DNA of 64,000 nucleotides, from NCBI GenBank assembly GCA_963752255.1, contig CAVVXT010000014.1, forward strand, positions 64,001 through 128,000. Reading direction: 5' to 3'. Numbering within the stretch: position 1 is the stretch's first letter; each line of letters starts with the position of its first letter. Of the stretch, positions 1 to 64,000 are shown one piece after another. The notes beneath the pieces were generated by a model. The model ran no database searches, was not told the origin of the DNA, and saw only the letters and a list, made by a program, of their open reading frames with translations. The stretch is from Nitrososphaeria archaeon. Lineage in GTDB: Archaea > Thermoproteota > Nitrososphaeria > JACIWG01. Made by a program: the position numbers and the translations under genes.

Positions 1-207
1 TGCCGGGCAGCTGAGCTGTTTGGGATAAGAGCTGAAGGCATCTAAGCTCGAAGCCCATCTCGAGAAAAGACACCTCTCCATAGTTCATCTCCGCAAGGAG
101 ACGGCTTTGGACAAAGACGGGGATATAAGATCCCGTTGATAGGACAGAGGTGTAAGCAGGAAGACTTCGGTCGACCTGTTAAGCCTGCTGTCACTAATAG
201 TCTAAGG
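1..207 (+). rRNA. rrl: 23S rRNA, 3' terminal part (gene begins upstream of the window; 3' end approximate)
   Basis: Conserved domain VI motifs GATAAGAGCTGAAGGCATCTAAGCTCGAAG and GTTGATAGG...GTGTAAG...ACTAAT. Confidence 0.93.
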
Positions 208-370
208 CGACGGAATACTGTTCTGGCCGCAAAATCTATGCACGATAAAAAATGTCCTAGGCTTATTTATGTATTGTATAATTATAATATTCTTTTAGAA
301 GTAATTCTATAAAATAGTAGACGTATTAATGTATTGTCTACTATTTATCCCAATAAATTTTTGGGTTCTA

Positions 371-1135
371 CTAACTTTGGGTCTCTTGCTTGATTTCTTC
401 CTTTTTCTCTTCTTTTTCAGTTTGAGGTTCTGGTTCTTTTTCTTTTTCTGTCTTGGGTTTCTCATAGTTTTCTTGGAATATAACCTTATTTATGGCTGGT
501 AGAAACTTAAAGATGTCGTTTGAAAGTGCCCTTTTCACAATTTGTAATCCTTCTTCAAGGTATATATCCTCTGGTAGTTCAAAGGTTATTGTGCTTTCTT
601 GAATAAGAAACTTGAGTTTCTCTTTGTCTATGGGTATTCGTCTGGAAAGTAGCGCTTTAACTTTCTCCTCATCTCCCTTCAGTTCTTCGAGAACCTCAAC
701 TTCGTATATGATAGTTTTACCTGCTAGTTTATGATTAAAATCAACATGAACCCTTCCAGATCCTATAAGCTTAACATAACATATCTTGTTGTCCAATTCT
801 ATTTCATCTCCAACCTTTAGTTGACCTGCTTTCTCTCCAAATCTTCTAAGAGGTAAAATTCTTACCTTCGATGGATCCCAAGTTCCAAAAGCCTTTTCAG
901 GGGGTATTTCCATCGTCGCCTTTTCACCAACAGACATTTCTTTTAATTTGCTGTCTAATCCCTCCAGTACCCATCCCTCTCCAATTGCGACCAGTCTGCT
1001 GGTATACTTCCTAGTCGGATCGTAAACATTATGCTCTTTTGCTTTCTCTTCCAAGGTCGTTTCAATAAGTTCATTTGTTTCTTTGACTTTGGATGTGAGA
1101 TTCAAGTAAATTAGACTATCTTTTTCAAACGTCAT
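371..1135 (-). CDS. slyD: FKBP-type peptidyl-prolyl cis-trans isomerase (long archaeal SlyD type)
   Basis: IPPEKAFG and VDFNHKLAGK motifs; charged C-terminal tail. Confidence 0.9.
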   Translation of the reverse strand: MTFEKDSLIYLNLTSKVKETNELIETTLEEKAKEHNVYDPTRKYTSRLVAIGEGWVLEGLDSKLKEMSVGEKATMEIPPEKAFGTWDPSKVRILPLRRFGEKAGQLKVGDEIELDNKICYVKLIGSGRVHVDFNHKLAGKTIIYEVEVLEELKGDEEKVKALLSRRIPIDKEKLKFLIQESTITFELPEDIYLEEGLQIVKRALSNDIFKFLPAINKVIFQENYEKPKTEKEKEPEPQTEKEEKKEEIKQETQS

Positions 1136-1191
1136 ATAGCCAATCCCCTGTCCATCAAGTTAATAAGATTTATACATTTTATTTTTTTTGT

Positions 1192-1710
1192 TTACCTATT
1201 TATTTTTCTTATTCTCTCTTCGCCGCCAATTTTCTTAACAAGTTTCGACACCGTTTTGGGTACAAGATCTTCCCACGGTTGTCCGATTAAAATTTTATTT
1301 CTAATCTCAGTAGCTGCTAGATTTTCTCTTTCTTGCAATGGCACCTCTATTGTTGTAACTCCTTCCTCTGCGAAGAGCCTTAATGTAAGCTCGTCATTCG
1401 AGAATACGGCATCAAATTTAGGGATTAACATCTTTACCATTTTTGTCCACAAATAATGGGAAGTCGTGTCAGGTATCGGAATAATCATCCACGTTCTAGG
1501 GTCAATCTTCATTTCATCTAACGTTGCCTTTATCATAACTATCCTTTCAGCAGCCGTGAAAGGATTTCTTTCTTCATGGCTTTTATCGGAACTGCCTATA
1601 CCTATGTACAGAAATTCGCTTTTATTCAAAGCATATTCGATAGCAAATACGTGCCCATTATGTAACGGCTGAAATCTTCCGATAAACAAACCATGCTGGT
1701 ACTTCTTCAT
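1192..1710 (-). CDS. nadM: Nicotinamide-nucleotide adenylyltransferase
   Basis: GRFQPLHNGH, NPFTAAER and ATEIR motifs. Confidence 0.92.
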   Translation of the reverse strand: MKKYQHGLFIGRFQPLHNGHVFAIEYALNKSEFLYIGIGSSDKSHEERNPFTAAERIVMIKATLDEMKIDPRTWMIIPIPDTTSHYLWTKMVKMLIPKFDAVFSNDELTLRLFAEEGVTTIEVPLQERENLAATEIRNKILIGQPWEDLVPKTVSKLVKKIGGEERIRKINR

Positions 1711-1792
1711 CTATTCTATTTCCTTATGGGACTGATTAAAGTCTTTTGAGCTTAAAGGTTTAATTCAATCGGCTAGTATCAAAAAAAGGCAT

Positions 1793-2833
1793 ATGCCCAT
1801 AATAAAAATTGATGGCTCGATAGGAGAAGGTGGAGGACAGATACTCAGAACATCGATATCTTTGTCTATGGCAACAAATACCGCTGTAAATATTTATAAT
1901 ATCCGAAGTAAGCGGCCAAATCCTGGAATTCAGCCACAACACTATATGGCATTAAAGGCTGCTGCCGCTATTTCTGATGCTGAAATTACAGGTTTAAAAC
2001 TTTCTTCTGAATCGATCTTTTTTGAACCACAGAAAGTTTCCAATAAAATATCAAGCATCGACATTGGTACGGCTGGAAGTATTCCTCTTGTTATGCAGAC
2101 TTTAATTCCCTCTCTCGTAACATCAAGGTTACAATATCCGATTGAACTTGTTGGTGGAACAGATGTTAAATGGAGTCCCACAGTAGATTACATTAGATAT
2201 ATCTTTTCTCCTTTCTTGAAAATTATTGGGATAAAGTTGTATATGGAAATTAGGAGACGTGGATATTACCCTAGAGGCGGAGGTCGAGTCGTTTTTGAAG
2301 TGGAGAATGTCTCATTTCCCAAAGCCCTAAAATTTAATAAAATCAGTAAGGAAGTAGTTGTAAGAAGTGTTTGCTCAAATCTGCCTAAGAACGTTGCTGA
2401 ACGACAAGCTTCAGCAGCATTAAGCGTACTGCAGAAGTCGGATCTTCATTTAAACACCAAGACATTTGTAGCAGATGAAACAGCTCTTTCGCCAGGAACA
2501 TCTGTTTTAGTTTATTCAACGGGAGAATTCGGTCCTTTTATCGGCTCTGACTCGATTGGTGAAAAGGGTAAACCTGCTGAAAAAGTCGGTGAAGAGGCAG
2601 CACTTTCGTTTTTAAACGAATTTTCATCCTCCCCAGACGTAGACATGTACTTAAGCGATATGGTCATTCCTTATCTTTTCCTTTCCCCTTATGCTTCCAA
2701 GGTCAAGATATCAAGGATCACTCGTCACCTAGAAACAAATCTGGTTGTTTCATCACTCTTCATTAGAAGGGAATACTCTCTTATAAAACAAAAGGACGGT
2801 AGCGTAGTGTTGGACATTTTGTCAAATACATGA
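1793..2833 (+). CDS. rtcA: RNA 3'-terminal phosphate cyclase
   Basis: DGSIGEGGGQILR, GGTDVKWSP, RGYYPRGGG and HLETN motifs. Confidence 0.95.
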   Translation: MPIIKIDGSIGEGGGQILRTSISLSMATNTAVNIYNIRSKRPNPGIQPQHYMALKAAAAISDAEITGLKLSSESIFFEPQKVSNKISSIDIGTAGSIPLVMQTLIPSLVTSRLQYPIELVGGTDVKWSPTVDYIRYIFSPFLKIIGIKLYMEIRRRGYYPRGGGRVVFEVENVSFPKALKFNKISKEVVVRSVCSNLPKNVAERQASAALSVLQKSDLHLNTKTFVADETALSPGTSVLVYSTGEFGPFIGSDSIGEKGKPAEKVGEEAALSFLNEFSSSPDVDMYLSDMVIPYLFLSPYASKVKISRITRHLETNLVVSSLFIRREYSLIKQKDGSVVLDILSNT

Positions 2834-2868
2834 GTTACTATAGAAACATCTAAATTAACCTATTAATA

Positions 2869-3483
2869 GTGGATTGGTTAGGAAAGGTGAATAGATTGTA
2901 TATTCCGGGTGCAACAGCTGTAGGAATAGTGTTCAAAGACGGCGTGATCTTGGGTGCTGACAAACGATTTGCTTATGGCAACTTCATAATGAGCAGAAAC
3001 TCTAAAAAAGTGTTTATGATTAATAGTAATGTCGGTGCTGCATGTGCAGGAATGATCTCCGATATGCAGACCCTGATTAAACGTGTTGAAGCTGAAGCAA
3101 AGATAAGAGAACTTGAAATTAGAAGACCTGTTCCTCCAAACTCTGTAGCAAAATTTATGTCTGCGATAATGTTCAATGAGAGACTTTATCCGCTTCTTAC
3201 TCAGGTAATAGTGGGTGGTGTTGATGGTGTTCCATCAGTTTATGTTCTTGACCCATTGGGTTCAATTATACCTGATGAATACGCCGCCGTAGGTTCTGGT
3301 ACGGAAATCGCAATCGGTGTTATAGAAAGTGAGTATAAGAAAGATATGGATGAAGAGTCAGCGGTAAAACTTACGGTTAAATCTTTGAAATCAGCTATGC
3401 TAAGAGATGCTGCAAGCGGGGATGGAATAGACCTGCTGATAATTAAGTCGAACGAAACTAGACAAGAAGAAATTAAGTTATAA
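2869..3483 (+). CDS. psmB: Proteasome beta subunit, probably the non-catalytic paralogue (GAT instead of GTT; true start may be 2887 or 2896)
   Basis: PGATAVG, GADKR, GSG and RDAASG; lacks the usual Gly-Thr processing site. Confidence 0.9.
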   Translation: MDWLGKVNRLYIPGATAVGIVFKDGVILGADKRFAYGNFIMSRNSKKVFMINSNVGAACAGMISDMQTLIKRVEAEAKIRELEIRRPVPPNSVAKFMSAIMFNERLYPLLTQVIVGGVDGVPSVYVLDPLGSIIPDEYAAVGSGTEIAIGVIESEYKKDMDEESAVKLTVKSLKSAMLRDAASGDGIDLLIIKSNETRQEEIKL

Positions 3484-3502
3484 TCTCCTCGTCCTTGTTA
3501 TA

Positions 3503-4483
3503 ATGATGAATATGGGTTCTTATCCTACACAACTATCTCAAACTCTAAAGAAACAACATTATCATTTAGCAGGTTCTCACTCTGCCGTAAAAAAATGTAG
3601 TTGGCTCCATAAAAGCCTAGTCTCTAACAGAGTTTGTTACAAAGAAAAATTTTTTGGGATAAGCTCCCATCGCTGTCTGCAGATGTCTCCCTCCATTTTC
3701 CACTGCAATCTAAGATGTCTACATTGTTGGCGTGTTATGCCAGAAGATATAGGTCTATTGTGGGATGAGCTTTCGCCTCCTAAGAAAGGTTGGGACGAGC
3801 CTGAAAAAATCTATGAAGAATCTATTTTAGCTCAGAGGAGGATACTTTCCGGCTATAAATCGCTTGTTCTAAAGGGGAAGGTGCCTGCAAAAAAATATCA
3901 AGAAGCGCTGAACCCCTCCCAGGTGGCGATATCGCTTTCTGGCGAACCAACAATCTATCCTAGGTTGAGCGAGTTGATACGAATCTACAAGAAAAATGGT
4001 TTTACAGTCTTTTTAGTAACAAATGGAACTTTACCTAATTCTTTATGTAATCTATCTTCTTTGCCTACTCAAATCTATATTTCATTAACTGCTTATGACC
4101 GTGACTCATTCACTAAACTTAACCGCCCTATGCTAGCGTCTTTATGGGATTCTGTGTTCAAGTCACTTGAACTAATTAGCTCATTAGAATGTCCCGTGGT
4201 TTTACGAATAACTTCAATAAAAGGGTTGAATATGGAGACGCCTAAAGCTTTCGCTGAGATAATCAACAGGTATGAGCCCCTGTATGTGGAGACTAAAGGT
4301 TACATGAATGTTGGGTACTCAATTTATCGGTTGCAGAAGGATAACATGCCATCGCACGAGGATGTAAGATCATTTGCTACCATTTTATCTTCGTTGACAG
4401 GTTATAAGATAGTTGGAGAGTCGAAGGATAGTCGTGTCGTACTGCTTTCCAAGAAATTGTCGTCGCCGCAAAGGTTTAACTGA
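3503..4483 (+). CDS. taw1: 4-demethylwyosine synthase (TYW1/Taw1, radical SAM)
   Basis: HSAVKKCSW, CYKEKFFGISSHRC, CNLRCLHCWR and SLSGEPT. Confidence 0.93.
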   Translation: MMNMGSYPTQLSQTLKKQHYHLAGSHSAVKKCSWLHKSLVSNRVCYKEKFFGISSHRCLQMSPSIFHCNLRCLHCWRVMPEDIGLLWDELSPPKKGWDEPEKIYEESILAQRRILSGYKSLVLKGKVPAKKYQEALNPSQVAISLSGEPTIYPRLSELIRIYKKNGFTVFLVTNGTLPNSLCNLSSLPTQIYISLTAYDRDSFTKLNRPMLASLWDSVFKSLELISSLECPVVLRITSIKGLNMETPKAFAEIINRYEPLYVETKGYMNVGYSIYRLQKDNMPSHEDVRSFATILSSLTGYKIVGESKDSRVVLLSKKLSSPQRFN

Positions 4484-4514
4484 TTGTTCCATTTAGAGCA
4501 AATAGTGATAGCCT

Positions 4515-5099
4515 TTGGAGTCTATAGAGAATGATATAGATTATGGGGAGCTATTAAAAAAGCTCGAGTCCTTGGACTCAGAAAGAGAGTTCATATATAA
4601 AGAAAGCAGATCGGTACTCGTCTCCTTTCCAAAAGTCTTCACCTTTCTGCATGAAGGTAGGATAGATGAAGCCAAACAAATACTTGAAGAGCTTAAAAGA
4701 AAATTATACGAATTAAGATCAAAGGTTGATGTAAGGTGGCTAAAATATCTTCTTCCTGCACAGATCGAGTATGTTGAGGCAACCGTTTTCCTAACAGTTT
4801 TAGTGGAATCACGTATTCCTTCCCAAAAGGAACTCGACTCTGAAATAGAAGCTTACTTACTAGGCTTACTTGACTGTGTAGGCGAACTAAGGCGTTCTGT
4901 TTACGACAAGGTGAATGAACAAAATTATGATAAAGCGGTTTTTTTCTTCGATTCAATGAAGACTATCTTTGAGAATGTCTCCTCATTTTCCTACTTCGAT
5001 AACGTTGTCCCATCTCTAAGGCGTAAGATTGATTTGGCTAGAAGGTTGATCGAAGAAACCTATATAGATATAACAAAAATGAAGACTTTGAAGATCTGA
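4515..5099 (+). CDS. Translin/TRAX-family protein
   Basis: EYVEA, YLLGLLDCVGELRR and LRRKID motifs. Confidence 0.88.
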   Translation: MESIENDIDYGELLKKLESLDSEREFIYKESRSVLVSFPKVFTFLHEGRIDEAKQILEELKRKLYELRSKVDVRWLKYLLPAQIEYVEATVFLTVLVESRIPSQKELDSEIEAYLLGLLDCVGELRRSVYDKVNEQNYDKAVFFFDSMKTIFENVSSFSYFDNVVPSLRRKIDLARRLIEETYIDITKMKTLKI

Positions 5100-5101
5100 T
5101 T

Positions 5102-5758
5102 GTGTCTTTGTACCTAATTTCGTATGGTAAGATAAAGGAAATAGATAAACTTCATGATATAATTTCGAAAATACGATTTCCTAAATTTGCTGACCAAAAA
5201 GCTTACAGGTATATTTGTGCATGCGATGTAGCATATCATGAAACAAAAGAAAGGCGATCAGCGATAGCTGCTGCGATATTATATGATTGCATCTCTAGGA
5301 GAATAGTTGAAAAGGAGACAATTATTTCACAGAATCCCCTTCCTTATGTTCCAGGTTACTTTTTTGCTAGAGAACTTCCACCTATAGTTTCAGTGTTAAA
5401 GAAAGTGCATTCAAGAGCTGATCTTATTTTAGTTGAGGGTCATGGCCGTCTGCATCCCAGAAGAAGCGGTTTAGCCGTTTACGTAGGTGTTTTTTTTGAT
5501 AAGCCAACTTTAGGTGTAGCGAAGACTCTTTACGTTGGACAAGTTTCGAATATTAAACAGAATGTTTCAGAAGTAGTCTACGAAAACAAGGTTCTTGGAC
5601 AGATGATCTTTGCTCCCAATCTCAATAGAAGATATTATGTTAGCGTAGGGTATAAAATGAAGCTCGAGAAGGCAGTAGAAATAGTTACTAATCTTTTAGC
5701 GCAAGGAACAGACTTGATCCAAGAAGCTCATTTGCTATCAAAAACACTTAATTCTTAA
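5102..5758 (+). CDS. nfi: Endonuclease V
   Basis: DVAY, PYVPGYFFARE, GHGRLHPRRSGLA and GVAK. Confidence 0.9.
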   Translation: MSLYLISYGKIKEIDKLHDIISKIRFPKFADQKAYRYICACDVAYHETKERRSAIAAAILYDCISRRIVEKETIISQNPLPYVPGYFFARELPPIVSVLKKVHSRADLILVEGHGRLHPRRSGLAVYVGVFFDKPTLGVAKTLYVGQVSNIKQNVSEVVYENKVLGQMIFAPNLNRRYYVSVGYKMKLEKAVEIVTNLLAQGTDLIQEAHLLSKTLNS

Positions 5759-5785
5759 ATCTTCAAATACCATCTGGGTAAAATT

Positions 5786-6505
5786 ATGTCGTTGTCATTT
5801 AGGGACATAAAATCATCATTGCTTCCCACGCTCCTAGAATTACTATGCATAGGTGCTAAGAATAATTCTATCGAAATATCTTCGATAGAATTAAGTAAAC
5901 GTTTAGGAAAATCGCAACAAGCTGTCTCAACTCACATTTTAGAGTTAGAAAAACTTGGTCTCATCGAAGTTACCCATAAAAAAAGAAGATCCTGTATTAA
6001 GCTTACAGTAAATGGAAACTCTGTTTTGCTGAGCCTTTACTCCACTCTGAGAGAAATCTTTGAAGAAGTTCCAAATGTCATAGAATTCAACGGAGAAGTC
6101 TTCTCTGGAATGGGTGAAGGTTCGTACTATGTTACGATTAAGGGTTACAGTAGTCAATTTATCGAGAAACTTGGATTCAACCCCTACCCTGGTACACTGA
6201 ATATTCGTCTAACATCAACTTTGGAAAGACGGCAAAAGAAGGAACTCGAATATTACACTGGTATACCATTGGAAGGTTTCCAAGATGGATACAGAACGTA
6301 CGGTGGTGCAAAATGTTTTCCAGCAATTTTGAACGACAGCGTAGAGGGTGCAATAGTTATGACAAGAAGGACCCTCTATGACGAATCCGTCCTAGAATTC
6401 ATTGCTCCAATGAATCTTAGAGAACGATTAAAGCTCAAAGATGGTGACAGAGTCCGCCTTAAGGTATATTTCTCGGAAAAAAGTATACGTTCTATGTCTC
6501 ATTGA
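5786..6505 (+). CDS. ribK: CTP-dependent riboflavin kinase with N-terminal wHTH
   Basis: SQQAVS HTH; GEVFSGMGEG, PYPGTLN and LRERLKLKDGD. Confidence 0.92.
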   Translation: MSLSFRDIKSSLLPTLLELLCIGAKNNSIEISSIELSKRLGKSQQAVSTHILELEKLGLIEVTHKKRRSCIKLTVNGNSVLLSLYSTLREIFEEVPNVIEFNGEVFSGMGEGSYYVTIKGYSSQFIEKLGFNPYPGTLNIRLTSTLERRQKKELEYYTGIPLEGFQDGYRTYGGAKCFPAILNDSVEGAIVMTRRTLYDESVLEFIAPMNLRERLKLKDGDRVRLKVYFSEKSIRSMSH

Positions 6506-7134
6506 CTAAGTTATCGTCTTTGAGGAGGGACGAACTTTTTATTCCTCCTATACTTTTAGTGAATCGAATAACTTTAATTTTCTTCCCTTTGGATTTGGCG
6601 AATTCTTTGATCTCATTCTCGTTGTGTATTTGATCATATCCTAATGCGACGATATCGGGGTTGATTTTAATGAGGGTATTATATATGTTACCTTTTTCCC
6701 CGATCATCGCGAAATCCACTATTCTTAACGAACTGACCAGTTCGAGTCTTTTTTCTTCGTTATTATACGTCTTCTTTCCTCTATTTTTTTCCGCTGTCTT
6801 GTCTGTTGCTACTATAACCACTAAGATGTCTCCTAAACTTTTTGCCATTCCCAAAGTTAACAGGTGTCCGGGATGTATTATGTCAAAGGTGCCACCACAT
6901 AGAACAACTTTGACAGATTTTCTCCCACTTTCTGTGACTGTAACCTGTTTAGCGGTTGTTTTAATTTTACCTTTTTTGATAAGTTGTTCTGCGACCTTCC
7001 TGTTTTCTTCTAGGAAGGGTGAAAAAGATTCTATAATTTTTTTATAGAAAATTTTGGGGTTTTTCAGTTTTTCTACAAGAATCTTTTTTATGAATTCCTT
7101 TTCTATTTTGGGGTTTAACGTAAATTTTCACCAT
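6492..7134 (-). CDS. ribL: FAD synthase with N-terminal extension; 5' end anomalous (frameshift or non-canonical start)
   Basis: Frame is open upstream of the listed ORF through CGGTFDIIHPGH up to the dph5 stop; also ALGYDQ. No in-frame ATG/GTG/TTG precedes the HxGH motif. Confidence 0.85.
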
Positions 7135-8180
7135 TTTAGGTCAAGAATTTTCTGGAATCTTAAAGAGTCTAAAAGTCCTTCAGCATAGCCAACGCTTAGC
7201 ATAGCAAGATGTTCCTCTCCTGAATTTAAAAATCTGATCGAGTCATCTAAGTAGCATTCAACATTTTCAAAAAGCTCGTCAAGATCCTGACTTTTTCCAT
7301 GTGATATCTTATCTTTAGCCTCTCTCAGTGTGTCCCTTGTATTGTTAACGTACTTATTTACTAAGTATTCCACCCTTTTTTTTATGTTCTTGGTATTATC
7401 TTTAACCTTGTTCTTCCCTGTATCATAAAGAACCTGTATGGTTTCTTCTTCAGTGAAATGTAACTTTGATGGGATTACGATAGAGTAAGGTGGATATCCA
7501 AAATCGATTCCTTCTAATTCTGATACCATTCCTGCATAAAATTTCTGGTCATCTCTTTCAATCCTACACGCCACAATCAAGAATGTGTCCTCCGAGAATG
7601 CGCCAAGCTTGTAAACATTTTCGGCATTTTCTAATGTTTTGAATGCAGACGTAGGTGAAACACCCTCCCCACTTTCTGTGTCAAATTCTAGCAAGAAGAT
7701 ACTATGTGTTCCTTTTATCAAGTTATCATATAACGTAAAGTATACGGAAGTCGCAGGCGTACCGCTTTCCCTTATGATAGTCGTGACCCGCCCAAATTTA
7801 TATGGATGGAGGCCACAGCAGCTAGTTAAAAGTGAAACTATAGAAGTGTTATGAACAACTGTGCATAGAACACCACTTTTCTTTGATTCAACAACGAAAT
7901 TCATGTGCGTTGTCGCTAGGAGTGGGTCCCCAAGGACCGCTAGGCTGATATTCATTATTTTGGCTCTGTTCAAAATACTATCTATTTTATCCTCGAGGTC
8001 AGCTCTCTTGAGAACAGTAACTTCTTTACCAATCTGCAAACTTAAAGCCTTGACAAAGTTGACGGGAATCGGTGTAGTGTATCCATCAAGATATATGAAA
8101 TCGCTTTTTTTAAGGACATCCATTCCACGCAAATTTATTGAATTAATTCCGTTGACTCCAAGTCCAACAAGCGCGAACAT
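7128..8180 (-). CDS. dph5: Diphthine synthase with C-terminal DUF357-like domain
   Basis: GDPLLATTH, GLHPYKFG and LHFTE; C-terminal YAEGLLDSLR. Confidence 0.92.
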   Translation of the reverse strand: MFALVGLGVNGINSINLRGMDVLKKSDFIYLDGYTTPIPVNFVKALSLQIGKEVTVLKRADLEDKIDSILNRAKIMNISLAVLGDPLLATTHMNFVVESKKSGVLCTVVHNTSIVSLLTSCCGLHPYKFGRVTTIIRESGTPATSVYFTLYDNLIKGTHSIFLLEFDTESGEGVSPTSAFKTLENAENVYKLGAFSEDTFLIVACRIERDDQKFYAGMVSELEGIDFGYPPYSIVIPSKLHFTEEETIQVLYDTGKNKVKDNTKNIKKRVEYLVNKYVNNTRDTLREAKDKISHGKSQDLDELFENVECYLDDSIRFLNSGEEHLAMLSVGYAEGLLDSLRFQKILDLKW

Positions 8181-8292
8181 GTCATTAACCCCTTTATCGT
8201 CGTCGACACTTCTTTTAATCTTTATAAAAAAGTTGGCTCAGAGTAAAAAGTTAAAAATGTCCAAAAGGCACCAAAAATGGTTTAGATGGATT

Positions 8293-8366
8293 GGGCCTGT
8301 GGCTCAGCCAGGCAGAGCGGCTGGCTCTTAACCAGTAAGTCGTGGGTTCAACTCCCACCAGGCCCG
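8293..8366 (+). tRNA. tRNA-Lys(CTT)
   Basis: Cloverleaf; anticodon arm GCTGG-CT CTT AA-CCAGT; GTTCAAC T-loop. Confidence 0.95.
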
Positions 8367-8367
8367 C

Positions 8368-8850
8368 TTGCTTTACTGGAACTATTTTTATATTGAGTCA
8401 AGAGTAATCCTTTACGTGTTAGTCGCTAGAGATGTTGTGGTCTTCTACGGGCATGAATTGATAAAAGGGACGCATAGGTCTACCTTTGAAATAACTACAG
8501 AGGATTTCCTTGGACCTAAAGGAGATTGTATTATTGGAATCAACGCTTCTAAATCGTGTTACGACTTAGATCCCTTACTCAAGAAGATGTTGAAAAACGA
8601 TGACGCTAAATTCACATTAACTTTAATGATTAAAGAACTTTTCTTCAAGATTTCTGCACATGGCTCTAAACAGTTGACCTTATCGGACAATAAAAGTATG
8701 GTCATTAGAACCAGTAATTTTATCTGCCCACGCACCCTTGCCATAAGAGCATCATCATCGGCCTACGATATTCCAAGATCCATGATTAATGAGTTGAAAA
8801 GAAGGGATAGGAGTGGGGTTATGATTTTGGAAGCTATGATACCCCGTTAA
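8368..8850 (+). CDS. DUF371 family protein (true start probably downstream)
   Basis: GTHRSTFEIT, GDCIIGI and SMVIRTS..RTLAI. Confidence 0.85.
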   Translation: MLYWNYFYIESRVILYVLVARDVVVFYGHELIKGTHRSTFEITTEDFLGPKGDCIIGINASKSCYDLDPLLKKMLKNDDAKFTLTLMIKELFFKISAHGSKQLTLSDNKSMVIRTSNFICPRTLAIRASSSAYDIPRSMINELKRRDRSGVMILEAMIPR

Positions 8851-9544
8851 TTGGGTATCCGTCCTCTCCTATTAGGGGAACAAAGACACATTCAGTCTTT
8901 TTTTCTATCTTTAGTCCACCATCTACCAACTTTCTTCCTTTGATCAGTGTTTGAAATAATACTCCACCAATCGGTGCTAGGATGACTCCTCCGACTTTTA
9001 GTTGTTTAACAAGAGCTTTTGGAAATCTTGGTGAAGCCGCTGTAATCGTTATCTTATCGTAGAGTTCTCCCTCGTCTTTAGGTGGGTATCCTAAACTACC
9101 ATCTCCTCTCGTAACCTGAACATAGTCTGAGTAGCCGGCCTTATCGATGTTACTTTTAGCGAAGCTGACAAGACTAGGAATTCTTTCTACGGTAATCACT
9201 TTACCTGTTAAATCTTTTTTTCCATCACTTACAATATATGCCATCAAGGTTGCGTTATAACCACTTCCGGTCCCAATTTCAAGTACGCTTTTCCCTTTCA
9301 TTAGATCGAGTTCCTCTAACATAATAGCGATCATGTGCGGTGCAGATATGGTTTGACCGGTATTGCCTAAAGGTAATGGTACATCAAAGTAGGCCTTATC
9401 AATCATGTTTGGCCAGACAAAAGCTTCTCTGGGCACATTTAGAAAGGCGGATTCAACTTCCTTACTTTTAATAATATTATCATCTCTTAATCCTTTAACC
9501 AGTATCTTTCTCTGTTCCTCAAGAGTTCTGATCATTGCAACCAC
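8834..9544 (-). CDS. pcm: Protein-L-isoaspartate O-methyltransferase
   Basis: VPREAF, GQTISAPHM, LEIGTGSGY and FVPLIG. Confidence 0.95.
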   Translation of the reverse strand: MVAMIRTLEEQRKILVKGLRDDNIIKSKEVESAFLNVPREAFVWPNMIDKAYFDVPLPLGNTGQTISAPHMIAIMLEELDLMKGKSVLEIGTGSGYNATLMAYIVSDGKKDLTGKVITVERIPSLVSFAKSNIDKAGYSDYVQVTRGDGSLGYPPKDEGELYDKITITAASPRFPKALVKQLKVGGVILAPIGGVLFQTLIKGRKLVDGGLKIEKKTECVFVPLIGEDGYPINGVS

Positions 9545-10566
9545 TGATCTAAAGAGAAGTCCTTCTCTTTCTTTTCAGCTCCAGTCTCCTTTAATTTTTT
9601 TATCGTATTCAAGATACGTTCTTCAGAAAATTCGTGCACATCGCATAAAAAGCTTAGTAATCCTTCTTCGTCTAAGCTCTTAAAAGATATATCAAAGTCT
9701 TCTAGAACCTTCGGTTTCAAGAATATCTCTCGGATAGTATTATAATCGATTGTCTTCAAGTTTTTTTCTATATCCGGTATCTTCTCTAAGCTTCCATATT
9801 GCTTAATAGCCTTTAGAGCTTTCACAGGTCCATAGCCTCTGAATCCATCCGGATCAAAGTCGGTTCCGACAAGAATTCCTATATCAACCAACTGCTCCCG
9901 AGTTATGTTTAGACTGCTTAAAACCCCGTCCAACAATATCTCTTCCGGCTCTATTTCTTGATATATGTTTTTACCCGGCAACTTTCTTTTTCCTGAAATA
10001 GTTACGTTTCGGCATAATCTCTTTCCTCCAAAAAGAAGGGCATCATAATCTTGCGAGACTGCGGCGTAGGCCTTGCCTATAGTTGAAAAATATGAAGCAG
10101 TTGCTTCTCCTTCTGACGGTGCTTGAGCCCAAGGAATCCCTATAAGGTCTAGAAGTTTTTTTGCGTCATTGACCATTACGTCTGTCAGATAAGATGTCAT
10201 TTTTGCATATTTTTTAGCCGTCTCAATCTCGCCTCTTTCTAATGCTACTGTGTACTTGATCTTCGCTTCTTCTTTCACCACTCTTCTTCTACTGATTTCT
10301 AAGCTCTTCATCTGGGGTGGTGCACCATCAAAAATGTAGACAGGTTTTATTCCTAAAGTTAACAAGTTCATAGTACGGTAAAATAATCCGCTTAGATGAC
10401 TTGTCACATTTCCCTTAGAGTCTCTTAAAGGCTCCCCAGTTCTGCCTCTGATTATGGATAAAAATTGATATAACGCATTGTATGCGTCAATTGCTAATAT
10501 TTTTTCTCCTAATTCGTTTAGCGATATCTTCTTAGGGCTAATAATATCCTTTATATCAACTCCCAT
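9532..10566 (-). CDS. fen: Flap endonuclease 1
   Basis: DAYNALYQFL, APSEGEA, SQDYD and GTDF; C-terminal PIP-like SLDQWL. Confidence 0.96.
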   Translation of the reverse strand: MGVDIKDIISPKKISLNELGEKILAIDAYNALYQFLSIIRGRTGEPLRDSKGNVTSHLSGLFYRTMNLLTLGIKPVYIFDGAPPQMKSLEISRRRVVKEEAKIKYTVALERGEIETAKKYAKMTSYLTDVMVNDAKKLLDLIGIPWAQAPSEGEATASYFSTIGKAYAAVSQDYDALLFGGKRLCRNVTISGKRKLPGKNIYQEIEPEEILLDGVLSSLNITREQLVDIGILVGTDFDPDGFRGYGPVKALKAIKQYGSLEKIPDIEKNLKTIDYNTIREIFLKPKVLEDFDISFKSLDEEGLLSFLCDVHEFSEERILNTIKKLKETGAEKKEKDFSLDQWLQ

Positions 10567-10797
10567 TTACCTTTCTTCCTTTTCGCGCAAATTTACTTTC
10601 TCTATTCTCTTTTTATCTTTTCCTATCCATTTTGTTATAATTAATCCGTTTATTTCAAGGTCAAGTAATACATCATTTATTTCTCTTAACGAGAACTCCA
10701 AATTCTCTTTCTTCAGACTATCTACTAGATCCTTATCCGTTAAAGCCCCTTTAGCGTTTAATTTATTAATGATTATATGCTTAAGATTTGTCTTCAA
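10567..10797 (-). CDS. Small winged-helix hypothetical protein upstream of fen
   Basis: wHTH-like pattern INDVLLDLEINGLI; abuts fen. Confidence 0.6.
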   Translation of the reverse strand: MKTNLKHIIINKLNAKGALTDKDLVDSLKKENLEFSLREINDVLLDLEINGLIITKWIGKDKKRIEKVNLREKEER

Positions 10798-10983
10798 TCT
10801 GCTCCACTTATATCAAAGTAATTCTCTTTTTATCTTTTTGCAGCCAGAATTAATTTGAATTAATTTGTTTGATTAAATGCTTCCTAATTATCAAATTCTT
10901 ATTTTGTTTTCTAATATTGGGTTCCTAGGAATAGGGAACATTTATATTAAAACTGTCCTTTCCAGAAAAACAGGTAAGAGGAA

Positions 10984-11268
10984 ATGGAAACTGTTAAAGT
11001 CCAAGGGAAAAATTTAAAACATAAAGTTCTGATGTATACTCTAAGCTCATGCGCATGGTGCAAGAGAACGAAGAAGTTTCTGTCCGATAATGGTGTAGCG
11101 TACGAATATATCGACATTGATTTATGTGAAGAAGAAGATCGCGAAAAGATAAGGAAAGATATCCGTGATAGAGGTGGAGCTGTAGCATTTCCAACCATGA
11201 TCGTGGACGACAAAATTTTGATAACCGGCTTTGTTGCCGACAAAATAAAGGAGGCCTTAGAGATTTGA
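10984..11268 (+). CDS. Glutaredoxin/NrdH-like redoxin
   Basis: CAWC active site; FPTMIV and GF motif. Confidence 0.88.
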   Translation: METVKVQGKNLKHKVLMYTLSSCAWCKRTKKFLSDNGVAYEYIDIDLCEEEDREKIRKDIRDRGGAVAFPTMIVDDKILITGFVADKIKEALEI

Positions 11269-11813
11269 TAACTCTAGAAAAAGTGCAACGGAGGGCAGAA
11301 AGTGATGCTAAGACACGTGGCTATTTCTTAAATCCCAACAACAGTTTTTTAAAAGATCTTCTTGAAGGGCTCAGACAAAATGAAGAACGCTACGGTTATC
11401 CCTCTTGTCCATGCAGACTGGCTACAGGAAAGTTTGACTTGGATAGGGACATAATATGTCCCTGTGATTACAGAGACCCGGATGTGGAAGAATATGGATG
11501 CTGCTATTGTGCGCTTTTTGTAAGTAAAGATGTTTATGAGGGGAGGAAGGAGGCGTCTTCTATTCCAGAGCGAAGACCAATAGATAAGCAGATTTCTAAG
11601 CCCGGAGAAGATTTAAAAAACGCAAATCAAAGCCAACCATTTCCGCCTATTAATACCCTTACAGAGACGCAGAAGGGGAAAAAGAAGGTGTGGTATTGCA
11701 GACAGTGCGGATACATATGCTTTAGGGAAGAGCCTCCTTACATTTGCCCAGTATGTAAGGCAAAGAGGGAGATGTTTGCTGAATTGAATATAACTACAGG
11801 TGTATACGGTTAG
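11265..11813 (+). CDS. Ferredoxin-thioredoxin reductase catalytic-subunit homologue with C-terminal rubredoxin-like domain
   Basis: CPC, CPC and CYC motifs; C-terminal CRQCGY...CPVC. Confidence 0.88.
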   Translation: MITLEKVQRRAESDAKTRGYFLNPNNSFLKDLLEGLRQNEERYGYPSCPCRLATGKFDLDRDIICPCDYRDPDVEEYGCCYCALFVSKDVYEGRKEASSIPERRPIDKQISKPGEDLKNANQSQPFPPINTLTETQKGKKKVWYCRQCGYICFREEPPYICPVCKAKREMFAELNITTGVYG

Positions 11814-11908
11814 CTGATTACCTTAATCTTTAACTTATTGAAAAAATAACTGTCCTTCTTTCGACCAAAGATTAATATTCTTACTTTGATTGACTCTTAA
11901 TTGGGAAA

Positions 11909-12271
11909 ATGCTACAAAAGGAGTACAAACAGGCGATTGTCGTGAGAAGCGATTTAAAGATGCAAAAAGGAAAGATTGCGGCCCAAGTTGCTCACGCCTC
12001 TTTGACGAGTGCAGAAGAGACCAAGAAGGATAAACCTGAGCTATTCAGAAAATGGTGGGAGAGCGGACAGAAGAAGGTTGTTTTAAAAGTCGATAGTTTA
12101 GATAAGATATTTGGAATAACACAAATAGCTGAAAGGAATGATATCATTTATTCTATCATTGAGGACAAAGGATTGACGCAAATCCCTCCTGGAACTGTAA
12201 CCTGCGTTGGGATCGGGCCCGATGAAGAAAAGAAGGTAGAGAAGATAACAGGGAATTTAAAACTACTTTAA
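11909..12271 (+). CDS. pth2: Peptidyl-tRNA hydrolase Pth2
   Basis: KGKIAAQVAHA, GQKKVVLKV and DKGLTQ..GIGP. Confidence 0.95.
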   Translation: MLQKEYKQAIVVRSDLKMQKGKIAAQVAHASLTSAEETKKDKPELFRKWWESGQKKVVLKVDSLDKIFGITQIAERNDIIYSIIEDKGLTQIPPGTVTCVGIGPDEEKKVEKITGNLKLL

Positions 12272-12304
12272 TTCTTATTAAACAGTCTGTAAAAGCATTA
12301 CGTA

Positions 12305-13468
12305 ATGTCTATGGATTGTGACGTTATTGTTGCAGGTGGTAGTTTCTCAGGACTATATTCTGCTAAGGAGCTGTCAAAAAAGGGGTTTACTGTTAAGGTT
12401 TTTGAAGAACACAACGAAATAGGCCATCCGAACAGATGCAGTGGGGTAGTGTCAATGAATTCATTGAAGGAGTTGGGCATCTTACCAACAGAAAGGTATA
12501 TCCAAAATCGTTTCTCCAAGATCATGTTTCATTCATCGAGCAATGGTAAAATCCTACTAAGCTTCCGTTCCCCAGATATTTTGGTATTGAATCGTTATGA
12601 GATGGATAACTTCCTTGCTGAGGAAGCTGCTAAAAATGGCGCTGAGCTTTTCATTTCTTCTAAAATAACAAACGTTTACCAAGACATCTCATTAGTAAAG
12701 GTCAAGTTAGTAGATGAAAATATGTTTTCTTCTAAATACTTGGTTGACGCAAGGGGCATAGCCTCATATGAGAATAAGGAAGGAATCTATAATGGTATTC
12801 AGTCTTACGCCCTCTACAAGAATTTCGAGCCAGACTGCATGCATGTATTCTTTGACACAAGTATCGCCCCAGGCTTCTTTGCGTGGCTGATTCCAATTGA
12901 CAATTACGTGGCAAAAGTTGGTTTAGGAACAAGATTACAGCCAATAGAATCATTTGATCGCTTTCTGAGCAAAATAAACGTAAGAACTCTGTTTAGTCGC
13001 AATATTGCCCCAATAATTGTAGGTGGTCCAATTGAACATTTTGTTAGTGGTCGCATACTTTATGTTGGAGATTCTGCTGGTCAAACGAAACCGACTACTG
13101 GTGGCGGAATCTATTTTGGTGGAGTGGCGTCTTCATTAGCTTCTGAGGCTTTCGGAAATACGTTACAAAATCAGGATAGTTCCCTTGTCAAAGACTATGA
13201 AAAGAAATGGTTCTCTAAATTCAAGAGGGAAATCGAATATATGAAGCTTGCCCGAATATACTTTGAGAAAATGGAAAACCATGACATGGAAAAACTTTTT
13301 ACAACGGTTAAAAGGTCATATTCCGATCAAATTAACTTCGAAATGGACTACGATTTTCATGTGTCCTCTCTGATTAAGAGTCTTGGCGTTAAATCCTTCC
13401 TTTCTATTGCCATAAACATATTTGGTGCTTCAGTAAAGAATTCCTTGAAGAAAGTCGCTAATCTATAA
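12305..13468 (+). CDS. Geranylgeranyl reductase-family flavoprotein
   Basis: N-terminal dinucleotide-binding motif; FAWLIP and VGDSAGQTKPTTGGGI. Confidence 0.85.
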   Translation: MSMDCDVIVAGGSFSGLYSAKELSKKGFTVKVFEEHNEIGHPNRCSGVVSMNSLKELGILPTERYIQNRFSKIMFHSSSNGKILLSFRSPDILVLNRYEMDNFLAEEAAKNGAELFISSKITNVYQDISLVKVKLVDENMFSSKYLVDARGIASYENKEGIYNGIQSYALYKNFEPDCMHVFFDTSIAPGFFAWLIPIDNYVAKVGLGTRLQPIESFDRFLSKINVRTLFSRNIAPIIVGGPIEHFVSGRILYVGDSAGQTKPTTGGGIYFGGVASSLASEAFGNTLQNQDSSLVKDYEKKWFSKFKREIEYMKLARIYFEKMENHDMEKLFTTVKRSYSDQINFEMDYDFHVSSLIKSLGVKSFLSIAINIFGASVKNSLKKVANL

Positions 13469-13515
13469 CGTTTTAAAAGGTAAACTTTATTTATTATAAG
13501 AAGCGACTGCGTGGT

Positions 13516-13692
13516 GTGTCCTCCGTAAAATACCCTAAGTGTACTTCCTGTAATAGGCCTATAGCCTTTGGAGAAAATGTTGTAAAGTTTAATTGTCCAA
13601 ACTGCGGTATAGTTCAAATATGGCGCTGTGAAAAATGTAGGGCATTTGCACGATCTTATAAATGCGTAAACTGCGGCTTTGAAGGTCCATAG
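13516..13692 (+). CDS. Zn-ribbon protein (DUF1610/HVO_2753-like), 58 aa, absent from the ORF track
   Basis: Translation (GTG)SSVKYPKCTSC...FNCPNCG...IWRCEKCR...YKCVNCGFEGP; typical position upstream of EF-1beta. Confidence 0.9.
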   Translation: MSSVKYPKCTSCNRPIAFGENVVKFNCPNCGIVQIWRCEKCRAFARSYKCVNCGFEGP

Positions 13693-13703
13693 GTGTTTTT
13701 TTA

Positions 13704-13967
13704 ATGGGTAAAATGGTTATCAGGTATAAGATTTTTCCAGATGACATTAGCATAGACCTACAGGGTCTTTACAACGAAATCAAACAAAAACTAGAAGGGA
13801 AAGCTGAAATTGGACAGTTCAAGAGCGAACCTATTGCTTTTGGATTAAATGCTATGATCTTAGACGTTCGAATGGATGACAAAGCAAACGTAGACGTCAT
13901 TGAATCGGTAATAAAAGGAATAAAAAATGTAGGAGAATTAGAAGCTATCGCTTCAACAAAAGTCTAA
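13704..13967 (+). CDS. ef1b: Elongation factor 1-beta
   Basis: KIFP and EPIAFGL motifs. Confidence 0.92.
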   Translation: MGKMVIRYKIFPDDISIDLQGLYNEIKQKLEGKAEIGQFKSEPIAFGLNAMILDVRMDDKANVDVIESVIKGIKNVGELEAIASTKV

Positions 13968-14368
13968 TTTTTGCTTTCTTTTAATATAACTTCGTACCAG
14001 ATGCTCTTTCCATTCTTATAAACATAATACGCATTCAGAGCCTCCATATTTGGATACTTCTCTTTAGCCCTGTTGATCGCTGTTTTCCTATAATTTACCT
14101 TAGTTTTTATTTTGAGAACACCAAGATGCTTTGGTCTTCTACCCGATGTGGGCCTCTTTATTCTCTTTCCACTTCTGCTCAACTTTGTTCTAACAATTAT
14201 ATAACCCTGCTTTGCTTTGTACCCTAAAGACCTGGCCCTATCCAATCGAGTTGGTCTTTCTATTCTAACTATTGAATGTTCTCTCCTCCACTTTTCGGCT
14301 CTAACTTTAATTACTGATCTGTTATCCTTGTACACCTTTCTCCAGGTCTGTCTTATTTGTTTGTACAT
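13964..14368 (-). CDS. rpl15e: 50S ribosomal protein L15e
   Basis: RPTRLDRARSLGYKAKQG and WYEVIL. Confidence 0.95.
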   Translation of the reverse strand: MYKQIRQTWRKVYKDNRSVIKVRAEKWRREHSIVRIERPTRLDRARSLGYKAKQGYIIVRTKLSRSGKRIKRPTSGRRPKHLGVLKIKTKVNYRKTAINRAKEKYPNMEALNAYYVYKNGKSIWYEVILKESKN

Positions 14369-14437
14369 AGCCAACTCACCGCTGTTAAACAAACATATTA
14401 AATTTTACCTTTTTAAGAGCAGAAGGTGGTAAGTTAG

Positions 14438-15409
14438 ATGCTTGAAATAGATAAGTTTGCACTAACAAAATTGATAGAAGAGAAGAAGCCTAAACGGATT
14501 CTGGTGAGTTGTCCATCCGGCGTCATAGTTAGATGTATAGACTTTGTCTCCTCATTGGCTTCGAAGTACAATTTTGAGGTCATATTCTCAGGGGAACCGT
14601 GTTATGGCATATGTGATTTAACTGAGAACGACATTTCGATTCTGGGCGTGGATCTGTCAATTCATATAGGTCATACGTCATCATCGAGTAAAATTGGTCG
14701 CTCTACATACCTGATTGAAGCCCAAGATGATATAGACGTAGTTCCTGTCATAGAAAAAGCTATAACTTCAGGCCTTTTGAACTATCAGAATGTGGGTCTT
14801 TGCACTATTGGCCCACATCTTTCTAAGCTAAATGACGCTAAACTCTATTTAGAATCCAAGAATTTCAACGTTTCTATTGGAGAAGAAAGCCCGCCTTTAA
14901 AGAGTGGACAAATTTATGGATGCGTCTTCACTACATGTTCAAAAATTCTATCTAAGGTAGATGCTTTCGTCTTTATAGGTTCAAGTCGATTTCATGCGAT
15001 CGGTCTTTACAATTGTTTGCAAAAACCGGTTATAATGCTTGATCCTTATATGATGGAAGTTGTCCCGATAGAAAAGGAAGCTTTGGTTGTAAAAAAGCGT
15101 TTGATCTTTAATTTCTACAAAGCAGTTGAAGCAAAAAATATCGGGATAATAATCGGTTTAAAAGAAGGCCAATTGAAAAAGAGAGAAGCCTTACTTCTGA
15201 ACAGAGAATTAAGCAAGATCGGAAAGAACGTCTTCATGATAGTCATGAGGGAGATTACGAATGATAAGCTAAATGAATTTCAGAATGTTGAAGCTTTCAT
15301 AGAGACTGCTTGTCCACGAATTGGAGATGATCACTTCGATAAACCGGTGATTTCATTAGAATACGGTCATAAACTCATAGAATACTTTAGAACAAGTTCT
15401 AAGATATAA
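14438..15409 (+). CDS. dph2: Diphthamide biosynthesis protein Dph2
   Basis: PCYGICD, GQIYGC, FH and TACPRI. Confidence 0.92.
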   Translation: MLEIDKFALTKLIEEKKPKRILVSCPSGVIVRCIDFVSSLASKYNFEVIFSGEPCYGICDLTENDISILGVDLSIHIGHTSSSSKIGRSTYLIEAQDDIDVVPVIEKAITSGLLNYQNVGLCTIGPHLSKLNDAKLYLESKNFNVSIGEESPPLKSGQIYGCVFTTCSKILSKVDAFVFIGSSRFHAIGLYNCLQKPVIMLDPYMMEVVPIEKEALVVKKRLIFNFYKAVEAKNIGIIIGLKEGQLKKREALLLNRELSKIGKNVFMIVMREITNDKLNEFQNVEAFIETACPRIGDDHFDKPVISLEYGHKLIEYFRTSSKI

Positions 15410-15451
15410 ACGATAGAATTATATGCACTCAGTTAGGAGCCTAAGTAGGAT

Positions 15452-16036
15452 ATGAATATACTTAAGAAGAAAACCTTCTACATTCCAGGAGACATGGTTG
15501 GCGTGATAGAAGAGTTCACCCCATCTTCTAACGTCTACCAAGAGAACTATAACATAAGGTCAAAGGTATTGGGAGAAATAAAGGTTGACCAAAAGACGAG
15601 AGCTGTTTCAGTTATTCCAAAGGCTCCACTTAAGGGCATCCCCAAAGTTGGAGATGAGGTTGTGGGAGTCGTAGAACAGTCACAGAGTGGGCTTGTCATG
15701 ATAAGAATAAAGGAAATCAATGGAAAGTCGGTGCAATCTAATTTTATGGGATTAATCATACTCCGTGAGCAACAGTCCGATAGGGAAAGAAGAATAGTGA
15801 TAAAGTCTAGTGATATTGTTCGCGCAAAGGTCGTCAGCTTGTTGAATAACGTAATACATCTTTCTATTGATGGAGAACCTTATGGAGTCCTTCAAACAGT
15901 ATGTAGTTTTTGTGGTGGCCAAGTTCAACAGATCGGGCGTAGAATCTTATGCACCCAATGCAAGATAGTAGATGAAAGAAAGTTGGCAGTAGATTTCGGA
16001 AGGTTTAAAAATGTAGAAACAAAGGGGCAGAATTAG
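15452..16036 (+). CDS. csl4: Exosome subunit Csl4
   Basis: PGD..EEF, S1 domain, C-terminal Zn ribbon and ERKLA. Confidence 0.92.
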   Translation: MNILKKKTFYIPGDMVGVIEEFTPSSNVYQENYNIRSKVLGEIKVDQKTRAVSVIPKAPLKGIPKVGDEVVGVVEQSQSGLVMIRIKEINGKSVQSNFMGLIILREQQSDRERRIVIKSSDIVRAKVVSLLNNVIHLSIDGEPYGVLQTVCSFCGGQVQQIGRRILCTQCKIVDERKLAVDFGRFKNVETKGQN

Positions 16037-16038
16037 AA

Positions 16039-16323
16039 ATGCCATCTAGTCATACTGAATCTGCAAAGGAATTGGATCTCGGAACGATAGATGTAACTAT
16101 TGCAGACGCTCTGGTTTCTATGCTATTAAAAAATCCTGAAGTTGTTTTTGCAGGTGTTGTACCTCCGCACCCCCTCTTTGGCAAAGTTTCCATAAAAATT
16201 TTAACCAAGAAGAAATCCCCTGAAGTGTGTCTAATGAATGCTGCAAAAGAAGTTAAAGCTGCAATAAGTGCAGTTTTTGATGAAGTTTCATCCTCATTAC
16301 AAAAATCTTCTGGAGTAAGTTAG
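16039..16323 (+). CDS. rpoL: RNA polymerase subunit Rpo11 (L)
   Basis: VVFAG...PHPL; csl4-rpoL-tfs order. Confidence 0.85.
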   Translation: MPSSHTESAKELDLGTIDVTIADALVSMLLKNPEVVFAGVVPPHPLFGKVSIKILTKKKSPEVCLMNAAKEVKAAISAVFDEVSSSLQKSSGVS

Positions 16324-16324
16324 T

Positions 16325-16663
16325 ATGAAATTCTGTGATACATGTGGCTCGCGCTTGAAGATTAAACAGTTTAAAGAGGAAGGGAAGACTGTGCTTCGAT
16401 ATTATTGCCCTAAATGCAACAAGGTTTACGATCCTACCAATTTTGGCTCCTCTGAAGTTAAAAAAGGGGAGTCCCATCCAATAAAGATATTGAGTGACGC
16501 AGAATCCAAGCTTGAAACCATGCCGACCATTGAAATCGAATGCCCTAAATGTGGGAACAATAAGTCTTACTGGTGGCTTTTACAGACAAGAAGCGGAGAC
16601 GAGCCTCCCACTCAGTTCTATAGGTGTACAAAGTGCAGTCATACTTGGAGAATGTACGCCTAA
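16325..16663 (+). CDS. tfs: Transcription factor S
   Basis: Two Zn ribbons; QTRSGDEP..FYRC..C.HTWR. Confidence 0.93.
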   Translation: MKFCDTCGSRLKIKQFKEEGKTVLRYYCPKCNKVYDPTNFGSSEVKKGESHPIKILSDAESKLETMPTIEIECPKCGNNKSYWWLLQTRSGDEPPTQFYRCTKCSHTWRMYA

Positions 16664-17706
16664 GCAACACTAGTGCTCTCAATAAGTTGAATAGCATCTT
16701 CTTCTGATAGCTTGACTTTATTCAAGATTGTAAATCGATCTCGCAGTTTAGGTGCCAATAACAGGGCTTCAACTGCCTGTTCTTTGGTGATTCCTAAACT
16801 TGGAAGATATGTTGGCGTGCCTATGTTTTCCAAGGCAGACTTTATTTCCTCCCAGTCCAAATTATGTAACTTTGCCATGAGAATTGTTCCAATCCCACAC
16901 TTCTCTCCATGCAAGCCCTTTCCTGGGGCGAGGATGTCTAGCGCGTGACTGAAAAGGTGTTCGGAACCACTACAAGGTCTACTACTGCCCGCTATACCTG
17001 CCGCAACACCAGCACTAATAAGCGCTTCAACAACGTCCCTAGTGCTCGTAACCAAATTAGAACCTATCTTCTTAGAATTCTTTAGAATAACTTCAGCGCT
17101 TAGAAGGGCTAAATTGGCGGCATATTCCCCATAATATTCGTCCGTCTCTTCTTTACTCAATTGCCAGTCCTTGACCGCAGTGACCTTTGCTATCAGATCA
17201 CCACATCCACTTCGAATGTATTTTTGAGGAGCTGAAGAGATTATTTGAATGTCAGCAAGTAATCCCAGAGGTGAGGAAGAAACGATAGAGTAAGGCTTTC
17301 CGCTATCCTTTATCGAAGCAAACGGACTTGCTATACCATCGTGTGCGGCATTTGTCGGCAGACTAATGAAAGGCTTCCTACTTTTATATGAACTCAATTT
17401 CGCGACATCTATACAGGTTCCCCCTCCCATACCAATAACACCGTCTACATTTTCTTTAACTATCTCTTCGATGGTTTCTTTTACATTTGAAAAATCAGCC
17501 GTCTTAATAATATTCCAATAATATTTTATGTCACAAGTTTTTAGGGAGTTCTCAACCCTTCCCCCGTACTGGTTTCTTATGAATTCATCGCTTACAATGA
17601 GAACCTTCCTTGTGCCACAGAGCTTGGCTATGAATTCTCCAATATTGACTATTATCCTATCTCCAACAAGAATTGCTCTGGGGAACTCCATAAAATGTGA
17701 GTTCAT
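16660..17706 (-). CDS. egsA: sn-glycerol-1-phosphate dehydrogenase
   Basis: GGGTCIDVAK, HDGIASP, SRPCSGSEHLFSH and LHGE. Confidence 0.95.
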   Translation of the reverse strand: MNSHFMEFPRAILVGDRIIVNIGEFIAKLCGTRKVLIVSDEFIRNQYGGRVENSLKTCDIKYYWNIIKTADFSNVKETIEEIVKENVDGVIGMGGGTCIDVAKLSSYKSRKPFISLPTNAAHDGIASPFASIKDSGKPYSIVSSSPLGLLADIQIISSAPQKYIRSGCGDLIAKVTAVKDWQLSKEETDEYYGEYAANLALLSAEVILKNSKKIGSNLVTSTRDVVEALISAGVAAGIAGSSRPCSGSEHLFSHALDILAPGKGLHGEKCGIGTILMAKLHNLDWEEIKSALENIGTPTYLPSLGITKEQAVEALLLAPKLRDRFTILNKVKLSEEDAIQLIESTSVA

Positions 17707-17793
17707 TAATTATAGGTTTTGGAAACATTTATTTAAACCCTAATTAAATACCTGCGATAAAGCAGAAGCCTCTTAAAGGAGCGATGAATAAAT

Positions 17794-18441
17794 TTGATTA
17801 CAAATTCTAATGGCAAAGTCCCTAAGATATATCATGGGACAACAACCGTCGGCTTAGTGTGTGTCGATGGTGTAGTATTCGCTACTGATACTAGGGTTAC
17901 GGCAGATGGTTATGTAGCCCACAAGAAAGGGAAGAAACTGTACAAGATCGCAGACAACCTTGCCATGACTATCGCTGGAACGGTTGCTGACGCGCAAAAC
18001 GTGATAAACATAATACGTTTCTATGTAAAAAAATATGAGCTTGAACATCAAATGCAGATTCCAATAAAGGCAGCAGCCACTTTGACTTCAAACATTTTTT
18101 CTGCGAATCGTATGTTTCCGCTGATAACTCAAGTAATTATGGGCGGCGTCGACGGTGGTCTACCTTCATTATTTCAGATAGACTTCTTTGGATCTCTAAC
18201 AGAAGAGAAGGTTTTCTCAACTGGGAGTGGTTCGCCTATAGCATATTCTATCCTAGAATCGTCATATTCTCCCAGTCTAAGTACAAAAGAAGGGGCGAAG
18301 ATAGCAGCTAAATCGGTTCTCGCTGCCATGAAAAGGGATACTGCTACAGGGGAAAGTCTTGATGTGGGCATAATTGATTCAAATGGTTATCGTGAACTTG
18401 ATTCAGAGGCAAAAAATGAACTGATAAAAGATCTATGGTAG
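17794..18441 (+). CDS. psmB: Proteasome beta subunit (catalytic, HG/TTT)
   Basis: HGTTTVG processing site; GSGS and RD motifs. Confidence 0.93.
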   Translation: MITNSNGKVPKIYHGTTTVGLVCVDGVVFATDTRVTADGYVAHKKGKKLYKIADNLAMTIAGTVADAQNVINIIRFYVKKYELEHQMQIPIKAAATLTSNIFSANRMFPLITQVIMGGVDGGLPSLFQIDFFGSLTEEKVFSTGSGSPIAYSILESSYSPSLSTKEGAKIAAKSVLAAMKRDTATGESLDVGIIDSNGYRELDSEAKNELIKDLW

Positions 18442-20366
18442 ACAGTAACTTGCAACATAAAAACAACTCTGACAAAGCCTCTGGCACAGTCTTTCTGCAG
18501 AGCATTCCTCCCCAAGCAGAGGTCACGAATATAGAATATGAAGGTCCAAGATTTGCCATTTACACAAAGAATCCGAAGTTCTTCGTAGAGAATAACTTCG
18601 TAATATCTGATATTGTCTCGAATCTTAAAAAGAGAGTTGTTATTAGAGCTGATAAATCAATAAGAAAAACAGAGGAGCAGACAAAAGAAATCATCTCTAA
18701 AAGGCTTCCTTCGGATCTTGTTATAGAACGTTTTATTTTCGATAAGGTACTGGGAGAAGTTTTTGTCGAACTGAAAGATCTGTACAAAATTTATTCTAAG
18801 ATAGCGGAACTTAACCAGAACATCTTTTCTGAGACAGGATGGAGGCCTAAGTTCAGAAAGACTTCTTCGTTGAGATCTGAAGGTTTAGAACAGGTCTATC
18901 ATGTACTACAAACCGACTCGAATGATAGAGAGCGTATACTAAAAGATGTCGGAGAATATATTTTTAGGCAAAAGCTTACTGAGAAAATAGAAGTGCTCGC
19001 CTCATTCCTGGGCGGGTCCCAACAGGTCGGACGTTCATGCGTACAGGTAAGAACTAACGAGAGCAACATTCTGATAGATTGTGGTATAAACCCTGGTGCA
19101 AATGACCCTTTGGATATGTACCCAAGACTGGACATGTATTCGAAGAATCTAGATGATCTTGATGCTGTAATAATAAGTCACGCTCACCTTGATCATTGTG
19201 GTTTTCTTCCTGCGCTTTTCAAATATGGATATGATGGGCCAGTTTATTGTTCTGAACCAACCCTCAACCTTATGGCTCTGTTATTGACCGACTTCATAAA
19301 AATTTCTTCTTCTGAAAATGCGATATCTTTATTTGATATGAGAGATTTGAGGGAAACAATTCAGCATTGCATACCCTTACCTTATGGTTCTGTCACTGAT
19401 ATTTCTCCTGACACCAAACTGATACTTAACAACGCGGGCCACATATTGGGCTCAGCATCAGTTCACTTACATTTTGGAGAAGGCGTATATAATCTCGTCT
19501 ACACAGGCGATTTCAAGTTCGAAAAGACCCAGTTACTAGATGCTGCTCAATACGGTTTTCCACGCGTAGAGACCGTTATTATAGAAAGCACTTACGGCTC
19601 TAAAGAGGACATTATGCCCTCTAGACTGGATGTAGAACGGTACTTTGTAAATTCGATAAACAGTTCTCTTTCTAAGGGGGGTAAGGTGTTGATTCCTGTT
19701 CCAGCTGTAGGGCGCGCACAGGAAATCATGTTAGTCTTAGACTCTTATTTGAAGTCAAAGGAAATGATCGAGTGTCCTGTGTTTATTGAAGGTATGATCA
19801 CTGATGCGACAGCCATTCATATCGCATTTCCAGACTATCTTGCTTCTGAACTAAGGTCTTCTATTGTTGAGAGAGGAATTAACCCGTTCGAATCTGAGTA
19901 CTTTACTGTGATAAATAAACCTGATGAGAGAGAAGAGGCGTTGCAACAAGGTCCGGCAATCATAATGGCTACATCCGGTATGCTTGAAGGAGGTCCGGCA
20001 ATAAGATACTTAGAAGAGATTTCCGGAGATGAACGAAACAAGGTGCTTTTTGTATCCTATCAAATTAATGGCACACTCGGCCGCCGTGTTCTGGATGGAG
20101 CTAAACAGATAAGTATAATTGACGACGATGGTAAAATAAAGATAATGGATTTAAGGTGCGAAATAGACAAGGTTGTAGGATTCAGCGGCCACAGTGACTA
20201 CAATCAGATTATGAAGTTTATTGCGAAACTTAGACCAAAACTCAGGAATGTCGTGGTTAATCATGGTGAGAAGGCAAAGACTCTTAGTATAAGCAATAAC
20301 ATAAGTAGACTTTTCCGTTTGCCAGCCACAGCGCCTGCTAGCCTGGAAACGCTTAGGTTTGTCTAA
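18435..20366 (+). CDS. fttA: aCPSF1/FttA beta-CASP ribonuclease with KH domains
   Basis: HAHLDH, AGHILGS, ESTYG, FSGHSD and HGE; follows psmB. Confidence 0.94.
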   Translation: MVDSNLQHKNNSDKASGTVFLQSIPPQAEVTNIEYEGPRFAIYTKNPKFFVENNFVISDIVSNLKKRVVIRADKSIRKTEEQTKEIISKRLPSDLVIERFIFDKVLGEVFVELKDLYKIYSKIAELNQNIFSETGWRPKFRKTSSLRSEGLEQVYHVLQTDSNDRERILKDVGEYIFRQKLTEKIEVLASFLGGSQQVGRSCVQVRTNESNILIDCGINPGANDPLDMYPRLDMYSKNLDDLDAVIISHAHLDHCGFLPALFKYGYDGPVYCSEPTLNLMALLLTDFIKISSSENAISLFDMRDLRETIQHCIPLPYGSVTDISPDTKLILNNAGHILGSASVHLHFGEGVYNLVYTGDFKFEKTQLLDAAQYGFPRVETVIIESTYGSKEDIMPSRLDVERYFVNSINSSLSKGGKVLIPVPAVGRAQEIMLVLDSYLKSKEMIECPVFIEGMITDATAIHIAFPDYLASELRSSIVERGINPFESEYFTVINKPDEREEALQQGPAIIMATSGMLEGGPAIRYLEEISGDERNKVLFVSYQINGTLGRRVLDGAKQISIIDDDGKIKIMDLRCEIDKVVGFSGHSDYNQIMKFIAKLRPKLRNVVVNHGEKAKTLSISNNISRLFRLPATAPASLETLRFV

Positions 20367-20650
20367 CCTCTCCATATGCCGACGGTGGGCGGTGTAATTA
20401 TTATCCTGTCTTCTCCGAGTCTAGCAATATCGCCACCATTTGCTGTCGCGATTTCGTAAAGTCTGCTTACGGCCTCCCTGAGTTCTTCAATATTTTTTTG
20501 AGCTAGTGGGGTTATCCTTAGTATGACTATCGTATTGTTTTCTATATCTTCCTTTACTTTTTCGACTTCGGTCGCCGACCTGAGCGCATATGCCTTTAGC
20601 AGCATCCGTACACTTTGACGCTTCTCATTATTGATTAACTCGCTTGCCAA
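20363..20650 (-). CDS. sepF: SepF-family cell division protein
   Basis: GGDIARLG..RIIITP. Confidence 0.85.
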   Translation of the reverse strand: MASELINNEKRQSVRMLLKAYALRSATEVEKVKEDIENNTIVILRITPLAQKNIEELREAVSRLYEIATANGGDIARLGEDRIIITPPTVGIWRG

Positions 20651-20781
20651 GGTCTAACGCCCTATTGTAGAACTTTTACATCCTTGTTTTTAAACGTTAG
20701 CATAAGTTAATCATTTTGATAAAAAATTTTAATATAAAAATTGCTATAAAACTCTTATTAGCGTATGTGAAGTCCTAGTCG

Positions 20782-21309
20782 ATGGAAGAACTTTCTAAGA
20801 ACGTTCTGATAGTCTTTTGTGGCCCATCAGGCGCTGGTAAGACTACGGTTGCAAGAATGGTCTCAGAAGACCTGGCGAGGAGCACTCCAACAATTCATGT
20901 ACAAACTGATTTGATAAGGAAGATGTTCGTTAAACCATCGTATAACAGGAGTGAAAGCCACTTTGTGTACTCTCTACTATACGAAATCACAAGAAAGCTC
21001 TTGCCGCAAAACTATAACGTTATATTGGATGGCACTTTCCTTAATAATAGTTATAGGCTAAGGGCCATCCAGATTGCAAGATACTTCAGAAAGCGTTATC
21101 TGATAGTTGGATTAAAAGCGAATCTGGCTACCTTGATAGAAAGGAACAAGAGTCGCTCATCCGAGGAACATGTGCCTGACAGAACGGTTACCGGCTTCTG
21201 GATCAGATTTCAATATCCTATGAACGGTATTATGATAGATACCGACCTGCATTCACCTGAAGAATGTGCTGGGATTATTCTTCAAAGGCTTTCCTATTTG
21301 CAAAGGTAG
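20782..21309 (+). CDS. P-loop kinase (AAA_33 / PSTK-KTI12-like)
   Basis: GPSGAGKTT, TDLIR, VILDGTF and RNKSR. Confidence 0.75.
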   Translation: MEELSKNVLIVFCGPSGAGKTTVARMVSEDLARSTPTIHVQTDLIRKMFVKPSYNRSESHFVYSLLYEITRKLLPQNYNVILDGTFLNNSYRLRAIQIARYFRKRYLIVGLKANLATLIERNKSRSSEEHVPDRTVTGFWIRFQYPMNGIMIDTDLHSPEECAGIILQRLSYLQR

Positions 21310-21310
21310 C

Positions 21311-21802
21311 TCAGGACAGTTTTATATCCTTCATGATGTCCCAATATTTGTCTCCAACATAGTGAAGGTTGTCTAGTACTACTCCCTTTACTGTCTTTTC
21401 AGCCTCACTTTTTTCCACAAGTGCTCGTGCTATAGAGATATACTTACCATGAATCGCATCCTTTACGCATACGACATCGCCTTCAGAAAATTCTCCTTCA
21501 AAGGCGACTATTCCAGGTCTCATGATTTTCGCACCTTTACATATATAAGGTATTGCGCCTTTATCCACTTTTATGTAAGGAAGTTTTCCAAGAAAACCTT
21601 CTTCGCAAACAAGCGAGGGGAAGATCTCTTCCTTTTCTTTTATCAGGACAATTTTGTCAAGTAATAAAACCTGCGCGTCTTTTTCTATTTCTATTACCCT
21701 ATTACCTTTTTCCTTTACATCTGGGAGGTCAACCTTCAGCTGTTTTTTGATTTCTTCTAGCACGTTTTTTGTATCCGTCTTGGAAAGGTAGAATTCGCGC
21801 AC
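21311..21802 (-). CDS. PUA-domain RNA-binding protein (Tma20/MCT-1-like)
   Basis: VDKGAI...GAKIMRPGI and HYVGDKYW. Confidence 0.88.
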   Translation of the reverse strand: MREFYLSKTDTKNVLEEIKKQLKVDLPDVKEKGNRVIEIEKDAQVLLLDKIVLIKEKEEIFPSLVCEEGFLGKLPYIKVDKGAIPYICKGAKIMRPGIVAFEGEFSEGDVVCVKDAIHGKYISIARALVEKSEAEKTVKGVVLDNLHYVGDKYWDIMKDIKLS

Positions 21803-21896
21803 ACCATTTTTCTCCTACATATTATTTCTTAAACTTTATCAAAAAGGTAAGGTAAATAAAGAGGTGTTTTAGAGTTGGTATCAGTAGGCGACTCAT

Positions 21897-22124
21897 TTGT
21901 CACTCGATTTAGCTGTAAAGATGTTGGAAACAAGCTTAGGTAAGATTGTACTCGTTAAGCTAAAGGGTGGACGTGCGATCCGAGGCATTTTGAAAGGTTA
22001 TGATCAGCATATGAACTTTTTGCTTGAACAGTCAGAGGAAATCATGGACGATGGTAAAGCCTCCTCGCTTGGTACTATTGTTGTACGCGGTGACAACGTT
22101 ATACTCATATCACCTTCTCCATAG
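21897..22124 (+). CDS. Sm-like (LSm/SmAP) protein
   Basis: [11 protein letters not shown] and [11 protein letters not shown]. Confidence 0.95.
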
Positions 22125-22133
22125 GTGACATAA

Positions 22134-22280
22134 ATGAAAGGTACTACTTCTAGTGGGCCAAAGGGAAAGAGGCCAAGAACTCATATGATATGTCGAAGAT
22201 GCGGTAAGCCTTCTTTTCATGTGAGTAAGAAAAGATGCTCATTCTGTGGTTTTGGTGCGACAAAGAAGCTTAGGAAGTAG
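22134..22280 (+). CDS. rpl37e: 50S ribosomal protein L37e (48 aa, absent from the ORF track)
   Basis: MKGTTS...THMICRRCG..SFH..KKRCSFCGFG; conserved position after LSm. Confidence 0.93.
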   Translation: MKGTTSSGPKGKRPRTHMICRRCGKPSFHVSKKRCSFCGFGATKKLRK

Positions 22281-22289
22281 TTCTCTTGC

Positions 22290-22319
22290 ACCAATATGTT
22301 TAATACCAATATGTTTAAT
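22290..22319. repeat. Perfect 15-bp tandem duplication
   Basis: ACCAATATGTTTAAT x2. Confidence 0.9.
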
Positions 22320-22346
22320 TATAGGCTGAGAAAGGATTATTAAAAG

Positions 22347-22997
22347 ATGTCCCTCAACGATATCCTGATTGGCGTTGCCTTCGGCCTTTCTTCAGGTGCT
22401 ATCTTAGGTTTTTTTGTCTCAAAGTATTTGATTAAGCCTCCGACTAAGGTTACTCCTCCAAAACAGCTTGAAGTTAAGCCGTCAACCATTCCTCCTGAAG
22501 AAGCGAAGAATGCAAGACAGGAATTGAAGACCTTGCTTTTAGAGAAGGACTTGTTAGGCAATGCCATAACCCGGGTTTTTGAGTTAGAAGCCCAAGGACA
22601 GGTTTCTAAGGAAGAACGCGATATTCTTGTTAAAAGATACAAGGATCGACTCCAAGAAGTTGACGGCAAACTAGACGATATCGAGCTCATAATCGAAGTA
22701 GGTGAGCTGGAACATCTTAGAAATGAATTAGTCACTTTGATCACAAGAAAGCTAGACGATGTTGACAAGAAACTTGAAAAAGCATTGGTCCGCTTGGACG
22801 CTCTGAAAATCAGAAGTCCTCCTCCAGTTGCACAAAGTAAGGGTCAGCAAGCGAAGGAAGCTGCGGTTCCAAAGGTTGAGAAGAGACCACAACGAATACT
22901 CGAATCATCAGTTGACAAAGAACTCAAGCAGTACAGGGAAGAAATAATGGAGGCACTTGATAAGCTAGAGCAAATAGATTTAGAAGAGGGACAGTAG
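22347..22997 (+). CDS. Hypothetical protein, N-terminal TM helix plus coiled coil
   Basis: Hydrophobic residues 6-25, Pro-rich linker and heptad-rich helices. Confidence 0.7.
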   Translation: MSLNDILIGVAFGLSSGAILGFFVSKYLIKPPTKVTPPKQLEVKPSTIPPEEAKNARQELKTLLLEKDLLGNAITRVFELEAQGQVSKEERDILVKRYKDRLQEVDGKLDDIELIIEVGELEHLRNELVTLITRKLDDVDKKLEKALVRLDALKIRSPPPVAQSKGQQAKEAAVPKVEKRPQRILESSVDKELKQYREEIMEALDKLEQIDLEEGQ

Positions 22998-22998
22998 C

Positions 22999-23670
22999 TT
23001 GGATTCCCCAATTAAAAAGATTGCCGAGGACCTGGTTGATAAGATAAACAAGATTAGATACATAGGTATGGGAAGTGGCCGTACTATGTCCGATTTTGTC
23101 GATGCCCTAGCCAGCTTTAAGATAAAAAATGAACAAAAATTTGTCCCTACTTCTTACCAGATCGCTCTTAAACTAAGGGAAAAGAATTTCGAAGTCGAAA
23201 TGTTCCCTCACATTAAAAAAATTGAATTATACATCGATGGTGTGGACCAGATCGAAGAGAAGAGTCATTTTGCAATAAAAGGCGGTGGTGGAGCACTTCA
23301 AAAGGAGAAGATATTGATGAATAACTCTGAGGAGACAGTTTTTATCCTTCAGGAAAAAAAGGTAGCAGAGAGATTGGGAACGGGATGTCCGGTTCCAGTT
23401 GAAGTGTCGCCTTTCGCTTCATCTTTCGTAACAAATTATATGAAGGAATTAGGTGCAAGTTCAGAACTGAGGAAAGATCAGAGAGGCTTTCCCATATTCA
23501 CTGAAGGTGGTAACATGATTATAGATGTCTCCTTTAATGGGATATCTGATGTCATCGATTTGGAACATAAGATAAAAGCCCAACCAGGAGTAATTGAAGT
23601 TGGTCTCTTCACTAAAAAGCCATCCTATATCTACATACTAAAGGAATCATCCTTTGAAAAAAGAAGCTGA
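22999..23670 (+). CDS. rpiA: Ribose-5-phosphate isomerase A
   Basis: GMGSGRT, DGVDQ, IKGGGGAL.KEKI and PGVIEVGLF. Confidence 0.93.
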   Translation: MDSPIKKIAEDLVDKINKIRYIGMGSGRTMSDFVDALASFKIKNEQKFVPTSYQIALKLREKNFEVEMFPHIKKIELYIDGVDQIEEKSHFAIKGGGGALQKEKILMNNSEETVFILQEKKVAERLGTGCPVPVEVSPFASSFVTNYMKELGASSELRKDQRGFPIFTEGGNMIIDVSFNGISDVIDLEHKIKAQPGVIEVGLFTKKPSYIYILKESSFEKRS

Positions 23671-23791
23671 CAATACGACTTTCTATCTGTTGTAACGTAT
23701 CGAGTCAGATTTTATCTTAAGACGAGTCTACATCAGCTGAGTCAACTTCACATTGAACGTTTGAAAGAGGATATGGGAAGGATTTCAACGA

Positions 23792-24976
23792 TTAGAGTTT
23801 TTTAGAGAACTCTTGACCTAATTCAAAGCACCTTTTAATCTCTTCTTTGTTAGGCGCCCAATTAACTTTCAGTGGTGGAGCAACAACTTCTATTCCTGCC
23901 TTTCCGAGTCTTTCTTCTATTATCTTAGTCGCCTGTCCTCCCCATCCATAGGATCCAAAGGTTGCTGCGACCTTCTTGAGGGGCCTGAGCCCTTCCACTT
24001 CTTCAAGGAATGGGGCCAACGTTGGTAATATACCGTTATTGATCGTCGATGATCCAATAATTATTCCCTTTGATTCGAGAAGCTCCATGAGGATGTCGCT
24101 TCTGTCAGAATATGGAAGCCGGAATAGAGAGGTTACCACGCCTTCATGCTCTAAACCTTCGACTATGGCTTTAGCCATCTTCTCCGTGCTACCCCACATT
24201 GTATCATATACAACAATTACCTTCTTGTTCGATTCTCCGTTCGCCCATCTAAGATATGCCTCAATTATCTTCATTGGGTTGCTGCGCCAGATAATGCCGT
24301 GGCTTGGAGCTATCATCTTAATCTTTAACCCTATCCTTTGTACTTCTTCGATCTTTCTCTTTACCAGTTGGCTAAGGGGCCATAGTATGTTAGCGTAATA
24401 TTTGGCAGCTTCTTCCATCAGTATTCTTTCGTCAACTTCGTCATCAAAACGTTTTGAAGTCGCTAGATGTTGGCCAAAGGCATCATTCGGAAGCAATAAT
24501 TCGTCCTTCTCAATATATGTGAACATGCTATCTGGCCAGTGAAGCATTGGGGCTTCAAGAAACGTTAGTGTCCGTTTTCCAAGGTTTAACTGATCGCCCG
24601 TCTTTACAACTTGGAAGTTCCAGTTGCCAAAATAGTGTTTTTCTAAGCCCGCCTTACATTTCGCTGTTCCTATAACCTTGGCATTTGGAGCTAACTTTAG
24701 CACTTCGCCTATGGCTCCGGAGTGGTCCGTTTCAACATGGTTTGCTATAATGTAGTCTATCTTGGAAGGTTCAATGACATCCTTTATCCTTTCTATCATT
24801 TCCTCCGAGAATGGCCCATAAACGCTATCGACTAATACAACCTTTTCATCGACTATTAAGTAGGCGTTGTAGGTAGTTCCCCTATGGGTTGAATAAGTAA
24901 AACCATGGAAGTTTCTAACGTTCCAGTCTACAACACCAACCCAGAAGATGTTCTCTAAAATTTCTATTGCTGACAT
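23792..24976 (-). CDS. fprA: Flavodiiron protein (FprA family)
   Basis: HVETDH, HWPD, NDAFG, SHG and flavodoxin TMWGST / FGSYGWGG. Confidence 0.93.
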   Translation of the reverse strand: MSAIEILENIFWVGVVDWNVRNFHGFTYSTHRGTTYNAYLIVDEKVVLVDSVYGPFSEEMIERIKDVIEPSKIDYIIANHVETDHSGAIGEVLKLAPNAKVIGTAKCKAGLEKHYFGNWNFQVVKTGDQLNLGKRTLTFLEAPMLHWPDSMFTYIEKDELLLPNDAFGQHLATSKRFDDEVDERILMEEAAKYYANILWPLSQLVKRKIEEVQRIGLKIKMIAPSHGIIWRSNPMKIIEAYLRWANGESNKKVIVVYDTMWGSTEKMAKAIVEGLEHEGVVTSLFRLPYSDRSDILMELLESKGIIIGSSTINNGILPTLAPFLEEVEGLRPLKKVAATFGSYGWGGQATKIIEERLGKAGIEVVAPPLKVNWAPNKEEIKRCFELGQEFSKKL

Positions 24977-25643
24977 ATTCAGGTCATTTTACTCCGCTTG
25001 GACTTAAACTAACGGTAAAATTTATCTTTTTATGAAGCAAGATGTGAATCAGTTTAGATAAATGTTTCTCGGTTTATGCTAAGTTAAAAAATTGATAAAA
25101 GACCATTTAAAGGAAATCTCCATCGTTTATCGGATGATATCATTGTCCAGTCTATCTGTTTCTGTTCGAATCTAATACTTGAACGTAGGATTTATACTGA
25201 ATGGGTTCAAATCTTTTTTTGAGAAAAATTTTTTTACTATGTAAATTGAAGCCGTCTATGAAATTTATCTCATTCCCATTGTTAAGATAATCAACTTATC
25301 CTAATATCGCTGTAATTATAAGTTACTCGGCAAATTTTTTCCTTTCTCAGCTTTTAAATTCGAGCCATATTAATTTTCTGAGTATTATGCATTTTTTTGA
25401 AATACTTTGATAAATAAACAAAATAATAATATATTCAAAAAGACTTATGTAGAATTAATTTCTAAAAGAATTTATAAAACTTGTAAAGTTTGTTTTAAAA
25501 ATGTTATCATGTTTCTGAGTGTTTATGACATAGTAAAAGAGAAAATGGGAAAAGTAACAGGAGACATATTTTTGAGGAAAAGACGGAAACCTCACAAATA
25601 GATAATGCATATGTATGAAATAATCTATAAACAATTGCGGCTG

Positions 25644-26837
25644 TCAACTGCTCTCTTTAAGGACGTTAACTATATTCTCGACAAGTATGTCGGCTTTCTT
25701 TTTATCTTCTTCAGATATTTTACCTTTCACCAGCAGTTGTGGTTCTAAAACCTTCATGCCTATTTCTAAAAGCCTGCTTTTTAGAGTATCGGTAATATTA
25801 CTACCCCAGCTATAGTTGGTGAAAATCGCAAAGGTCTTAGGTCGAACATGCTTTATCGTCATGTATTCAATAATATTCGATACAAGCGGGAATATTTGAC
25901 CTTCATAGGTTGGTGATCCTATCATAACCACCTTCGAATCTAATATATCTGTTAAAATATAGCTTGGATGAACTATACCCAAATCATGTAAGATAACATC
26001 TATCCCTTTTTCTCTCAGTTTTGATCTAAAGTACTCTGCACATTCTTTTGTATGTTCATACATACTCCCATAAATAATCAGAACTTTGTTTTCATCTTTA
26101 CCTGAACTCCATTGAAGATATTTAGATATAGGATAGTTCGGATTATTCCTGTAAATAGGGCCATGTGTTGTGCAGAGAATTTTTATCGGAAGATCTTGAA
26201 TCTTTTCACCTGCTTTGATGATGAACAGTGAATAATGGGAAAATATATCTGCAAAATATCTCTTCATTTCAATCTCATAAGATGAAACATTTTTTTGATC
26301 GTCAAATAAATTTCCGTTCATTGTGCTAAAGGTTCCAAAGGCATCGCCTGAAAATAAAACTTGATCCTCTACATCATAAGTAAAGATTGTTTCAGGCCAA
26401 TGAAGCCAGGGTGCAGTAATAATTTTTAATGTGCGGTCACCAAGTGATATTATTTCACCATCTTTGACCACTAGACTATTGAAGTCTTTATGGTAGTATG
26501 CCTTTGCTATATTAATCGCCATCTGTGATCCAATAACTTTTGCTTTAGGTGCGTACTTTAGAATTTCCCCAAGAGATCCGCTGTGATCTGGTTCCAAGTG
26601 ATTTAGAACTATATAGTCGATCTTTGAAGGTTCAACGACTTCCTTAACATTTTCTAAGAACTCTTTTGAATAGAACTTGTCCACAGTATCTATCAGCACA
26701 GTCTTCTCTGAACCTTTGATAATGTACGAATTGTAAGTTATACCCTGAGGTATAGGCCACAATCCTTCAAATAAGATGTTTCTATAATCATTAATTCCTA
26801 CCCAGAATAAATTATCAAGGATTTTAACCGAAACCAA
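25644..26837 (-). CDS. fprA: Second flavodiiron protein (FprA family)
   Basis: HLEPDH, HWPE, GDAFG, THG and SMYEHT. Confidence 0.92.
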   Translation of the reverse strand: MVSVKILDNLFWVGINDYRNILFEGLWPIPQGITYNSYIIKGSEKTVLIDTVDKFYSKEFLENVKEVVEPSKIDYIVLNHLEPDHSGSLGEILKYAPKAKVIGSQMAINIAKAYYHKDFNSLVVKDGEIISLGDRTLKIITAPWLHWPETIFTYDVEDQVLFSGDAFGTFSTMNGNLFDDQKNVSSYEIEMKRYFADIFSHYSLFIIKAGEKIQDLPIKILCTTHGPIYRNNPNYPISKYLQWSSGKDENKVLIIYGSMYEHTKECAEYFRSKLREKGIDVILHDLGIVHPSYILTDILDSKVVMIGSPTYEGQIFPLVSNIIEYMTIKHVRPKTFAIFTNYSWGSNITDTLKSRLLEIGMKVLEPQLLVKGKISEEDKKKADILVENIVNVLKESS

Positions 26838-26950
26838 TTAGAATTCGCCCATATCAATTTCTATATTTGATGATATAAAATTTTTTTATTTTCTCTCAGG
26901 TCCAGGGGCTGTTATCATGATCATCTTAGCAACTTTAATCTAAAATGAAG

Positions 26951-27025
26951 TGGACCGGGTGGGACTCGAACCCACGACCTCTCCCATGCCAAGGGAGCAT
27001 AACTACCAACCTGTACTACCGGCCC
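26951..27025 (-). tRNA. tRNA-Ala(GGC)
   Basis: Reverse-complement cloverleaf; CTCCC-TT GGC AT-GGGAG; G3:U70. Confidence 0.94.
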
Positions 27026-27099
27026 ATAGCGCTTTATAACTCATAGGCGGTCTAAAATACTTAATAGATTTTACTATTTTTAATCATTTACCACGCCAA

Positions 27100-27544
27100 A
27101 TTTAAACATGAATGAATCTAAAATATTATTCAGTCTATTAACCCTTTCATATGATAGAGTGCCAAACGGAGCCAGAAAGTTGAAGACAATCATCGGGAGA
27201 TGTATCGTCAATTAGACGATTTGATTGCTAACTATGATTCAATAAGATCAAAAACCATAGACTTTGAGAAACGTTCTGAGTTCGGTCTACAGCTCTACAG
27301 GGCATTGAACCGATTTATTTCATTCTATCTTACGCGCATCAATGAAGAAGAGAAGGATGTGCAGCCTACGTTTTGGAGGTTCTGCATGAACAAGGATTTG
27401 GCAGACGCTTTGCATACAATTATAACAAGTCAAAAGCCTGAAGAGCTCAAGTATAACTTTGCGATGATGGTTCCAGTCATGAATTTGAATGATCAGATTG
27501 TTAATAGATCTATTGCCTTTGCAACTTTAATTAATAGAGCTTAA
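27100..27544 (+). pseudogene. Degraded hemerythrin/HHE-domain gene (5' boundary approximate)
   Basis: DRVPNGAR / VEDNH split by a frameshift; RINEEE where a HxxEEE ligand motif is expected; no intact N-terminus. Confidence 0.6.
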
Positions 27545-27666
27545 CTATTTCAATACTCACGTGACAGAATAACAGATGTAAAAAATTTTGCAGAAAAATA
27601 TTTAAAGTGAGTCATAGGCCAACAATGTTGTCTAAAGCGAGGAAAAATAAGAAACTGAAGACAAAT

Positions 27667-27741
27667 GCGACCGTAGTCTAGTCTGGTCTAGGACGGGAGC
27701 CTGCCACGCTTCTGACCCGGGTTCAAATCCCGGCGGTCGCA
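27667..27741 (+). tRNA. tRNA-Gly(GCC)
   Basis: Cloverleaf; GGAGC-CT GCC AC-GCTTC. Confidence 0.95.
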
Positions 27742-27863
27742 TCCTAAACAATAGGCAAAAATTAGTATCCTCAACCCATAGTAAAAATTCTAAGAAACTT
27801 CACGTTTGCGGCTTAATCGACGATTTAAAATTATATATACCATCCTTAAGTGGCAATAACATA

Positions 27864-28478
27864 ATGCCTTACGGATTCAACTTTGATCTAAACAGCATTC
27901 CAAAGGCTTTCTTCAAGGAATTGGTGCTCGTCGCTTACAGGGGCAATGTTCATGCAAAGCTTGGCACACGGGCTAAAACGCTGGTCAAAAAATTCAAGAT
28001 AAACGAACTTACCGGCGTAGATTTCGGAGATGCGATAACACTTGTTGAAGACCTTATAACGGTTTACGCCAAGAACTTTGAATATCAGCCTTCATTCCAG
28101 TCCACCAACAGGAGGGCCGTCTTTTTGCCCCATTGTTCAAGGAAGTACATGGATGGAAGATGTAAGGCTTCCTTTGATCCAGCAATACCAGCCTACATGT
28201 GTAACTCCTGTTCGGAGGACTGCCTTGTAAATCAGGCTACAAAGATTGCGAGAAGTAAAATGTACGATGTATTCGTTGTTCCGGGTGGATCATGCATACC
28301 AAAAATACTGAAGGAAAGAGGGTATGACGGTATGATAGGAGTGGCGTGCAGCCAAGAACTGAAAATGTCCACATCCCCCTTAGATGCGTTGAAGGTTTCT
28401 GGGCAGGGGATACCTTTAACGAAGAACGGCTGTGCAAACACCAAATTTGAGCTTGACACATTAAGGGCAGTACTATAA
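27864..28478 (+). CDS. DUF116 family Cys-rich protein
   Basis: LPHC, CNSC..DC, VPGGS, GVAC..EL and GC..T. Confidence 0.85.
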   Translation: MPYGFNFDLNSIPKAFFKELVLVAYRGNVHAKLGTRAKTLVKKFKINELTGVDFGDAITLVEDLITVYAKNFEYQPSFQSTNRRAVFLPHCSRKYMDGRCKASFDPAIPAYMCNSCSEDCLVNQATKIARSKMYDVFVVPGGSCIPKILKERGYDGMIGVACSQELKMSTSPLDALKVSGQGIPLTKNGCANTKFELDTLRAVL

Positions 28479-28581
28479 AGGAATTTAAAATCAGCGGTCA
28501 TGTTTTAGTTCTACTTCTAAGAGCCATTCAAGGCCATAAAAGTTATAATATCTTGTTAAGGAACATGACTTGGCTAGAGCT

Positions 28582-28655
28582 GCCGAGGTAGCTCAGCCTG
28601 GGAGAGCACTCGGCTGAAGACCGAGCCGTCGCCGGTTCAAACCCGGCCCTCGGCA
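28582..28655 (+). tRNA. tRNA-Phe(GAA)
   Basis: Cloverleaf; CTCGG-CT GAA GA-CCGAG. Confidence 0.96.
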
Positions 28656-28955
28656 CTTATTTTTGGGCTCAATTAACTTTCCTAAAAGCCATTAAGTGCA
28701 TAGTAATATTATAAACATAAGTTTATGCTCTTAGGTTCACAGCCTTCCGGTGGTTTTGCATCGAACTTTGAGCGTGCTATGAGTGATTCTCGTGAGTTCT
28801 AAATCAAATAGAGAATACCTTTTCTCTTGCAGATTCCGTAGTTTATTTCGTTCAGGAAAAAAATTGGAAGTAATCATGTTCGTGTTCCTCTTATTTTATC
28901 GTAGATTCTAGAAAAGTTAATTTAAAGTACCTATCCATTGCTAGAGTGGCTTAAA

Positions 28956-29020
28956 GGCATACGGTAGTTTGACGGGCAAACCGACCTACAAGGGATGAAG
29001 ATAACATTGCCGTATGCCGA
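28956..29020 (+). ncRNA. Candidate C/D-box-like guide RNA (single C'/D' kink-turn, 13-bp closing stem)
   Basis: GGCATACGGTAGT/ATTGCCGTATGCC stem; CCGA-cc(tacaa)gg-gATGAAGA K-turn; TATA-like TTTAAA at 28921. Confidence 0.6.
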
Positions 29021-29028
29021 GAAAACGT

Positions 29029-29103
29029 GGGCCGATAGTACAGTTCGGTAGCTACGCTCGCCTCGCACGCGAGAGATCGCGGGTTCAAATCCCGCTCGGT
29101 CCA
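29029..29103 (+). tRNA. tRNA-Ala(CGC)
   Basis: CTCGC-CT CGC AC-GCGAG; G3:U70. Confidence 0.94.
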
Positions 29104-29194
29104 CTTCGTTTTAGATTAAGGTTTAGGAATAGAAGGAAGACAATAAAATCATTTAACTAGGTGGGATTCTTATTTTAGTGATGGAAGAGGAAAG

Positions 29195-30454
29195 ATGCCG
29201 AAGGACTCTCTTGAAACTAAGAAGAAAATATTGAAGGAAGTGATCAAGCAGCTACAAGGCGGGGCATCGCCGCAGGAAGTCAAAGAAAAGTTCAAACAGG
29301 CTTTGGACGGCGTGAACCCTGAGGATATAGCAAAGATCGAACAGGAGCTTGTCAAAGAGGGAATTCCGAGGGAACAGCTCCCAAGCCTTTGTGATGTTCA
29401 TATGGCCGTTTTTGCCGAACAGCTGGAAAAAAATAAACTTCAAGTCCCTCCAGGCCATCCGATTAGCATCCTGATGGAAGAACACAAAATTTTGTTGGAA
29501 CGGCTAAAAAGGTTGGAAGGCTTGGTGGGCGAAACCGAGCAGGCATGTGAAAGATGTGACATGGTCAATGTTGGTGAAGCGTTAAAGGAGCTGCAGGACA
29601 TAGCAAAGGATTTTCGGGACTCAGACAAACACTTTTTGAGAGAGGAAAACGTGCTTTTCCCTCTGCTGGAAAAGCATGGGATCACGGAGCCGCCTGCAAT
29701 AATGTGGATGGAACACGTGAAAATAAGAGAGAAGGAGAAACAGTTCTTCAATTTTCTCGAAAAATGGAGCACACTCTACTACAAATATACGGTGGAGACC
29801 ATGGACTTCCAGTACTTCAAAAAGCAAATAGGCGAAGTAGCCACCCCCCTCTGCGAAATCGTCCCAAGCCACTTTTTCAAAGAGAATAATGTGCTCTTTC
29901 CAACGGCGGTAAAAATGGTTACAGAGAAAGAATGGGAAGAAGCTAGAAGGGAGTTTGATGACATCGGTTACTGCTGTTTCACTCCGCAGCAGTTAATAGG
30001 AAAGCCCTACATTGAAGGAGGTAAAGTTACACCCGCGCTCGAGGGCATTCTGCGATTTGAAAACGGTAGCCTATCAGAGAAGGAGATAGGAGCCATCTTG
30101 GACTCTCTTCCAATAGACCTCACATTCATTGATAAAAACGACACGGTAAGATACTTCAACAAGGCAGAGAAGAGGATCTTCCTGCGAACTAAGGCCGTTA
30201 TCGGGAGAAAAGTACAGTTATGCCATCCTCAGAAAAGTGTTCACATAGTGAACCGGATCCTAGAATCTTTTAAGACTGGCAAGAAGGACGTGGCTGAATT
30301 TTGGATACAAATGAACAATCGACTAGTTCATATCAGGTACTTCACTATAAGGGAAAAGAATGGGAAATACTTGGGGACCTTAGAAGTGACGCAGGATTTG
30401 ACGGACATTAAAAAGATAGAGGGACAAAAAAAGCTTCTGGACTGGGAAGACTAG
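29195..30454 (+). CDS. DUF438 + hemerythrin + PAS-domain protein
   Basis: LCDVH, GHPI..LMEEH, HFLREENVLFP, MWMEH; PAS GRKVQLCHPQKS and GTLEVTQD. Confidence 0.88.
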   Translation: MPKDSLETKKKILKEVIKQLQGGASPQEVKEKFKQALDGVNPEDIAKIEQELVKEGIPREQLPSLCDVHMAVFAEQLEKNKLQVPPGHPISILMEEHKILLERLKRLEGLVGETEQACERCDMVNVGEALKELQDIAKDFRDSDKHFLREENVLFPLLEKHGITEPPAIMWMEHVKIREKEKQFFNFLEKWSTLYYKYTVETMDFQYFKKQIGEVATPLCEIVPSHFFKENNVLFPTAVKMVTEKEWEEARREFDDIGYCCFTPQQLIGKPYIEGGKVTPALEGILRFENGSLSEKEIGAILDSLPIDLTFIDKNDTVRYFNKAEKRIFLRTKAVIGRKVQLCHPQKSVHIVNRILESFKTGKKDVAEFWIQMNNRLVHIRYFTIREKNGKYLGTLEVTQDLTDIKKIEGQKKLLDWED

Positions 30455-30471
30455 TTGGAGTTTTAAAATCG

Positions 30472-30696
30472 TTAAGTTTCGGTGACGGTTATCACGCTAA
30501 CTGGACAGGCGCCCTCTGCACCTCGAGCGTCCGTTATTTTATCGTCGTCAAAATTGCCTGTGGACTTTCCATTGCTTGTTCCCCCGACTACCTTTGACTT
30601 TCCATCGGCATCACCTTCATAGTGGGTGGGGTCAATCGTATAGCATGTCGCGCAGGCTATACATCCCTCCCTATCAATTTCAATCCTATACTTCAA
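30472..30696 (-). CDS. Monocluster ferredoxin
   Basis: CIACATC ... CPVSVI. Confidence 0.9.
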   Translation of the reverse strand: MKYRIEIDREGCIACATCYTIDPTHYEGDADGKSKVVGGTSNGKSTGNFDDDKITDARGAEGACPVSVITVTET

Positions 30697-30929
30697 CTAC
30701 ATCATTTTTTCCTCTTTAGTTTAATATTTAAATGTTACAAAAAAGATTTAGGTGGAACATCAGTTTGGTCTCAGGTTCCATCAGTGTACTTGATAATAAA
30801 AAGTGCAGATAAATATATTCTGATATTAAAAGATTAAACCTGCATTTTTCCCTCTGATGTAAAGGCCTGCTTGACCTTTTTAATCAATAATATTTATTTG
30901 TGTATGTTCTGGGTGGTTTATGACGAAGA

Positions 30930-32147
30930 TTGAAGGCCAGTAATAAGCAGAAGACTAGGTCGCCAAACAGAACGTTGGCAATTGTAACGGTGTCACATAT
31001 GATGCAGCATATTTTCTTGGGAACGTCCGTCTTATACCCACTAATAATTACTGAACTGAAACTTAATTACGCCCAATTCGGGCTTGTTGTAGCCTTGGCT
31101 TCATTTGTCGGCGGCCTTTTTCAGCTGGTTCCAAGTATTATCAGTAGAAGGGTAGCTAGACATGTCATTCTTGGAGTTGGAAACATTATCTTGTCTGTTG
31201 GAACCTTCCTAACAGGGATCTCGCATGGTATTTTGGATTTCCTAGGTGCTAGGACGTTATCGAATATTGGAACCGCACCGACACATCCCATGGGAACGGC
31301 TATTATTTCTGGCAAGTTTGAAGACGAAAAAATTGGTTGGGCGATAGGCATTCACTACGGGCTAGCTTACATCGGTAACATCATAGGACCACTACTTATG
31401 ACCTTTCTGGCTGTTGCATTTAACTGGAGGGTCTCATTATATGTCTTCGCTGTCCCCTCCTTGGTTGTAGGCATAACAATGATCTGGTACCTGGGTGAAG
31501 GCAAAAAGATGATGTACGGCAGGGAAAGTAACACTACTTCCTTAAAGTCCGATGTTGTCGGGATTTTGAAAACGAGAGGGGTCTTATCGCTACTCTTAGC
31601 GCAGGTTCTTCTCGCAGGAGCGATAGACATAAACCTCCTAACAACTTACACCCCAATATTTCTCACTAGCGTTCTAAAATTAAATACCGTTGGAAGTGGC
31701 ATCTTTTATACGATTGAACTTTCAGGAGGAATATTTGGGCCCCTTGCCCTCGGAAGGATTGGAGCTAAGCGTGGATACATTAAGACCGCTATATTTTCTA
31801 CGACCGCTGGTGTCATAAGTGTTGTACTTCTCTCCTTTTACTCCTCAGCTAATTTGTTTTTAGCAGTCCATCTCTTCTTACTGGGCTTCTTCTGTTTCGC
31901 CTTCACCACCCTTGCCCAATCTCATCTGATTCGGATAACAGCAAAATCTTCAAGAGATTTGGCTGTAGGCATCTATTTTACCGGCCTCTTTTCAGCTTAT
32001 TCCTTATGGGTGGCCGTCGTGGGCTACATAATTAATATCTATTCTTTTCTGCCTGCCTTTATTCTTATGGGAGCTCTTGGTGCAACAGGAATAATCATTT
32101 TAGTCACTCAGGTCAAAGACACAGGTCCTAAGTTGAATGTGAAATAA
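30930..32147 (+). CDS. MFS transporter
   Basis: About 12 hydrophobic segments in a two-fold MFS arrangement. Confidence 0.85.
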   Translation: MKASNKQKTRSPNRTLAIVTVSHMMQHIFLGTSVLYPLIITELKLNYAQFGLVVALASFVGGLFQLVPSIISRRVARHVILGVGNIILSVGTFLTGISHGILDFLGARTLSNIGTAPTHPMGTAIISGKFEDEKIGWAIGIHYGLAYIGNIIGPLLMTFLAVAFNWRVSLYVFAVPSLVVGITMIWYLGEGKKMMYGRESNTTSLKSDVVGILKTRGVLSLLLAQVLLAGAIDINLLTTYTPIFLTSVLKLNTVGSGIFYTIELSGGIFGPLALGRIGAKRGYIKTAIFSTTAGVISVVLLSFYSSANLFLAVHLFLLGFFCFAFTTLAQSHLIRITAKSSRDLAVGIYFTGLFSAYSLWVAVVGYIINIYSFLPAFILMGALGATGIIILVTQVKDTGPKLNVK

Positions 32148-32581
32148 TGCTTTCAATATATTTTCTAGCTATGAACTTGTAATGCTTTGAAAAATATTAT
32201 GTAGGACTCGAAATTTTAAGAGTTAGGGACACAAAAAATTGAGTTCGCCCTCAAAGCTTTTCTGACCTAAACATCCGTTCGCTGTGCTCGCCTATTTTCT
32301 TAATTTTTTTTCATACTCGTCGAATTGTAATGGCTTGAGCCCACTTATGACTTACAGTAATCTTCCTAAGATGTTTGGCAGTAAAAGCATGGCCTTTTTC
32401 CTTGACACCCCAGCTGTAGAGTATTTTGAAACATTCATTCCAACTTCTGCACGTTGATTTACGGACAATTGCCAGTTTACCATAGTGTGTTGACAGGATA
32501 GGGGAGAACATAATTCAGCCGGTAAAACCCAAAACTAGATAAAGCAGATTAGACTACTTTACTCTTGTAAAAAAAAGAGGT

Positions 32582-33190
32582 GTGATTATGAACCAGGAAG
32601 AAATAAAAATTAGTGGACCCAAAAGGGAAGAAATTGTTACACTCGGCGGAGGCTGCTTCTGGTGCATGGAGGCAGTTTTCAACGAAATAAAGGGCGTGGT
32701 AAAGGTGGAATCAGGTTATTCTGGTGGAAATCTGGAGTCCCCATCTTACGAGCAGGTATCGTCTGGTACTACGGGGCACGCAGAAGTTGTACAGATTACG
32801 TTTGATCCTGACATAATATCCTTTAAAGAAATTTTAGACATTTTTTTCGCCACACATGACCCTACTACATCGAACCGCCAAGGAAACGACGTAGGAACCC
32901 AGTATCGATCAATCATACTTTACCACAACGATGAACAGAAATCGATTGCAGGACAGGTCATACAAGAGCTCAATTCAGAAAAAACTTACAGTGCACCAAT
33001 AGTAACGCAGGTTGAACCGTTTAAGGCATTTTATGCAGCAGAGGAATACCACAGAGACTACTTCAAAAGTCATCCTGAGCAACCCTATTGCAGGATAGTC
33101 ATAGCCCCAAAGATTAACAAATTGCAGAAATATCACATTGAAAAACTGAAGATTCTACCCTTGGAAAAAAAGGAAAAATTGTGGAGATAA
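32582..33190 (+). CDS. msrA: Peptide-methionine (S)-S-oxide reductase
   Basis: [24 protein letters not shown] and AEEYH. Confidence 0.96.
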
Positions 33191-33253
33191 AAAAACGTAG
33201 AGGGGCTTCAATATAGTAGTGTAACGCAAAGTTTCAAGTTTCTACAATGTATT

Positions 33254-33458
33254 GGAGTTCGCGCAGATAGGACTCCATTATTCCCAAAATTGACCATTTA
33301 CAAACTAGAGTATGGCCAATTGAAGGAGGAAGAACTCTACCGCTTTCTGTGTAGTGAAAGAAATTTTTTCTAGAAATGGAGTTGAACCAGCTGTTTTAAG
33401 AATGAAAGAAATCTATTCAAGAAAAAGGGAGGCAGGACTTGACGAGTGGTTAAAATGA
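33254..33458 (+). pseudogene. C-terminal remnant of a second FEN1
   Basis: KLEYGQLKEEELYRFLCSERNF/SRNGVEPAVLRMKE...EAGLDEWLK aligns by eye to the C-terminus of fen in this window; frameshift in a T run. Confidence 0.65.
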
Positions 33459-33544
33459 TTAATTGCATTATTACGCTCTCTTGTTTAAAGCTTTGAGGGT
33501 TAAATAATTCCATTATAACAGAATAGGTCAATCAATTCCTTCGT

Positions 33545-34096
33545 TTACACTCCTTTTAAAGTTCTGAGATATCTATCGTAATAAAGTAAGCTTGCGATCG
33601 TCTTAGCGTCTACTACAGCTTCTTTTCTAATTAATCCCAATGCTTCTTCGAATGGTAGAACGATTGTCTGTATAATTTCTGTTTCTTCTGGAGAAGCAGT
33701 ACCCTGCTTCAGCTTGTCGGTGAAAAAAGAGTATATTATTTCGGTGCTGAATCCCGGTGAAGGGTACATTCTAAACATCTCCGTAGCTTTATCAGCGACA
33801 TAACCTGTTTCTTCTTTGAGTTCCCTTAGCGCGCACTCTTCTAAGCTTTCCCCTTTTTTGTCTAAGGTTCCTGCGGGAAGCTCGTAAACCCAATTATTAA
33901 TAGATGCACGGAACTGTTTTAAAAAAACAATTTTGTCATCTAAAAACGGTAAAATAACAACCGCACCGGGGTGTTCAACAATTTCTTTTCTAATAATTTT
34001 CCCATTTGGAAGGCTAATATTCGTAACTTTAAATGAGATTCTCTTTCCTTGGTAAACAAAATTAGAATTATCCAGTCTTTGCGAAGAAGATTCCAT
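33545..34096 (-). CDS. NUDIX hydrolase (ADP-ribose pyrophosphatase-like)
   Basis: EHPGAV, ELPAG...CALRELKEETG and DAKT. Confidence 0.9.
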   Translation of the reverse strand: MESSSQRLDNSNFVYQGKRISFKVTNISLPNGKIIRKEIVEHPGAVVILPFLDDKIVFLKQFRASINNWVYELPAGTLDKKGESLEECALRELKEETGYVADKATEMFRMYPSPGFSTEIIYSFFTDKLKQGTASPEETEIIQTIVLPFEEALGLIRKEAVVDAKTIASLLYYDRYLRTLKGV

Positions 34097-34177
34097 GCAC
34101 GTGCAGACCGAACAACTATAAATAAAGCATTCTACATTAGAGCGTATTTGGCTTACAATTAGGGTGAATATTTAACT

Positions 34178-34513
34178 CTAGCAATTGCCGTCCATGGAGT
34201 CGCTCAAGTTCACAGGGCAGAGGGGGCAGCTTCTGCAATAGGGCAGTATTCTATATCTAGCTCCTTGTATAGACATCGGGTAGTTATAGGACCTAGTGGA
34301 AACAGGACACCTATAGCCTTCCGGGTACTTTTGCCCATTATTTTTTATACCGCATCCGAATATAACCAGACTAATTAAATCGTCTTTACAAGGTGTCGTG
34401 TTGGGCTTTAGAAGTATCCTATCTGATACTTTAGACTCAGGATTAAGTACTGACAGTCTATGGTTAGATCTTAAAACTCCACCTTCTTTTCTTATGAGCA
34501 CGTACTTAGACAT
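34178..34513 (-). CDS. Hypothetical Cys-rich protein
   Basis: 111-aa ORF with CRSCPLCP; TATA-like element upstream. Confidence 0.5.
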   Translation of the reverse strand: MSKYVLIRKEGGVLRSNHRLSVLNPESKVSDRILLKPNTTPCKDDLISLVIFGCGIKNNGQKYPEGYRCPVSTRSYNYPMSIQGARYRILPYCRSCPLCPVNLSDSMDGNC

Positions 34514-34734
34514 TATATATGACTGATTAGGGACAAAAAATCGGTCTAATAAGTTTTTCTAAAATCTAGTCCAATCTAGTCCAATATCATCTTTATTCTT
34601 AATAAAAACTATTAACTTATTTTAAAAAGTTTGATTTAAATATTATTAAAGAGAAATTATATACACAAAAAAATTAAATAATTACAGACTGGTTAATAAT
34701 AAAAATAGGGGTAAGATAATCGGTTATTGATGGG

Positions 34735-35736
34735 ATGAAGGGGGCTATTCTTTACAGACAGGCATCGGTTGAAACGTCGCCTTTGAAGATGGAGGATGTT
34801 GATAAACCCGATCCAAAGGGCGATGACATTCTCATAAAGGTGAGCGCGTGTGCGGTATGTAGGACAGACCTACATATATTGGAAGGAGACCTGCAGGCGA
34901 TAAAGATGCCCTTGATACTCGGACATCAGGCTGTTGGAACAGTGGAAGATACAGGACCCAAGGTGACAAACGTACATATAGGGGAGAGAGTTGGCGTACC
35001 CTGGCTTTACTGGTCCTGCGGAACATGCAAGTACTGTAGGTCTTCGCTTGAAAACCTCTGCGATCACGCACTTTTTACAGGGTACAGCGTTAACGGCGGA
35101 TACGCAGAATACATGCTGGCTAGGGACGGTTTTGTCCACAAGCTTCCAAATGAGTTCGACGACGCTCACGTAGCTCCTCTTCTCTGCGGGGGAGCCATAG
35201 GGTATAGGGCACTGAAGCTCACAGGGTTCCTCAATAGAGGGTCAGGAAAACTAGGCATATTCGGATTTGGCTCGGCAGCCCACCTAATAACTCCTGTTGC
35301 AATAGGGAAGGGTTTAGAAATATACGTTTTCACCAGAGGCTCTTCTCGGCAGGAGCTCGCTAGGGAGCTTGGAGTTAAGTGGTCAGGTCAGCCTACAGAT
35401 GATCCAGGTGTCAAATTGGATGCTGCAGTGGTCTTCGCACCGGCAGGATGGATAGTTATTGAAGCTCTGAAAAAGTTGGACAAGGCTGGGAGGGTGGTGA
35501 TCGGAGAGATCCACATGAGTCCAATTGAGAGACTTGACTACAACCTCATTTGGCTTGAAAGGGAAATAAAGTCGGTGGCAAACGTTACCAGGGATGATGT
35601 AAAAGAATATCTTAAGGAAGCGGTCAGAGCTGACATAAAACCGGACGTACATGTTTACAGCTTAGAGGAAGCCAATAGGGCACTTCAAGACTTGAAACAG
35701 GGTTCTATAACGGGGGCAGCGGTTCTAAAAATTTAG
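34735..35736 (+). CDS. Zinc-dependent alcohol dehydrogenase (MDR family)
   Basis: CRTDLH, GHQ, CGTCKYC...LC and GIFGFG. Confidence 0.92.
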   Translation: MKGAILYRQASVETSPLKMEDVDKPDPKGDDILIKVSACAVCRTDLHILEGDLQAIKMPLILGHQAVGTVEDTGPKVTNVHIGERVGVPWLYWSCGTCKYCRSSLENLCDHALFTGYSVNGGYAEYMLARDGFVHKLPNEFDDAHVAPLLCGGAIGYRALKLTGFLNRGSGKLGIFGFGSAAHLITPVAIGKGLEIYVFTRGSSRQELARELGVKWSGQPTDDPGVKLDAAVVFAPAGWIVIEALKKLDKAGRVVIGEIHMSPIERLDYNLIWLEREIKSVANVTRDDVKEYLKEAVRADIKPDVHVYSLEEANRALQDLKQGSITGAAVLKI

Positions 35737-35955
35737 ATGATCTTCTGTTTCACACCTGCTTGTATTGAGCTTAAGTTACTTTTGTGCATCTTGATTTAGT
35801 AGGCTCCATTTTTCTCTATTGATGAACATAAGAGTTGGCATCTCTTTTTTCATTATGTAATGGACTTAATTGACATTTCTAGGGGTTATTCTTAGCAATT
35901 ATCCTTATTTAAGGGATAGAATGGTGGCCAAAACATAGATTAATGGGCCTGAAAA

Positions 35956-36060
35956 TCACATAGAGGTAACATCGAACTCGATTGAGACTCCCACTGGTAG
36001 TTCATAGGCGCTAACGTTCCAATAGAACTGAGTCACGACAACCTTCACTTTATCTATATC
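35956..36060 (-). pseudogene. Fragment resembling the cupredoxin domain of heme-copper oxidase subunit II
   Basis: VKVVVTQFYWNVSAYELPVGVSIEFDVTSM* matches the QxxW...PVG...F.VTS.DV.H pattern, truncated before the CuA ligands. Confidence 0.5.
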
Positions 36061-36170
36061 GATATTAATTTTAATGAAAAATAATTATTCTAATGAAATC
36101 ATTAAAAATATGAATAATTATGCTAATCTATTTATAGATGTTTTATCATTATATTTAATTGACTTTTACG

Positions 36171-36511
36171 GTGATTAAGATTAAGAGAGCTTACGAAGAG
36201 CCTGAGACAAGCGACGGTATAAGGTTTCTTATTGATAGGTTTTGGCCTAAGGTAAGACATCGGAAGCCCTAAGAGTAGAGGAATGGATGAAGGATATTGC
36301 TCCAACTGTTGAGCTGATTAAATGGTTTGGTCATGATCCTGCTAAATGGTTAGAGTTTAAGCAGAAGTACAAAAAGCAGTTGGAGGCAAAAGGTACTCTG
36401 ATAGACAAACTTAAGCAGATTTCGAGGAAGAGGACCCTGACTCTGGTCTATGCCGCTAAGGATACTGAACACAACAATGCTGTAGTGTTAAAGGAAGTTT
36501 TAGAGAGTTAA
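36171..36511 (+). pseudogene. DUF488/YeaO family gene, frameshifted near 36250
   Basis: IKRAYE...DG.RFLIDRFWP then, in another frame, WMKDIAP...WFGHDP...HNNAVVL. Confidence 0.8.
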
Positions 36512-36633
36512 CTTTCCATTTATAGTATTTATTGTTGTTCTTTGACTGGCAACTATGTTGCCAAATTTCCATTTTTTCGGATAAATAAAAGAGTCTCTGT
36601 CACTTTTAACATAGACTTTAATTCAAAAGGAGG

Positions 36634-36763
36634 TGGGGCTGGTGGGACTTGAACCCACGGCTTACGGGTTTCTTCACCCAGCTCCAAAACTACATCATCC
36701 CTGTAGTCAATATACCATATCTGTTCTGGAGCCCGTTGTCCTCCCTAGCTGGACGACAGCCCC
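36634..36763 (-). tRNA. tRNA-Trp(CCA) with 56-nt intron (36670-36725) at 37/38
   Basis: ACGGG-CT CCA G|A-CCCGT; 74-nt mature cloverleaf after intron removal. Confidence 0.9.
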
Positions 36764-36855
36764 TCCGACAAGTCATGCTACCATAGGAAGGGAAAATAAA
36801 AGTTTTTTATATCAAAAAAGAAAGCTTAATTAGTAGTTATTTGGGCGGTATTGTT

Positions 36856-36972
36856 TAGCCGGCCATAGTGTTATGGGCTCGACCTGGTCTCGTCAGATCC
36901 CAGAAGTCAAACCATATCACGCCATTGCGTTAGTGATGTGCAGAAGCCGTCGCGAAGCAGTGGTGCTGGCGC
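36856..36972 (+). rRNA. rrf: 5S rRNA (ends approximate), unlinked from 23S
   Basis: GCCGGC/GCTGGC terminal helix; GGCCATAG...ACCTGGTCTCGTCAGATCCCAGAAGTCAA motif. Confidence 0.88.
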
Positions 36973-36997
36973 CTTACAGTAAAAAAGTGAAAAAATA

Positions 36998-38117
36998 ATG
37001 CAAACTCAGATACTGCAACTCTTTCCCATAGGCAGTAATACACTCCAAGAAATATTGTCGCTTGCCTTCTATGGGTTCTTCTTCCTTTACCTGTTCTTCG
37101 GAACTTACATTCAGACCCAGAGGATTCTTATGTCCCTGTCGGGGGCATTAAATAAGGTTAAAGATTCTAATGATAAATCAAAGAAAGCGCTCTTAGACTA
37201 CTTACAGAAGAATGGATACAAAGGCGACCCATCTAAACAGGTCAATGACCTTCTAGAATTTTTTACAATAGCTCCTGTAAGCATAGACCCAGCGGGTCTG
37301 GTGAGGAAAATAGAGCACCTTCTAAGTGTAAGAGATGAAAGGGTAAGGGAGGAGGTCAAGAGGCTTCTACCTAACAAAGACGTCATAACAACATCTGTAG
37401 TTGAGAATCTATTGGATACGTCCTCTGCATTAAATTATTATTACAAAGTTCTCCGCCACTACTATCTTTTAGGTAAGAAGACATCAAACATCTACCTCCT
37501 TATGCAGTTGCAGATCATTTTGCCCGAAATCTTAAAAGAAATTGAAGCTCTGTTGGCATTCGATCGAACCGGTAGAGAACGCCCAGCCTCTTGGAGATGG
37601 GATAGGTGCGATGGTGGCTGCAAAACTGATGCTAAATAATGACAAGAAAACAATAGCCCGTGATACGGTGTTCGCGGAAGTCAGTTACAAAAATAGGGAC
37701 ATTTACGCAATGAAGGCTGAAGGGCCTGCAGGAAATGTTGGAGCAGTAGGTAATGGGGTAGAGCGTTTAATCAACGATTACGGGCTGAAGCCTTCATTAA
37801 TAGTAATGATCGATGCCGCCTTGAAGTTAGAGGGTGAAACTTCGGGAGAAATTGCCGAAGGTGTAGGTGCAGCTATTGGCGGCATAGGTGTGGATAAGTT
37901 CAAGATAGAAGAAGTGTCTTCGAAAAACGGTACCCCACTGTACGCGATAATCATCAAGGAAACTCTTGCTGAAGCAATAACTGCTATGACCAAGGATATT
38001 GTAGACGCAGCAGCCAAGGTTCAGGCAAGACTTGACAACCTGCTTGAAGATAGGACGAAGGAAGGAGACACAGTTATAGTTGTAGGTGTTGGAAATACGT
38101 TTGGGGTTGGGCAGTAA
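36998..38117 (+). CDS. DUF1512 family membrane protein, split by a +1 frameshift near 37559
   Basis: PVSIDPAG, HYY, then QPLGDGIG, IDAALKLEGE and GVGNTFGVGQ in the second frame. Confidence 0.82.
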
Positions 38118-38311
38118 TGGCGAACCGACTGTTTAGGGGTCAGGACAAAAAGCCTTTCAAGATCGTTACCGTGGAGGAGTGTTCATCCTGCGGTCTAAAG
38201 ATGAAAAGACCGTTTCAGTTTGGTGATTACATATTTAAAGAGGGCAGTAAGTGCCAAAAGTGCGGCTCAAAGACGATGATAAACGCGATCTACAAAGAAG
38301 AGCTCAAATAG
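38117..38311 (+). CDS. Small Zn-ribbon protein coupled to DUF1512
   Basis: CSSCG...RPFQFGDYIFK...CQKCG...I.AIY. Confidence 0.75.
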   Translation: MANRLFRGQDKKPFKIVTVEECSSCGLKMKRPFQFGDYIFKEGSKCQKCGSKTMINAIYKEELK

Positions 38312-38320
38312 CTTTCACAT

Positions 38321-39232
38321 TTACGCTGTCGTAATGATCGTATTGTTTTTCATGACTAGCACCGTATGCTCGTATTGGCTGACGATTTGATTGGTCGCCT
38401 CCTTCAAAACAGGATACTCCCTTATCATCTTGTTCTTGACAAGGTATACTATTGCATTTTGCAGTTCCTTTTTTTCATATAAGTCAGTAAACCATCGGAT
38501 GGTAAAGGGTAACGTCTTCCTTCTCTCCCAGATTTTTTCTAAAAGGGAATCTGCCACCTTGTCCTTAAGTCGTTTTCTTCTGATTACGCTGAAAATGTGA
38601 ACCCTATCTGTTTCGTCAACGAAGGCCGCTGCGTTCTTTGTTGTAAGGAAAGGCTCTATCGCATAACCTTTCCCTTCACCGAATCTCCCCAGTAATCCTT
38701 TGACAGGGGTATTGGGTATGGACTGGCCTGAATGAATCTGAAACTGTCCAAGAGAATGTCCTGAAAGATTGAAGATTGTCTTGTACCCCATTTGAGTTGT
38801 TGTATAATATACCGTTCTGCCTACTTCATTAACACTTTCCCCTGCCTTCACCTTCTTGAGAGCTGTATTAAGCACTTCAAGATTAGCTCTGGTCATGTCA
38901 GCATATTCCTCATTAAAATTGATTGTTATAGCCGTGTCGGCTATAAAGCCGTTCACATGGATTCCGATGTCCAATTTGACAAGGTCTCTCTCACCTATTA
39001 TTCTTATGTCGTCTATTCCAGCAGTATCGTGTGCTGCTACCTCGTTAATGCATATGTTTGCTGGGAAGGCCTGTTCTCCTCCCAGTTCAGCGCTTCTATC
39101 CTCCACTATTCTACAGATCTCTTGGAAGCTGGTTCCTGATCTTATTCTACTCCTTGCTTCCTTTATGATCTGGGAAGCTATCTTCCCTGCTTTGAGATAG
39201 GATTCCTGCTCTTCTACACTCAAGTTTTTCAT
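38321..39232 (-). CDS. map: Methionine aminopeptidase type II
   Basis: AFP..AAH, DIGIHVNGFIADTA, GH, AIEPF and QYEHT. Confidence 0.95.
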   Translation of the reverse strand: MKNLSVEEQESYLKAGKIASQIIKEARSRIRSGTSFQEICRIVEDRSAELGGEQAFPANICINEVAAHDTAGIDDIRIIGERDLVKLDIGIHVNGFIADTAITINFNEEYADMTRANLEVLNTALKKVKAGESVNEVGRTVYYTTTQMGYKTIFNLSGHSLGQFQIHSGQSIPNTPVKGLLGRFGEGKGYAIEPFLTTKNAAAFVDETDRVHIFSVIRRKRLKDKVADSLLEKIWERRKTLPFTIRWFTDLYEKKELQNAIVYLVKNKMIREYPVLKEATNQIVSQYEHTVLVMKNNTIITTA

Positions 39233-39331
39233 CTCTACTATATTTTCTTGTCTTATTTCTACACATTTTTCTCTAATTAAATCTTTATTTAGTAAGAGGG
39301 CAGAAGATGTGTCAAAAAAAGGCGAATACAA

Positions 39332-39823
39332 ATGTCAAAGCGTCTTTTTAAACAAATAGTTGTTGGTGGTACCTTTGATTATATACACAAGGGACACATT
39401 CTTCTATTGGATTGTGTTCTTAGCTTGGGTAATAAGGTGATAATTGGGGTGTCTTCAGACTCTCTCTTAGAGGAAATTGGTAAATGTGTGGACCATAACT
39501 ACAAACAGAGATTTGAGCTACTGCGATCTTACTTGAAAAAAAAGGGTGCTTTAGGAAGGTGCTCGATATTTGAACTCAAAGATCGTTACGGTCCTGCATT
39601 GTCTCCGAGGTCAGATACTATTGTTGTCAGCGAAGAAACGCAGATCTTTGCAGACGAATGTAACTTGATAAGATTTTCTATGGGACTAACTCCATTAGTG
39701 AAGGTTGTTGTTCCTCTTGTTTACGCAGAAGATGGTGAGAGAATCTCCTCTACGAAGATAAGAAACAGGGAAATTGATTCTAAAGGACAACTTCTCTGTT
39801 CGGGTCGTAAAGGAACTCCTTAA
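39332..39823 (+). CDS. coaD: Phosphopantetheine adenylyltransferase
   Basis: GGTFDYIHKGH, VSEET and ISSTKIR. Confidence 0.9.
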   Translation: MSKRLFKQIVVGGTFDYIHKGHILLLDCVLSLGNKVIIGVSSDSLLEEIGKCVDHNYKQRFELLRSYLKKKGALGRCSIFELKDRYGPALSPRSDTIVVSEETQIFADECNLIRFSMGLTPLVKVVVPLVYAEDGERISSTKIRNREIDSKGQLLCSGRKGTP

Positions 39824-40928
39824 CTACTGCCTTTGCCTCATCACGTTTGGCTTGGAAATCTTCTAGGAACTTCTTGATCTTTCCTATAAGGGACAACTTG
39901 TGTTCGCCACATAAGAGTTTTCCGCATATACAATCGTCTCTTATTTTCTCCAATTTTCTGTCGTCGGGCTCAAAAAAGTATTGCTCATACCAGAAAACGG
40001 GACAAATATTGGGGTTTGCTCCCTTTGCCCTCTGCTCCTTTATCGTAGGCTGTCCTCCAGTGAACGCGTTTTTAATCTTCCTTTCTATCTCCTTAGGTTT
40101 ATCGGTTGTGTAGATCGCGCTCTCAGGTGAAGACGATGACATCTTTCCTTCCTTGTTTAGCGCTGGGAGGAACTTAGAGTGTACCTGCGCCGGTTTATAG
40201 TAATCCAGTTTCTCTGCGACGTCGCGTGTCATTCTCCAAAAGTTGTCTTGGTCTATCGCAGCCGGTATCAGGCAAGGCACTTTCTTCCTTAACTTGTAGG
40301 AATATAGAAAGGAAGGGGTTGCCTGAATCGATGGGAAGAAGGCCATTCCAATGTTGGTTGAGTCTTGGAACCCGAAGACCGCCTTAACGGTTGAGAGGGT
40401 TATTGCCTTAGCTATTTTAATGGATAGAGGGTAAAGTTCTCTTATACCCTCGGTGTCTACAAGAATCTGCGTCTTTTTTGAATTGAAACCGACGGCGATG
40501 ATGTCCAACAGATTGTCTGCGGTCATTTCGTTGACTTGCTCGAGAGAGAGCTGGTCTCTATAGAGAAACTTTTCGTCATCCGTAACCTGAAACAATAGCT
40601 GGACGTCAAATTTTTCCTGAAGATACTTTGTAAAGAACCATGGTAGGAGGTGGCCGAGATGAACCCTTCCAGACGGGCCTCTTCCCGTGTACAGATAAAA
40701 CTTTTCACCCTCCTCGTATTTTTTAAATATCCAGTCAAGATCGCGATGGCTGAAGAAGAACCCTCTCCTTATAAAAAAGTTAACTTCCCCCGTAAACTTC
40801 TTGAAGTTCTCCAGTATGCCATCGTCTATATACCTTGTGCCAAATTGTTCCACTAACCTATCGTAGTCCACTTCTCCTTCAACTGCCCATGGCGTAACTT
40901 CGTTGCCGTTGTTTTCTGTCTTTTCCAT
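39780..40928 (-). CDS. trpS: Tryptophanyl-tRNA synthetase
   Basis: VTPW, YTGRGPSG..HLGH, TDDEK, IDQD and KMSSS. Confidence 0.96.
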   Translation of the reverse strand: MEKTENNGNEVTPWAVEGEVDYDRLVEQFGTRYIDDGILENFKKFTGEVNFFIRRGFFFSHRDLDWIFKKYEEGEKFYLYTGRGPSGRVHLGHLLPWFFTKYLQEKFDVQLLFQVTDDEKFLYRDQLSLEQVNEMTADNLLDIIAVGFNSKKTQILVDTEGIRELYPLSIKIAKAITLSTVKAVFGFQDSTNIGMAFFPSIQATPSFLYSYKLRKKVPCLIPAAIDQDNFWRMTRDVAEKLDYYKPAQVHSKFLPALNKEGKMSSSSPESAIYTTDKPKEIERKIKNAFTGGQPTIKEQRAKGANPNICPVFWYEQYFFEPDDRKLEKIRDDCICGKLLCGEHKLSLIGKIKKFLEDFQAKRDEAKAVVKEFLYDPNREVVL

Positions 40929-40976
40929 TCTCGAGAAAGGTTCTTTGAAAAGATTTAAAAACATTATGAGAAACAT

Positions 40977-42512
40977 ATGGGGCAAGTAGATTTAATGGGC
41001 GTCGTACTACATCCGATCGAAGTCAAAATCCTTAGTGTGCTAAGGACGAAAGACAGTGTAAACCTTGAACTTCTCCCTTCAATTACCAGTCTCTCTCTAG
41101 ATCAGGTTCGACGCGGTATAGAGTGGCTAAAGGAAAAGAATCTGATCGAAGTACAAAAGGATTCGAAGGTTCTTATAGGGTTGGGTTCAGCTGGTGAGAG
41201 AAGCGTTAAAGACGGGCTTCCGGAGAAACGTATTCAATTGCTTTTGATGAATAAAGGGGGGAAGACCCCATTGGAGGATGTAAGAAAGGAACTGAAGATG
41301 GGTGAAAAGGAGTTTTCAGCAGCCCTAGGTATTTCGACAAGAAAGGGTTTGGTTAAATTGACAAAGGACGACAAAACACTTCTTGAAGCTGAAAGTGATC
41401 GAACGCTGTCAACAGAGTCCCTTATCAACAAAATTTTTTCTCTTAAAGAAATTGATGTCAGAACACTGAGCGAGGATGAAAAGGAAGCGCTTAAGGAACT
41501 GGAGAAGAGACCTGATTATATCTTATCAAAAGAAGTAAGTCAAACAACCATAAAGGTTTCCTCCCAGGCTTTGGCGATATTGGATGAATATCTGAGGAAG
41601 TCATATGAAAACAAACTTACTCCTGAACTACTTTTAACGGGAAGGTGGAGGGAAGTCGTCTTTAGACCATATGATATAGAGAGCCCTGTCCCAACACTTT
41701 ATCCTGGAAAAAAGCATCCAGTTCAGGATTTTATTGACAGGGCCAGAGAAATTTTCTTGTATCTTGGGTTTGAAGAAATCGAAGGCCCTATTGTTCTTCC
41801 TTCATTTTGGAATTTTGATGCACTTTTCATACCTCAAGATCACTCTGCAAGAGAAATGCAGGACACCTTCTATTTAAAGGATGTATCGGCAAAGGATCTT
41901 GAAAAGGAGGCTCCAGTGGACGCCATAAAAAACGTACACGAAAATGGTGGTGACACAGGTTCAACTGGCTGGGGTTATAAGTGGTCTTTGAAAGAAGCCA
42001 AAAAGATGGTGCTGAGAACCCATACTACACCGATTACTGTACAATATCTTTACGATCACAAGCCCTCATCAGCAAAAGTGTTCTCCATCGACAGAGTGTT
42101 CAGGAATGAAAACTTGGACAATAAGCACCTATTTGAGTTCTATCAGTATGAAGGGATAGTTACAGGTCGCAACGTCACGCTGAGAAATTTGATCGGGGTT
42201 TTAGGCTCCTTCTACAAAGAGCTCGGTTTTGAGAAGGTCAAGTTTTGGCCTACGTTCTTTCCGTACACTGAACCTTCACTTGAAGCTGTCGCGTACGTCG
42301 ATAGATTAGGAAAGTGGATAGAATTGTGTGGTATGGGTGTTTTTAGGCCAGAAGTAACTCTACCATCTGGCGTAAAGAACCCTGTTCTAGCTTGGGGAGG
42401 CGGACTTGAAAGATTGATAATGTTAGCTTACGATGTGGAAGAAATCAGGTTTCTGTATAAAAATAACTTGGACTGGTTGAGAAGTGTAAAATATGCCCGT
42501 ACTCACTATTAG
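40977..42512 (+). CDS. pheS: Phenylalanyl-tRNA synthetase alpha subunit
   Basis: FWNFDALF.PQDH.AREMQDTF, LRTHTT and FPYTEPS. Confidence 0.96.
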   Translation: MGQVDLMGVVLHPIEVKILSVLRTKDSVNLELLPSITSLSLDQVRRGIEWLKEKNLIEVQKDSKVLIGLGSAGERSVKDGLPEKRIQLLLMNKGGKTPLEDVRKELKMGEKEFSAALGISTRKGLVKLTKDDKTLLEAESDRTLSTESLINKIFSLKEIDVRTLSEDEKEALKELEKRPDYILSKEVSQTTIKVSSQALAILDEYLRKSYENKLTPELLLTGRWREVVFRPYDIESPVPTLYPGKKHPVQDFIDRAREIFLYLGFEEIEGPIVLPSFWNFDALFIPQDHSAREMQDTFYLKDVSAKDLEKEAPVDAIKNVHENGGDTGSTGWGYKWSLKEAKKMVLRTHTTPITVQYLYDHKPSSAKVFSIDRVFRNENLDNKHLFEFYQYEGIVTGRNVTLRNLIGVLGSFYKELGFEKVKFWPTFFPYTEPSLEAVAYVDRLGKWIELCGMGVFRPEVTLPSGVKNPVLAWGGGLERLIMLAYDVEEIRFLYKNNLDWLRSVKYARTHY

Positions 42513-44130
42513 ATACGACAGGTTTAATTCATTCTTAAAGAAGCCTCTTTCGAGCGGCCAAATCTTAGAGCTTCTACCCTATATCGGATTAGATATCGAA
42601 GACTCGAACAATGACGAAGTCAAGGTCGAATACAGCCCAAATCGTCCAGATTATGGGTCTCCAGCCGGTATCGCTAAGGCATTGAATTATCTTAACTTTG
42701 GAGAAGAGACGAAGGTGGAATACGATTTGCCAGCTTACGATATCCGAGTAAATGTAGATAAGAGTGTAGAAGCGATTAGACCGTATATACTTGGACTGTA
42801 TGCTAAGCTAGATTTCTCCGAATCTATCCTGAAGGAGCTCATATCCTTCCAGGAAGACCTTCACAACGGTATTGGGAGAAAAAGGAGAAAATTTGCCATA
42901 GGTTTACATGATGCGTCAAGAATAGTTCCACCGATCTATTACACAACTGAAAATGCAGGTTTTAAGTTTACACCCTTAAATGGCACTTCCCCTTTGTCAG
43001 TCGAAGAAATCTTAAAACAGACGGAACAGGGCGTTCATTATGGAAACCTTCTTTCTTTAAAAAACATTTTTCCGATATTGAAGGACTCCTTGGATCAAGT
43101 TCTCTCCCTCCCACCGATAATCAATGGAAATGTAACAGTTCTGACTGAAAGAACCAATAACCTCTTTGTCGACGTAACGGGAACCGAGCTTTCTCCGGTT
43201 GAGGATGCGCTAGCTTTGCTGGCTACAACCTTAATAGACTACGGTGCTTCTGTCTATAAGATAAAGATAGTCGGACCTGAAAGATCATTCGAAAGCCCAG
43301 TGTTGGCTCCGAAAAAAATGTACCTTAAAATTGACGAAATAAAACGAATCTTAGGCGTTACGACAGATTTTGATGAAACGATAAATTTGCTGAAAAAGGT
43401 CAACATGCGCTCTTTAAAGAAAGGAAACCTGATAGAGGTGTCCGTTCCAAGTTATAGAATCGATATCTTACATGAAGTTGACCTTATAGAGGAGGTTGGG
43501 TACGGCTATGGATACGATAAAATCACCCCACTTGAACTTCGTCTGCCACAGCAGGGTAAGCCACTGAAAGCCAAAGAAAAGGTTGATGATGTCCGCCTTT
43601 GTCTGATCGGTTTAGGATTCATAGAAGTCATGAACTTTTATCTTTCAAACAAAGAACTACAGCAACCTTTTTCGTCTTCTCTGATAGAGGTAGAGTCCCC
43701 TAAGACACAAGAATACAATGTACTCAGATGTTCCGTTATCCCCCAGCTTTTGCAGACACTATCATCGAATATTCATGAACAGTATCCTCAGAAAATTTTT
43801 GAGATAGGGCGTTCCTTCGAACTTAGGGAAGGCGGTCAGGAAATAGTAGAAAACGTTAAGGTATCCGCTATGATATCCCATTCTGAGACAACGTTTACGG
43901 AAATTAAATCGACCGCCTTTTCAATCCTTGATTACCTAGGAGTAAAGAACTGTAAGATGAATGCTTCATCACACGATTACTTTATCAACGGCCGTTGCGC
44001 CTCGATCTACGAGGATGGCGCATATATCGGTGTACTCGGAGAAGTGTCCCCTTTATACATTTCTCAGTCTTCCTTAAGAAACCCTGTAACCGCACTAGAA
44101 ATCAACCTGACAAAGTTACTTTCGAAATGA
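42493..44130 (+). CDS. pheT: Phenylalanyl-tRNA synthetase beta subunit
   Basis: NRPD, LPPIIN and RIDILHEVDLIEE. Confidence 0.95.
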   Translation: MPVLTIRYDRFNSFLKKPLSSGQILELLPYIGLDIEDSNNDEVKVEYSPNRPDYGSPAGIAKALNYLNFGEETKVEYDLPAYDIRVNVDKSVEAIRPYILGLYAKLDFSESILKELISFQEDLHNGIGRKRRKFAIGLHDASRIVPPIYYTTENAGFKFTPLNGTSPLSVEEILKQTEQGVHYGNLLSLKNIFPILKDSLDQVLSLPPIINGNVTVLTERTNNLFVDVTGTELSPVEDALALLATTLIDYGASVYKIKIVGPERSFESPVLAPKKMYLKIDEIKRILGVTTDFDETINLLKKVNMRSLKKGNLIEVSVPSYRIDILHEVDLIEEVGYGYGYDKITPLELRLPQQGKPLKAKEKVDDVRLCLIGLGFIEVMNFYLSNKELQQPFSSSLIEVESPKTQEYNVLRCSVIPQLLQTLSSNIHEQYPQKIFEIGRSFELREGGQEIVENVKVSAMISHSETTFTEIKSTAFSILDYLGVKNCKMNASSHDYFINGRCASIYEDGAYIGVLGEVSPLYISQSSLRNPVTALEINLTKLLSK

Positions 44131-44169
44131 TTAAGAAAACCTTTTATCCTATCAGGTCATTTCAGAGGG

Positions 44170-44336
44170 TTGACATCCGTCGTAAAAGCGTGGCGACGGC
44201 CCTAGCTGATCTAATGATGCATAGGGTTAACCCAGCAACGCGACAGACGGATGTCAAAGCCCCGCATAAAGAGGTTTGGTGAAATGCCTTTACAAGGCTC
44301 AGATGGTCCAAAACCGTTCAGAGGCGGGGTACATTC
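44170..44336 (+). ncRNA. Candidate two-hairpin H/ACA guide RNA
   Basis: Two long hairpins with internal pockets; apical K-loop CTGA-tcta-ATGATG; AAA and ACA boxes 14 and 15 nt from the pocket tops; TTTTAT promoter-like element at 44141. Confidence 0.72.
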
Positions 44337-44364
44337 TAATCGATCAAAGTTCAGCAGAAAAAAG

Positions 44365-44739
44365 TTGGTTGAACTAGAAAGGCTTATTGATGCCGTAAAG
44401 GCCCTTAATGATGAAATCAAGAACAATGCGCTGATCGTAGTTGAAGGACCAAACGATGCGAAAGCCTTAGATGAGTTAGGGGTAGTTGGGGTGCCATTTT
44501 TATACAGCCATAAATCAAATCAAGTCGACCTTTTTCAGTTGGCTCGTTCCTACTCAAAGGTCATAATATTAGTTGATAATGATAGGGAAGGTTGGTCTAT
44601 CTGTAAGAGGTTGATATCGAAGTTCAGTGTAAGAGGTATAAAATATGATTTATGGTATAGGAAGGAGTTATATAAAATCGGCGGCGGCTCCGTCCTTCAC
44701 TTAGAAGAGTTTCCTTCTCTAATTAAACGATTCATCTAA
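44365..44739 (+). CDS. Small TOPRIM-domain protein (TTG start proposed; the longer ORF overlaps the ncRNA)
   Basis: VVEGPNDAKAL and ILVDNDREG. Confidence 0.82.
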   Translation: MVELERLIDAVKALNDEIKNNALIVVEGPNDAKALDELGVVGVPFLYSHKSNQVDLFQLARSYSKVIILVDNDREGWSICKRLISKFSVRGIKYDLWYRKELYKIGGGSVLHLEEFPSLIKRFI

Positions 44740-44775
44740 AATAGCTTAAATAATAGTTTTTTAAAACACAGTCGA

Positions 44776-45913
44776 TTGATAGAATTGTCAACTCCAACTA
44801 AATATTTAATACGTTTAAAATTTGACATTGAAGGCGTCGTCGAACGCGCCGACGTTGTAGGCGCGATTTTTGGTCAGACTGAAGGCCTTTTCGGCCCAGA
44901 ATTTGATCTAAACGAACTTCAGAAGACGTGGAAGATTGGCCGAATAGAGATAAACATAGAATCAAAGAACGATAGAACATTCGGTGAAGTACTGATACCT
45001 ACATCAACAGATTTCGAGACCACGAGCTTGATCGCTGCAACGGTTGAAAGCGTTGACCGCGTCGGTCCATGCAATGCAAGGTTCAAGATGATTTCAATGG
45101 AGGATATACGTGTTGAAAAGGTTAAACAGATAAAAGAGAGAGCTAAAGAAATTGCTAGGGACTGGTCCAAGAAAGTAATGACCGAAGGCGACAAAATACT
45201 GAAGGATATCAGTGAATCAATGGGCAAATCCAAGATTGTCGCTTTTGGTAAAGAAAAACTTCCCGCAGGTCCTGCTGTCGAGAAATCGGATACCGTAATA
45301 CTGGTTGAAGGACGTGCAGACGTTCTGAACCTTTTGCGTGCTAGGTATAGAAAATGCTGTCGGAATCGAGGGAACAGGTATCCCTCAGTCGGTAATAGAG
45401 TTAAGTAAAAACAAGAAGATAATTGCGTTCCTCGACGGCGATAGGGGTGGAGACCTTATTCTAAAGGAGCTTTCTCAGGTCGCAAAGATTGAGAAGGTAA
45501 TCAGAGCTCCGTCAGGCAGAGAAGTTGAAGAATTATCACCGGTAGAGGTGGTGGAATTGATTAGTGGGGTAAGTCAGCCTCCCGCTCCTCCCAAGAAGGA
45601 GCCTGTCAACGTTCAACCAGAAGTAGCAGAAAAGGTCAAACAGTTGAAACCCTCTTTAGATAATACTCTGGAAGCCATGCTTTTGGACGAAAATCTAAAG
45701 GAGATTGAGAAGATTCCTGTCAGCGAATTAGCTAAGCATCTTGAGTCGGAAGAGCTAGGCAACGCCAGATACCTGATATTTGACGGTATTATTTCACAGA
45801 GGATAGTCGATCTCGCAGAAAGAAGGGGTATTGTAGCGGTTGTTGGCCATAGAATAGGTGAGGTATCCAAAAAGTCTGCTTCTGTAGCGATTTCGACTAT
45901 GGATGATTTCTAG
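44776..45913 (+). CDS. dnaG: Archaeal DnaG (exosome-associated), split by a +1 frameshift near 45343
   Basis: DVVGAIFGQTEGL, VEGRADVLNL then GIEN, FLDGDRGG and FDGIISQR. Confidence 0.9.
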
Positions 45914-45928
45914 AAAAGCTCATTTAAT

Positions 45929-46993
45929 GTGAGTTATGTGTGGTTTAAGAGGCTCACAAAAAGTAGCGCAGAAATTATTCCAGAAACAATAGAAGACATA
46001 CTCTTCATTAGATTATACGTAAGAAAAGGGGATTTAGTTTCTACTAAAACTGTAAGGACAATAAAGATAGAGAAGGCTTTTTCAAGGCATGTCGAAAAGG
46101 ATAGGAAGAGCGTTGTTATAACGGTCAAAGTTGAGAAGGTGTCTTTTGAAAAATCTTTTGAATTACTGGGAATTACAGGGGAGATACAGGGTGCCTCGGA
46201 CGAAAATGTTTCTCAAGGGTCACGGCACTCCGTTGAAGTTACACCTGGAACCAGATTTCTGCTGATTAAATGTGAGGGCCAAATCGATTTCGATCTTCTT
46301 GGATTGAGCGTTAAACAAGATGCGTTTGTCATAGTCTCCATCGATTCCTTGGTAGCCGGTATCGGTAAAGTTAAGGGCAGCAAAGTTGAATACGTTGCTG
46401 AAGTCGAGTCAAACTATCAGGGGAAACTTTATGAAACAAAGAGGGAGAAGGATTCGGTGTTTTTCGATAAAATTTTGAAGGTTGTTTCCCCCTTTTTTGA
46501 AAACATTAAGAAGCTGATCGTAACTGGTCCTGGCCCGCTAAAATCGAATTTTAAGAGTTATGTCGAATCTTTCTCTGGTCTAGATAAGCTGCAGGTCGTG
46601 CTGCTGGAAGGTGTTGATACATCCGGATTTGATGGCATAAGGATGGCGTTGAATTCAGAAGGATTTTCTAAGGTGTTACAAGATAACTTTTTCTCTAAAG
46701 CAAAAGAGGCTATGGCGAAGGTGTTGAGCTCGCTTTATAAAGGTGACGGGTTGGCAAGCGTTTCCTTAGAAGAAATCGAATATATGTGTGCTAACGGGGC
46801 CGTTGATTCACTATTAATTTCAAAGGGTTATCTCTCAAAATCTTCAGTTGACGAAGAAAAGCTTGTTCAAATCTTTTCTACTCTAATGGGGTATAAAAGC
46901 TCTCTCTACTTTTTAGACAGTAACACGAATGTAGGCATCCAACTGGAGTCCATAGGTGGTGTTGCATCACTCTTTAGATACAGGATAAGGTGA
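45929..46993 (+). CDS. pelA: Pelota (mRNA surveillance factor)
   Basis: PETIED, GD.V...T.R, GPG..K and QLESIGGVASLFRY. Confidence 0.88.
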   Translation: MSYVWFKRLTKSSAEIIPETIEDILFIRLYVRKGDLVSTKTVRTIKIEKAFSRHVEKDRKSVVITVKVEKVSFEKSFELLGITGEIQGASDENVSQGSRHSVEVTPGTRFLLIKCEGQIDFDLLGLSVKQDAFVIVSIDSLVAGIGKVKGSKVEYVAEVESNYQGKLYETKREKDSVFFDKILKVVSPFFENIKKLIVTGPGPLKSNFKSYVESFSGLDKLQVVLLEGVDTSGFDGIRMALNSEGFSKVLQDNFFSKAKEAMAKVLSSLYKGDGLASVSLEEIEYMCANGAVDSLLISKGYLSKSSVDEEKLVQIFSTLMGYKSSLYFLDSNTNVGIQLESIGGVASLFRYRIR

Positions 46994-47273
46994 TCCTACG
47001 CGATTATACTAGGAATGGAAATATAACTTCAGCTATTACTGTCAGTATTATCGCCCCCTTTTCTGAGGTCTATCTATTCTTTTATTCGACCTGCTAAAGT
47101 AGAGAAGCACTCCTATTCATACTGATGAGTGTATATGTTATGCGAGTGATTACATGTTTGTAAGACGCTTGCTTTAAGCCTCAATTTGAATTAGGCTAAT
47201 TGGCACTTAGCTCCTATAACTGTTATAAACATGGCTACGGTCACAAATATATTGGTGGCTGAGGCGGAGACGA

Positions 47274-48206
47274 TTGGGTAACAGATGTTCCAAATGCGGT
47301 GACCTAGCAGTATATAATCGGCTCTATTCGGGAGAATATCTCTGCGGCAGATGCTTTAAAACGTCGTTAGAGGAGAAGGTTGTCCGGACAATCTCAAAGT
47401 TTAAAATGCTGAACTATGGGGAAAAGATTCTGCTCATGGTTTCTGGAGGTAAAGACAGTATTGCAATGTTGAGAATAATGAACAACATTGCGAGGTCGCA
47501 CGCGTCCGAGATTATAGCTGCGACTATTGATGAAGGTATCAGAGGTTATAGGGAGGATGCTGTCGAAATAGCTGAAGACGCTTGCTCCGCTCTAGGTATC
47601 CCTCATCACATCTTCAGTTTCAAGAGTCTGTTTGGTTATTCGATGGATGAAATAGAACTGCTAAAGGACGCCGAATCCTCCTGCAGCATATGTGGTATAC
47701 TTAGACGTAGGGCAATGGACCTTATAGCTCAGAAGTTGGACGTCCACGTAGTAGCTACAGCACATAACTTGGATGATATCGCCCAAACGTTTTTGATCAA
47801 TCTGCTCAACAACGACGTGAAACGTTTGCCTTGGAATCTGCCCTTACATAATGAGACCAAACTCTTTAGCCAGAGGAGGATAAAGCCTCTTGCAGAACTT
47901 TATGAAGAAGAGGTGGCAGTCTATTCCTTCTTGAATAAGGAACGCTTTCAGAAGGTCTCATGTCCATACATGCATGAAGGGATTCGTTCCGAAATAAGAG
48001 ACACCATGAACGTTCTTGAAAAGAACCACCCTGGTATAAAATATTCCTTTTTCAACTCCGCAGTCAACGTCCCAAGCTTTATGGAAATGCCTAAAATGGA
48101 GGGACGTAGATGCGAAGGATGCGGCTATCCGACCTTCTCAAAGAAGTGCTCTGTATGCACAACGTTGGATAAGCTGAAGAAAAAGCAGACAAAACAAGTT
48201 AAATAG
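47274..48206 (+). CDS. ncsA: tRNA 2-thiolation protein Ncs6/CTU1 (TtuA family)
   Basis: SGGKDS, DEGI.GYR, CSICG..RR, AHNLDD, CPY and terminal Zn fingers. Confidence 0.9.
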   Translation: MGNRCSKCGDLAVYNRLYSGEYLCGRCFKTSLEEKVVRTISKFKMLNYGEKILLMVSGGKDSIAMLRIMNNIARSHASEIIAATIDEGIRGYREDAVEIAEDACSALGIPHHIFSFKSLFGYSMDEIELLKDAESSCSICGILRRRAMDLIAQKLDVHVVATAHNLDDIAQTFLINLLNNDVKRLPWNLPLHNETKLFSQRRIKPLAELYEEEVAVYSFLNKERFQKVSCPYMHEGIRSEIRDTMNVLEKNHPGIKYSFFNSAVNVPSFMEMPKMEGRRCEGCGYPTFSKKCSVCTTLDKLKKKQTKQVK

Positions 48207-48225
48207 CACTTGTTTAGATTTTTTA

Positions 48226-48544
48226 ATGGCGATAGGTAGGATCGGGAGAATAGCCGCCTCCTATTCATTCCGTAGCCGGCTACAACGGAGGTCAGCAACC
48301 ATTTGGTAAAACGCTTGAACAAGGAAACCGTAAGTCCAATTCCAAGACGAACCCGCGCCGTGGTGGGTGGATGTAAAAAGCAAGCTCTCCGAAGGGGGGG
48401 TTTTGACTTTGAGCCATCGAACTGGACGAGGTCCGGGAGGGAGCAGTCCTAAGGTGGGGCATTCACGCTGCCACGTCTACGTGGGGGATTGGATAGGATT
48501 AATAGGCCCTGTTTAGGCGCGAACTCAAATGGGTCTATCGCCAT
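48226..48544 (+). ncRNA. ffs: Signal recognition particle (7S) RNA
   Basis: Terminal helix ATGGCGATAG/CTATCGCCAT; helix 6 GAAG loop; helix 8 AGGTCCGGGAGGGAGCAG. Confidence 0.92.
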
Positions 48545-48602
48545 ATAAAATATATAAAGAGGTTTTAAAGCAAATCTTTGTCAGCGGGCATCTTTGAATC
48601 TT

Positions 48603-48691
48603 GCCGGGATCGCCCAGCTAGGTAGGGCACAGGGTTGCTAACCCTGCGTCTCTCACGGGACTCGTGGGTTCAAGTCCCACTCCCGGCGCCA
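48603..48691 (+). tRNA. tRNA-Ser(GCT), encoded CCA
   Basis: CAGGG-TT GCT AA-CCCTG; long variable arm. Confidence 0.95.
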
Positions 48692-48883
48692 TTTTACTAG
48701 GGGTTATTCTTGATCTTCGAGAATACTCATTACACTCAACGTTTAATCATTGATAGTTTTCGTCTGACAAGAGTATTGACATGATTTGTTAAAGGTGCAT
48801 GGAAATATTATAATAAAATAAAGTTGTGGCGGTTAATATTTTAAGTGGCTCTTAAATAGAGATTTGGAGAGGAAGATGAATTC

Positions 48884-49492
48884 ATGTTTTCATCCCTGTT
48901 TGACATTGTCTTTAATCTCGCTAAGGCTGCAATAATACTCTTTATCATAGTTGACCCTCTTGGAAACATTCCCGTTTTCATGGGTTTGACTGAGAAGATG
49001 ACGGAGCTCCAAAAGAGGAAAGTGTTTGACGTAGCTACCCTAGTAGGCTTCATTCTTCTGCTCGTCTTCGCTTTTACTGGGCAAGAAATCTTCCTCATCT
49101 TCGGTATATCCATATATAGCTTTGAAGTTGCAGGAGGCATTCTTCTCTTGATAATATCGATTAGAATTTTGTTCTCTGGTGGCTTCCATGAAAACTTAGA
49201 ATCACCCGAAAGCGTCGGTGCTGTTCCAATAGCTATACCTCTTCTAGTTGGCCCAGGTGCGATTACCACGACTATACTCAACCTTCAAGCCTACGGTGTA
49301 ATCGTAACAGCCATGGCGGTGTTCGTTGTACTGATTCTCACATGGACTATTCTTAGATTCATCGGTTCTATCTACCGGTTCCTAGGCAAAACAGGATCGT
49401 TGGTTATAGCAAGGGTCATGTCGCTGTTTATAGCCGCGATAGCAGTCCAGTACATAATAATCGGGTTAGAACACTTCATTGTGGCCGCATAA
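48884..49492 (+). CDS. MarC family membrane protein
   Basis: DPLGNIPVF, AGGILL and VPIAIPLLVGPGAI. Confidence 0.92.
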   Translation: MFSSLFDIVFNLAKAAIILFIIVDPLGNIPVFMGLTEKMTELQKRKVFDVATLVGFILLLVFAFTGQEIFLIFGISIYSFEVAGGILLLIISIRILFSGGFHENLESPESVGAVPIAIPLLVGPGAITTTILNLQAYGVIVTAMAVFVVLILTWTILRFIGSIYRFLGKTGSLVIARVMSLFIAAIAVQYIIIGLEHFIVAA

Positions 49493-49677
49493 CTAGCATG
49501 GTAAACCTTCAATTTCACGATTAGTAGAATAAATGGGCGACTTCAGGTTGTCTAGCCTTCGATGGGGTGTTTAAGAAAGGCTTAAAGAAGCGTTTAAAGT
49601 TGCACAATTACAACATTATTTTTTTAGAAAAAAGGCGTAACCTTAAATATAGAATAGCATTGGAAAAGGGGGAGAAT

Positions 49678-49983
49678 ATGCCATCATCGGTTCCACAGCA
49701 GTGTCCCTACCAGTCTAGGTGTCGATTGATGAGTTGGTTCGTAGAAGGGAAGAGGGGGGAACGGCCAGACGGCTTCTACTATCTCACAGATGAGTACGTT
49801 CAAAAGATATGTAATACAAAAGAATGGCGTAGCTGTAGTGAACAATTCACTTACTGGAAAGAGGATAACGACAAAAGATTCACTGAAAAGAAGATCTGTG
49901 AAAAATGTGGCAAAAACGTGAAGTATGACCCTGTGGGAAAAGTCATGATAAGACACTGGTGTAAAAAGGCTAAGTTGCCATAA
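49678..49983 (+). CDS. Hypothetical Cys-rich metal-binding protein
   Basis: CPxxxxC...C..W..C plus CEKC...HWC; GGGGAG upstream of the ATG. Confidence 0.6.
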   Translation: MPSSVPQQCPYQSRCRLMSWFVEGKRGERPDGFYYLTDEYVQKICNTKEWRSCSEQFTYWKEDNDKRFTEKKICEKCGKNVKYDPVGKVMIRHWCKKAKLP

Positions 49984-50081
49984 ATGTGTAGAAGAAATTC
50001 TTTATTAACAATTGACAGTCTGTGTAATTCCCTTGAACGTGCAAAATGTATAAGCAACTAAAACTTAAATTTCTGCACTAA

Positions 50082-51239
50082 GTGATTACGGCCATGATAA
50101 GGGATATCAGAAACCAAACTAAAATTCTAGATCGGAAGGAAGCATCGGAACGCCTTAAAGGGGGGAGACTGTCGCCACACTTCTCCGCTGGTGTATGGTT
50201 CTTTTTTCCAGGCGCAATAAGATTCCATGAAGCATTCATCGAAAAGGGTGGGATAGAGGACGCACTACATATAATATCCCAAATGTACGATGAAAAATTG
50301 ATCGGTAACGATTTCGGATTGGAAGCTCATTACCCGAATGAGATAAATCCTAAGAACATAGACCTCTATAAAAAACTTCAGAAGGAAACTGGAATCAAGG
50401 TTGTTACGGTTGTACCCAACCTATTCTATGAAAAAAGGTTCGAACTAGGTTCTTTATCAAATCCTAATACTGAAAAGAGAAAAGAGGCAGTAGATAGGAC
50501 TATAGAAACCTTGAAGCTAAACAAAGAGTTAGATACGGAATTCATGGTGATCTGGCCAGGTGCAGACGGCTATGAAAACCCGTTTGGACAGGATTTCTTT
50601 GGTATGTGGGATAAATTTGAATCGGGATTAGCTAATGCAATGGATCAAGTTCCAGGGGTTAGAGTTGCCGTTGAACCTAAACCATATGAGCCTAGAGGAA
50701 ACAATATTTACAGAAACACTGCAAATGGATTACTTATGGCTAGGGATGTGGAAAAACGGTTAAAGGACCCTGAAAACAGAAAAATACTAGAGAAAGGGCA
50801 CGCTCTTGTAGCACTTAACCCTGAAATAGGGCATGTTCTTATGGGTCACGAAGATCTTGCGTATGCGGTTGCTTCTGTATTACGTGAAGGCAGACTTGCC
50901 CATATGCACTGGAACAGTCAACCATTGGGGAATTATGATCAAGACCTGAATGTTGGAGTGCTCTCTTTAAGTGAAGAGCTTTCGACGCTTTTTGTATTAA
51001 AGCTACAGGGGTATGATGGAAGGTTTGGTCTTGACATCAATCCAGAGAGAATGCCAGTTAAGACGGCTTTGATTTTGAATATGAACAGTGTTAGAACGCT
51101 CTGCGAAATCGTTGACAGCTTGGACAATGAAAGACTGCTTAGGGCAATGTATGATCCTGAAGGAAATAGGGGGGTAATAGAAGACGTATTGACGAAGGCA
51201 ATTTCAAAGAACCCTAAAAACCTTCTTCCCTTCAAATAG
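50082..51239 (+). CDS. Xylose isomerase-like sugar isomerase
   Basis: WPG.DG, EPKPYEPR, NPEIGH, NYDQDL and DINP metal-ligand motifs. Confidence 0.82.
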   Translation: MITAMIRDIRNQTKILDRKEASERLKGGRLSPHFSAGVWFFFPGAIRFHEAFIEKGGIEDALHIISQMYDEKLIGNDFGLEAHYPNEINPKNIDLYKKLQKETGIKVVTVVPNLFYEKRFELGSLSNPNTEKRKEAVDRTIETLKLNKELDTEFMVIWPGADGYENPFGQDFFGMWDKFESGLANAMDQVPGVRVAVEPKPYEPRGNNIYRNTANGLLMARDVEKRLKDPENRKILEKGHALVALNPEIGHVLMGHEDLAYAVASVLREGRLAHMHWNSQPLGNYDQDLNVGVLSLSEELSTLFVLKLQGYDGRFGLDINPERMPVKTALILNMNSVRTLCEIVDSLDNERLLRAMYDPEGNRGVIEDVLTKAISKNPKNLLPFK

Positions 51240-51345
51240 TACGGCTATAGTTTTAAACATTGGTGTCTTAGAAGAAGGATTTGATGCCCAGATAGGTGGG
51301 ATGTCCCAGCAAAAATTTATATCTATATACCAAGTATTAGGTTAA

Positions 51346-52216
51346 ATGTTGCAAAAGAGAGTATATGGAAGAACTGGCCGCTCTGTTACAGTTTTAACCT
51401 TGGGTGGAGCTGGCTTAGGAAAAATATCGCAAGAAGAAGCTGATGAAGCTATAGCCTTGGCATTAAATTATGGTATAAACATGATCGATGTCGCTCCCAG
51501 TTACCATGATGCAGAGTTGAGGCTAAAGAAGATGCTTCAAAAGCATAGAAACGAGTTCTTCTTGGCAGAGAAGACGCTAGAAAGAACGAAGGAAGGTGCT
51601 CGCAAAGAGCTTGAACACTCCTTGAAAAGGTTGGGTGTGAAGGATTTTGACCTGTACCAAATGCACGCAGTTGGAACAATGGAAGAGCTTGAAAAGACAA
51701 TGGGCAAAGATGGAGCACTTGAAGCTTTCAAGGAAGCAAAGGAAACCGGATTGATAAAGTACATAGGTTTAACCGGCCACGCCGACGTTAGAGTTCATCT
51801 TAAGGCTTTACAGATGTTCGATTTCGATGGATTGCTGCTTCCGATAAACGCGGCTGCTATGGCTCATCCTGCACCGGAGAACGATTTCAGACCGGTGTTA
51901 AAGGCTGCTCGAGACCATAATATTGGGATAACTGCGATAAAGGCTGTAAGCCGTAGAAGATACCCCGGGGAAAGGACATTCAATACATGGTACCTGCCAT
52001 CCAACACTAAAGAAGAAATTGAAATGTTTGTAAACTTCACACTCTTCTCAAGAAGGTGTGACAACATATTCCTTGGCCAGTGACATAAAACTGTGGCCTA
52101 TGATCCTAGAGGCGGGGAAAAAATTCGAGAAACTTGGTGAAAATGATCAGAAGAAGGTCGTAGAGTACGCAAGAAAAGAAGGCTGCAGGCCTTTGTTCCC
52201 TGGAAACTCCATTTAA
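51346..52216 (+). CDS. Aldo/keto reductase, +1 frameshift near 52045
   Basis: DVAPSY, DLYQMH and IGLTGH; continues SQEGVTTY...RPLFP in the next frame to TAA at 52216. Confidence 0.85.
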
Positions 52217-52290
52217 GTTGTTACCTTAAATTGAATCTCTTTAAATTTGATGCAAAAGGCTTTAAATTTGGATAAGGCATATTTCAGCGT

Positions 52291-52366
52291 GGGCCAGTGG
52301 TCTAGCTCGGCTTAAGACGACGCCCTTACACGGCGTAAATCCCAGGTTCGAATCCTGGCCGGCCCA
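52291..52366 (+). tRNA. tRNA-Val(TAC)
   Basis: ACGCC-CT TAC AC-GGCGT; one A.C mismatch in the acceptor stem. Confidence 0.92.
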
Positions 52367-52541
52367 CTTCTATTAGAATATTTATCGTCATAATCAAAGA
52401 AGTGACTATAAAATGACCACGGCTACCTATTGTGTTATTAGCTAAAAAACTCAAAGTTATTTCTGCCATTTTTGGATCAGATCTTGGTTCTAAGCTTTGC
52501 CGGCTACAATCATTAAAAGCTGTGCCTTGAAGGCTAGAATT

Positions 52542-53363
52542 TTAGCCGAAATATGTAGGTTCTCTTTCTTGATGACTTTGACTTTGGCTCTCCATGATGT
52601 CGTCGGATTGAGATTGATCTGTCGACTCGGTTTCAAGCTCAACTTTGAAGGACTCAGCCTTTTCCTTTAGGTCCTTTAGGTCAAGTTTTAAACCGATAAG
52701 CTGTGAAATCTTGTTAAGTATAACGTAAGTAGCTTTAGGATACAGTCCCTTAACGTAAACTGGGACCACACACCAGAGACTTACCACATCGATTTTCTTC
52801 TCCCCACCCTTCCAGAGCAACTCACTGTACACACTTGTGGGGCCCTCATAGTCTGTAAGTTCGAATCCAGCCTTTTCAAGTTCGGGAAGGAGCCCCTTAT
52901 TATTTGTTGAAGATGTTATCGGAGTTTCAACGCCCTGTGGGATATCTGCAAGATATCCTCCTATTGTATAAATCCTCTTTACATTCATTTCCTCAGCTAG
53001 CCTGAGAACGTTTTCCGTGTACTTCGACCAATTTAGGTGCGGTTCAAATCCAATTAGCAGTACCAAATCTCCTCCTCTTTCCTTATTTCTCCAATAGAAG
53101 AGGTCATTTCTGGGTTGAACGTATGACTTTATCAAGCCCTTCTGTGTCAAAACAATCGGTCTCTGAATCCAGTAATCATTAAACTTATCATGTGCAATCT
53201 CACCAAATTTCTTGGCGCCCAGCTTATCCACTAAATATTTAACAGTAAAAGTTGAAGTTTCCCCCGCATTCCCCCATCCATTCAAACCTATGATCATGTT
53301 AGCTTGTCGAGGACTAACCTTCTTATCTATCTTAATATCATCGTCCATGATATTCTCCATCAT
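52542..53363 (-). CDS. PAC2 family (proteasome assembly chaperone-like) protein
   Basis: GWGNAGE, RP, EPHLNW, YEGPT and VPVY. Confidence 0.85.
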   Translation of the reverse strand: MMENIMDDDIKIDKKVSPRQANMIIGLNGWGNAGETSTFTVKYLVDKLGAKKFGEIAHDKFNDYWIQRPIVLTQKGLIKSYVQPRNDLFYWRNKERGGDLVLLIGFEPHLNWSKYTENVLRLAEEMNVKRIYTIGGYLADIPQGVETPITSSTNNKGLLPELEKAGFELTDYEGPTSVYSELLWKGGEKKIDVVSLWCVVPVYVKGLYPKATYVILNKISQLIGLKLDLKDLKEKAESFKVELETESTDQSQSDDIMESQSQSHQEREPTYFG

Positions 53364-53652
53364 CGGCGTTAGGGAAGGAATTAAGGGTATCTATACGTTT
53401 TAGATGTCAATCTTGAGCTGTCAAAAATAATGATTTCAGTAAATATTTCAAAGTATTTTAAGTAAACGAACAAATTAAAAAATTCGATTTCCGGCTGAAG
53501 CACCTGGAAGATGAGTGCTCTTAAGAAGGGTGCAGAAGTCGAATGATATCTGGGAGTTCTTCTGAACATGATGTGCTTTCATAAATTGCTTCGATGATTG
53601 GCAAGAGTGTACAAAAATTTTATATTAGTCAGATTTCCCTTGCACCTATGAC

Positions 53653-53727
53653 GGGTCCATAGCTCAGTTTGGTTAGAGCGTTCGGCTGATAACCGAAAGG
53701 TCGCCAGTTCAAATCCGGCTGGACCCA
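53653..53727 (+). tRNA. tRNA-Ile(GAT)
   Basis: TTCGG-CT GAT AA-CCGAA; one A.C mismatch in the T stem. Confidence 0.92.
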
Positions 53728-54088
53728 CTAGAAGACACACTTTCTCCTCAAAAGGCACCCCATTCTGCGCTATTAAGCACTGGAATACTATCATCTAAAT
53801 CTTCACTTCTAAAAACTATTTACCTACCCCTCTTTTCCGCAAATTCGATGAAAGAGTATTGAACAGCATTAATTCAGGTTATGTTTTTAGCTCTCGAACC
53901 TAACGTGGCAGTCCAATTCCCTTCCAACATTTTTACCTTAAAAGAAGACCTCAAAAGTGCTAGTCGATATTCACTTTAACATTAATAGTATTGAATTATT
54001 ATCGAATTTAGTTTCTTAACATATAGTTTCAAACTTTTTAAGAACAAAGATTTATGTATAAATATGATAAACAGATTACCTAAAATGT

Positions 54089-54187
54089 GGGCCGATAGTT
54101 CAGGGGTAGAATGCACGGTTAAAAACTTCCAAAGAAGTTTTCCGGACTGCATCCGTGAGGTCGCGGGTTCAAATCCCGCTCGGTCCA
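54089..54187 (+). tRNA. tRNA-Ala(TGC) with 27-nt intron (54121-54147) at 33/34
   Basis: G3:U70; the BHB-like fold gives CACGG-TT|TGC AT-CCGTG after splicing. Confidence 0.88.
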
Positions 54188-54290
54188 CTTCCTCATAAGA
54201 CATTAATCCGTATGTTGAACCTTTTTTCTATAAAATTTAATGTAATTATATAAAGCTGTCATAGAGTCTTCTATCTGCGGGCCCCTTTCT

Positions 54291-54725
54291 ATGATATCAG
54301 TCTATATCGATGGCTTATGTAAACCGGTTAATCCTAATGGTGTTGCGACTTATGGATTCGTAGTATATGAAGATGGCAAGAAGGTATCACAGAAGTATGA
54401 TGTAGTGGGGGAGGGTGAAGGCATGTCCAATAATCTGGCTGAATACGCAGCTCTATGTAATGCGTTAAAACTTCTTATTGCATTGAATTTGAACAGAGAA
54501 AAGATACTGGTCAAATCGGATTCAAAGCTCTTAGTTAACCAGATGAATGGGCTATGGAAACACAATAAGGGTTACTACACTTCCAAATATAATGAATCAA
54601 AGGAAATAGTTAAACTGTTTAGGGATATACTTTTTAGTTGGATTCCAAGGGAGAAGAACGAAGAAGCTGACTCCCTTAGCGTGAAGGCGTATGAAGAATA
54701 TAGCATTAGACAAAATATGTGTTAA
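54291..54725 (+). CDS. rnhA: Ribonuclease HI
   Basis: YIDG...NP, SNNLAEY, SDSKLLVNQ and WIPREKNEEAD. Confidence 0.93.
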   Translation: MISVYIDGLCKPVNPNGVATYGFVVYEDGKKVSQKYDVVGEGEGMSNNLAEYAALCNALKLLIALNLNREKILVKSDSKLLVNQMNGLWKHNKGYYTSKYNESKEIVKLFRDILFSWIPREKNEEADSLSVKAYEEYSIRQNMC

Positions 54726-54776
54726 AAAACAATAAATGTTATAAGAAGCTCGACAAAATAACAGTTTGGATCCTAT

Positions 54777-57389
54777 TTGGAAACTATGCCCAAAAAGATC
54801 GTGAAAAGGGACGGTAGAGTAGTAGACTTTGATAAGAGGAGGATTGAGGATGCGATACGAAAAGCTATGGTGGGCGTGAACCGTTACGACACTGATACCC
54901 TTTCGAAGGTGATGGACTATGTTATTGGCGCTATTAATAGAAAATATTCTGGCGAAGTCCTGCCCCATGTTGAAGATGTGCAGGACATAGTAGAATTCGC
55001 GCTCGTCAAATACGATCTCTATGAAGTCGCCAAAGCCTACATCCTCTACAGGAAAGAGAGGGAGAGGATTAGGGAGGAGAAGATGATAATTCTCGAGAAA
55101 GACTATGTCGACGAAGTCGACAAGGCTTTTTCCTTGAACGCGATCAGGCTTATGGCCTCAAGATATCTCCTTAAAAACGAAAAGGGAAGGCTTGTCGAAG
55201 GGCCAAAGCAGGTCTTCCAAAGGATCGCAGTTCTTGTCGCAATACCCGACATTCTCTACGATCGGGAAGTCTTCGACAAGGAGAGTGGCCAACCTAAGCG
55301 TACAATAGAAGATTTTGACGTAGTTGCATGGGCTGGTAAGATTTCGATAGGGAATTTCAAATTAAATGAGCACCACCTTAAGAGAATGAAACTGCTCTAT
55401 GACGAGCTTAATCTTCAGGGTAAGATGAAAATAAGCTGGAGCGAGCTATGGAACAAGGTGTCCAAGGGTTTATTTAATAAATATGGTGAAAAAGCTGGCT
55501 CTTACTATAACCTTATAGTCGAAAAGAAGTTTTTGCCGAACTCACCGACATTGTTCAACGCAGGGGCGAGGCTCTCTCAACTTTCTGCCTGTTTCGTCTT
55601 AGACATCGAAGACAGTATGGTATCCATTATGGACGTTGCGAAGGAAGCCGCCATCATATTTCAAGGAGGAGGTGGTATTGGTATTAACTACAGCAGCTTA
55701 AGACCGGAGGGGGATGCTGTCCTCTCAACAGGTGGAATAGCAAGTGGACCCGTATCATTCATGAAAATAATAGACGTGATCACAGATGTAATCAAACAGG
55801 GTGGCAAAAGAAGGGGAGCGAACATGGGCATCCTAGAATCATGGCATCCTGATTTAGAAAAGTTCATTAATGCAAAGAATTCTGAGGGCATATTCTCAAA
55901 CTTCAACATATCCGTTATGATTACAGAAGATTTCTGGAAGTCTTACAACCAAGGAAGGCCTTATCCTCTTGTCAACCCAAGGGATAAAAATGTGTGGAAG
56001 GAAGTGGAATCTAAAAGTATTTTTAAACAAATGGCTGCAAACGCTTGGAAAACAGGTGATCCAGGTGCGCTCTTCAAAGACCACATTAATAAAAGAAACA
56101 TTCTGAAAAGCGCGCTTGGAGAAATAAATTCCACAAATCCTTGTGGTGAAGAACCGCTCTATCCTTATGAATCGTGCAATCTGGGTTCGATAAACCTTTA
56201 CGAATTCGTAAGATTTGGAGCGAAAGACGAAAAAGCGTTGTTCGACTGGGAAGGTCTGAGAAAAGCTGTTCAATTAGCCGTAAATTTTCTCGATAACATC
56301 ATAGACGTCAATAATTTTCCATTAGCAAGCATAGAGGTCGCCACAAAAGCTTCTAGGAAGATAGGGTTAGGTGTGATGGGTCTTGCCGACGCACTCTACG
56401 CTCTAAAAATAGTTTACAACAGCGAGGAAGGCTTCGCGTTTATGCGTAACGTCATGGAATACATCACATATTATGCTATGGAAGCTTCAGCGGCGCAGGC
56501 TTCTGAAAGAGGTCCTTTCCTACTGTACAGCCGATCTGCATACCCAAAAGGCGATATGCCCTTTGAAGGATTCTATCACAGGGAATGGTGGACGCAGGAT
56601 TGGGAAAAGCTGGCCAAATTTATTAAAGAAAACGGAATGAGAAACTCCGAAGTTACGACTATAGCTCCCACAGGCTCGATTTCGATGTTATTCGACATAT
56701 CATCTGGGGTAGAACCTCAGTATGCACTAGTTTATCAAAAGAAAGTTAGCGTTGGGCAGTTCTTTTATGTTGACCAAGAACTGGAAAGGCGGTTAAAGGA
56801 AATTAACGTCTTAGAAGACGAAATTCTCAAGAAGATATCCGATAATGGTGGGAGCCTGCAAGGTGTAAAGGATGTCCCAGATGATATTAGGAAAGTCTTC
56901 TTAGTAGCGTATGATGTTCCTTGGTGGGATCATCTAAGAGCGCAAGCTGAAATCTCGAAGTGGGTCTGTGCTGCTGTAAGCAAGACGATAAACATGCCGA
57001 ATTGGGTTTCTGCAGAAGACGTTGAGAAGGCATACCTCTTTGCCTACAAACTTGGTGTAAAAGGTGTGACCATATATAGGGACAGTTCCAAGAACGAGCA
57101 GGTTCTAATGACTCCAACACAGAAGGCAGGGGGGTACGTGGCAGGTGTTGAAAACATGACGCTAGATATGATGAAATCTATGGAGATATCTCTTCCAAAG
57201 ATCGAAGTAGCAACTGGAAAAAAACAAGAGGATCAGCAGTTCTTCTTGAAGCTACCCGACAGGTTCCAGAAGGTTGTGGGAACAGAAAAGTTCGAGAAAT
57301 GCCCAGAATGTGGCAGTAGAAACTTAGCCTACGGTGAAAAGTGTGCAAGGTGCCTAGAATGTGGGTGGGTGTCATGCTACATCGCGTAA
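54777..57389 (+). CDS. nrdJ: Class II (B12-dependent) ribonucleotide reductase with ATP-cone
   Basis: VKRDG ATP cone; PNSPTLFNAG, LSACF, TNPCGEE, IAPTGSIS and C-terminal Zn ribbon; no intein seen. Confidence 0.93.
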   Translation: METMPKKIVKRDGRVVDFDKRRIEDAIRKAMVGVNRYDTDTLSKVMDYVIGAINRKYSGEVLPHVEDVQDIVEFALVKYDLYEVAKAYILYRKERERIREEKMIILEKDYVDEVDKAFSLNAIRLMASRYLLKNEKGRLVEGPKQVFQRIAVLVAIPDILYDREVFDKESGQPKRTIEDFDVVAWAGKISIGNFKLNEHHLKRMKLLYDELNLQGKMKISWSELWNKVSKGLFNKYGEKAGSYYNLIVEKKFLPNSPTLFNAGARLSQLSACFVLDIEDSMVSIMDVAKEAAIIFQGGGGIGINYSSLRPEGDAVLSTGGIASGPVSFMKIIDVITDVIKQGGKRRGANMGILESWHPDLEKFINAKNSEGIFSNFNISVMITEDFWKSYNQGRPYPLVNPRDKNVWKEVESKSIFKQMAANAWKTGDPGALFKDHINKRNILKSALGEINSTNPCGEEPLYPYESCNLGSINLYEFVRFGAKDEKALFDWEGLRKAVQLAVNFLDNIIDVNNFPLASIEVATKASRKIGLGVMGLADALYALKIVYNSEEGFAFMRNVMEYITYYAMEASAAQASERGPFLLYSRSAYPKGDMPFEGFYHREWWTQDWEKLAKFIKENGMRNSEVTTIAPTGSISMLFDISSGVEPQYALVYQKKVSVGQFFYVDQELERRLKEINVLEDEILKKISDNGGSLQGVKDVPDDIRKVFLVAYDVPWWDHLRAQAEISKWVCAAVSKTINMPNWVSAEDVEKAYLFAYKLGVKGVTIYRDSSKNEQVLMTPTQKAGGYVAGVENMTLDMMKSMEISLPKIEVATGKKQEDQQFFLKLPDRFQKVVGTEKFEKCPECGSRNLAYGEKCARCLECGWVSCYIA

Positions 57390-57707
57390 TCTTAACAAAT
57401 TTTACAATATTTTTTTGGAAACAAACTTTTTCCAAAAAATCTGCAATGATTAACTATTAAGATTATGACATTAGGCCCTCCTTTCTAAGACTCTTTTCGC
57501 GTAATCCAACTTCTTTGAAAAGGAACATTTAGAGATTCGTGACATATTTTTTCTAACGCTTTATGTCATCATATCAGATAAGTGGAAATTTGTAACTATC
57601 TTCATTAATTTATGAATAACAATAATTTACATAATTTTCCCTTATTATGTTCCCTAATTTTTTAAAGAATGGAGTGGGAATAATCCAATTATCTTTAAGA
57701 TTCATTT

Positions 57708-58286
57708 TTATTGCTCCAGCTCATCGATTGTAATTTTAATGGCGCCTTTTGAAATCATTTCTTCAATCGCCCTTTGACTGTCTCCTGGGTTAACTTCTAC
57801 GCCTTTGATCGCATCGACTAAGAGATGGACTTTATATCCCATAGCTAGGCCATCAATTACTGTATTCTTGACGCAGTAATCGGTTGTCAATCCAGCTACA
57901 AATAGTTCTTTAATAGCATTCTTCCGTAACAAAGCATCCAAGCCGGTACCTTGGAAGACTGAGTACGCTTCCTTTTCCAGATTGTCAGCTTTAGAAATAA
58001 CTCGTACCTTCTTCGGAAGCCTTAGATTGGGATGAAATTCCGCACCCTTGGTGTTCTGTACGCAATGTTCAGGCCACATCCCGCCTCGCGACTTGAAAGA
58101 AATGTGATTTTTAGGGTGCCAGTCTCTAGAGGCAATTACAAGGGAGTTCGCTTTTTCGAACCTTTCGATATACCGGTTTACGGTCGGAATTATCTTGTCA
58201 CCTTCTGACACTGGAAGGGCTCCGCCTGGGCAAAAGTCGTTTTGGATGTCTGTAACTATTAATGCAGAATTCTTTAACACACGCAA
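57708..58286 (-). CDS. pncA: Nicotinamidase/pyrazinamidase
   Basis: DIQNDFCPGG, DWHP..H, WPEHC and GLTTDYCV. Confidence 0.93.
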   Translation of the reverse strand: MRVLKNSALIVTDIQNDFCPGGALPVSEGDKIIPTVNRYIERFEKANSLVIASRDWHPKNHISFKSRGGMWPEHCVQNTKGAEFHPNLRLPKKVRVISKADNLEKEAYSVFQGTGLDALLRKNAIKELFVAGLTTDYCVKNTVIDGLAMGYKVHLLVDAIKGVEVNPGDSQRAIEEMISKGAIKITIDELEQ

Positions 58287-58441
58287 GAAAACACCTGATA
58301 AAAAAGGGTTCGGAAAGCATTAAACTTTTCTCTTTAGTCCTTATTTTTTAACTATTTTTATCTATGGTTCATTTTCAGACGGTCACCTTTAATCTAAAAA
58401 GTTATTTGTAAAATTAATCGCAAAAGTTAAAGGTAGTTAAC

Positions 58442-58681
58442 GTGGATAACAGTATGCCGGGGTTCTACTTTATGGGGAAAGTGTTTAAACCAGAGGATGT
58501 AGTTAAGCGGAAAAAGGTAATCGAACAGGCTGTTCGGGACTTAGTTCCAGAGATCGGAGAGCCGGTAAAACAGATACTGGAGTCTTGGAAAGGTAAGGAA
58601 TCTGAAAGTAAGCTCATAAGGCTTTTAGGAGAGCAGCAAGCGAGACAAATTTTAAAGAAGGCTAAGGTAGAGGACAGATAA
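58442..58681 (+). CDS. Hypothetical helical protein
   Basis: 79-aa ORF with natural-looking amphipathic composition. Confidence 0.5.
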   Translation: MDNSMPGFYFMGKVFKPEDVVKRKKVIEQAVRDLVPEIGEPVKQILESWKGKESESKLIRLLGEQQARQILKKAKVEDR

Positions 58682-58779
58682 GGCATCTCATTTTATACTC
58701 TTATCTTTCGCTTCATTTAATGTTCAGGAATTAATAGAAGTTTATTATATCAACAAAATAGCAGGTATTCGACCTAGGT

Positions 58780-59451
58780 TTAAGCGTGTGTTTCTGTCTC
58801 TTCCCTACTTTTTTTTAACAGTCTTATGACTTCTCCATCAGTGGTTTGTGAGAAGTCCACGTAGAATTGTCCTATAGCGTAAAAGAATTCCGGGGTGGAG
58901 AGGCAGATAACTCTATCAGCCTCCTTTTCCAGCTCCTTCACCGTTGATCGTGGGGCTACGGGAACAGCTACAACAACCGATTTAGGTTTTTTCTTGCGGA
59001 TCGAAGCAATAGCCGCCTTTACTGTTGAACCAGTGGCTATACCATCGTCTACAATTATGATAACATGATCTTGCAACATGGGATAAGGCGTTTCCCCTCT
59101 GTAGAGTTTTAGCCTGCGTCTAATCTCAGTGATCTGTCTTCTGCTCTCCTCCTCTATGTATGATTTAGAAATGTTCATGTACATGACAGCTGATTCATCC
59201 AAGCTTAAACTTCCATCTTCTGCAACGGCTCCTATAGCTAGCTCTGAGTTGTCGGGGGCTCCAATTTTCCTCGGGACTATTATGTCTAAGGGGGCTTTTA
59301 ATTCGTGAGCAACCTGGTAGCCTATTACAACACCGCCTCTCGGTATAGCGAGAACTATCGTGTCTTTATTTGAGTACTCAGTTAATTTTAGCGCTAGCAT
59401 TTTTCCCGCTTCCTCTCTGTCTTGGAAAGGCAGTTTTACAATTCCGTTCAT
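58780..59451 (-). CDS. Phosphoribosyltransferase-like protein
   Basis: FQDREEAG, IPRGG, VDDGIATGST and FYVDFSQ. Confidence 0.88.
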   Translation of the reverse strand: MNGIVKLPFQDREEAGKMLALKLTEYSNKDTIVLAIPRGGVVIGYQVAHELKAPLDIIVPRKIGAPDNSELAIGAVAEDGSLSLDESAVMYMNISKSYIEEESRRQITEIRRRLKLYRGETPYPMLQDHVIIIVDDGIATGSTVKAAIASIRKKKPKSVVVAVPVAPRSTVKELEKEADRVICLSTPEFFYAIGQFYVDFSQTTDGEVIRLLKKSREETETHA

Positions 59452-59570
59452 GATTCTCTACCATACCTCCTTCATGGTTAAATATGGTATCCGATTTCCT
59501 AGACTATAAAGTCTTCACTAGATGCTTTTAACTTTGTTTTTTGCGAAAAATTCATCTCTTAAAATCTACA

Positions 59571-60269
59571 TTAGCTTAGAGTGTAACAGTTACCCTTACC
59601 TGTTGTACGCATCAGATATCTGTTGAACCAGGCAGTTGCGAGTTTAGCTACTTCTTCAAGAGCTCCAGGCTCTTCAAATAAGTGTGAAGCGCCGGGAACA
59701 ACCTCAATCTTCTTCACCGCATGAAGGTATTTTAAAGCCTGCTCGTTCATCTTGATCACCGGAACATCATTTCCTCCCACGATTAAGAGGGTGGGTGCCT
59801 CAACCTTTGGAATGTAATTTATTGCAAGATCAGGACGGCCTCCTCGAGAAACAATCGCTTGGACGTTGTTCGGATTCTTTGCTGCCGCAATAATTGCTGC
59901 AGCCGCACCAGTGCTCGCTCCAAAGTAACCTATAGCAAGATTTCTGGTTTCCACGTTTCCTCTGACCCATTCTGTCGCATGTAGAAGTCGATTTGAGAGC
60001 ATTTCCGTGTCAAATCTGAACTCCGCAGTCAGCATATCGATTCGCTCTTCGTCCTTTGTCAGAAGGTCCATTAACAAGGTAGCGAACCGTTCCCTTTGGA
60101 GAACGCTGGCAACGTATCTGTTCCTTGGGCTAAATCTACTGCTCCCGCTTCCGTGGGCAAATAGTACGACCCCCTTTGCACCTTCAGGTGCCACAAGGCT
60201 GCCTTCTATGGTTACGTCATCCGCTTGAATTATCACATCAGCTTCTCCCTTTTCTCTAGACGTCTTCAT
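59571..60269 (-). CDS. Dienelactone-hydrolase-like alpha/beta hydrolase
   Basis: FAHGSGSSRFSPRN, GASTG, SRGGRPDL and HLFEE. Confidence 0.88.
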   Translation of the reverse strand: MKTSREKGEADVIIQADDVTIEGSLVAPEGAKGVVLFAHGSGSSRFSPRNRYVASVLQRERFATLLMDLLTKDEERIDMLTAEFRFDTEMLSNRLLHATEWVRGNVETRNLAIGYFGASTGAAAAIIAAAKNPNNVQAIVSRGGRPDLAINYIPKVEAPTLLIVGGNDVPVIKMNEQALKYLHAVKKIEVVPGASHLFEEPGALEEVAKLATAWFNRYLMRTTGKGNCYTLS

Positions 60270-60455
60270 TTCTTCTCCACCATCCAACCGAACAATTAGG
60301 TCTTTGCTGAAGACCTTTGAAATTAAAACCGGCAAGAAATGCTTTAAAAATTTTTCATCTCCTTCAACATAACGATGATTATTGATTATATTTTTTGCCC
60401 TCTAAAAAAACTTTGCACTATCTCCTTTCCTCTATTACTCGCAAATTACGCCTAC

Positions 60456-60746
60456 TTATAGTACAGCCGACTTTTTACTCTCTATGTCGATCTTCTTATC
60501 CCTTCTTTCATCTATTCTGATTGTTGTGTACACTCGCTTTGCGCCCATTTCGAACAGTGCCTCCTTAGTCCTTTCAAAAGCTTTAAAGATTTGTTCAGTT
60601 GATTGGGCTTCGATACTTGTAGACATGGCTCCAACCTCAACCTTAAGCCCTGACTTCTTCAATTCTCCTACTGCTCTTTTAACATACTTGCTTAGGCTTG
60701 TACCCTCGCCAACTGGCATAATCGCTATATCTGCTACAACGGTCAT
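60456..60746 (-). CDS. MTH1187/YkoF-family thiamine-binding protein
   Basis: PVG..TSLSKYV, AMSTSIE and RV.T.IRIDER.DK. Confidence 0.88.
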   Translation of the reverse strand: MTVVADIAIMPVGEGTSLSKYVKRAVGELKKSGLKVEVGAMSTSIEAQSTEQIFKAFERTKEALFEMGAKRVYTTIRIDERRDKKIDIESKKSAVL

Positions 60747-60898
60747 ATCTAGTCAGTGACTAGTTTGCCAGTGAAAAATTTAAATCTTTCTCTTAAATCT
60801 GTGCGCATTGGTATAGGCGAATTCGTAAATAGCATTCTAGAAATGTTGTTGTCAATTCACCTCAAAAGTTGAAATTTTTAAAAATAATGGTGTTCACG

Positions 60899-63748
60899 TT
60901 ATTCTATGAATATCGCAGGTCTAAATGGTAGTGCATTTTTTGCCTTACCCTTGGGATCGTATATTCCTTGCTGGTTCGAATGGACGATTTCAAGTCTGGT
61001 TCCTGTTTCCTTTTCAATATAAGACATGTTCTCTTTGTATATTTCAATTTCTTCGAAGTCTTTAATCTTTCTTATTTCATTAACTACGTCTTTGTCCAAT
61101 ATATTGATGAACTTTATTATCTGAGGAACATATGCCATCAGTTTCTTATCTTTTGTGTTTCCACTTATCTTTTTTATGGCATCTTTTGGGGAAACCCCCT
61201 TGCTCTGTTCATCAACGTAATCAAACACCATATTGGCAAGCTCCTTTGGAGCAACGTATATGTGAGCTTTTTTCATATCAGTTTTTGCAATCTTTTGTAT
61301 CTCCTTTAAATCAGATATTAATGACTCTACAAGTTTATTTTCTGTCTTCAGTATCCTCTCCTTCTCATCTAGGATTATCAGCGGCCACTCTTCTCTAGAA
61401 ATAAAGGTTTGTCCTCCGATTTTATGCCACAGTTCCTCACAGATGAAGGGAATGAAAGGTGATAACGTCTTTAACCAATAACCTGTTACCAATTCTACTG
61501 TGCTTGCTTCCGGTGCTCCAACCTGCTTTACGTACCTCCTTATGGCGTTTTGTATGTCGAAGAAAGCGATCTGGAACGCAGTCTTGGTCTTCATCAGCTC
61601 CAAATTTTCAGCCGTAGCAAGCACCATTTCCTTTACTTCGGCTACCAGTAGTTCTTCGAAGAAACCCCTTTCTCTGTTAACAGCTTTTGATCTGAGTTCT
61701 AAAACAAGCTCGGAAATAGAAGTTATCTTCTGAAGCATGAGTTTCGGAATGTTCTCGTTCCAATCAGGGTCGTCCATCTGCTCCGCTCCATAGATCAACG
61801 ACGCTCTGACAACGTCAGCACCATATTTGTCGATTTCTTTTGCTATTGTCGTAAATATTCCTCTAGACTTAGACATCTTCTTTCCGTCTATAGTTATCAT
61901 TCCGTTGACGCTTATTCCTCTGGGCCAGAGTTTCTTTGGAAAGATTGCGAGATGCTGGAAGAGAAAGAATGTTAGATGATTAGGAATCAGCTCTTTAGCA
62001 GAATTCCTGAGATCGACGGGATACCAGTAGAGAAAGTCTTCGTGTATTTTTTGGATTAGTTCGGGCCTTATCCCTGTCTTAGACGATGCTACGTCGACGT
62101 TGACTTCTTCCAATAAAACATAATCAAAGAATTCTTGATTCAACTGTTCTGGCAGAATTTCTCTCTCGTTCACATATTTACTTATAATATAATACGCCAT
62201 ATATATTGTTGAGTCGCTAAGCGTCTCCACTATCCAATCCTTATCCCATGGCATTGGGGTCCCCATCCCTGTCTTCCTTGCACAAGGCCAATTGTTAAGC
62301 CAGTCAACTGTTGCAAGTATCCATGCTCTTGCTTCCTCAGGTAAAACCGTCATAACCTTGACGTGTTTCCTTACCTCCGCCTTCCATTCCTCGTTGCTAT
62401 AGTTCAAGAACCATTGGTCACGCAATATTTTGACTATGCACCTTGTTCCACATCGGCATCTAACCAGTTCTGGGAGATCGAATATTTTGTCTCCAAGGCC
62501 CTTGGAAGCCAGTTCCTCTATTACCTTCGTTTTAGCGTCTTTGACGGTCATTCCACTGAGCTGTCCACAGTTCCCCTTCATAATTCCAGTATGAAATTCC
62601 TTACTGTAGATTGTTTCTGTGGCCTTTGCAGCTCGTTTGTCATGCTGGTCCTTAACACTCAATTGATCCACTATTTCTAACGCGGGATATTCTCCGAATC
62701 CTTCTACCCTGATGATAGAAATCGGTTTTATCTTACTAACTATTTCCTTTAATCCTTCAGGGGGCGATTCCTGTATGTCTCTTAATGCCAACCAGTCATA
62801 AGGCGCGTGCGCTGGAACACTGTATACAACTCCCGTTCCATAATTTACATCTACAAATGTGGCAGGCAGTATTGGGACACTCTGTTCTGACAGTGGGACA
62901 ACACATTTCCTACCGACAAGATCCTTTCCCCTAAACGTGTCAAGGACCTCCACCTTCCTGTCCTGGTCGACTATCTTCTGAGCGAATTCTTTGCTGACTA
63001 TCAGCATGTTACCGTTTATTTGGGCTTTTACGTATTCACCATCGGGTAGAACCCAGACGTTGGTGGTGCCATATATCGTTTCAGGTCTGAATGTAGCTGC
63101 TGCTAAGAAGGCATCATCAATTTTAAAAAAAACCACGTAGAACTCTTCAGGAGATACGCCTTCGCCTTCAAGTCGGTCATGGTCTCCTGTAGGGCTCTGA
63201 TCTAACGGGCACCAAACTACAGGGTGTGACCCCTTAACAACGAATCCCTTAGATCTTAGTTTAAGATACTGCCATTCAACAAACTTGCTGAAGCCTTTGT
63301 TATAGCTTGTTGTAAAAAATTCCCTGCGCCAGTCTATAGAGAGACCGAGTCTTTGCAGTGCTATTCTGCTTACTCCTGTGTAATATTCTGCAAGATTGTA
63401 AGGAGACGAGAATTTATAAAGTTCCTCTTTTGGTATGCCATCTATCTCTACGAAAGCTCTAATAACCGCTGGATCTCCCTTCATTAATCTTACAGACTGT
63501 CCTGCCACAGCCTCGCCAGTCCAGTGCCAGGCAAAAGGAAAAAGGACATTGTACCCTCTCATCCTCTTGTACCTTGCAAAGGTATCAAGCCGAGTGTAGG
63601 TAAAAGCGTGTCCAATGTGAAGTGGTCCATTCATGTACGGAAATGGTGCGTTGACGAATATTTTAGGTTGGTCAACTTTAACTTCTGCATCAAATGTTCC
63701 ATTTCTTGCCCATTCATCTATCCATTTTTTTTCATAGGTATTATCCAT
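60899..63748 (-). CDS. leuS: Leucyl-tRNA synthetase
   Basis: PYMNGPLHIGH, DHDR, ATFRPET, LSDSTIY and KMSKS. Confidence 0.97.
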   Translation of the reverse strand: MDNTYEKKWIDEWARNGTFDAEVKVDQPKIFVNAPFPYMNGPLHIGHAFTYTRLDTFARYKRMRGYNVLFPFAWHWTGEAVAGQSVRLMKGDPAVIRAFVEIDGIPKEELYKFSSPYNLAEYYTGVSRIALQRLGLSIDWRREFFTTSYNKGFSKFVEWQYLKLRSKGFVVKGSHPVVWCPLDQSPTGDHDRLEGEGVSPEEFYVVFFKIDDAFLAAATFRPETIYGTTNVWVLPDGEYVKAQINGNMLIVSKEFAQKIVDQDRKVEVLDTFRGKDLVGRKCVVPLSEQSVPILPATFVDVNYGTGVVYSVPAHAPYDWLALRDIQESPPEGLKEIVSKIKPISIIRVEGFGEYPALEIVDQLSVKDQHDKRAAKATETIYSKEFHTGIMKGNCGQLSGMTVKDAKTKVIEELASKGLGDKIFDLPELVRCRCGTRCIVKILRDQWFLNYSNEEWKAEVRKHVKVMTVLPEEARAWILATVDWLNNWPCARKTGMGTPMPWDKDWIVETLSDSTIYMAYYIISKYVNEREILPEQLNQEFFDYVLLEEVNVDVASSKTGIRPELIQKIHEDFLYWYPVDLRNSAKELIPNHLTFFLFQHLAIFPKKLWPRGISVNGMITIDGKKMSKSRGIFTTIAKEIDKYGADVVRASLIYGAEQMDDPDWNENIPKLMLQKITSISELVLELRSKAVNRERGFFEELLVAEVKEMVLATAENLELMKTKTAFQIAFFDIQNAIRRYVKQVGAPEASTVELVTGYWLKTLSPFIPFICEELWHKIGGQTFISREEWPLIILDEKERILKTENKLVESLISDLKEIQKIAKTDMKKAHIYVAPKELANMVFDYVDEQSKGVSPKDAIKKISGNTKDKKLMAYVPQIIKFINILDKDVVNEIRKIKDFEEIEIYKENMSYIEKETGTRLEIVHSNQQGIYDPKGKAKNALPFRPAIFIE

Positions 63749-63749
63749 T

Positions 63750-64000
63750 CTAGACCATGCTCTCTACATATCTCATAAGAGCTCCATGTGCTTCTTTAAC
63801 CTTTTCAACTTCGTTTCCTCCGCCCCTGCCAAATCTCTTATCGCCGCCTCCTGATCCACCTATTACGCCTGCGATTTTCTTTACGATGTCGTTTGCGAAA
63901 ATACCTTTACGTTGAACCGATTCCCCTGAGAAGACTATAATTTGAACAACACTGTTGGATGGAATCAAAGCAAGGTATAGAAGATCTGGCATCGCTTTTA
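63750..64000 (-). CDS. alaS: C-terminal DHHA1 domain of alanyl-tRNA synthetase (gene extends beyond the window)
   Basis: GGSGGG...GRGGG motif; directly upstream of leuS. Confidence 0.72.
   Translation of the reverse strand, partial: KAMPDLLYLALIPSNSVVQIIVFSGESVQRKGIFANDIVKKIAGVIGGSGGGDKRFGRGGGNEVEKVKEAHGALMRYVESMV

Follow-up and report, generated by a model that had tools for sequence, protein, structure and literature searches.

The window, by which we mean the whole stretch of 64,000 nucleotides that was analysed, contains a small hairpin RNA gene directly upstream of a tRNA-Ala(CGC) gene (Table 1). As had been claimed, the 13-bp stem of the hairpin ends 10 nt short of the tRNA, which ARAGORN and Rfam both place at 29029-29104. 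A promoter-like element lies about 25-28 nt upstream of positions 28946-28950. Its function as a promoter is presumed from its position; a block at the element, AAAAnnTTAAnTTAAA, is retained in seven aligned relatives from the same family. Because the TATA-like box lies upstream of the small RNA, the gap to the tRNA is 10 nt, and a T-run follows the tRNA, the two genes probably share one promoter, and the sRNA-tRNA dicistron of the original prediction holds up. The linkage to a tRNA is lineage-specific; in Nitrosopumilaceae-type genomes the small RNA is a stand-alone gene.

Table 1. Positions of the small RNA, its parts, and neighbouring features in the window.
Feature	Position	Strand	Description
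Archaeal promoter-like element	28911-28926	+	Purine-rich GAAAAG (BRE-like) and TTAATTTAAA (TATA-like, 28917-28926); read from the sequence
BHB outer helix, 5' strand GUG	28946-28948	+	3/3 pairs with CGU at 29026-29028 (1 G-C, 2 G.U); weak
BHB central helix, 5' strand GCUU	28949-28952	+	Faces GAGA at 29019-29022; 3/4 pairs (G.A, C-G, U-A, U.G)
BHB bulge 1, AAA	28953-28955	+	A-rich 3-nt bulge retained in f1 relatives and other lineages
Predicted excised, circularised sRNA, 70 nt	28955-29024	+	Cuts after the second nucleotide of each bulge
Main stem, 5' arm GGCATACGGTAGT	28956-28968	+	13 nt; pairs with the 3' arm
Spacer/guide, 12 nt	28969-28980	+	UU-GACGGGCAAA, i.e., UUGACGGGCAAA; 28971-28977 is the invariant heptamer, with G28976 as position 5 counted from the D' box
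D'-type box CCGA	28981-28984	+	CUGA in most relatives; G28983 and A28984 invariant; second letter (3n) variable
Kink-turn C-stem CC/GG with 5-nt loop	28985-28993	+	CC-UACAA-GG; of the 52 distinct rows, 49 to 52 retain CC/GG
3-nt bulge G-A-U and C'-type box AUGAAGA	28994-29001	+	Box at 28995-29001; AUGANGA invariant save the fifth letter
3' linker UAAC	29002-29005	+	In the place of a second guide; short and variable (0-7 nt after the box in relatives), sequence unconserved
Main stem, 3' arm ATTGCCGTATGCC	29006-29018	+	Completes 13 bp, including 2 G.U
BHB 3' side	29019-29022, 29023-29025, 29026-29028	+	GAGA, bulge 2 AAA, and outer helix CGU, respectively; geometry scan
tRNA-Ala(CGC), downstream partner	29029-29104	+	ARAGORN; Rfam tRNA, 60 bits
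T-run TTTT	29109-29112	+	Likely end of the transcription unit; read from the sequence, terminator role presumed

Inspection of the hairpin verified the pairing between 28956-28968 and 29006-29018. The hairpin (28956-29018) had a minimum free energy of -24.5 kcal/mol and a z-score of -3.96, and none of 200 shuffled sequences folded as well; the stem enclosing a D'/C'-type kink-turn is as originally described. The enclosed motif reads as an internal C'/D' motif (CYGA, CC-loop-GG, RAUGANGA) with invariant G and A letters. At the level of sequence, it contains all parts of a kink-turn: CC/GG, a G/A-A-U bulge, tandem G.A/A.G pairs, a variable 3b.3n position, and a G-C pair. In the window, the sheared pairs would be G28997.A28984 and A28998.G28983, followed by A28999.C28982 and G29000-C28981; we infer this geometry from sequence rules. 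Kink-turn position 3n is expected to vary, and among the relatives the 3b.3n pair is unconstrained (A-U, A.C, U/G, C/G, and others). The fifth letter of the C'-type box can be A, U, C, or G, and the C-stem loops are variable, with GNRA or UUCG tetraloops frequent. In RNAfold predictions, a small local hairpin at 28973-28983 competes with the kink-turn and is preferred.

The missing terminal C box (RUGAUGA) that had been remarked on is missing from the relatives as well, as is a terminal D box (CUGA); neither was found at the hairpin ends or in the flanks, in the window or in the relatives. Joining the ends of the circular form described below likewise creates no terminal C/D box, as judged from the contig. 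Because a second kink-turn is absent from the linear and the circular form alike, the RNA would be a natural "hemi" C/D guide.

This small RNA is a real and conserved gene of ammonia-oxidiser-type archaea. MAFFT with RNAalifold missed the outer stem because the linkers differ in length, and a covariance model was used instead, with 13 sequences of the same geometry as its seed. It found exactly one copy in 107 of 151 sampled Nitrososphaeria genomes, with single matches in 76/81 genomes of family f5, 14/17 of f7, 3/3 of f12, and 7/9 of f1. A better model matched 16/16 f5 genomes and four genomes outside the class, which belong to two other families of the phylum. Families f3 (0/14) and f6 (0/8) had no match with either model, though fibrillarin is present. 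The genome of the window has one copy; the next-best match there had an E-value of 1.6.

The outer helix covaries at 8/8 modelled pairs, and the paired cells amount to 96.9% and 93.4%, compared to 25-47% when the partners are slid. The enclosing stem was found in all 40 distinct archaeal relatives; when their flanks were shuffled, the median z-score was -4.2, and in 27 of the 40 no shuffle of 200 did as well. As a control, 36 bacterial chance matches to the core pattern gave a median z-score of -0.07, and none of the 36 passed the shuffle test. The guide heptamer GAYGGGC is unchanged in 65/65 distinct hairpins; the conserved parts are the kink-turn and this heptamer, not the flanks. The compensatory changes, together with the conserved boxes and guide, are those expected from the original prediction, and its description as a single-kink-turn, one-guide C/D-like RNA is supported by the invariance of G.A/A.G, CC/GG, and the heptamer. 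The hairpin has no Rfam match at the gathering score, the SNORD43/snR70 clan and the other curated C/D families included; with E-values up to 10 allowed, only a nematode snoRNA model was returned, at 14 bits. In the literature on thaumarchaeal C/D sRNAs outside subscription journals, we found no paper describing this RNA.

The heptamer pairs with positions 1401-1407 of 16S rRNA, and the residue opposite the fifth guide position upstream of the D'-type box (D'+5) is one that we take to be C1402 in E. coli-equivalent numbering, anchored on the universal heptamer. Pairing the guide against the 16S rRNA of its own genome gave the expected result: the complement GCCCGTC occurs once in the rRNA operon (C14:60854), with position 5 on the C1402 equivalent. 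In the window, the heptamer and a U.G pair at 1408 make eight contiguous pairs. Across the 65 variants, the number of contiguous pairs is 8 (n=11), 9 (n=46), 10 (n=7), or 14 (n=1); the 14-pair variant was scored against the 16S rRNA of the window's genome, and has about 11 pairs, counted by eye, with that of its own genome. The only change at guide position 8 is from C to U, both of which pair with G1405. Position 11, opposite G1408, is mostly C or U, and positions 2 and 3 change from A to G, towards C1399 and C1400. The canonical spacer of archaeal C/D RNAs is 12 nt long; the distance between stem and D' box is 12 nt in the window and 13 nt in 19/40 relatives (range 10-17).

The RNA thus has a 12-nt guide directly 5' of a D-type box, a complement in rRNA, and position 5 on C1402. 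The original claim of this small-subunit target is supported, since its register fits all 65 guide variants and the residue is a known Cm elsewhere: in Table 4 of PMC7005279, the C1402 equivalent is listed as Cm1376 in P. abyssi, Cm1639 in yeast, and Cm1703 in human. Guides named for this site in PMC3511168 are the archaeal sR12 and the eukaryotic snR70/SNORD43. From the sequence comparisons, we conclude that the RNA most likely directs 2'-O-methylation of C1402 in the decoding centre. The duplex in the window is short, with eight pairs and the box-adjacent positions 1-3 unpaired, and by our own arithmetic the chance of a 7-nt complement in about 4.5 kb of rRNA is roughly 1 in 4. Scanning the rRNA operon naively for antisense matches, with G.U pairs permitted, returned many chance hits of 8-10 pairs and was uninformative. 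Candidate tRNA targets were rejected; the best had 8-9 pairs, were rich in G.U, and used the non-conserved 5' letters of the guide.

The base of the hairpin and its flanks form a BHB motif, newly recognised here, with a covarying central helix. In the window, the motif consists of AAA, the central helix GCUU-GAGA (3/4 pairs), and AAA, with an inner helix of 13 bp and an outer helix of 3 pairs. In relatives, the central helix has 4/4 pairs made of different letters: UCUU/GAGA, UCUU/GGGA, UCUU/AAGA, GUCU/AGAC, GUCC/GGAU, UUCC/GGAA, and GGCU/GGCU. Our claim rests on the cases just given rather than on a clean statistic, because the automatic geometry scans were permissive: stem ends were misplaced, and many of the 33/97 sequences that passed a loose test were spurious. 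In these permissive scans, the BHB was not seen in Nitrosopumilaceae-type (f5-type) or Nitrososphaeraceae-type genes.

Cleavage of a BHB falls after the second nucleotide of each bulge, and any symmetric pair of cuts within the two bulges yields 70 nt. A circular path of this length was found in a metatranscriptome: one 100-nt contig from RNA run X20 reads 28953-29022 and then 28953-28981 again. The ends of the circular path fall in bulge 1 (28953-28955) on the 5' side and at 29022-29025 on the 3' side, and the RNase P site follows 4-7 nt after the end of the path. In DNA run X19, the sequence is continuous across the locus. Two nanopore metatranscriptomes, runs X23 and X24, gave nothing for the locus, which does not count against the RNA. 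The contig has a depth of 3.3, comes from a single run, and represents a close relative, with 1 mismatch; on its shorter side the joint has 29 letters, under the 31-letter rule of the tool, and the joint table has no entry for it. The RNA seems to be excised from the tRNA leader as a circle. Release by RNase P, which had been suggested, is unlikely to be the whole process, given the BHB flanks, the 70-nt circular contig, and the stand-alone gene in Nitrosopumilaceae-type genomes.

The genome of the window encodes fibrillarin, Nop5, and L7Ae, as well as two splicing-endonuclease paralogues and RtcB. The Nop5 gene is split by a frameshift in the window's assembly and intact in 5/5 relatives checked. 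Fibrillarin is present in 150/151 genomes of the class; its co-occurrence with the small RNA is therefore uninformative. A regular expression for canonical C/D sRNAs returned no strict and five loose candidates in the window's genome, and none in the reversed-sequence control; this count shows that obvious canonical C/D sRNAs are few, not that they are absent. The best one-sided look-alike (C7:7173) was rejected as a chance match because it has no rRNA complement and lies within a 553-codon open frame.

We consider it fairly probable that 28946-29028 encodes a guide RNA of about 70 nt, corresponding to half of an archaeal box C/D sRNA, which is excised as a circle at the BHB and guides the methylation of C1402. 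The RNA would be transcribed together with tRNA-Ala(CGC) from its own promoter, and the base of the long hairpin and the flanking leader would fold into the BHB. The tRNA-splicing endonuclease would then cut both AAA bulges, RtcB would ligate the excised piece, about 28955-29024, into a circle of 70 nt, and RNase P would trim the tRNA afterwards. L7Ae is predicted to bind the single kink-turn (CCGA, the CC/GG mini-hairpin, and AUGAAGA), and Nop5-fibrillarin to dock on the L7Ae-bound RNA. The 12-nt guide strand preceding the D'-type box would pair with 16S positions 1401-1408 in the pre-30S particle, and fibrillarin would methylate the 2'-OH opposite guide position 5, i.e., that of C1402. The long closed helix may replace the missing terminal C/D motif by holding the far end of the guide. 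Protein binding, methylation, and circularity are the parts of this scheme that we infer.

Other targets and other actions of the conserved guide have to be weighed against this scheme. The original prediction also named a strand of LSU rRNA that immediately follows the A-loop on its 3' side (about 2555-2563 in E. coli, with position 5 on C2558), and the guide could act there instead of, or beside, 16S. This match fails at its centre. The LSU of the window's genome reads CTCGCCCATTAAAG, with A where G had been given, and in 27/27 genomes with a match guide position 8 faces an A, which creates a central mismatch in lineages with C at position 8. These guides, that of the window included, have only 4-7 contiguous LSU pairs (44/65). 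Guides reading GAUGGGCGAA have at least nine contiguous pairs from position 2 in the LSU register (21/65 variants, scored by the better of two LSU versions), and where position 8 is U the LSU site pairs about as well as the 16S site. However, position 11 is mostly C, which pairs with G1408 of 16S and not with the A of the LSU. In 10/10 f5 genomes, the third C of the LSU site, opposite guide position 7, is replaced by U or, in one genome, by A. To our knowledge, no methylation is known at the C2558 equivalent, and we regard the LSU target as improbable. An action on 16S positions 1401-1408 as an L7Ae-bound antisense or chaperone RNA, without methylation by fibrillarin, is unlikely but less easily set aside; acting while the small subunit is assembled, such an RNA could, for example, keep the top of helix 44 from forming early, or it could guide another enzyme. 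The kink-turn and the invariant 16S complement do not in themselves speak for catalysis, positions 1-3 are left open in the pairing of many variants, and a standard methylation RNP, as characterised in PMC1635284, would be expected to have the second motif that is missing here. Against this, the letters of the boxes are those of the C'/D' consensus rather than of kink-turns in general, 23/40 relatives have a spacer of 12-13 nt, and the class keeps fibrillarin and Nop5 although few canonical guides were found. Position 5 also falls exactly on the one 16S residue that, by the listing in PMC7005279, is Cm in all three domains.

Two further readings would remove the guide from the C/D class or from any function in trans. 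The 10-nt distance to the tRNA, the common promoter, the BHB flanks, and a homologue in genome G195 that sits within a tRNA-like gene would all suit an element that acts in cis in the processing of the tRNA-Ala precursor, as part of its leader or in the manner of an intron. But 17 loci were examined in all, and in 13/13 f5 loci the gene stands alone, with no tRNA within 1.5 kb; moreover, the kink-turn and heptamer are conserved and the flanks are not. A role purely in cis is accordingly very improbable. The overall shape, with a lower stem, an internal loop, and a kink-turn facing the loop near the apex, also resembles a single-hairpin H/ACA-type pseudouridylation guide whose pocket would be the internal loop. 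Yet conservation in the loop is confined to its 5' strand, the 3' strand being variable and 0-7 nt long, and there are only two Watson-Crick pairs between the G.A pairs and the loop. Neither a conserved ACA or ANA box 3' of the stem nor a two-sided pocket was found in the window or the relatives, which leaves the H/ACA reading scarcely credible.

If the RNA is a C/D guide for C1402, its closest functional counterparts differ from it in architecture. sR12-type RNAs combine terminal C and D boxes with internal C'/D' boxes, whereas the RNA described here has a single motif and ends, on the far side, in a closed helix of 9-13 bp or longer. The protein genes in the window's genome are the same as those of the sR12-type system. 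The predicted target residue is shared with sR12 (Pyrococcus, Sulfolobus) and snR70/SNORD43 (U43, Rfam clan CL00059), as documented in PMC3511168 and PMC7005279, and so is the guide logic: both rely on an antisense to GCCCGUC and count five positions upstream from a D-type box (PMC3511168). In the account of PMC1635284, single-motif "hemi" RNPs of Pyrococcus were active in vitro but not site-specific, and the two-motif architecture is called absolutely conserved in nature. These synthetic hemi or half-mer RNPs have one kink-turn and one guide, as here, and use the proteins that we assume (PMC1635284); they are, however, laboratory constructs, whereas this RNA is natural and class-wide, and the far end of its guide is tied into a long helix. 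More tentatively, we suggest that the Nitrososphaeria and some of their neighbours may methylate C1402 with a natural one-motif "hemi" C/D RNP, in which the second kink-turn is replaced by the closed helix or by two circular half-guides paired via the Nop5 dimer, and that in part of the group the RNA is a BHB cassette in a tRNA 5' leader. Two protein-binding motifs are thought necessary for the site specificity of a guide, and a conserved one-motif guide would test this rule; if the proposal is true, it breaks the rule that natural guide RNPs always have two motifs. Such a guide would offer a minimal RNP for structural work, and it would name the missing guide for the Cm of the decoding centre in ammonia oxidisers and their kin, which are ecologically dominant archaea.

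The known intron-borne C/D guides direct methylation of their own tRNA, whereas this RNA is aimed at 16S, and the BHB in the window is in the 5' leader, not in the body of the tRNA. What the proposal shares with the tRNA-intron guides (pre-tRNA-Trp of Euryarchaeota, tRNA-Met of N. equitans) and with BHB-excised circular introns is that they are carried by a tRNA, bounded by a BHB, and released as circles, as outlined in PMC3491384. The same source describes the C/D sRNAs of N. equitans as circular, as part of dicistronic tRNA-sRNA precursors, and as located in a tRNA intron; the circular form and the co-transcription with a tRNA, in Pyrococcus and Nanoarchaeum, correspond to what we propose. 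In N. equitans, the sRNA follows the tRNA and is released by RNase Z, whereas here it is upstream, and the BHB would explain both of its ends. If true, the role of the splicing endonuclease extends to guide-RNA biogenesis. A BHB cassette that sits in a tRNA leader and yields a circle would link tRNA processing, the enzymes of intron splicing, and guide-RNA biogenesis, and it would be a simple route by which guides move between leaders, introns, and free-standing genes.

The hairpin reads, inside its stem and from 5' to 3', UU-GACGGGCAAA, CCGA, CC-UACAA-GG, G-AUGAAGA and UAAC; on re-reading the sequence, the description in the original prediction proved exact, part by part. It folds at -24.5 kcal/mol (z -3.96), which none of 200 shuffles equalled, and it matched no Rfam family, E-values up to 10 included. 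The Rfam matches found in the window (the LSU 3' end, 5S rRNA and archaeal SRP RNA) mark the window as archaeal. The stem ends 10 nt before tRNA-Ala(CGC); this gap, the TATA-like box upstream and a T-run 3' of the tRNA, together with comparative evidence, support the dicistronic sRNA-tRNA arrangement that had been proposed. The minimum-energy fold contains a competitor of the kink-turn, a local 3-bp hairpin (CGG-GCAAA-CCG, 28973-28983) that draws on D'-box letters; none of its pairs covaries (C-G in 40, G-U in 36 and G-C in 4, and G-C in 40, of 40 sequences).

Features of the hairpin and of the bulge-helix-bulge (BHB) splicing motif around it, in window positions
Feature	Position	Remark
TATA-like element	28917-28926	TTAATTTAAA; upstream of the hairpin
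BHB outer helix	28946-28948 with 29026-29028	
BHB central helix	28949-28952 opposite 29019-29022	GCUU opposite GAGA
BHB bulges	28953-28955; 29023-29025	AAA; AAA
Stem (BHB inner helix)	28956-28968 / 29006-29018	13 bp, 2 being G.U
tRNA-Ala(CGC)	29029-29104	

The element is no local peculiarity but a conserved gene. BLAST searches against 40 relatives recovered it upstream of tRNA-Ala in seven genomes of the same family; a further hit, whose stem differs in sequence, came from one genome of another family. A core-pattern scan of 185,579 species genomes returned 78 loci, 42 archaeal and 36 bacterial. In all 40 distinct archaeal sequences, the core is enclosed by a stem of 8 bp or more. When the flanks were shuffled, the median z was -4.2 for the archaeal sequences, 27 of 40 having none of 200 shuffles as good, and -0.07 for the bacterial matches, none of the 36 passing the same test. 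We built a covariance model and aligned the 40 archaeal sequences to it. Stem covariation in relatives, which the original prediction had named as a check, was evident as compensatory changes at all eight outer-helix pairs, with paired cells at 96.9% versus 35-46% when the partners were slid; a wider set of 53 sequences gave double changes at 11 of 12 pairs and 93.4% paired cells, both alignments being fitted to the model and hence biased towards the structure, whereas the flank-shuffle test is independent of them.

With the covariance model, exactly one copy was found in 107 of 151 sampled genomes of the class (including one unpublished genome, G131, counted only in the RNA and fibrillarin tallies); the copy number in the present genome is one. 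By family, matches were found in 76/81 genomes of f5, 14/17 of f7, 3/3 of f12, 7/9 of f1 and 4/9 of f2, and none in f3 (0/14) or f6 (0/8). A second model detected the RNA in 16/16 f5 genomes and, outside the class, in f25 (3/3) and f31 (1/1); it found none in the remaining 100 genomes of the phylum sample, nor in five f3 and f6 genomes with strict filters off. The f25 homologues (loci L208, L209 and L211) carry an extra 4-bp helix, UGGA/UCCA, adjoining the guide and the C' box, a 9-nt insertion in the 3' strand, and a guide strand of just 10 nt.

The letters that form the kink-turn are fixed in all variants: the CC/GG C-stem, the R-A-U bulge, G.A, A.G and G-C. The 3b.3n position varies freely: most sequences have A-U, the window has A.C, and others have different combinations. 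The C-stem is capped by a variable loop, frequently a GNRA or UUCG tetraloop. The strands CYGA and AUGANGA are the D' and C' consensus. Neither a second kink-turn motif nor, as had been noticed for the window, a recognisable terminal C box was seen in the window or its relatives; the arms of the long helix occupy the places of the terminal C/D boxes. The internal loop is asymmetric: between stem and D' box, the 5' strand spans 12 nt in the window, 13 nt in 19 of 40 sequences and 10-17 nt overall, and past the C' box the 3' strand has 0-7 nt of variable sequence. On comparative evidence, the core reading as a putative half-guide RNA with one kink-turn is upheld, and the element is almost certainly a functional kink-turn sRNA. 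Another one-sided candidate in this genome (contig C7:7140-7240: 12-bp stem, 12-nt strand, CTGA, 10-nt loop, ATGATGA) was rejected; it has no rRNA complement, falls within an open frame of 553 codons on the opposite strand, and is probably due to chance.

The guide heptamer GAYGGGC is invariant across variants, and its complement occurs once in this genome's rRNA operon, in 16S. The register was set by placing the C1402 equivalent opposite the fifth nucleotide upstream of the D' box. By our own estimate, a random heptamer would find a complement within 4.5 kb of rRNA about once in 4 cases, and would cover, in register, a residue from the small set that is universally 2'-O-methylated with a probability of the order of 1 in 4,000. 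Guide position 8 is C or U, facing G1405; C or U also prevails at position 11, facing G1408; and the only exchange at positions 2 and 3 is between A and G, towards C1399 and C1400. The base after the universal GCCCGUC, which we take to be E. coli position 1408, is G in 14/14 class genomes with a match (e.g., contig C14:60843-60872 of this genome, upstream of the window). The variation in the guide fits 16S pairing. G015 and G036, both f3 genomes without a match to the RNA, have U for C in their 16S two positions before the heptamer (CACACUGCCCGUC).

Two targets had been put forward, SSU C1402 and a site in the LSU. Families f1 to f4 have CTCGCCCATTAAAG in the LSU region, most f5 genomes have CTCGCCTATTAAAA, and the LSU base facing guide position 8 is A in 27/27 genomes with a match. 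Because of this A, guides with C at position 8 (44 of 65 distinct hairpins, the window included) reach only 4-7 contiguous LSU pairs, and the LSU alternative is rejected. Guides with U there (21 of 65) pair over at least 9 positions, and the LSU may be a second target in their lineages. In the C1402 register, contiguous pairing with 16S extends over 8 positions in 11 variants, 9 in 46, 10 in 7 and 14 in one (a run scored against the 16S of the present genome; read by eye against that variant's own 16S, it is 11), so that all 65 would be compatible with C1402 as the predicted target. The RNA probably pairs with 16S 1401-1407.

The C1402 equivalent carries a 2'-O-methyl group as Cm1376 of P. abyssi, Cm1639 of yeast and Cm1703 of human (PMC7005279 Table 4; same row in PMC11542601), and the known guides for the site are archaeal sR12 and eukaryotic snR70/SNORD43 (PMC3511168). 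Genes for fibrillarin, Nop5 and L7Ae are present in the genome, and fibrillarin was found in 150/151 class genomes. Nop5, directly upstream of fibrillarin (C12:246932-247604 = L035:1072-2257, outside the window), is split by a frameshift into overlapping frames of 302 and 109 codons; 5/5 relatives checked (the sister genome and four others) have it as one uninterrupted frame of 390-488 codons, and we take the split as an assembly error or strain defect. A regex search of this genome for canonical two-motif sRNAs gave five loose and no strict candidates. We somewhat favour the full model, in which fibrillarin would methylate C1402.

Release by RNase P, as originally suggested, is replaced here by a model of BHB excision and circularisation, given the BHB formed by the hairpin base and its flanks and a contig from a public RNA run. 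In relatives the central helix stays 4/4 paired with other letters (UCUU/GAGA, UCUU/GGGA, UCUU/AAGA, GUCU/AGAC, GUCC/GGAU, UUCC/GGAA, GGCU/GGCU), and the bulges remain A-rich and 3 nt long. BHB scans are permissive, a loose test being passed by 33/97 with many spurious; the claim therefore rests on loci L004, L006, L007, L008, L012, L062, L065, L067, L074, L127, L153, L154, L208, L209 and L211. Geometry scans saw no BHB motif in f5-type genes. Among 17 loci examined, those of f5 are stand-alone (no tRNA within 1.5 kb, 13/13), two of f7 have tRNA-Ala next downstream, and two of Nitrososphaeraceae type have no tRNA nearby.

Symmetric cuts in both bulges, wherever placed, would release a molecule of 70 nt. 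Among the 24 public runs on the list, part of the stretch was present in one RNA run, X20, which is stored as contigs of a peat metatranscriptome. The only contig concerned is 100 letters long, with a depth of 3.3 and one mismatch; it covers 28953-29022 and then 28953-28981 again, from which we infer a 70-nt circular path in 31-letter words (70 + 30 = 100); the shorter side of the joint has 29 letters, below the tool's 31-letter rule, and the joint table is empty. In DNA run X19, 28908-29103 is read without a break. The X20 contig is a hint, not proof, of a 70-nt circle. Two splicing-endonuclease paralogues and RtcB are present in the genome. We lean slightly towards BHB excision and circularisation in this lineage. 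In G195 (f31, another class of the phylum), the homologue (L216:170-350, minus strand, on contig C3; guide GACGGGUUUG) is embedded in a tRNA-like gene, flanked by the acceptor 5' strand/D region and the T-arm/acceptor 3' strand, and looks intron-borne; this gene has a tmRNA-like Rfam match of 23.6 bits, below threshold, and ARAGORN calls nothing.

On record for N. equitans are C/D sRNAs in circular form, dicistronic precursors that join a tRNA to an sRNA, and a tRNA intron that carries a guide (PMC3491384). In PMC1635284, single-motif complexes were active in vitro but not site-specific, and the authors call the two-motif layout absolutely conserved in nature. In contrast to those complexes, the one-motif guide described here is conserved across a class, and its far end is tied into a long helix at about canonical spacing. 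The predicted job, guiding a decoding-centre Cm, is the same as that of sR12 and snR70/SNORD43 and is known; the one-motif architecture is new. Searches of literature outside subscription journals turned up no paper on the group's C/D sRNAs, nor any on the RNA itself.

Two long Rfam tRNA matches elsewhere in the window, at 54089-54187 (plus strand, 99 nt) and 36634-36763 (minus strand, 130 nt), are not called by ARAGORN at default settings and are probably intron-containing tRNA genes. Some 36.6 kb separate the 5S rRNA gene (36855-36974) from the LSU 3' end (1-217), and 5S hence lies outside the rRNA operon.

Follow-up and report, generated by a model that had tools for sequence, protein, structure and literature searches.

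What is encoded in the conserved 'intergenic' block that follows pheT in Nitrososphaeria, and how is it related to the Toprim-domain gene whose listed reading frame begins within it? In the window (the whole 64,000-nucleotide stretch of archaeal DNA that was analysed), the initial annotation had placed here an otherwise unannotated H/ACA-type RNA with two hairpins. The predicted fold, the covariation among relatives and the invariant geometry of the ACA boxes bear this out, and all sequence elements it named are present at the positions it gave. The block is a conserved, genuine small RNA gene of a known class, the archaeal box H/ACA guides. Very probably, it specifies a double-hairpin guide sRNA of about 165 nt, with its own promoter, targeting U2755 and U2093 of the large subunit (LSU) rRNA. 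Its unusual traits are limited to an extra closing helix and to the fact that the next gene begins within it. The features of the locus are collected in Table 1.

Table 1. Features of the sRNA locus, with window coordinates and supporting evidence
Feature	Position	Strand	Evidence or remark
BRE/TATA-like promoter element AAGAAAACCTTTTAT	44133..44147	+	putative function; start predicted at about 44172
Whole sRNA	44172..44333	+	first base of P0 to second ACA; predicted ends; fold z -4.44
P0, extra helix closing hairpin 1 and its ACA	44172..44181, pairs with 44246-44255	+	covariation
P1, functional lower stem of hairpin 1	44188..44194, pairs with 44235-44241	+	covariation
Hairpin 1 5' guide GACGG	44195..44199	+	conservation; complementarity to LSU 2759-2763 CCGUC
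Hairpin 1 upper stem P2 and apical K-loop	44198..44228	+	covariation at 8/9 pairs
Hairpin 1 3' guide AACCCA	44229..44234	+	conservation; complementarity to LSU 2749-2754 UGGGUU
Hairpin 1 ACA box	44243..44245	+	in internal loop between P1 and P0, 14 nt from upper stem
Hairpin 2 lower stem CCCCGC	44260..44265, pairs with GCGGGG 44324-44329	+	invariant in family
Hairpin 2 5' guide AUAAAGA	44266..44272	+	top AAGA / GAGA pairs with LSU 2095-2098 UCUU
Hairpin 2 upper stem, irregular K-turn and apical stem GCC/GGC	44273..44315	+	covariation
Hairpin 2 3' guide GUUCAGAG	44316..44323	+	form of relatives complementary to LSU 2086-2092 CUCUGAC
Hairpin 2 ACA box	44331..44333	+	15 nt (8+6+1) from upper stem
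Toprim-domain gene	44284..44739	+	Pfam Toprim E 3.4e-12; probable ATG start within hairpin 2

Folding of the plus strand predicts two hairpins, with a minimum free energy of -66 kcal/mol versus -48.05 ± 4.04 kcal/mol for shuffled sequences; none of 200 shuffles reached an equally good fold. Compensatory changes are found at 11 of the 40 predicted pairs among nine family members and at 34 of 40 in a class-wide alignment of 31 matches. In the latter, 93.4% of the cells are paired, against 32-48% in controls in which the partners were slid, in an alignment that was fitted to the covariance model and is thus biased toward the structure. The covariance models R1 and R2 align over the full length of the RNA. 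The minus strand folds less well (z -3.29) and was rejected as the RNA strand, with the G.U pairs and the logic of the ACA boxes and K-loop suiting the plus strand only. Conservation through protein coding alone, with 44251 or 44284 as the start of an amino-terminally extended Toprim protein, has next to no probability. The reading frame is open from 44251, the start in the open reading frame list, in this genome and from 44284 in all nine relatives, but conservation and compensatory pairs reach 113 nt upstream of 44284, insertions and deletions ahead of the ATG do not preserve the triplet frame and the RNA also adjoins unrelated genes. As the sole explanation, coding is refuted by the compensatory pairs and by in-frame stops upstream of 44284, which occur in four of the nine relatives.

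Both hairpins consist of a stem, a pocket and a second stem, followed by a single-stranded ACA. The published rule for H/ACA RNAs is 10 layers to the second G:A pair and 14-16 nt from the pocket to the ACA (PMC4652768); the latter distance is 14 nt in hairpin 1 and 15 nt in hairpin 2. Tandem G:A pairs are present in the K-loop of hairpin 1 (CUGA-N6-GAUG) and in the irregular K-turn of hairpin 2. They are invariant while neighbouring pairs covary, in agreement with the L7Ae-type motifs that had been proposed. The genome (G000) encodes Cbf5 (TIGR00425, 404.6 bits), Nop10, Gar1 and L7Ae, with PF04135 at 79.3, PF04410 at 34.3 and PF01248 at 107.2, all over their cut-offs. Each hairpin, together with these four proteins, would form a pseudouridine synthase particle, in which the K-loop or K-turn would bind L7Ae and the lower stem and ACA would engage the PUA domain of Cbf5.

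The Rfam search that had been proposed as a check did not place the RNA in any family at the gathering score, at which the window contains 13 matches, none of them to an H/ACA family. At E-values up to 10, the segment 44050-44450 has three matches, again none to an H/ACA family such as HgcG (RF00064). A weak match of the C/D family sR49 to the hairpin 1 K-loop (18.8 bits versus a gathering score of 50) and a match of ceN44 to the minus strand (44107-44159, E 0.1) were both taken as chance. A box C/D sRNA was rejected: the locus contains an internal D'/C'-like K-loop only, and the terminal boxes are lacking both around 44172 (C) and around 44333 (D).

Hairpin 1 is closed by P0, in which GACATCCGTC pairs with GACGGATGTC and for which compensatory changes are found at six of nine pairs in the family and at nine of nine class-wide. 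The ACA box of the hairpin is single-stranded, yet enclosed by this helix. Above P0 lie a lower internal loop (GTAAAA / GACA) and P1 (GCGTGGC with GCAACGC), which spans seven positions and in this genome includes one G.A mismatch (a canonical lower stem has 7-9 bp). In relatives, a U-A pair of P1 becomes C-G and G.A or A.G mismatches become A-U; class-wide, four of six pairs covary. P2 is formed by GGCCCTA and TAGGGTT and carries the K-loop CTGA-TCTAAT-GATG (44206-44219), with predicted sheared pairs G44208/A44217 and A44209/G44216. The two GA dinucleotides are invariant and the adjoining pair alternates between U.U, U-A, C-G and A.A.

Sequence conservation singles out the upper internal loop, GAC(GG) / (N)ACCCA, as the pocket of hairpin 1, invariant across the class. 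GACGG, which was absent from the search pattern used, occurs in at least 98% of 100 Nitrososphaeria rows and in eight of nine hairpin 1 rows from other Thermoproteota classes, where the hairpin was found again. Its two final G residues double as the weakest pairs of the upper stem, the G.U pairs at the bottom. The 3' guide is invariant among nine relatives, except for a single A-to-U change, and its class core, ACCCAG, extends into position 44235. The ACA is kept in all nine family members and in nine of nine rows of other classes, and is present in every class-wide hairpin 1 row shown. When the upper stem is closed, it lies 14 nt (6+7+1) from the pocket, and 12 layers separate that pocket from the second G:A pair; opening of the two G.U pairs changes these values to 16 nt and 10 layers. 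Rows of the Nitrosopumilaceae type also have 12 closed layers, with G.U or G-C as bottom pairs.

An alternative anatomy, that of the initial annotation, has the lower loop with GUAAAA/GACA for a pocket, places a lower stem of 10 bp at 44172-81/44246-55 and treats the hinge AAA as the box, for a target UGUC-UN-UUUUAC. This is highly improbable. The AAA does lie 14 nt from the top of the lower loop in this genome, but the hinge (AAA/AAAG) is deleted in four of nine family members and missing from most class-wide rows, and the 5' strand of the loop varies freely (GUAAAA, AGACAU, AUAGAG and AAAAAU among relatives). Measured from the lower loop, the G:A pairs would be more than 20 layers away, where the published value is 10 (PMC4652768). 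At best, an rRNA site pairs with 6/6 bases of one arm and 1/4 of the other, and a strict, ungapped scan of the rRNA for UGUC-UN-UUUUAC found no convincing site.

A linker of 0-4 nt leads to hairpin 2, whose lower stem, at 6 bp, is shorter than the canonical 7-9 bp, which is offset by a 3' guide of 8 nt (sum 14). Its innermost pair changes from C-G to G-C class-wide (13 C-G, 11 G-C). The internal loop is formed by ATAAAGA and GTTCAGAG, and the upper stem by GGTTTGG and CCAAAACC; all seven upper-stem pairs and all three apical pairs covary class-wide. The predicted pairs G44281/A44303 and A44282/G44302 involve GA dinucleotides that are invariant in the nine relatives. The K-turn is not a textbook one, having three extra nucleotides on the strand without the bulge, and 10 layers separate the pocket from the second G:A pair if A44313 and GGU (44305-07) are bulged out. 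The ACA is kept in nine of nine family members and in 30 of 31 class-wide rows; the exception (L039:1501-1623) consists of hairpin 1 only, its hairpin 2 and ACA forming a separate row (L039:1378-1474). In most relatives, the 3' guide reads N-GUCAGAG. The 5' guide varies outside its AAGA top and is weakly conserved outside the family, and other classes have different hairpin 2 guide strands (for example GUUAGUU, GAUAGGUAU and, on the 5' side, AGAGA).

From these guide strands, the RNA most likely directs Cbf5 to two LSU uridines for pseudouridylation, each 14 nt from an ACA. The predicted target of hairpin 1, U2755, belongs to the peptidyl-transferase region, where it is the third U of GGGUUUAG; we take it to be the counterpart of E. 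coli U2586 (own numbering). AACCCA(G) would pair with LSU 2748/2749-2754, immediately 5' of U2755, and GACGG with LSU 2759-2763, a duplex that could form only after the two G.U pairs at the base of the upper stem had opened. In this open form, LSU 2755 is flanked by 11 Watson-Crick pairs (6+5), which 17 of 1000 shuffled guides equal; four target bases (UAGA) are left unpaired, versus the usual two, with the ACA at 16 nt. When the upper stem is kept closed, leaving a 5' guide of 3 nt, no rRNA site pairs with three or more bases on both arms. The target stretch is identical in all four loci containing it (G000, G016, G279 and G238). Guides of the Nitrosopumilaceae type are shorter by one base, and the modified uridine may there be the second U of UUU.

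Hairpin 2 is predicted to target U2093 in the 3' strand of helix 69, four nucleotides downstream of the E. coli 1917 counterpart. (G)UCAGAG would pair with LSU 2086-2092 and AAGA with LSU 2095-2098, thus presenting U2093. With the guide form of most relatives, LSU 2093 is the best rRNA site, with 7+4 = 11 Watson-Crick pairs around U2093-C, equalled by one of 1000 shuffled guides; the tentative earlier assignment of this pocket to helix 69 is strengthened in this form. The guide of this genome, GUUCAGAG, has a U instead of the G that faces C2092 and can read helix 69 only if a base bulges out or a U.C mismatch is accepted; when strictly contiguous pairing is demanded, it scores best elsewhere, without significance (132 of 1000 shuffles). 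The loci G000, G016 and G220 agree over the helix 69 stretch, as does G279 until an insertion following CUCUCU. Guidance by hairpin 2 of both universal helix 69 sites, the counterparts of E. coli 1915 and 1917, was rejected, as the 3' guide pairs across those uridines.

Among eukaryotic H/ACA RNAs, snR30/U17 acts as a chaperone of rRNA folding or processing. A comparable function here, in which the RNA would pair with the peptidyl-transferase centre and helix 69 without modifying them, is distinctly improbable. It would suit the unusual geometry of hairpin 1 (12 layers in the upper stem, and a target with four bases left unpaired), the weak conservation of the hairpin 2 5' guide outside the family, and the three LSU pseudouridine sites described for Sulfolobus islandicus, none of which is at the hairpin 1 counterpart (PMC11077068). 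However, in Haloferax the hairpin 1 site has been proven to carry a pseudouridine made by an H/ACA guide, with tolerance of four unpaired target bases (UNUN) given an ACA box (PMC7075261), and both predicted target uridines are correctly spaced from their boxes.

The closest known RNA to this putative two-site guide is Haloferax sR-h45 (PMC7075261), compared here by its description rather than by sequence alignment. Its 5' stem-loop serves Haloferax volcanii Psi2605 (U-U-Psi-A, two bases after m3U2603), of which U2755 is the counterpart, and its 3' stem-loop serves helix 69 (PMC7075261). Both RNAs have two H/ACA stem-loops, target regions in the same order, sheared G:A pairs, an ANA box between the stem-loops, a terminal ACA and a pocket that can fit four unpaired target bases; the common order suggests an ancient two-site guide. 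The linker of sR-h45 measures 56 nt, with a possible pseudoknot, versus 0-4 nt here, and its description reports no helix enclosing the box of the first stem-loop, while our RNA has P0. With UNUN left unpaired, the 3' stem-loop of sR-h45 directs formation of Psi1940/1942 (E. coli 1915/1917), whereas the hairpin 2 guide would pair across those uridines and present the U four bases 3'.

In Pyrococcus abyssi, Pab91 is a single hairpin for 23S Psi2685, and Pab40/Pf7/Afu4 contain three motifs, the third of which directs modification of 23S position 2016, in helix 69 (PMC2377435). Like the present RNA, these have classic archaeal H/ACA motifs with a K-turn or K-loop and an ANA box, and targets in LSU domains IV/V. 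Provided that the Pyrococcus and E. coli numberings differ in domain V by as much as 2016 and 1917 do, Psi2685 would be the hairpin 1 target site. The two functions are located on separate RNAs in Pyrococcus and on one RNA here.

Similarity to eukaryotic hairpin-hinge-hairpin-tail snoRNAs consists of two hairpins, each followed by a box (ANA-type for the first, ACA for the second); unlike these, our RNA has an L7Ae-type K-loop and K-turn and a helix-enclosed first box. Eukaryotic Nhp2 needs no K-loop or K-turn. Position 2264 of yeast 25S rRNA is presumably a pseudouridine guided by snR3. When the numbering is transferred via S. islandicus, in which U2060 corresponds to yeast 2260 and E. coli 1917 and U2066 to yeast 2266 (PMC11077068), the predicted target of hairpin 2 is the counterpart of this yeast position. 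Common descent with eukaryotic snoRNAs is not inferred, and a eukaryote-like layout is not supported, since archaea have H/ACA sRNAs with two and with three hairpins (PMC7991803, PMC7075261). A 2024 study describes the H/ACA RNAs of Crenarchaeota as single hairpins (PMC11077068); a double hairpin, the first module of which recurs across Thermoproteota classes, broadens this picture. For ammonia-oxidising and other Nitrososphaeria (Thaumarchaeota), it provides a first concrete H/ACA guide RNA, with two predicted pseudouridine sites that both fall within the ribosome's functional core. Literature searches combining Thaumarchaeota or Nitrosopumilus with H/ACA yielded nothing, but no novelty is claimed, as the token 'H/ACA' itself is unsearchable.

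With regard to the neighbouring gene, the RNA is located downstream of pheT in 24 of 30 loci and is followed by Toprim in only 16. In 14 loci the Toprim gene is absent after the RNA and the guides are unchanged, an EVE-domain gene being present instead. Because the RNA follows pheT more often than Toprim follows the RNA, and because loci of the Nitrosopumilaceae type have the EVE-domain gene downstream, the RNA is independent of the downstream gene. In four other families the Toprim gene begins 17-31 nt past the RNA. In the present family, the ATG at 44284, part of the hairpin 2 apical stem, is conserved in nine of nine relatives and its frame is open in all of them, while the other two frames contain 2-10 stops; GAGGU, 8-10 nt upstream, matches the anti-SD at the 3' end of the SSU rRNA. 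In this family, the Toprim gene probably starts at this conserved ATG, which would make its coding sequence share about 50 nt with the RNA. Besides accounting for the conserved block after pheT, the RNA thus corrects the start of the Toprim gene in this genome. Overall, the RNA class and the tentative helix 69 target of the initial annotation are supported and its first pocket and eukaryote-like layout are not, while its view of an over-extended reading frame hiding the RNA is half right: the start at 44251 is not conserved (4/9), but the frame is open from the ATG in all nine relatives.

A more drastic reading, in which the hairpins belong to a cis-acting leader of the Toprim-dnaG mRNA, hiding GAGGU and the ATG by K-turns that bind L7Ae or fold by themselves, and in which the H/ACA likeness is secondary, is improbable. 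The conserved start codon and GAGGU, the open frame, the lack of a T run between RNA and coding sequence and the fact that no other canonical start was seen before the Toprim core in three of nine relatives (G005, G003 and G006) would all fit a leader, but not the conservation of RNA and guides in the 14 loci without Toprim, nor the genes that begin past the RNA in the other families. It also leaves the invariant ACA at 14-15 nt and the rRNA-complementary guides unexplained.

A dual role of the guide RNA is possible, if rather unlikely: in this family, hairpin 2 may double as the translation start region of Toprim-DnaG, containing GAGGU, AUG 44284 and the first 17 or so codons, with two exclusive fates for the transcript. 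It would either fold into an H/ACA particle, hiding the start site, or stay open and be translated. If true, the capacity for rRNA modification would be coupled to the level of a primase/exosome-associated module, and P0, together with the 12-layer stem and its 'switch' G.U pairs, would represent a distinct Thermoproteota-type H/ACA architecture.

The BRE/TATA-like element proposed earlier is present and ends 25 nt upstream of the first paired base; a promoter role is consistent with its spacing, as an A-rich block and a TTTTAT/TATATA block are found at constant distance in all nine family members. The 20 nt between the promoter-like block and the RNA are variable among these. As a hint of expression, only two runs, both peat metatranscriptomes, have a small share (0.07), each with one contig of 151 nt that carries no information on strand, ends or level and may derive from DNA; uncovered flanks do not equal silent neighbour genes. 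Both contigs lie on 44187-44334 only, and their two listed differences from the window are structure-neutral.

The plus strand of window positions 44172–44333 folds into two long hairpins with a free energy of −66 kcal/mol, compared to a mean of −48.05 ± 4.04 kcal/mol for shuffled sequences (z −4.44, with none of 200 shuffles folding equally well); the fold of the minus strand is weaker (z −3.29). The RNA is real and conserved, is probably expressed, and is best read as a double-hairpin box H/ACA guide RNA. Every sequence element listed for it in the initial annotation was located in the window where it had been placed. The proposed Rfam comparison turned out negative: the RNA has no match in Rfam 15 at the gathering score, and no H/ACA family matches it at E-values up to 10. 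At that E-value, the one match inside it comes from a C/D family and falls on the K-loop CUGAUCUAAUGAUG, scoring 18.8 bits versus a threshold of 50. Another C/D-type Rfam candidate, ceN44 (44107–44159, minus strand, 20.1 bits versus 70, E 0.1), overlaps both the stop of pheT and the promoter region and is read as a chance match. The Rfam features in the window, which mark it as archaeal, include the end of an LSU rRNA, an SRP RNA, a 5S rRNA and tRNAs. Two tRNA matches measure 130 nt (36634–36763, minus strand, adjoining the 5S rRNA gene at 36855–36974) and 99 nt (54089–54187, plus strand), and because of their length introns are probable.

Elements of the two-hairpin RNA and its neighbouring genes (window coordinates)
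Feature	Position	Description
pheT	42493–44130	upstream neighbour
P0	44172–81 / 44246–55	extra helix around hairpin 1 and its ACA; every pair covaries class-wide
Hairpin 1, P1	44188–94 / 44235–41	6–7 bp; class-wide invariant part; covaries
Hairpin 1, internal loop		GAC / AACCCA; class-wide invariant
Hairpin 1, upper stem		first bases always GG, paired with U or C, class-wide
Hairpin 1, K-loop		class-wide invariant
Hairpin 1, ACA	44243–45	14 nt from upper stem; class-wide invariant
Hairpin 2, lower stem		6 bp
Hairpin 2, pocket		AUAAAGA / GUUCAGAG
Hairpin 2, upper stem		7 bp
Hairpin 2, above upper stem		U·U and two G:A pairs, giving 10 layers; then a small apical stem
Hairpin 2, ACA		15 nt from upper stem
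Toprim-domain gene, then dnaG		downstream neighbours

As modelled, hairpin 2 (residues 44260–44329) is a near-textbook archaeal H/ACA motif. In productive archaeal guides, according to PMC4652768, ten layers are stacked from the pocket to the second G:A pair, the ANA box follows at 14–16 nt and the lower stem has 7–9 bp; hairpin 2 agrees with the first two rules, its ten layers being counted with A44313 and GGU 44305–07 bulged out, and its lower stem has 6 bp. Hairpin 1 is organised differently from the initial annotation. What had been taken for its lower stem is the additional helix P0, which encloses the ACA, and the supposed pocket (GTAAAA/GACA) is the loop holding this ACA, the 5' strand of which is freely variable. 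The hinge AAA, put forward as the box of hairpin 1, is deleted in four of the nine family members. Twelve layers are present in hairpin 1, both here and in Nitrosopumilaceae-type sequences, and exactly ten when the two bottom G·U/G-C pairs are open; one of these two pairs is G·U in 24 of 25 rows. The two 3' G residues of the GACGG motif may act as switch bases, which swap their upper-stem pairing for pairing with the target.

At the DNA level, a search detected the block in eight of nine further genomes belonging to this family and in none of 51 from other families. The nine family sequences aligned have a mean column identity of 83%. Covariation, proposed earlier as a check, was found at both depths: RNAalifold predicts 40 pairs for the family sequences, with compensatory changes in 11 (most of them located in the outermost stem or in hairpin 1's upper stem), and among 31 class-wide matches both-sided changes occur in 34 of the 40. 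In these matches, 93.4% of cells are paired, versus 66.8% with shuffled and 32–48% with slid partners, although this alignment was fitted to the covariance model and is thus biased in favour of the structure. With strict filters, the first covariance model (R1) detects 33 carriers of the RNA among 151 genomes of the class (families f1, 8/9; f2, 3/9; f5, 11/81; f6, 4/8; f10, 2/2; f11, 3/3; f12, 1/3) and none among the 14 and 17 genomes of f3 and f7. The broader model R2 recovers it from every one of 19 family-f5 genomes and from 29 of 131 belonging to other classes of the phylum. A motif pattern located at least 120 loci in named genomes. Among 80 listed titles, 75 are ammonia-oxidiser-type Nitrososphaeria/Thaumarchaeota (Nitrosopumilus, Nitrosarchaeum, Nitrosotenuis, Nitrosopelagicus, Nitrososphaerales, Nitrososphaerota etc.), the rest being "archaeon" (twice), "Crenarchaeota archaeon", "Thermoproteota archaeon" and "marine group I thaumarchaeote". 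These titles, together with kinship labels that group the source genome in one class with family f5, identify that class as Nitrososphaeria. All 100 of the motif loci submitted to R1 gave full-length matches, with GACGG, absent from the search pattern, in at least 98% of the rows. Hairpin 1 is present in nine of ten aligned rows from other classes, and these contain GACGG (8/9), ACCCA (9/9) and ACA (9/9). Loci L183, L184, L186–L189 and L191 from other classes retain hairpin 1 (GACGG, ACCCA, ACA and the closing helix); their hairpin-2 guides differ, examples being GUUAGUU and GAUAGGUAU, and the 5' strand carries AGAGA. No prior report of the RNA for this lineage was found in the open literature searched, in which the term "H/ACA" is not searchable as such.

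Targets were predicted by scanning the source genome's own SSU, LSU and 5S rRNA, with 1000 shuffled guides as control. For hairpin 1, whose predicted target is LSU U2755, AACCCA(G) pairs with LSU 2748/2749–2754, immediately 5' of this uridine, and GACGG with 2759–2763. In the open form this amounts to 11 Watson-Crick pairs with UAGA unpaired (equalled by 17 of the 1000 shuffles); with the upper stem closed, both arms pair at no site in these rRNAs. The target stretch is identical in the four loci holding it (the source genome, G016, G279 and G238). Hairpin 2 had been tentatively assigned to helix 69, and with the 3' guide of most relatives, N-GUCAGAG, this is the best rRNA site: the guide pairs with LSU 2086–2092 (CUCUGAC) and AAGA with 2095–2098 (UCUU), making 11 Watson-Crick pairs with U2093 (the predicted target) and C2094 unpaired, equalled by one of the 1000 shuffles. 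The guide GUUCAGAG of the source genome and three more of the nine fits helix 69 only with a bulged U or a U·C mismatch beside the target; if strictly contiguous pairing is required, it has no significant site in the genome's own rRNAs (132 of 1000 shuffles are as good). The source genome, G016 and G220 share the helix-69 stretch, and G279 follows it as far as an insert after CUCUCU. This insert, of about 35 nt (locus L195, the LSU of G279, from another class), directly follows the helix-69 3' strand; the region there reads CUCUCU-CAAAUCC...GGGAGAGAA-AGGUAGCC, where the source genome reads UUAAGGUAGCC.

In Haloferax sR-h45 (PMC7075261), the 5' stem-loop directs Psi2605, the uridine that precedes A2606 and lies two bases past m3U2603. 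In helix 69, the 3' stem-loop directs Psi1940 and Psi1942, with a target of four bases (UNUN) left unpaired; such atypical pockets require the ACA, and conversion takes place at the unpaired U closest to the 5' end. The RNA described here shares the order of target regions, and hairpin 1 would address the same uridine, Psi2605 being the last uridine in the identical U-U-U-A. However, hairpin 2 would pair across both universal helix-69 uridines and present a U four bases further on. In Pyrococcus, the likely functional counterparts are on separate RNAs, Pab91 (23S 2685) and Pab40 motif 3 (23S 2016, helix 69), going by Table 1 of PMC2377435; assuming a constant offset, 2685 would be the hairpin-1 site. 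Table 1 of PMC11077068 matches U2060 of S. islandicus with yeast 2260 (E. coli 1917) and U2066 with yeast 2266, a scale on which the predicted hairpin-2 site is yeast 2264. The source genome encodes Cbf5, the pseudouridine synthase the RNA would guide, as well as Nop10, Gar1 and L7Ae. Yeast 2264 is a pseudouridine guided by snR3, and the predicted sites correspond to 2586 (hairpin 1) and 1921 (hairpin 2) in E. coli numbering.

A search of public runs gave small shares in two peat metatranscriptomes from two studies, each with one 151-nt contig covering 44187–44334 at 95–99% identity. These contigs are a hint only, because neither strand nor ends nor abundance can be read from a contig and an RNA library may contain DNA. 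Each has four differing letters, two of which are itemised here and preserve the structure: G44242A, also seen in relatives, affects an unpaired base ahead of the first ACA, and A44251G changes a U-A pair of P0 to U·G and abolishes the ATG at 44251.

The RNA is preceded by pheT in 24 of 30 loci and followed by the Toprim gene and dnaG in 16 of 30. In Nitrosopumilaceae-type loci, an EVE-domain (PUA-like) protein instead of Toprim is encoded 35–55 nt downstream (L027:1708–2148 and L023:1707–2114; Pfam E-values 2e-40 and 5e-43), so the RNA counts as a separate gene. The open reading frame from 44251 had been considered over-extended, which is borne out for that start, its ATG being present in only four of nine family sequences; nevertheless, comparison of these sequences indicates that the Toprim coding sequence in this family probably starts at ATG 44284, overlapping roughly the final 50 nt of the RNA. 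All nine retain this ATG, which lies in hairpin 2's apical stem, and in all nine the frame leading from it to the Toprim domain stays open, while the other two frames contain 2–10 stops. Insertions and deletions are of 3 nt after the RNA and of 1–2 nt just before ATG 44284, and four of the nine have in-frame stops upstream of it. GAGGU, matching CCUCC at the SSU 3' end, lies 8–10 nt upstream, and no other canonical start was seen ahead of the Toprim core in G005, G003 and G006. Four other families have the Toprim start 17–31 nt past the RNA. Four traits appear to be variant features: the overlap with a start codon, the enclosure of the first ACA by P0, an upper stem of 12 layers with two putative switch pairs, and four target bases left unpaired. 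In the source genome, dnaG is divided over two overlapping frames (44776–45408 and 45338–45913) with a break near 45329–45405, a frameshift that is either real or an assembly error; in G001, G004 and G008 it runs uninterrupted in one open frame up to the locus end.
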